DNA from: Leucoraja ocellata
Lineage: Eukaryota
Assembly (NCBI GenBank): GCA_036785375.1
Contig: JAWMAR010000932.1
Span: 310,001 to 374,000, forward strand
DNA: 64,000 nt
Direction of reading: 5' to 3'
Both the position numbers and the translations under genes were made by a program. This document shows, in pieces, positions 1 through 64,000 of this stretch. The notes under the pieces were generated by a model that was not told the DNA's origin, did no database searches, and saw nothing but the letters and a program-made list of their open reading frames with translations. Each line of letters starts with the position of its first letter. Within the stretch, counting starts at the first letter, position 1.

Positions 1-119
1 TGCAGTTTAAACTCAGTTTAACAATGGAACAGAGAAAATTGAATTATATTTTTGGATTACATGCTGCCGTTCATTTGATTAATCGCAAATCCACCAACAG
101 AGCATTTTGCTTCCAACAG

Positions 120-15681
<15,562 letters not shown>

Positions 15682-15770
15682 ATGACAACATGAATTTCCC
15701 TAAAGAAGAAATCCACAGAATGTGTATTTCTTTGTGACATACTTTTTATAATTGAAATAATATTGAACGA

Positions 15771-15776
15771 AATAAA
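15771..15776 (+). terminator. Polyadenylation signal of paralog A
   Basis: AATAAA ~90 nt after the stop, followed by T/GT-rich sequence; homologous context in paralog B. Confidence 0.8.
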
Positions 15777-17471
15777 AGTGCAACACTGAATATTCTTTTT
15801 GTCAACTTGTCTTTGTCAGATGATTCAATAATCATGGTAGGAAAAATAATAATGTGCTGATAGACTCCGGAGAAATTATATTATAAACATAAATATTGGT
15901 GTGGGTATAGAATGAGAAAATATTGGAATGGTGTACTAAAACACTACTTAATTGAGACACAATCATATTTCACATCAGAAATGAATGAAGAACAAAAGTA
16001 CCTGTAGTATGAAGTCTAAAATATAAACAAAGAATGCTGGAAATGTTCTGCAATGCAGGCTGAATATCTGGGAAATGAAGCAGTTAAGTCCTTGACCTAA
16101 AACATTCATTCTGCTTCTCTTCCCACATGTTTCATTTTCGGTATTTATTATTTCTTCGTAACGACATTTCAATTTATGCGGTGGAGATTTGTCCAAGCCT
16201 GTAAGTGTGCTAGTCTAAACTGAAATGCTTAGGCCAGGCTTAATTGTAGTTTCAGGCCCAATTATTTTATTTCCCTTGCAGGTGTCTTTATACTCCTAAC
16301 AATAACGCATATATTTTGAAGTTGCCATTTGCAGAGTCACCAATCTTCCTTACAATTGCCAGAAATTCATTTTTGAAGCAGAATTTGAGTCGGCACCACC
16401 AGAGCGATTATGACAACTATCAAGTTGTAGGTCAATTTTAATTCCTGGTCCCAGGACATCGCTCACACTTTTTAAGTACTTTTGAATTGTAAACACAAGC
16501 TGCGGAGAATGTAGCAGTCCATTGTACCCAACAAAGATGAATAGAAAGTGACACAATCACCACCAAATAATTTTTGTATTAGTAAAACTAATAATTCAGA
16601 GAAAAATATTCACCAGAAGAATATTCTTCTCCTCGTGTTTAAATTAGTGTAATACCACTATGATAACAGACAAGGACAATCTGAAATATCATCTCTAAAA
16701 ACTCACCTTAAGCATTGCAACATTTCCTCAGTACTGTACAAACTCCCCACACATAAGCAAGGGGATTGGGGTATTTAATTAGTGCAAGGTTATTCACTGA
16801 GTTGCTGACAACATATTAAATTAATATTAAATTAACTTTGCTTGCAATCTGCTCTTCTCAATGCCTAACTTTTTCCACCATGTTTAGATGTAACTACCAG
16901 GTTAATCAGAACAGATGAGCCCAGTCTATATGGGCCAAGCAATTGTTCACCCCTTTAACTAATACAAATCACGATTGAGCGTTGTGAAATCTATACCAGG
17001 GCAGTTAAAATATTGGTGCCTGTGTCAAAATTATATCGAGAGCAGAATAAAAAGGGGAAGGAAGATTGGATAAAGTGAAACAAAAAAAAGAACGAATGAG
17101 ACATTAAAAACTAAGAAACATCTTCACAATATTTAAAGCTGAAATAGTGGAATCCACTCTTATCTAAATTTACATTAAATGCTGGTAATTCAAATCCACC
17201 GTGTTGTTAAAAGCATACTTACATTGCAGTGGGCGGACTCACCTTTCTCAACAATCATGGCATCAATGAATTAGTTTGGCATCTCAACTTCATGTTTACT
17301 TCACTGATGAATTTCTTGCTAAGACACATTGAGTTATACCACTTTAGTCCGATATCCCCATTTGGAAACATTGTCTGTGCCTGCCTATACTTGAAATCAA
17401 ACTGAAGACGCAGGAATCTGCAATAAAATATAACATACAGAAAGCCCTCAGCAGGTTAGGCAGCATCCTTG

Positions 17472-17502
<31 letters not shown>

Positions 17503-17526
17503 GGGGAGAGAGAGACACACACACAC
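17472..17526. repeat. (GA)n / poly-G / (CA)n compound microsatellite
   Basis: Directly visible. Confidence 0.9.
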
Positions 17527-17739
17527 GGAACTAATACATTAAGTCAACTACCCTTTGTGTCAGAATAGTTCTGATGAACAACCTTTCATCTGATATCAGA
17601 TGTCCATCCACACCTCAGCCTATTTCCAAGGTCTGGACTGCAACAGGGACTTGGGTAATGAACACTGATTAAAACCCCACCTGTGAAACACTTTGATAAC
17701 CTCTAGAAGCTGGAGTTAAAGGTTTCCAATATTCAGGAC

Positions 17740-17970
17740 TATTACAAGTTACAGCACAGAAACAGGCCCTTTGGCCCAACTTGCCCATGCTGATCAAGAT
17801 GACCCATCTACACTAGTGTTACCTGCACACGTATGGCCCATTAGACCCCTCCAAACCTTTACAATCCATGCAAATGTGCAAATGCCTTTCAAATATTATT
17901 GTAGTTCCCGCTTGAACTACTTCCTCTGGCAGCTCTTCCTGTATACCCATCGTGCACCATTACTGTGAAA
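17740..17970 (-). mobile_element. CR1 3'-end fragment
   Basis: ACAGCACAGAAACAGGCCCTTGGCCCAAC...ACTACTTCCTCTGGCAGCTC, reverse complement of the CR1 tail. Confidence 0.7.
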
Positions 17971-18077
17971 TAATCTCTCTGGCAGTAAACTGTAACAATA
18001 AAATCTTTGAATTTTAGTTCTTTAGAATTTGATTATTGTCAAAGTTTGTATTTAGAGAATAAAACTTAATTTGACCC

Positions 18078-18339
18078 GAAGAGATACAAAGAACTGCAAA
18101 TGTTAATTTACAAAAAAGACATAAATGCTGTAGTTACTCAGCGGGTCAGTAAGCATATCTGGAGAACCTGGATAGGTGACATTTCGTGTCGGGATCCTTC
18201 TTCAGGCTGATTATGGTGGGCGGGGAAGCTTTCTGCTCATCACAATCAGTCTGAAGAAGTGTCCAGAGCCGAAACGTCTCCCATCCATGTTCTCCAGAGA
18301 AACCGCCTGGCCTGTTGAGTTACTCCAGCACTTTGTGTA
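18078..18339. mobile_element. Complete non-autonomous fold-back element (Penelope pseudo-LTR-derived) with minimal hammerhead motifs on both strands
   Basis: 12-bp direct repeat TTAATTTGACCC at 18066-18077 and 18340-18351; inverted arms ~18118-18212 and ~18244-18340; plus core CTGAAGA-N13-GAAACGTC 18251-18278; minus core CTGAAGA-N13-GAAATGTC. Confidence 0.8.
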
Positions 18340-19077
18340 TTAATTTGACCCTATCTCTTATATCCCTCTTAATCAATCCTTGTTTTTCTTCCTTTAGTGT
18401 GCTCTCTGAACACGAATTTGTATTGGAATGTACGTTTGGGATTACCGATAAATACGTAAGAATCCTTTGTTTAGACAGACAGCAACTATTTAGCTGACAC
18501 ATTTCACACATGCACTGCAGAGGGCACTATGCTGCAAGGAATCTCCCGTAGGAAACTATCCAAAACGCCAGGAAGATCTTTGGCAATTTGCAAGTCCGAC
18601 GTTTTGGTAGGCAATAACATTTCTAACCACACGCTGCTTTTACTCTCTGCAGTTTTGACTAAGATGATAATTAAATTGTATTATTATTGAATGTCGATAA
18701 TACGGATGATTGGACTTCAACGCTGCCAGGCGAGCAGATTGCCCGCACTGTTGGTTGTCATTCCTATTAATACCCAAACACATTTTAACTAGGTTTTTAA
18801 AAGATTGTGCACAGTATTATAATACATTTTCTAGTTAAGGCGGTAACGTTAAAGGGAGCGCAGGAGAGTGGAGGTCTGGTGAATGAGCGCATGGTGAGGC
18901 TGCTGCCGCACAATCACTAAATGCCAGCTGGCCGGTTATAGTTTTAACGCATTTCCACAAAGACTGCACAATATAATACTTCAACGGTAGACTACCTCGT
19001 CAACACGCGTTTTTAATTTAACCTTCTCTGAACTATTTCAAACACTAATGCAATGGTAGCGGCACAATCCCGAGCAA

Positions 19078-19079
<2 letters not shown>

Positions 19080-19113
<34 letters not shown>

Positions 19114-19139
19114 GGGTGGGGGGGGGGGGGGGGGGGGGG
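19080..19139. repeat. (GT)n microsatellite followed by poly-G tract
   Basis: Directly visible. Confidence 0.95.
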
Positions 19140-19600
19140 ATACAGCCAGTAACAAAAGGTGTGGGCAAAGGGGAGGCAATAGGTGGCAGCTGAAACCTGG
19201 TGGTGAGAAGGGGAATGACGGACAGGTGGAGTAGAGGAAACAGCGGTCGGGAGGTGATTGATAGAAGCAGATAAGGAGACAAAAAAGATCCCGGTGGGGG
19301 AACGGGAGGATAGAGACAGATAGGCGAGAAGTGAACACAAGTGGCTGCTGATGATGGAATCTGACAATTAAGGAAGGCGATAGTGGAACTAGATCATGGA
19401 AGGGAAGATCTGGGTGGTTGGGTGGGGTGGAGATGTTAGAAGAACCTCGATGGATCCGGATGAGAAAGCACACATGACATGGGTAACCTGAAACACGAAG
19501 GTGGAATGTTCATGCCATTGAGGTCCAGACTACCCAGAGGGAGTGTGAGGTGATGATCTTCGAGTTTGCGTTTGGTCGCACCATGGCCGTGGAATACTGT
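19140..19600 (-). mobile_element. Penelope-like element remnant: GIY-YIG C-terminus plus pyrimidine-rich 3' region
   Basis: Minus ORF ...HGATKRKLEDHHLTLPLGSLDLNGMNI resembles the PLE endonuclease tail (RKLEEQHLIFRLGSLQPxGMNIEF, recalled consensus) and the copy at 30770-31230. Confidence 0.7.
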
Positions 19601-20694
19601 TAATAATTGAGCACATTTCGGAATAGGTGCGATTTCAGTTCCGATGATCATTGCATTTTAGTTGTGGCATGGGAAGCGGGAGAAGTTTTGAACAGTAGAC
19701 AGATTTATCTTCGACCAACGTGATCAAATATCACAGAAATCGATACCTGGTTCTGTGTACTTCATTTCTGACACGTCACCGCTTGATAAATTTCCTCTTG
19801 GCAAATAATTAGAAATATCTAACTACTTCGCTAATGCGCAATTGCCGCATAATCAACACGTGCCATTAAATTCAACTTTTTAAAATTAAATATTAACGTC
19901 GTTTTTCCTCTCCGTGCAATGTGGATTTGGACACCTAACATTCCTTACCCTGGTCAACTGCTGAATTGAGACGCGTAACAGCTACTGCAACAGCAAAACA
20001 AAACACACCATTAACAAATGGACATTAACAAATTATACAAAATAAGTTAACGTTTTTTGAGCAAATTTCAAAACAATCCAATTCCAAGGCATGATTACAA
20101 AGGATACAGAATAACTCATCAATATGTCAAACATGGTAGAATATTTAAATAACTAATTCACAATTCGTCAAATGTTAAGAAATACGAATAGCAGCATTAG
20201 ACGCGGAACCTTGCACGCCTGAACCGTCCGATAGTTTGTCGCACAACCTATATACACGGAAACATTCTGCCTGCACAGCTAGTCCGCTCCTTATTTGGTG
20301 GTTGAAAAGTGTGACGAACAGCTCTGGTTCTCAGATTAATTCTTGTTTTCTCCTATCAGGATAAAATTAGAGAAGCGGTGTCAATAGTTCCGCCGAGCTA
20401 TTAATCCATGTCATCACGTCAAAAGCAGAAGCGGCAGAGCGAACGTGTGCCAGGTTTAACACTGCACCTTACCGGAATGAATGAATTTACTAAAATAAAG
20501 GAATAAGCCACAAATAAAATTCAGCAAATTTATCTCCCTCCCCGCCAATATTTTAGTTTACAATAATTACTATAACTCTCGTTTTGAACGCGCGAAGTTT
20601 ACAGTTTCATTGGAAATGCGAGACTTGATTTCTGTCCTCGAATGTCACAGAAATTAAATCCCGAAATCATCGTATTTCCTGAGCATCAAAAACC

Positions 20695-21372
20695 GATGTT
20701 GGCAGTCTATGAAAGTAAGCATGCAGGTACAGCAGGCAGAGAAAAAAGCGAATGGCATGTTGGCCTTTATAACAAGAGGAATCGGATATGGGAGCAAGGA
20801 GGTCCATCTGCAGTTGTACAGAGCCCTAGTGAGACCACACCTGGAGTATTGTGTGCAGTTTTGGTCCCCTAATTTGAGGAAGGACATTCTTGCTATTGAG
20901 GGAGTGCAGCGTAGGTTTACAAGGTTAATTCCCGGGATGGTGGGACTGTCATATGCTGGGAGAATGGAGCAGCTGGGCTTGTACACTCTGGAGTTTAGAA
21001 GGATGAGAGAGGATCTCATTGAAACATATAAGATTGTTAAGGGTTTGGACACACTGGAGGCAGGAAACATGTTCCCGATGTTGGGGGAGTCCAGAACCAG
21101 GGGCCACAGTTTAAGAATAAGGAGTAAGCCATTTAGAACGGAGATGAGAGAACACTTTTTCACACAGAGAGTTGTGAGTCTGTGGAATTCTCTGCCTCAG
21201 GTTCTCTGGATACTTTCAAGAGAGAGCAAGATAGGGCTCTTAAAAATAGTCTGAGGCTATGGGGAGAAAGCAGGAACGGGGTATTGATTGGGGATGATCA
21301 GCCATGATCACATTGAATGGCGGTGCTGCCTCAAAAAGCTGAATGGCCTACTCCTGCACCTATTGTCTATTG
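20695..21372 (+). mobile_element. CR1 LINE 3' portion, relatively young
   Basis: 181-aa ORF 20709-21254 (KANGMLAFITRG...[19 protein letters not shown]...RTRGHSLRI...FFTQRVVSLWNSLP) followed by the CR1 3'UTR. Confidence 0.93.
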
Positions 21373-21615
21373 TAGTCACTTGCCTCACTTGGCCAGCGTT
21401 CGATCTTTGTGCCCCTGGGGTGCCGTTGCCATCATGAATCTTTTTACCCTCCTCTCCGGCCCTCGGGCACTAGCAGACCAGTGCTCACAGCTTGCCTCTT
21501 GGGGATGGGTTTCCCAGCTATGTGGCGGGTGAGCCAAGCCCGCTACCAGGAGAAATCTGTGGCAACAGAGAATGGAAGGCTATTGATGTAGGAAGGAACT
21601 ACAGATGCTGGTTTA

Positions 21616-22275
21616 GAAACATAGAAAATAGGTGCAGGAGGAGGCCATTCGGCCCTTCGAGCCAGCACCACCATTCATTGTGATCATGGCTGATCATCCC
21701 CAATCAATAACCCGTGCCTACCTTCTCCCCATATCCCTTGACTCCACTAGCCCCTAGACCTCTATCTAACTCTCTCTTAAATCCATCCAGTGATTTGGCC
21801 TCCACTCCCCTCTGTGGCAGGGAATTCCACAAATTCACAACTCTCTGGGTGAAAACATTTTTTCTTACCTCAGTCTTAAATAGCCTCCCCTTTATTCCAA
21901 GACTGCGGCCCCTGGTTCTGGACTAGCCCAACATTGGGAACATTTTTCTTGCATCCAGATTGTCCAGTCCTTTTATAATTTTATATGTTTCTATAAGAGA
22001 CCCCCTCATCCTTCGAAACTCCAGTGAATACAAGCCTAGTCTTTTCAATCTTTCCTCATATGACAGTCCGGCCGTCCCAGGTATCAATCTCGAGAACCTA
22101 CGCTGCACTGCCTCAATCACAAGGATGGCCTTCCTCAAATTTGGAGACCAAAACTGTACACAATACTCCAGACATGGTCTTATCAGAGCCCTATACAAAT
22201 GCAGAAGAACCTCTTTATTCCTATACTGAAATTCTCTTGTTATGAAGGCCAACATTCCATTAGCTTTCTCCATTG
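21616..22275 (-). mobile_element. CR1 LINE 3' portion, inserted into a Penelope-derived element spanning ~21588-22390
   Basis: Minus ORF EKANGMLAFITR...[14 protein letters not shown]; tail TAGAAACATAGAAAATAGG. Flanks GGAAGGAACTACAGATGCTGGTTTA and AACTGAAGATAGATACAAAATGCTC rejoin into the fold-back family consensus. Confidence 0.92.
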
Positions 22276-23089
22276 CACTAGCTTTCTTCTGTTTAAACTG
22301 AAGATAGATACAAAATGCTCAAGTAACTCAGGGGGACAGGCAGCATCTCTGGAATGGGTGACATTTCAGTTCATAACCCTTCCTCAGCACAGACAGAGGA
22401 GATTAGTTTAACTTGGCATCATGTTCAGCACAGACATTGTATTCACGTGTTGTACTGTTTTGTTCTATAACTCAGCGAGTTTTAAGCAACCTCAACTGGT
22501 GTTTCTATTGCCACTGCAGCAGCTTTCTTCAAAATCCTTGGAAGCAGGCCTTCAAGTTTGGTGATTTGTCTGCTTTTAGTTTCATTACAGTTTTCCAAGA
22601 TACTATCTCTCAAGGTAGGGATTGCTGAAAATTGTCCCTCCTTTTTGAAACTAAGGAATAACTAAATATTATTTTTGGGACGTGTGAAGTGCCCTCTAGT
22701 GAAGTGATCCAAAATATAAGCTTATACTATCTGCCCTTTCGTTGTTTCCTATTACTAATTTTGAAGTCTCACCTTCTAGAAGCCCCACACTCACCTTTGC
22801 CATCCTTTTCCACTTCATTTGATCATTGAAAGCTCTTGCCATTTCTTTTATTTCAGTATTACTTGCCAGTTTACTTTCATAATCAATTCTATCCTTCCTT
22901 ACGTGTTTGTTGAGTCCACCATTATTAGTTACTGAAAAATTCCCAGTCTACCACAAGCCTTTGTTACTTTCTACATTTATTTTGTATTTAATATTTTCTT
23001 TGTCTTTCTTTACAAACTACAAATGATTTATCTTTCTCATGGAGTCCCTCTTTCTGATTGGAATAAGTTTCTACAGAGTATGGTGAAGT

Positions 23090-23325
23090 AACTGCAGAGT
23101 GGTGCATCTGGCAAAGCTGCTATCTCACATCGGCAGAGAACCAGGTACGGTCCTGACCTTGGGTGCTGTCTTGTGGAGTTCTCCTTGTGAACATGTGGCT
23201 GTCCTTCAGGTGCTCTGGTTTCCTCCCACATCCCAAAGATATGTGCTTTGTCGGCTAAATGCCTTTGTAAAATTGTTCCTAATGTGTACGAAATGGATGA
23301 GAAAGTGGGATAACACAGAACTAGT
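23090..23325 (+). mobile_element. tRNA-derived V-SINE (HE1-like)
   Basis: GCTGCTATCTCAC...GGTCCTGACCTTGGGTGCTGTC...GGTGCTCTGGTTTCCTCCCACATCCCAAAGA central V-domain. Confidence 0.8.
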
Positions 23326-23335
23326 CTGAGTGTTC

Positions 23336-23510
23336 GACACAAAGTGCTTGAGTAACTCAGCAAGTCAGGCATCATCTTTGGAGAAAAATCATGGATGATG
23401 TTTCACCCAAGAACCTTTTTCTCCAGAGATGCTGCTGATCCGTTGAGTTACTCCAGCACTTTGTGTCTATCTTCGGTATAAACTAGCATCTGCAGTTCCT
23501 TTCTACACAC
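23336..23510. mobile_element. Fold-back Penelope-derived element, centre deleted
   Basis: GACACAAAGTGCTTGAGTAACTCAGC and GTTGAGTTACTCCAGCACTTTGTGTC inverted arms. Confidence 0.75.
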
Positions 23511-25319
23511 TATTGCCTTTACTTCACGCTCAATAGTTTTTTACCTTCTTGCTAAACTTAATTTTCATCCAAGTTATTCCACATGACAACCCATTCCATG
23601 AATGTCACTATTATCAGTGCACTGATGCCTTTCTTGATTTACAACATTAACCCATCTCCTTTTGCGTTTTTGTCTTTTCTTTAGGAAAATTGAAAAGTTT
23701 GGAATATAGATTTTAGGGTCCTGGTTACCTCATAGTCACATTTCTTTAATAACTAATAATCAAAATCATTTATTTCTGTTAGTGCGTTAAGCTAATCTAT
23801 CATGCTAGACGTGGTGGAAGAATAAAGATTGGCTACTATGATTTTTATAATTTTTAGTTATACATGAGTTCAAATTTTGGTTGGAAACTTTTGCTTATCT
23901 TTCCTGCCTTTTCCTATCATGGTTTGATTTTCATTCACCCTTTCACTTCCATGTGCTCGGTACTATTTTTTGATTTATTAAATTCCATCACAGATATCTA
24001 AAAATAGGAATATGGATCAAAATGTCCACAAGCGAACAATTTATGAAACATGAGGCCAAATTGCAGATGGATAAAAATAATTTTAACCAAACTGACAGAT
24101 GCGTAATTTCAATGTGCCCTATTATTTTAAGTGTAACTAGAAGAATAAATAAAAATACACTTCTGTGGAAAGATTTGAAACAACATCAACAACATTCAAC
24201 CTAAATCTCCAAAGAATAGATAATTTAAAAACTATTCTTGATTCCACAATCTCACACATCAGCCAAGGCTGGAGTGGGCCAGTGATTATGACTGACATCA
24301 TACAGTCTATATATTTGCACAGAAGAAATAATTAATTACCATAAAAATTAAGTCCATTTAGTGAATCATGGGATTAGAATCCGACCGCAACTTCATTTCA
24401 AGAGAGAAGGGTGTTTAATTGTGATATGCACTGGGACTGGAACAATGAAATGCTTACTGGCTGAAGTTTAACATGCACATTAAATGCAACAACACAAAAC
24501 AAATGTACAATAAATGATCAGTTACACGAGGTAAACCATACCATTATTATGAAAGTCAAAGTACATAGAGCGACCTTAGTAATACAGATTCCATAATAGA
24601 TTTTTTGCAGAAAATGCTATGGAGGACAGTGAAATAAACAAAATCCATGCATGAGATCAATACCAGTCACTACTTGCAGTGTGGTCACCAAGTCTAGTTC
24701 AAAGGAATTATCCAAACATGTCCACTTGGCCTGGCTACAACTTTACCACCATATCCAGCCAGCAAGAAATTGCATTAATTTCATTATACTGATTATGGCA
24801 CAGTGGAAGAACTGGCATTAAAATTCATCTAATGCGTGATGATCTTTCATGTCATAGCACATGGCTTTGCAAAATGACAGAAATATTTTGCATGTGCTAT
24901 TTAAATTTAAATATTATATTACTTCGTTACTGGATATCACCAGGTCAATGCGGAGTTATATTTCAGTCTTAAATGTAAATATGAGCTGCTAATCTTTACG
25001 CTGGTCCTAAAATGTGCATCATCAGCATTTTTGAGGCATGTGTAACATTATCTTACAAGGAATATTTTTAGATTTTGAACTGTAGTCTTTTCATTTAGAA
25101 ACATGTGTTAGCACTTGTATAAAGTTATAGACAAATAAACAAAAGTGTTTTCAGTAGCTCGGTTTATAGTATCTGTGTCTCTAATTCAAATAATTGGTTG
25201 ATCAAGTTCCAATCAATATATTTTATCTCTTTAAATTCAAACTTAGAGCGGTTGTCAGTAGTCATTTTAACAGAGTTGAGCATTAATGAGAGTTCAATTA
25301 TTTGATATTTACTCAGAGA

Positions 25320-27260
25320 GCAATCCTTATTGCAAGCAAGGTCCCAGAGGATTGTAGAGTAGGCAATGTCTCTGCTTAAAGAGGAAAAAGCGACAATCCA
25401 GGAAATTATAGGCCATTGGGAGATAAGGGAGCTATTTGAGAGAATTCTTAGGAATAGGATATATTCGTATTTGGAAGAGAATGGGATAATTAATGACAGT
25501 CATGGCTTTATGCGGCCTGCATTTTTCTGAGGAGACAATTTGACAGTGACGATTGATGGGCCAGTGGATGTTGTCCACATGGATGTTGGTAAGACAGATG
25601 ACAATGTCCTTAATTGCAGGCAGATCTAAAAGCCTAAAATGGATGGGATTCATGGTAATTTGGTAGTGTGTATTCAGAACTGGCTCACCCATAGAAGACA
25701 GAGTGTTGTGGTGGGATCTCATAGAAACATATAAAATTATTAAGGGATTGGACACGCTAGATGCAGGAAAAACATTTCCGATGTTGGGGGAGTCCAGAAC
25801 CAGGGCCACAGTTTAAGAATAAGGGGTAGGCCATTTAAAACTTTTTCGCACAGAGAGTTGTGAATTTGCAGAATTCCCTGCCTCAGAAGGCAGTGGAGGC
25901 AGATTCACTGGATGCACTCTAAAGAGAGTTCGATAGAGCTCTTCGGATTAGCAGGATCAGGGGGCATGGGGAGAGGGCAGGAATGGAGTACTTCTTCTTT
26001 CGTGTCCATCATCCATGTTTCAAATGTTGACATCGCTGTCATTGTCCGTCCTGAAAAGGAAGCAAGCTTCTGGCGACAATCAGTGGGAGCCATCACTTGG
26101 TGCAATAGATGATGATGGTAGCAGAATTAGCTCAGGATACTTCCAGTTTCCAGCCCCGCGACGTGGACGCTTCTGCTATGGGGCCAAAGTGGTACTGATT
26201 GTGGATGATCAGCCATGATCATATTGAATGGCGGTGCTGGCTGGAAGGGCCGAATGGCCTACTCATGCATCTCTTGTCTATGTATCTATGTCTATGTATA
26301 TATGTAGAAGGGTTGGTTAGTAAGTTTGCATTTGACACAAAAATGGTAAAGATCCTTACAATGAAGACATCCGTCAAAGGATAACGAAGGATATTCAGTC
26401 ACAGATATGGATGGAGAAATGGCAGATGGCATATAGAATGCAGACAAGTGAGGTATTGCACTTTGAATGGTCAAATGCAAAGGAAAAGCATACATGTATG
26501 GCATGACCCATAATAAGAGTAATGTATAGAGGGATCTTGACATCCAAGTCCATAGCTCCCAGTAATTAGAAACATGAGTAGATAGAGTAGATAGATACGG
26601 TATATGAATATTAGTGGATATTTTTAAGGCAGAAATAGATAGATTCTTGATTAGAACAGGTATCAGAGAAGGTAGGAGAATGGGGTTCGGAGGGAGAGAT
26701 AGATCAGCCATGGTTCAATGGCGGAGTAGACTTGATGGGCCAAATGGCCTAATTCTACTGCTATTACTTATGACCTAATGAGTTGCAAACAAGGTGTATG
26801 GCATTGCGTATGAGTCATGAAGTCATATTGCAGCTTTATAAAACTTTGGTCAGGCAGCATTTGGAGTACTGTGTGCAGTTCTAGTTGCCCCGGTATAAGG
26901 AGGAGCTGGTGCCTTTAGAGAGATTGTAGAAGAGGTTTACCAGGATGGTGTCTGGATTGGAGGTTATTAGCTTTCAGAAGTGGTTGGATAAACTTTGAGT
27001 GTTTTCCCTGGAGTGCCAGAAGCTGATGGGAGTCCTGATAGAAATTTATGTAATTATGAGACACCTAGATACGTTAGGCAGTCAGAGTTGTTCCTCAAAA
27101 TAGAAATATCAAATACTAGATGGCATAGTTCGAAAGTGAGAGAAAGAAAGTTTAAAGTAGATGAAAGGAGCTGTTTTCTTTTACTCAGAGAGTTGTGGGT
27201 GCTTGGGAAATGTTGCCAGGGGTGGCGAAGGAGGCAAATATGATGCGTTTAGATAAGCAT
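25320..27260 (+). mobile_element. Nested CR1 cluster: old copy interrupted by younger CR1 tails at ~25710-26295 and ~26610-26780
   Basis: Degenerate PGNYRP, QHGF, IQNWLTHRRQ, SKFAxDTK and HLEYCVQF motifs interleaved with younger CR1 3' ends. Confidence 0.85.
25990..26191 (-). mobile_element. Short insertion with a (GAA)n-like tail, possibly an RTE-clade LINE 3' end, inside a CR1 tail
   Basis: Splits the CR1 sequence GGAATGGAGTACT|GATTG; GTACT on both sides; begins TCTTCTT. Confidence 0.45.
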
Positions 27261-27274
27261 ATAAATATGTGCTG

Positions 27275-27545
27275 GTGGCACAATCACAAAGAGGCCTGGA
27301 TTTGATCCTGACCTAGGGTTCTATCAATGTGGAGTTTGCGCATTTTCCTTATGAGTTTTCTCCAGGTGCCCCGTTTCTCCCAAATCCCAAAGACATGCAG
27401 GTTTGCAGGCTAATTGGCTGGAGTCAATTGCTCTGAGTATGTCGCAAGTGGATGCAAAAGTGGGATAACATAGTACGTCTGAGAATACGTCATCGATGGT
27501 CACGGTGGGCCGAAGGGCCTGTTTCCACATTATATCTCAAAATAA
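27275..27545 (+). mobile_element. V-SINE (HE1-like)
   Basis: TTTGATCCTGACCTAGGG...GGAGTTTGCGCATT...CCCAAAGACATGCAGG...GGGCCGAAGGGCCTGTTTCCAC. Confidence 0.8.
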
Positions 27546-28419
27546 AAATATGCAGGAAATGGATGTGCAGATGGAAGGGATTTATTTAATTTGGCATCTT
27601 GTTCTGCACAGACATCATAGGCCGAGGGTCCTGTTCCTGTTTTGTACTGCTCTATGGAGTACGCATGGAGTGTAAATACCTAAAGATCTGGCCAGGACTG
27701 AACTGGATGGTCTGAAAATAGAATGTGAAGCCAGATAGAACTAGATGGCAGGAAAGGTAAGTACTGGCGAAAAACATGTGGTTGTGGTTAAGGGACTGGG
27801 TGTGAACATGATGGAAGATCAGGAGAACTCTGCATACTAAGCCTAGACGTTGCAGTTGAACAGTAAATTCAAGACCAAAGAGATTGCAGTTGTTGGAACC
27901 TGGAGCAAGAAAAATCAAACTTCTGGAAGAACTCGGTTGATGTCCATTTCACTCTACAGATTCTACCCGGACTACCGTGTTTGTCCAGCAGTGTGTTTTA
28001 TGCACTGCATGTGCTTGGGTGACTGTGCATCAATCAGGAGACATTACTTTATTGACAATTAATTATCCATTAATCTATTCAATTGATTTAATGCCATCCC
28101 TAATATTTGCCTATTGTGTAGACATTATCCTGTAGAGGTGTAGCAGGGAAACAGGCTCTTCAGCCCATACAGACCATAAATATCAATTTTCACCCTAACC
28201 CATTTCATTCTCTTCATATTCCCATTAACTAGCTCTGGTTAATCCTAAATGATAAACGTAATCCACTTCTTCCTTGTTAATCTGAACCTGGAACAAAATG
28301 GTTATGCAGGAAGGTCTGGTAGTGTTGTGCTGGAGGGTATAAATTAATTTGACAAAGGAATGGGGCAGATGCACAGTTTAATGTGGTGGTGCACCCAAAT
28401 ATTCAAAGAAAACTAAGTC

Positions 28420-29520
28420 AGTTCAGTTGGCGGGACCCAAGTGACCATGGGCATTAAGGATATAGGAGGAATGCAAGGCTAAATGTATTTGTTTCAATGG
28501 AAGGAATCTGATGAGTAAAGTGGATGAACTGAGAGCATTGATCAGCAGATGGGGATAGAATATTGCTATTATAAGGACTAGGTTTAAGGAAAGGTAGGAT
28601 TGGCACTTTAATATTCCAAAGTATAGAATCCTCTACAGTAATGACGCGCATATCATAGGAGACTCTTCAAAAGAGGTGATATTGGTAGAATTTAGGAAAA
28701 ACATGGAAGGAATGGATTACTTTGCTGGGAATATATTACAAAATTATCAAAATGAGAGAAGAGCAGACATGTAGATAAATCACAGAGAGATGTAGATGAT
28801 TTGAGATTTAGCCACAGGAAATTTCAACTTTACTGATATTCATGGGAATTGTTGTTAAAGTGTCAATGAGGCTAGAATTTTTAAAGAACATCCAGGACTT
28901 TTAAGCCTGCACATTGATAGATCCATTGGAGAAGGGGTAGTACTGGACCAAATCTCAGGGAATGGAGCCAGGCAAATGGTTGAAGTGTCAGAGGGACAGC
29001 ATTTCAAATTGACCATAATTCTATAAGTTTCAAGGTAAACTGGAAAGGAATAAGATAAGAAAGGAATGATCTGTAACATCGGATCTTAAATGAGGGGAAA
29101 TGTGACTTGAGTCTCATGACTAGAGCTGGTAAAAATAAACTGGGAGCAGTTACTTGCAGGTAGGTCAACAAGTGCGAACCATTTAACTGTGAACTAGCAT
29201 GAAATCAGGCCAATGTAGGTGAAAGAAAATGACAGCAATTCTGGGCAACCCTGAATGTCAAGGGCTAGATCGATAAGCAAGTAAGCAACTGAAAACAAGG
29301 GAGACACTTCAGTTATAGAAAGAGGATACTTAAAAAAAAGGAGATCGGAAGGGCACAGAGAGGGCATGAAATATCACGAGCAGGCAAGATTAAGGATAAT
29401 CCTAAAGTTATTTATAAGTATAAGAAGGTCAAAGTAACCAGGGAAGGAGTCAGGCTCATAGAGAAATAAGGTGGCAAGCTATGTATAGACCCAGAGTACC
29501 TAGCTGAGATAATAAAAAGG
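28420..29520 (+). mobile_element. Highly decayed CR1 ORF2 (endonuclease/linker region)
   Basis: Remnants CICFNGRNL, KVDELRAL, GNFNF, VLDQISGN, KIKDNPK with many indels. Confidence 0.65.
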
Positions 29521-29539
29521 AACTGATTTATACCAACGA

Positions 29540-29665
29540 TAGACATAAAATGCTGGAGTAACTTGGCGGGTCACGCAGCATTGCTGGAGAAAATAGACAG
29601 GAGACTGAAGTCTGAAGAAGGGTCCTGACTCGAAATGTCAACTATCCATTTTCTCCAGAGATACA
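29540..29665. mobile_element. Fold-back Penelope-derived element with near-intact hammerhead core
   Basis: GACATAAAATGCTGGAGTAACT arm; CTGAAGA-AGGGTCCTGACTC-GAAATGTC at 29612-29639. Confidence 0.75.
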
Positions 29666-30769
29666 GTAACGCCACCGTGACCGCACACAATGTTTGTACC
29701 CGTATGCCAATGTTTCATTGCACCCTACCATTCATTATGGTATTTCTAGCCTATTAGTCCTTCAAAAGCACTTTAGCCAGGGGATAGAATTAAAAGCAGT
29801 GAGGTTGTGAGACAGCTTAAACTGTATGCTGTTCTGTCGCCATGAATATTGCTTGGGACAGGTTTTTCACTTCTGAAGAGAAACAAAATTATTAGAGGAG
29901 GTTAAGGTGAGAAATGATTGAGGTATGCAGAGGAATGATAGGCATACACAGGAGATTCATGAATAGAGGGAATGTACTCACCAATGCTCAGTTCGCATTT
30001 TGGCAGGAAGTAAATGCACCTCAATGCTGCTTTAATCCCGGCCAGAATTCTTGACGGAAGTGTTTCAGGCCCAATAAATTTCAGATGGTTCCTCCAGTCT
30101 TTGGCTTGAAGTGGATGTCTTCAACAATGGCTGCATAATGTTTAATTCCATTTGCACATTACACACACAGTGAAGCAACCCTTGCCAAGGATGCAGAGAG
30201 ACCTGGAAAACATAGAGGTGTGAGCTGATGAGTGAAGAGTAGCAATTGTGCTGCACAAGTTCCAGCTAATGGTTCCTCCAGTAAGACATCTTCCATTGAC
30301 ATTGAGCAGCATTACGATTGAAGAGATCCCAACATGACACCCTGACAGTCATCATTGATTATTGATTGACAAGATTTATAAATACTATAACAACAAGAGT
30401 AGCTCAGAAACAGTGGGGAGAGTTGCATCACTGACTCGCCAAAATCTCACGGTCATCTACAAGATATAGCTACTTATTTACAGGGCTAAGTAAAACTCAA
30501 CCTTCAAGCTTGATATCCTGCACAACACTGTAGCCCACTGCATAGGTGCCAAATCCTCCCCTGCTCCCTCAATCATCTTTGGACCTTGGCTGCAGTGGTC
30601 CATGAACAAAAATGCACTAGAGTTATCACCCAACTATCAACAATGGCATCCCCGAAACAAAAAAAACCCTCTAAAATAGAATGGCAAGGAACAAAGGCTG
30701 ATGGAAATGCCACCATCCACAAAGTCCTTTTCACATCATTCATGAGCAGTCTTAGGAAAGGCATTGCAG

Positions 30770-31230
30770 GTGCACCTCTTCAAATTGTCATCTACTGCAT
30801 TTGGTCTTCTAATATGACCTCCCTTACACCATTCTGACCATGCGTAGATTCGGAGACAGTTTCGCCAAACCCTTGTGCTCTTTCTGTTAAGGCTTGCTGG
30901 ATCTCTCGGTTGCTAACCATTTCAGCTCCTCTTTGCATTCCCACACTGTCCTTTCTGTCCTTGGCCTTCTCCATTGCCAGAGTGAGGCCACTCCTGTTCT
31001 GCCTGAATAGCTTACAACACAGCAGTGTGAAAATTGAATTCTCTAATTTATATTCATACTCCTCTACCCTTGCATGTGCCACCATTTCTCCCACATCACC
31101 CACCACCCTGCTCCTTTCCCCTCCTTCGAATGTTTATCTCACTTCCCTGACTTACCAATTTCCCCTTTATTCTTCCTCTTTTAACCTCCCTCCTTTTCTA
31201 CTCACATCCCTTCCTCCGGTGTTTTACATT
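30770..31230 (+). mobile_element. Penelope-like element GIY-YIG endonuclease remnant
   Basis: Frameshifted pieces: CTSSN / VIYCIW / RRFGDSFAKPL / DLSVANHFSSSLHSHTVLSVLGLLHCQSEAT / FCLNSLQHSSVKIEFSNL, then a C/T-rich tract. Confidence 0.8.
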
Positions 31231-31234
31231 TCAT

Positions 31235-32372
31235 TTCTCATCCTTATCCCTAATCGCCCGTCTATCCAGATGCATAAATATCTTATCCCTCAGAAATCTC
31301 TCTAGTAATCTGCCTACCTCAGATGTTAGACTCACTAGTCTACAATTCCCAGGCTTTTCCTTGCAACTCTTCAGAGGCACAATATTAGCCACATCCCAGT
31401 CATCCCTCACCTCACCCATGCCTAATGATGATTCATATATCTCAGCCAGAACCCTTGCAACTCCTTCTCTAGCCTCCCAGTGTCCTCGGACATGTCTGAT
31501 CAGGTCCACGTGATTTATCCACCTTCAGTGATGTCCAGTACCTCCTCAGCTGTAATACAGATTGTCCTCTGGACATTTCCATTAACTGCCCCAAGTTCCC
31601 CAGACCATGTAAAAACATAGGAGAAATATTCAATTAGGACCTTGCCCATCTCCTGGGGCTCCATATAGAGGTGACTACTTTGGTTTCTGAGGGCCCCTAT
31701 TTTCTCTCAAGTTATCCTCTTTCTCTAAATGTGCTTAGAAAATATCTTCAAATGTCCCTTAATATTATCTGTCACAACTATTTCCAGCGCCCTTTATGCC
31801 CTCATGAATTCCTTCTTAAGTATGTTCCCCAGTTCCTGAAACTACTCCAAGGACACACTTGATCCTCCTGGTTGTATTTGTCCCAAGCCTTCTTTTATTC
31901 TGACCAGAGTTTCATTTTTTCTCGTCATCCATTTCCTTTCTTCCGCTTGCCTTCCCCTTCACTCTAATCAAAACATGCATGCCCTGAACTCTTTACATCA
32001 CTCTTTTAAAAGCATCCAGTTGTTCCATAGCCCACAAACAACCTACTCCAGTCAGCTTTAGCAAGTTCCTGTCTAAGACGCCTTGCCCCTATTCCATATT
32101 TTAACCTGTGGGTCCATCCTCTCTTTATCCAAAGCTATTTTAAAAGTACCAGCACTGTGGTTGCTAGTTCCAAAAGGCTTGCCTACGGACACGTCAGTCA
32201 CGTGCCCTTTCCTAAAGGTGTACCAGACTTTGCCCACTCCCTTGTTCATCCCTCTACATACTGCCTGAGAAAACTTTCCTTAACACATTTGACAAATTCC
32301 ACCCCATCTGACCCTTTGGCATCATGCCAGTCCCAGTATATATTGCAAAAGTTAAAATCCTTTGCTATGATA
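31235..32372 (-). mobile_element. CR1 LINE fragment (endonuclease to RT start), internally deleted
   Basis: Minus ORFs DWDVANIVPL, KPGNCRLVSLTSEVGRLLE, DFNFCNIYWD, EFVKCVKESFLRQYVE. Confidence 0.88.
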
Positions 32373-32394
32373 ACTTCGGGAACTCCAACCCGCA

Positions 32395-32520
32395 GGAGCT
32401 TCGCCCACCCCAACGCAGGAGGTTTGATCACCCTGACGCGGGATCTTCGAACGCCCCGACGCAAGAGGTTCGATTGCCCCGACGCGGGGGCTTCGACCGT
32501 CGGCTGCGGGAGCTTTGATC
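32395..32520 (+). repeat. CpG-rich 23-bp minisatellite (~5.5 copies) within an unclassified element ending near 32690
   Basis: Units start at 32395, 32418, 32441, 32464, 32487 and 32509; consensus ~GGAGCTTCGATCGCCCCGACGCG. Confidence 0.85.
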
Positions 32521-33831
32521 TCTGGCTGCGTTCCATCACAGTGAGGAATGTGGGGAATCTGCTGTGGTGGATGTTTACGTTAACTTTTATGTAATTGTGT
32601 GTCTTGTCGCTTATTTTTCTGTATTGACTGTTTGGTAATTCACACATCACTGTACCTTAATTGGTACGTGTGACAATAAAAGACCTTTGAAACCATTGTG
32701 GGTCCCATGACATCAGACCATATAGGGCCCAGAAAACCTGGTTAATTACCATTTCTACCTCCCTCCCATAGAAGATCAAATAGTCTACATTGAGCATCAC
32801 TTGGAGAACACGGTGAAGAGAGCATTTGGGTGAAAGAAAGACTAAAAAAGTGATATATTCAAGGACCACTATGGGGCTGGACCTGACTCAAGTGTTGAGG
32901 TAACAAGAACCAGGAAGACTAACTTCATCTAGTCTTCTCCAAATGCCTGCTATAGTTGCATCTGTTTATGATTGAATTGGAAGTCATGCCCATTTCACAG
33001 TCTTCACAATGTTTCACCTCAAATTCTTAAAATTCCAGGGTCAGGTGGCCTCCCACTCCTATTTCCTTGTGTATACAGTCTTGCAAAGCTGTAGCACAAG
33101 ACTGCATACTCAGAAGACAAAGAAAAAGTAGCAGCAGGAATAGGCCTCGTGGCTCATTAAGCCTGCTCCGCAGTTCAATATGATTACGGCTAATCTATGC
33201 TGGCCTCAACTCATTTTCTGTGCCAGCTCCCCATTATTTGTAAAACAGAGGAAGTAACATTAGAACCCTCACGTTGCCAGGTGAGGAGGGGGCTGTGGGT
33301 CCCCAGCAGGACCAAAAACAAGACTTGTCAAAGGGCGGATGAGCTTCTAGCGAGCAAACGGCCATCCACACTTCAGTAGAAGTTGCGATCACTGTGGTAC
33401 ATAGCATTGTAAGGAATGATGATAAAGCATGCACACCAAAATCCTGTACTTCCAGCGGCGGAAGTCCGCAGGAGATGTGTGGTCCGTCTGTCACCGTTCC
33501 CGTTGGAAACCAGCACCACTGCGTCACTAATGTTTTCAACAATGATAAATGCATCCTCCACATCCAATTATGGTGAAATAAAATCCTCATCGAAGGAGTA
33601 CAAACCATGATTGTTCTCAATGAAGATGCAGACCATCAATGAGGACTGAAGCATTTGGCAACATCTCCTGTGAGGGATGATAACTGGATGATGCACCTTG
33701 ACCTCCTTCTGGAATTCTTGGAATCACAGACACTAGTCTTCAGCAATCTTAATTCACTCCAAGAGATATAATGAAACCTCTGAGTGCAATGGATGTAGCA
33801 AAAGCTCTAGTCTCAACAATATCTCAACAGT

Positions 33832-34435
33832 AGTGGCTCGAAGGGCCGAATGGCCTACTCCTGCACCTATTTTCTATGTTTCTATGACACACGTAGACAC
33901 AGTCGTAAAGAGGGTTTATGGTATGCAAGCCTTCAGTAATCGGGGCATTAAGTGTGACTCAGGGAGTCACGTTGCAGCTGTATAGGACGTTAGTTAAGCT
34001 GCATTAGGAGTTTTGGGTGCAGTTGTGGTCGCTCCATTACACAACAGATGTGGAAGCATTGGAGAGGATACAGATGAGGTTTACTGGAATGCTGCCTGAA
34101 TTAGAGGGCATTAGCTTTAAGGAGTGGTCTGACAAACTTGGATTGTCTTCTCCGTAACACTGGAGCCTACGGAGAGACCTGACCTGACCTGACCTGACGT
34201 GAAAATCATGAAAAACAAAAATAGGTAGACAGTCAGAACCTGGACTGTTTCCTGGAATGGTCTGCCAGCAGTGATGGTAGAGGCATTTAAGAAGCTTTTG
34301 CATAGGCACATGTATATGCAGGGAGTAGAAATGCATGGATCACATGCAGGCAGAACAGGTTAGTTGGCACAGTTTTGCACAGACATTGTGGACTAAATGG
34401 CCTGTTCCGAGCTGTACTGTCTGTTCTATGTTCTA
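33832..34435 (+). mobile_element. CR1 3' fragments, including a (GACCT)4 microrepeat
   Basis: GAAGGGCCGAATGGCCTACTCCTGCACCTATTTTCTATG tail; LQLYRTLV and ALERIQMRFTGMLP remnants; CTGTTCTATGTTCTA tail. Confidence 0.8.
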
Positions 34436-34849
34436 GTCAATCATAAACAAAATAATGAAGGATGTGCTTCCATTTACAAAGCTGTCTATTTATATCTCAC
34501 TCAATCCACTTTCTACTGTATGATATTTTCAAAATTAATATGCATCTGAGAAATGTAAAATTTATATTATAAATAAACTGTTAAACATTATATATTGATC
34601 TTTTATTCCCATACATTTGTGATCTTTATCACCCACAAGAACACAAGCAGAATTGGGGAATGGATATGTGAATTCTAAACACATTTGTCCCTGCCAAGAC
34701 AGCAGACACTTATTTTAAAGGTTCTCTGACGGAAGAGTTAAAACATTGGACTTATCATGTGTCAGTTTTCCATTTTTAACTTGTATGGACAAACGCGAAT
34801 GGTGAATAAATGAATGGTAAAGAATTCCAAAGCAAATTACTGACTGTGC

Positions 34850-34950
34850 TTCTCTAATTATAGCCTGATATTGGACGACCAGCTGATGCAGGTATACTAT
34901 ATATGGGAAATGAGCCCGCTGTGCTAACAAATAACAACAGTATATATAAG
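34850..34950 (+). promoter_or_regulatory. Muscle-type proximal promoter of MYH paralog B
   Basis: MEF2 consensus CTAATTATAG 34854-34863; reverse CCAAT (ATTGG) ~34870-34874; E-box CAGCTG 34880-34885; CArG-like CTATATATGG 34897-34906; TATA box TATATATAAG 34941-34950; strong donor GGTAAGT about 45 nt downstream. Confidence 0.8.
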
Positions 34951-34969
34951 TTGCCAGAGAACACACAGA

Positions 34970-34992
34970 GCTGCTGGTGTCCAACCATCGGG
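34970..34992 (+). other. Probable non-coding exon 1 of paralog B (start approximate)
   Basis: Begins ~25-30 nt after the TATA box and ends at donor G|GTAAGT (34993). Vertebrate sarcomeric MYH genes typically have two 5' non-coding exons. Confidence 0.65.
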
Positions 34993-35177
34993 GTAAGTTT
35001 CCAGCTGACTTCATCTATTTTTTTCAGTAATAAACACATCGTTATGTAAAACGTCACTAATAACAGAAAAAAAAATCCAGTTATCTGCCTCGCGTATAAC
35101 CCAAATTATGTAAATGTATATTTAAATCACAGGCAAAGAAGAAAATGAATTTACCTATTGTGTTTTGATTTTGTTAG

Positions 35178-35218
35178 AATTGGCGTGGAGGATTTTATTT
35201 TACGAAGGATTGATAAAG
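35178..35218 (+). other. Probable non-coding exon 2 of paralog B
   Basis: Acceptor TTTTGATTTTGTTAG| and donor AAG|GTAAGG flank 41 nt with no ATG. Confidence 0.55.
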
Positions 35219-35239
35219 GTAAGGAGACACGAGAGAGAG

Positions 35240-35460
35240 ACTGCCGATATTGTTGTCTGGAGCAACAATCTGAAGGGCTAACTCGGAGGGTCGAGCAGCA
35301 TTTGTGCGGGAAGGGAATGTGGATGTTTCTAAACGTCGATGAGAGACAAAAGTGCTGGAGAAAGCGGGTGTGGAGCGAAGGAAACAGGCAACGTTTCTGG
35401 CCGAAACCCTTCTAAACGTCGATAGTTCCTTTACGCACAGATGTTGCTCGACCCGCTGAT
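35240..35460. mobile_element. Nested fold-back elements in intron 2 of paralog B
   Basis: Inverted arms 35288-35316 and 35426-35454; 14-bp direct repeat TTCTAAACGTCGAT at 35327-35340 and 35410-35423 flanking a 69-bp insert. Confidence 0.7.
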
Positions 35461-36344
35461 AAAGGTAATACGATAAACACAAGCAAGTGCTTCTTTTAGA
35501 AAACTAATAAGAAAAGTTTAATTTTCCTGTGAATCAGGTTTTGCTGAATGTGTGGTTTTGCGTTCAGACCCATGAGGTTACATTCAGTTATCTGCTGAGC
35601 ACTTCAATCATTCCGCTTGTTATTCGAAGCCGCATCGCAAGCGGCTGTTCAGCTCCCGAAAGAACGGTATTGTATATCTATGATATATAAATATGACACA
35701 CATTCCACGCGACTGCGACACGACAATCCGCACTTCCCTTAATTCCAAATAAATGTTGTTTCATGTGATTGAAACATAATATGCCTAGGATCAGCTGCTT
35801 ATCATTCTGAACACGCCGAACAAATAAATATTGGATGATAAAGATATGTAAACATGGTGCTTCCGAAATGTTGATCTCATATTCTTCAAAATTATAACCC
35901 ATCAATTTTGCCATGGTATGGAAGCCACGGGAAAAAAATATGTGTATCATATTTTTAAATTGAGAAAACGCCACTAATTAGGTTTCCATGGGTAACTAAC
36001 ATAGTTCGTCGAGGCTTAATGAAGTCAAGGAGAAACTGTATTTTCTAATCCGCTATCAAACATATCAATAACGTGATTAATTCAAGGATCTAAATGCAAG
36101 AAATAGTAAAGGATACAAATTATACTGTAGCATATGGTTGTTACATTTATGCATACTACAGGGGGAATCAGTCAAAGGTTATTAAACATGCTTCTTTTAA
36201 AACGTTAATTCAGTGCGCTGCTGCAGTTTAAGGAAAGATGAATTATGTATCCCTGTCGACAAGTAATACCATGAAGTATGCTGATACTATTTAGTATCAA
36301 ATGATTGAAATGTTCCTTGTGTGATCCAGCAATAGACCGAAGCC

Positions 36345-54850
<18,506 letters not shown>

Positions 54851-54938
54851 ATGACAACTTGAAATGGTCCACAGAAGAAATCTACAAAATGTGTATTTCT
54901 TTGTAACATAGTTTTATAAATGTAGCAATATCAACAAA

Positions 54939-54944
54939 AATAAA
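54939..54944 (+). terminator. Polyadenylation signal of paralog B
   Basis: AATAAA ~90 nt after the stop, in a 3'UTR that aligns with paralog A (AATAAAnGTGCAACACT). Confidence 0.8.
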
Positions 54945-56691
54945 CGTGCAACACTAAAATGCCGCTTTGTCAGCTTGTGTTATTTAGATGATTCAAAAAT
55001 CAGAGCATGGAAAACCTTCAAAGGAAAACATTTTGCAAGCAAAATATTGGACAGAGAGCGAATTAGAATAATGCATATGAAATATTTTTCAATCATGAAT
55101 CAAGAATATCTATATCAGCATTGACATTATGGAGTGAAAATTAAACTGTTGCTCACACTTAGTCAAGACGTATGTGCCCGGTGTCAGGCTTAAAATGACC
55201 TACAAACCTTATGAACACATTCTGGCTGTAGTGCCTATGCTACCTCCACTGGAAATTTGGACTCATTGTGCAGATTTCTAAGTCATTAATCTTGCCAACA
55301 GCAGCCTTAAATTCATTTTCCAGAGCTGGGTTTAAGTAGCATTTCTTGAACAACTGAAGGGATCCTTTATTATTGCTTAAAATATTTTATCTGGTTAAAC
55401 ATAAAACTTACATTCTGTAGTTAGTCACCATTCAAGTAGAATGACCAGGATAGATCCAATACATTCCACAGTCCCTGCTACTTACAATTTCTGCAAGCAT
55501 ATTTAAATAATGGATTGCTTCTTCATTGATATGTGCACTCACTTTGATTTGCTGAGCTCATGATTGAGAAATAGAGCAAAGTCAGAAGATTCAACAAGTA
55601 TCCAATGAGCATTTGAATTGTCAAGATGTAGAAGACTATGGGACAAATTATGGTAAATGGATTAGTGGGGATAGGTAATCAATGTGCTGGCATGGACATG
55701 ACGGGCTGAAGGACTGCTTGGAGGCTCCTCAGAGAATTATTGGCTACCTACTGTCAAGAGAAAGCTTGTTCCTGACTGTGAATTATAACTCAAAAATGAG
55801 CTGCTGCGCAGATCCCAGCACATCTCACTTCCCCAACCCAATCCGTCAGAAGCTGTACACAGGGTTTAGGGGTGGAATAGATATACAGCTTAGGGGCAGA
55901 TCACAGAAACAACTGTCAAAAATTACCCTTTGCTTCCAGCCACTGAGCCACATCATCTAAATGTGGATCCAAATTACCTCGCTCCTTTAATCACCTGGAA
56001 ATTATTTTTAGCAGACTATTATGTGGGAACTCATCAAAAGCCTTGCTAAAAGTCACCTCCTCTATATCAAATGTACTGTTGTCATAAACAACCAGAAGCA
56101 CACCATCCCCACACCCTCTTCCACCTGTCTTTTGCTACCTTCCCACCTCTACATGTTGCCTGTCCATCATTAATCTGTATTTTGATAAATTAAAGTATGA
56201 AGCTTCCTCAGAATTGAGTCGAATCATTTGGCCTTGACTGAATTCAGACTAATTGACCATAATAGCCAGGTCTATTCCTTCCTTTATTTTAAAGCAACAG
56301 TACGACATTAACAGCTAATTGATCCATTAATTGGTTGTTGAGAATTGTTCTGAGTGTGTAGTTGTGTGGTAGAATCTAGTGAAGATTTATAGTCAACTAC
56401 AAGAGAAAGGAGGGATTCAAAATTTATGGTTTGTGCTTCCAAAATTATATTCATTGTTTTATTAAACAACCTGGGATATATTTAATCTAGGCTGCTGTTG
56501 GGTCAGTTTAAAGATGTTGAACTCTAAATGTGGTACCTCTGCTTCTGCATTACTTATTCCATCCAATAGTTTAGCCATGTTTTCTTTAACTACTACATCA
56601 CCATCTTTTCTCTTCCATGTAGAGAACTCAGCAAAGTATTCTACTGGAATGTTATCGCTATCCCACACATAGGTTATTGTTTTGGTCAGGA

Positions 56692-56890
56692 GAAGGAAGG
56701 AACTGCAGATGCTGGTTTACACCGAAGATAGACACAAAATGTTGGAGTAACTCAGCGGGCCAGGCAGTATCTCGGGATAGAACATCTCTGGGTCCAAAGA
56801 AGGGTCTCAACCTGAAACATCACCCATTCCTTCTATCCAGAGATGCTGTCTGTCCCGCTGAGTTACTCCCGCAATTTATGTCTATCTTAG
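56692..56890. mobile_element. Fold-back Penelope-derived element
   Basis: AAGATAGACACAAAATGTTGGAGTAACTCAGCGGG and CCCGCTGAGTTACTCCCGCAATTTATGTCTATCTT arms; decayed core CCAAAGAAGGGTCTCAACCTGAAACATC. Confidence 0.8.
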
Positions 56891-57639
56891 TATTTTTGTC
56901 CCCACTGTTAGTTATTTTCTTGCAAAATAATATCTGATGCAAATTTTCCTTTTTTGGTTTATCTATGCACTTGTCATCCAGAGACCTATAGGTTTGGCAC
57001 TCTGTGGCAACATATTTACACTGAATAACTTGAATTTCCTCTTGAACACTTCCCCTTGTTCTGAGACTGATTTACTGTCACATACTGTACTTGATTCCAC
57101 ATTATTTTCCACATCACTTCATGTCCCAGTCAAATTGTTTTTATTCACACAGTAATGTGCAAATTTTCAATGGGACATTGTACCTCCTAACCCTAAGAAA
57201 TATAAATATAAATACAAACAACAAATACAAAGGTAATTTAGTAATTGTTAATGAATCCAAACCAAGCACTATGATTTGTTAGTCTACGATGTATCATTGT
57301 GTGAGTGTCATTCCTCAGAAGATTAACTTGTTATGCAATCAAACTTTAGATCTAGATTAATGGATTTACTTACACAGGATGGATAAGTGAAAAACAAACA
57401 ATATCACAGTAAAACGCATAACATATTTATTCATGCATTGTAAAAGATGCAGTTTTAAAGTATTCCTAAAACATGTTGTTTAAAGAGAACTTCATTTCTT
57501 ATAAATATATCCTTTGTTGGGAAAGAATTATAACATTCAAACCTAATGTGATTGGTTTTCAGTCTGAAAACTGACACTGACAATTAGATGCTAAGAATAA
57601 GTCCCTTACACTAAGTCTTTCTCCCAATCCACTGGTCAC

Positions 57640-59180
57640 TCATAGAGTCATAGAATCATACAGCATGGAAACAGGCTCTTCTGTCCAACTTTTGCATGCC
57701 AACCATTATGTCCCATCTACTTTATTCTTACCTGCCCGTGTTTGGCCATATCCCACTAAACCTTTCCTACCCATGTAACTATCCAAAAGTCCTTTAAATG
57801 TTTAAATGTTGTTATAATACCTGCCTCAACCACCTCCTATGGCAGTTATATACCCACAACCTTCAGTGTGAAAAATGTGCCTCTCAGTTTCTCCCCCCTC
57901 CTCCCCCACCACACACCTATTTCTTCAGGTTCTCCTACTCTGGGTAAAAGACTGTGCATTTACCCTCGTAGCCCTCATGTTCTTGCCCCAATGTACTGAA
58001 AGCCTTTACTTACCTTTCAAGGGACAATGAACCTGCACTCGTAAATCCCTCTGCTCTACAACACTACCCAGGGCCTGCCATTCACTGTAAAGGTCCTGCC
58101 ATGGTTTGACTTCCCCAAAGGCAAAACATATCTGCATTAAACTATCAACCATTCCTCAGCCCACCTGCCCAACTGATCAAGATCCTGCTGTAATTTTTGA
58201 TAACTATCTTCATTATCTATGATACCACCACTTTCAAGTCATCTGCAAACTTCCTACTCATGCCTTGGCCATTCTCATTCAAATCATTAATATAAACTAC
58301 AAACAGCAATAAGCCTAACTCTGATTCCTGAGGAACACTAGTAATCACAGTCCACAAGTCCAAAAAAATAATCTTCCACCATCACCCTCTGCTTCCTTCT
58401 ATGTAGCCAATTCTCTATCCAGTCAGTTAACTCTCCCTGGATTCCATGTCATCTACATTAGCCACCTATCAGTCTTCGAGCACCTCATGTATGTCTAATT
58501 ATGATTCATATATTTCAGCCAAGGGCATCTGCAATTTCTTCTCTAACGTCCCAGTGTCCTCGGATATATCTGATCAGGACCAGGAGATGTATATACCTTC
58601 ATGCACCTTCAGGCATTCACACCTACTAATCCGAGTATGGACTGACCTCAAGCCATTTCCATTAACTGTCCTCATGCATTTCCGCACAGTTAAAACACAG
58701 AAATACTGAGGATCTTACCCTTCTCCTGCGGCACCACACATAAAATGCTGCTTTGATATCTGAGATGTCTTATAGTCACCCTCTTTCCCCAAATGTACTT
58801 GTAAAATCTCTTTGAATTCTCCATAATATTGTCCGCCAGAGCTATCTCCTGCCCTCTTTTTGGCCTCCTGATTTCCTTCTTAAGTATGTTCTTCAGTGCC
58901 TAGAAACTCCTCCAAAGATACACTTGATCCCAGTGGCCTCCACCTGCCGATGCCTCCTTTTTCCTGACCAGAGCCTCAGTTTTTCCTCATCATTCAAGCT
59001 TCCTTAACTCCCTCCTGCCTTGCCCATCAATCTAACAGGAGCATGTATACCCTGAACTTTTGTCATCAGCAACTCTAACACTAAAGCATCTCACTTTATG
59101 GACGTCCCTTTGACCACAAGCAAGCTTTCTGTTTCATACCATCAAAGTTGGTCTTTCCCCAATTCAGAATTTTAACACAA
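57640..59180 (-). mobile_element. CR1 LINE, long but multiply deleted
   Basis: Reversed tail CATAGAGTCATAGAATCATACAGC; reverse complements of KFADD and VPQES motifs at ~58230-58340. Confidence 0.85.
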
Positions 59181-60451
59181 GTGCTTGCCGTGCACCATTA
59201 TTGTGAAGAAATGTTACGGTCGGTGCATTAAATTATGAATCAAATTTGAATTATTGCTAAACAAACTCAGTTGCAGGAAAAGTTTAATTTTACGTGTAAA
59301 ATTTCAGGTTTTCAGAATTTAATTATTCTAGGTGATTTTCTAAAAATATATATTGAAGTTTTCTTTTTACTCCATGTTTATAAGTGTTCATAAGTTCATA
59401 TATGATAGGAGTAGAATTAGGCCGTTCAGCCCCTTCGTCTCCTCCGCCATTCAATCATGGCTGATCTATAGTTTATGTCCATTTCGCCCCACTTTAGTTT
59501 GCGCTCAGTTTTATATTGAATTTCAGATTTTCCAGGACTGGGTTGCTTCAACCTGTTCAGTAATCTGCTCTGGACAAGCACTATATGCTGCAAAGGTTCT
59601 CCAGCAAAAAACCTAATTAACTCAGGCATTTCGGAATCTTCTCATAACATTCACAGGTCATGTCGCGTACTGCATATTGACAATGCAGTTCTCCTGCGCG
59701 ATCGCATTCAAATCTGACTGATTGTGGAGAGGATTTTTAAACGTAACGTACGGACTTTTGAATATCCTTGCTGTGGTCCATGATTATTTGGGGTCCGCGA
59801 GGAAGGTGGGACGGTCATAAAATCTGCCCCTAATTATTAATATAAACAGTAAGACCAACAATGCGAAAATAACACATTTGATAAAAAAAAACTAAACTGT
59901 ATTACATTACTTTAGTGATGTTGAACAGAAACAACTATCTAAATACAAATTTATAAACTAACGACTTACATTAAAAATATCATTTTAATACTAATGCATT
60001 TCCAGATGGCAGGCAGCTCTCGCGATCATCCTCACATTTCAATCGCGGCATTAGAGTACATTTTTAGGAAATCGCTGAGTGTTCTGTGCGTAATAAGCAG
60101 CCGTGATCAGATGTCTCTGCAATTGACATATGAGATTTTGTGTACTTCATTTCGGATTGAACTTTTTGCAATATGCTCTCGTTTGGCAAAGAGCCACAGA
60201 TTTTATTTGACATGCAGTTAGGTCTTATGTTTCATTTCACAGAATTAGCAGTTGCGATCAAATTCCAAATTTCAGATGATCTCCTAAAGGTTTATTTTCT
60301 CGTCAGGAAATGTGGTTTCGGCTGCGTAAGCATTCCTTACCTTAATCGACTCCGCTGAATAAAAATCTGTACTGCAACTGTAATTAAAAAAAAAAACTAG
60401 TTTATACCCACGTCATTAGTTTAAAAAAGGTATTATTTACGGAACATTTCA

Positions 60452-60745
60452 TTCACTTTAGACATACAGCCATTGGGCCACCGAGTCCGCGATCACCCAC
60501 CCCGTACACTAGCACTATCGTAGACTATAGGGACAATTTACAATTAACATAAACCAATTAACCTAAAAACCTGCAGACGTTTAGAGTGTGGTGGTGGGGG
60601 GGTGGGGGAGAGGGGGGGGACGGACCGAAGCACCAGGAGAAACTCCATGCCGGCACAGGGAGAACGTACAAACTCAGTACAGACAGCATCCCTCGTCTTT
60701 GGCGCCGTCAGGTAGCAACTTCACCGCTGCGCCACTATACACCCC
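60452..60745 (-). mobile_element. V-SINE (HE1-like), splitting the duplicated non-coding block
   Basis: TTTAGACATACAGC...AGGGACAATTTACA...GAGAACGTACAAACTC...ACCGCTGCGCCAC. Confidence 0.8.
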
Positions 60746-61194
60746 CTTATTTACAAAATATTTTCCATTTAATTCTGCATTCCAACATTACGTTAAACGC
60801 GGAGGGATGTCTAAATTAATAATTTGCAATATAAACAAAGATAAACATAAGATTACACATTATAATAAGGTAAAAGTGCATACGTCAATGAGTGATGATT
60901 CCACAACAGAAGCCCTAGATGTTCTGTTGGGCAACCTATATAGAGAAAGCGCCTTGCTTGTTCAGCAATCCAGTTCCTATTTCGTAATTGAAAAGTCTGA
61001 CGAACAGATTTGGTTATTGGAGTAAGTGGCGTTATCACACGTCAGGATAAAATTAGAGAAGCAGTATCAGTAGTTTTGTGTCAATCCGCTGGTCAGCACA
61101 TCTCCAAAACAAACCACGTGAATGACTCGGGTGCTAATTTGTATCGTGCATGAACTTCTAATTTAGGTTTAATGTGCGCAATTGATATCTCGTA

Positions 61195-61490
61195 GTTGGA
61201 ACGGTATAACGCAAGGACAGGCCCTTTGGCCCGCATTGCCTGTGCTGGACATGATGGCAAGACCATCTCTTATCTACCTGTGTATAATCCATATCCCTCC
61301 ATTCCCTGCATATCCATATGCCTATAGAATAACCTCTTAAACACCACTATCCTACCTGCCTTAACAACTGGCAGTGCCTTCCAGACACTCACCCTCTGTG
61401 GGAAAAAATGCTCCGAAAATCTCTTTAAAACCACACCCCTCCCACCTTAAACCCTCTTCTATTTGATTTCTCCATCCCGGGAAAAAGGTA
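61195..61490 (-). mobile_element. CR1 3' tail fragment
   Basis: ACAGGCCCTTTGGCCC...CCATATCCCTCCATTCCCTGCATATCCAT...GGCAGTGCCTTCCAG. Confidence 0.75.
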
Positions 61491-61491
61491 C

Positions 61492-61930
61492 TGACACAAA
61501 AAGCTGACACAAAAGACACAAAAAGCTGGAGTAACTCAGCAGGACAGGCAGCATCTCTTGAGAGACGTATGGGTGATGTTTTGGGTTGAGACCCTTCTTC
61601 AGGCTGTCTGCCCTATCTTTGTCTCTCATCATTTTATATAGTACATTTATTTCCCCTCTTTACAAAATTCGTGCAGTGAATTTTTTTGATTACTATATAC
61701 ACCTGCATCAGTACTGTGGGTCTACTTGTGGATTACTTCTCAATAAAATTAGCAGAAATTTCCCCCTCTATATTTCCTATTGACCACATAGCCCTCAGTG
61801 CAGGAATGTACCTCGCATTTCCTTTTCTCCTGACTCTCAGAAGGGTGGACCAGAAACATCACCTATTCCTTTTCTCCAGAGATGCTGTCTGACCCGCTGA
61901 GTTACTGCAGCTTTTTGTGTCTATCTGCAG
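61492..61930. mobile_element. Fold-back Penelope-derived element with ~230-nt spacer
   Basis: GACACAAAAAGCTGGAGTAACTCAGC (61515) and GCTGAGTTACTGCAGCTTTTTGTGTC (to ~61922). Confidence 0.78.
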
Positions 61931-61944
61931 ATAGATAACAATAT

Positions 61945-62880
61945 CTCCTCCTCCCTGACCTTCCCTAACACAGGTGTGCTTCAAGGCCAGACGTTTGGTC
62001 TCCTGCTCTACTTTCTTTACACCGATGACTGTGTGGCTAGCTAGCCACTAATTTACAAATGACACCACTTTCCTTGGCTGAGTCATAGGTAGTGATATGT
62101 CAGCATACAGGACAGAGACAGAACACCTGGGTGAATGATGCCACAACAACAACCTCACTCTACGTCAACCATACCAAGGATCGAATCATTGACTTCAGAA
62201 AGGGGAAGTTGGGAGACCACATGCAGTTTTCATTGGTGGGTCAGTGGTGGGGGGTGTTAGCAACTTCAAATTCCTGGGTGTTCATATTTTGGATGATTGG
62301 GGGCCAGCACATAGATGTAATCATGAAGATAGTGTGCCAAGGCCTCTACTTTCTTGGATGGTTAAAAGGATTTGGAGCATCACCGAATACTCTAACAAAC
62401 TTCTACACTTCTGCACCGCAGAAGGTATCTTAACTGGTTGCTTCATGGCCTGCTGCGGCAATCCCAATGCACTGGAATGCAAAAGAGGCAGCGAAGAGAA
62501 ATGGACTCAGCCCAGTCCATCATGGGCATAGCTCTCCCCACCATCAAAAGCATGTACCTTGGATGCTACCTGAAGAAGGTGTCATCTATCATTCAGGATA
62601 CCCACCCATCTTACCCCTGCCCTCTTCTCACTGCTACTATTGGGCTGGAGGTACAGAAGCCTAAAGTCTCATATCACCCAGTTTAGAAACACTTACTATA
62701 CAATAACCATTAGGTCCTTGAACTGACCTGCACAACCTTAATCCTACCTCAGAAATGGAACACTATGGTCCAACTCTTGCACGATCATGGACTTGATTTC
62801 TAACTGTTCTTTACACTGATGTCTTGGTTTTTGTATATTTTTTTTCTTTTCATTATTTTGTAGGCTTGGTACAATTAATG
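61945..62880 (+). mobile_element. Rex1/Babar-type LINE, decayed RT and 3' region
   Basis: TGVLQG...LLLYFLYTDDCVA; VNHTKDRIIDFRK; VSNFKFLGVHI; LYFLGWLKGFG; LTNFY; ILTGCFMA; IIQDTHP. Confidence 0.8.
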
Positions 62881-62888
62881 TATAAGAG

Positions 62889-62940
62889 ATATATATATAT
62901 ATATAATATATGTAGATATATATAATATATAATATATATA
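62889..62940. repeat. (AT)n low-complexity tract
   Basis: Directly visible. Confidence 0.9.
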
Positions 62941-62957
62941 CAAATAAACTTTTTAAT

Positions 62958-63305
62958 AAGTTTAGTTTAGAGATACAATGCAGAAACAGGCCCTCTGGCC
63001 CACCAGGTAGACACAAAATGCTGGAGTAACTCGGCGGGTGAGGCAGCATTTCTGGAGAGGAGGAATGGGCGATGATTAGGGTCGAGACCCTTCTTCAGGC
63101 TGCTTCCTCTCTCACTGCTCCCCATTTGGCCCACCAAGTCTGTACTGACCAGTGATCCCTGCACACATACACTATCCTACACACACTAGGGACAATTTAC
63201 AATTATACCAATCCAAATAACCTACAAATCTGTACGTCATTGGAGTGTGGGAAGAAACCAGAGATCTCAGAGAAAACCCACGCAGGTCACGGGGAGAACA
63301 TACAA
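62958..63305 (-). mobile_element. V-SINE (HE1-like) containing an inserted Penelope-derived half element (~63008-63125)
   Basis: Tail AGTTTAGTTTAGAGATAC; TGGCCCACCA repeated at ~62996 and ~63128 around GACACAAAATGCTGGAGTAACTC...GAGACCCTTCTTCAG. Confidence 0.82.
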
Positions 63306-64000
63306 CATTTGGTGTTTAAGTTTGTGTGCCTAAATTAAATTCCAAAAGTGTGTACTGAAATATATTGTATGGATATTGTCCAAAAGTGGAAAAAATAATT
63401 ATCTTCCTTCTAATGGCTACCATTACGAAGGTCATTAAAATAATTTACCCTAATTCCCATCTGCACCTTTATTTTTTGTACTGGACACAGCTCGAGTGAA
63501 CTGAAGAAACAGCTGAGTTTTATTTGTAACCCGTTTCCTACCTATTTCCATAATCCAAGATTTTACATCCAAATAAGGTTGATATCTCCAAACTCATTGA
63601 TTGCCTATCCGCAATTTAAACAGTATTCTGAAAGGGCAGTCCTATCTTAACTTTATTACCATTTGAAGATTAAAGAAAGGCTTCCCTTTTAGCATTAAAT
63701 AAATAAACAAAATAATAATGAGTTGTTAGATGCAGATAAAACAATTCTTGAAAATCTGGAAATAAGAGAGACAGCTGGAAATACCCAGTACTCTGAGAAT
63801 AAACCAAACTAGTCGTTCTACTGATGCCCTTTTTAAGACTGGAAACTGGTGGATGCTGTCCCGTTTCCATGGGATTTAACATTGGGGTAGAGAAGCATCT
63901 TCAAGTAAGGATGGTCTGAGAAAAATCTGAGATAAAATTGAAGAAATTGGATTTTACATAAATTAACAAATTTTATCCATCCAGCATAGCCATTCTTTGC

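Follow-up and report, generated by a model that had tools for sequence, protein, structure and literature searches.

A hammerhead motif on each strand of a fold-back repeat in Leucoraja ocellata: a decayed head-to-head pair of Penelope-like element ends and its likely origin in integration

A short fold-back repeat with a minimal hammerhead motif on either strand raises the question of whether it is a mobile ribozyme RNA in its own right or the remains of another element. In this study, we examined such a locus in the genome of Leucoraja ocellata (assembly GCA_036785375.1), located in a window of 64,000 nucleotides that comprises positions 310,001 to 374,000 of contig JAWMAR010000932.1 and to which all coordinates refer. 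The initial annotation had described the locus as a non-autonomous, retrozyme-like element whose RNA would carry a ribozyme core in either polarity. We found an old insertion in which two end pieces of a very common Penelope-like element (PLE) face each other as mirror images. The explanation that best accounts for the whole, with a probability of roughly 0.88, is a single insertion in which two 3' ends of a Neptune-like PLE, both 5'-truncated, are joined head to head, with a likely origin in nicking and priming at both target strands (twin priming). The locus is likely an integration by-product of this PLE and not a self-spreading ribozyme RNA.

Much of the structural description in the initial annotation held. 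The unit is bounded by an exact 12-bp direct repeat, a real target-site duplication that supports the proposed retrotransposed origin, and a hammerhead core motif is found on each strand (Table 1). The inverted arms, put at about 95 nt, measure 99 nt each (18123-18221 and 18235-18333) with a complementarity of 75%. The 286-nt RNA is predicted to fold into a single rod (-131.6 kcal/mol, z = -12.35), with none of 200 shuffled sequences equally stable, and in this predicted rod CUGANGA is paired with a probability of 0.99 to 1.0 on both strands, as expected if the arms sequester the cores. There is no separate spacer: both arms continue into the element's own 3' UTR, overlapping at the palindrome AAGCTT, and in an alignment to the subfamily-A consensus both reach about 20 nt upstream of the hammerhead. 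The tail of the element, an extra ~37 to 40 nt, is found on the left arm and is absent from the right arm. The left arm differs from the consensus at 11 of 91 positions (over +1 to +92) and the right arm at 12 of 92, and no non-consensus base is common to both. An ADAR-type scar was rejected on inspection of the same alignment, as no more than 2 of the 23 differences in the arms fit either strand.

Table 1. Features of the fold-back insertion (window coordinates)
Feature	Position	Strand	Basis
Target-site duplication (12 bp), left copy	18066..18077	+	Exact repeat
Left arm, leftward: 3' end of a Penelope-like element of subfamily A, 5'-truncated (3' UTR end, hammerhead, pLTR, tail)	18078..18230	-	Consensus alignment
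PLE tail (about +97 to +131), left arm only	18078..18114 (right end approximate)	-	Consensus alignment; one-sided tail in sampled pairs
Minimal type I hammerhead motif, predicted inactive	18178..18205	-	Motif reading, consensus alignment, pairing check
Head-to-head junction, palindrome AAGCTT	18226..18231	.	AGCT core found in 3' UTR consensus
Right arm: second 5'-truncated 3' end, subfamily A, no tail	18227..18339	+	Consensus alignment
Initiator-like TCAGT at the 5' edge of the hammerhead; putative transcription start of the parent element	18246..18250	+	Solo-arm starts
Minimal type I hammerhead motif, predicted inactive	18251..18278	+	Motif reading, consensus alignment, pairing check
Target-site duplication, right copy	18340..18351	+	Exact repeat

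The window contains two tandem myosin heavy-chain genes on the plus strand (4762-15780 and about 44650-55000; Myosin_tail_1 matches), the first with its last exon near 15680 and a poly(A) signal near 15771. The insertion lies ~2.3 kb downstream of this signal, and another very high-copy short repeat occupies positions 17750-17935 just upstream of it. Contigs of three other species labels bridge a flank and the element, one of them spanning the junction (17772-18313, 18 differences), which indicates that the insertion is old and shared. A second copy of the whole locus is present at G000:C346:520943-524204 (L002) and is 99.5% alike over 3.2 kb; several other sampled loci likewise occur twice, so that haplotype or segmental duplicates are probably present in the assembly.

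A search of the genome with the locus yielded 5,571 candidates; among the 40 that were scored, the top unrelated matches show 70 to 89% identity, many over one arm only. Elsewhere, single arms extend upstream into a common pyrimidine-rich sequence and downstream into the common tail, and remnants of a GIY-YIG endonuclease and a reverse transcriptase (RT) lie further upstream. The endonuclease C-terminus was found within 900 bp of 81 of 386 near-complete arms. Subfamily-A arms sit 243 to 292 bp behind GIY-YIG C-terminal remnants of 38 to 79% identity in about ten long copies; for this subfamily the coding evidence comprises only such endonuclease-end remnants, and the intact open reading frame (ORF) is known from the sister subfamily C. 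There, an intact 1,221-amino-acid ORF lies between two pLTRs bearing the same hammerhead, and a protein search of the genome (37,938 candidates) gave several open frames of more than 1,000 codons among the 150 that were scored. The ORF has the DKG and YIDD motifs of the RT, a CxxxxCxxC linker (CGRSRCNTC at residue 1088), and, at its C-terminus, a GIY-YIG region containing CxxC. It thus combines the RT motifs DKG and YxDD with the two-cysteine GIY-YIG domain of endonuclease-positive (EN+) PLEs, and its linker fits the CX2-5CxxC pattern of Neptune, which is common to Nematis. With the linker and clade definitions given in PMC8557442, these features identify the parent as an endonuclease-positive PLE of the Neptune/Nematis type. 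Pfam scores of the ORF lie below the curated cut-offs (RVT_1, 28.6 versus 29.6; GIY-YIG, 16.3 versus 22.6), and a PDB sequence search with it returned no match. Young copies occur in tandem or partial tandem with a ~3.95-kb unit, and the pLTRs and 5' truncation expected of PLEs are both seen. Judged by linker motif and not by RT phylogeny, each arm is almost certainly the 3' end (pLTR) of a Neptune-like PLE. A young subfamily (L123-L142, e.g., L124:5119-8784) comprises many near-identical copies with intact 1,221-amino-acid ORFs, which have a long proline-rich N-terminal part; it was probably active recently or still is.

The family consensus retains the core features of the Penelope-type minimal type I hammerhead recognized in the initial annotation: the invariant core, the extra base between 9 and 10.1 (A), G10.1-C11.1, and the palindromic ACGU (15.2-16.2) are all kept in the cluster consensuses (k=5 and k=7). 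In the copy examined here, two of the four stem II pairs are broken on each strand, in agreement with the mutated stem II noted earlier. The first, core-proximal stem I pair is likewise broken in both motifs, and the minus-strand motif has AUGU instead of ACGU. Neither motif retains intact stems I and II, and both hammerheads are predicted to be inactive. No hammerhead family was matched in an Rfam scan of the locus, so that the call rests on motif reading and the family consensus. Matches of the microRNA type in the same scan were rejected as generic hairpins below the gathering score (e.g., mir-67, 30 bits versus 53).

Between subfamily consensuses, the differences are compatible with pairing (U-A to U-G in stem II and in stem I), the cleavage base changes from C to U, and loop II is variable; the stem II changes are one-sided only, with no double compensatory change among the consensuses compared. 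The kept core and these pairing-compatible differences fit selection in source elements. By a strict pattern, the core is kept in 76 of 398 arms, and the core with all stems in 33 of 398 and in 1 of 193 subfamily-A arms. For excess conservation of the core across genomic copies, named as a check in the initial annotation, the picture is mixed: the difference is significant in the 193 subfamily-A arms (divergence of 6.0% versus 12.2% raw, p = 0.004; 6.0% versus 10.7% base-matched, p = 0.0014), a set with the core at the edge of the alignment and hence a figure biased low, and not significant in the 53 arms aligned from upstream of the core (9.1% versus 11.0%, p = 0.17). The latter set provides the fairer test, and selection on the core after insertion is not clear. 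The hammerhead travels with the pLTR as a passenger; if it matters at all, it does so in the parent transcript and not in this copy.

The arrangement of arms was analyzed in the window and in 80 further 10-kb stretches, taken from large contigs at round coordinates (864 kb together). The 398 arms detected comprise 82 head-to-head pairs, 9 tail-to-tail pairs, 30 in tandem, and 234 solo arms; the 799 kb outside the window contain 383 arms and 78 pairs. Extrapolated to the assembly, with duplicate loci included, this corresponds to ~1.6 million arms and 0.29 to 0.34 million pairs. The window itself harbors thirteen more arms of the same PLE families (13339-63102), among them three further head-to-head pairs (23336-23501, 29529-29662, and 56689-56893).

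For 57 of the 82 pairs both outer ends are defined (25 were left out), and 27 of these have a target duplication compared to 0 to 1 in 10 shuffled controls, a count that the initial annotation had suggested as a check. The duplications in sampled pairs measure 9 to 19 bp, mostly 12 to 15, and a tail is present on exactly one arm in 49 of the 57. Together, duplications and one-sided tails indicate that head-to-head pairs are single insertion events, as supposed in the initial annotation. Target duplications are much rarer around solo arms (24/197; controls, 0 to 13), and this low rate is unaccounted for by a model of head-to-head twin priming. The 5' ends of the solo arms accumulate at TCAGT, with 70 of 234 starting at -1 to +3 of this motif and 3 at +30 to +34 around the cleavage site. 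A smaller pile-up of 11 solo arms was observed at +24. TCAGT would be the transcription start of the parent element and, going by the general initiator consensus, we take it to be initiator-like. An Inr-like TCACT is reported from rotifer pLTRs in PMC3846280. Starts at TCAGT and not at the cleavage site are in line with unprocessed RNA as the main substrate, as reported in PMC11167929.

Since the arms of the old copy share no non-consensus base, origin from the same template is shown only in younger relatives. Young head-to-head insertions with arms of 0.1 to 2.9 kb have the same layout, with duplications of 14 to 17 bp. Where the arms reach kilobases, the two arms of a copy differ at 1 of 2,265 positions in one case and at 12 of 1,907 in another, while no other sampled copy is more than 98.6% alike. 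One junction recurs in the young subfamily, with 2,104 exact matches genome-wide, and it lacks CUGANGA in both arms, from which it follows that the ribozyme is not needed for hairpin formation. The first 50 hairpins listed for this junction, including at least three probable duplicate pairs, have a duplication in 44 cases and a one-sided tail in 49. Rare variants are shared within a copy 42 times, compared to 12.7 in shuffles (maximum, 20). The base at the junction center comes from the tailed arm in 28 and from the untailed arm in 21 (p = 0.39), and the set of 50 has no fixed arm-specific difference. Sharing of variants was also detected in old subfamily A as a group (27 versus 16.8 expected, p = 0.01). 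Gene conversion could account for the identity of arms instead. Across the general sample, 43 pairs could be scored for the reach of their arms: the untailed arm extends 10 nt or more beyond the other on the 5' side in 19, the tailed arm does so in 6, and in 18 both end within 10 nt of each other. The recurrent junction of the young subfamily is a hotspot inside the hammerhead, where an alternative 15-nt near-palindrome is made up of stem II and GAAAC and head-to-head pairs are joined repeatedly.

These end patterns suggest that head-to-head pairs probably arise by twin priming. The element's enzyme would nick both target strands, 12 bp apart at this locus, and a short cDNA would be primed at each nick. 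The two cDNAs may begin at the two RT start sites on either side of the tail, giving one arm with and one arm without it, and both would stop near the 5' end of the RNA or at a structure. They would then be joined via self-complementary microhomology, here AGCT, and repaired. This scheme appears to match the behavior of an anole PLE protein that, according to PMC11167929, cuts and extends both target strands in vitro with starts at two sites bounding the tail; the same source reports that hammerhead cleavage is not required and names unprocessed RNA as the main substrate, and it predicts a dimer. A literature search for twin priming in PLEs found nothing specific, and subscription papers and supplements may hold descriptions. 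On a genome-wide scale, the short pairs may record, as fossils, the coordinated twin priming of a dimeric PLE enzyme, a proposal to which we give even odds: nicks would lie 12 to 15 bp apart, both cDNAs would be copied from RNA of one source element with its 5' end at the front edge of the hammerhead, the 3' ends of the cDNAs would anneal at palindromes, and mismatches would be repaired either way. If true, coordinated twin priming would explain two long-puzzling features, the inverted pLTR and the tail on one side only, with no need for ribozyme cleavage or an antisense template.

The main competitor of twin priming, which we consider possible but doubtful, draws both arms from the same parent; the second would arise through self-priming, in which the first cDNA, or alternatively an antisense RNA, folds back at a palindrome and is copied on itself. 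Self-priming on an antisense template is proposed by Arkhipova et al. 2013 (PMC3846280), where palindromic junctions are read as a sign of self-priming. It agrees with the derivation of the arms from one template and with the preference of junctions for palindromes, given that the 15-nt near-palindromic junction is common to 10 of 119 pairs and that a single junction recurs so often in the young subfamily. However, a fold-back copy never exceeds its template, so the tailed arm would have to come first, reach as far 5', and supply the center base, whereas the untailed arm supplied it in 21 of 49 cases and is the longer one in 19 pairs versus 6. In addition, a perfect palindrome of 4 to 6 nt, as at this locus, would leave an intramolecular hairpin no loop. 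Same-template arms with a center base from either arm (28:21) therefore favor twin priming over simple cDNA fold-back. With a master hairpin, the center and the arm variants would be fixed; with simple cDNA fold-back, the donor would be the tailed arm. Twin priming at two nicks fits all counts.

The retrozyme-like reading of the initial annotation, in which the whole hairpin is transcribed and, after processing by its hammerheads in either polarity, retrotransposes as one unit, is already largely refuted and in our view very improbable. A duplication-bounded unit with a rod fold, the abundance of hairpins, and the recurrent young junction would all suit it, and PLE pLTRs are reported to mobilise sequence in trans (PMC3846280). 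However, pair junctions are scattered, with lengths of 111 to 610 bp (median, 187; 5 of 82 at 250 to 275 bp). The junction of this copy is found in none of the other sampled pairs (n = 82 in total) and matches two places in a non-exhaustive DNA search that skips very common words, the second being the duplicate locus with the same flanks; amplification of a fixed unit is thus not apparent. Both core motifs are kept in only 1 of 82 pairs, namely this copy, and both with stem II in none. The junction that does recur deletes CUGANGA from both arms, the 50 young hairpins lack fixed arm-specific variants and have a mixed center base, 5' ends show no accumulation at the cleavage site (3/234), and the cores are fully paired in the predicted rod. 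Copying of a hairpin RNA as a unit is also disfavored, as it would not give what is seen here, an element 3' end on both outer sides. Motifs on opposite strands are found because one pLTR is inverted.

Two independent pLTR insertions in adjacent opposite orientation, or a later DNA rearrangement inverting one copy, are hardly credible either. Arms are dense (~1 per 2.1 kb), and those of the locus are only 75% complementary and share no variant; yet each is 12 to 13% from the consensus, so that age alone explains the ~25% divergence between them. Moreover, one duplication encloses both arms, head-to-head pairs outnumber tail-to-tail pairs 82 to 9, the tail is one-sided in 49 of 57, and an orthologous site with a single arm and its own duplication was not seen in contigs of other species labels. 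Co-option of the hairpin to regulate the neighboring myosin heavy-chain gene, whether as RNA or as DNA, is equally improbable: it could draw on the short distance to the poly(A) signal and on the occupied site under three other species labels, but such pairs occur about every 10 kb, which makes proximity to the gene expected, the hairpin lies outside the mRNA, and the decay per arm (~12 to 13%) equals the subfamily average (12%).

Taken by itself, the locus is neutral repeat DNA of an ordinary sort, a decayed head-to-head PLE stump of a known kind. A hairpin with a hammerhead on both strands gives a viroid-like impression, yet this arrangement follows from PLE inversion, which calls for caution with similar loci. 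The insertion is one of a very large set of natural records bearing on how PLEs build inverted pLTRs and tails, and the twin-priming reading of the pair population is the part worth following. The layout of inverted pLTR, one-sided tail, and target duplication is already published, as are opposite-strand hammerhead pairs. A literature search for such repeats in cartilaginous fishes and for Chompy-type elements gave nothing specific, and subscription papers and supplements may hold descriptions.

The closest known systems are the inverted-pLTR units of Pen2a_Av and other EN+ PLEs, which, as described in PMC3846280 and PMC8557442, share the head-to-head inverted pLTR, a 30- to 40-bp tail at one end, the target duplication, an overlap or palindrome at the junction, and an initiator-like pLTR motif. 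Both this locus and the pair population show the corresponding insertion unit of an inverted 5'-truncated copy, a 30- to 40-bp tail at one end, and a target duplication of variable length. In contrast to the units in PMC3846280, the halves are cut to 110 to 150 bp without an ORF, the abundance is far higher (~0.3 million pairs, extrapolated), and duplications center on 12 to 15 bp instead of the 8 to 10 bp of the rotifer examples. With PAc, the Poseidon element of the green anole (PMC11167929), the element described here has in common a pLTR with a hammerhead, a tail bounded by two 3' end points, and short copies that end away from the cleavage site; it differs from the account in that source in its CX2-5CxxC linker (Neptune/Nematis type) and in an ORF that begins downstream of the tail and not inside the hammerhead. 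Metazoan PLE minimal type I hammerheads, as reported in PMC4209133, have the same CUGANGA and GAAA-NN-UH core with the extra base between 9 and 10.1, and G10.1-C11.1 and the palindromic ACGU replacing stem III are also common to this family, in which stem II has 4 bp and stem I only 2 bp beside the core, a stem I length also reported for D. virilis; compared to these, both motifs of this copy are broken. Minimal hammerheads are reported to cleave as a dimer (PMC6765202, a review; PMC4209133), and Cervera and de la Pena 2014 (PMC4209133) report dual motifs on opposite strands 100 to 700 bp apart in Schistosoma. Non-LTR retrozymes (PMC7229834; bioRxiv 10.64898/2026.07.22.740005) are likewise short, non-coding, hammerhead-bearing, and PLE-related, with longer target duplications. 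However, they are described there as head-to-tail tandem repeats on the same strand with mostly canonical, active hammerheads and circular RNA, whereas this locus is an inverted pair, not a tandem, with decayed minimal motifs on opposite strands.
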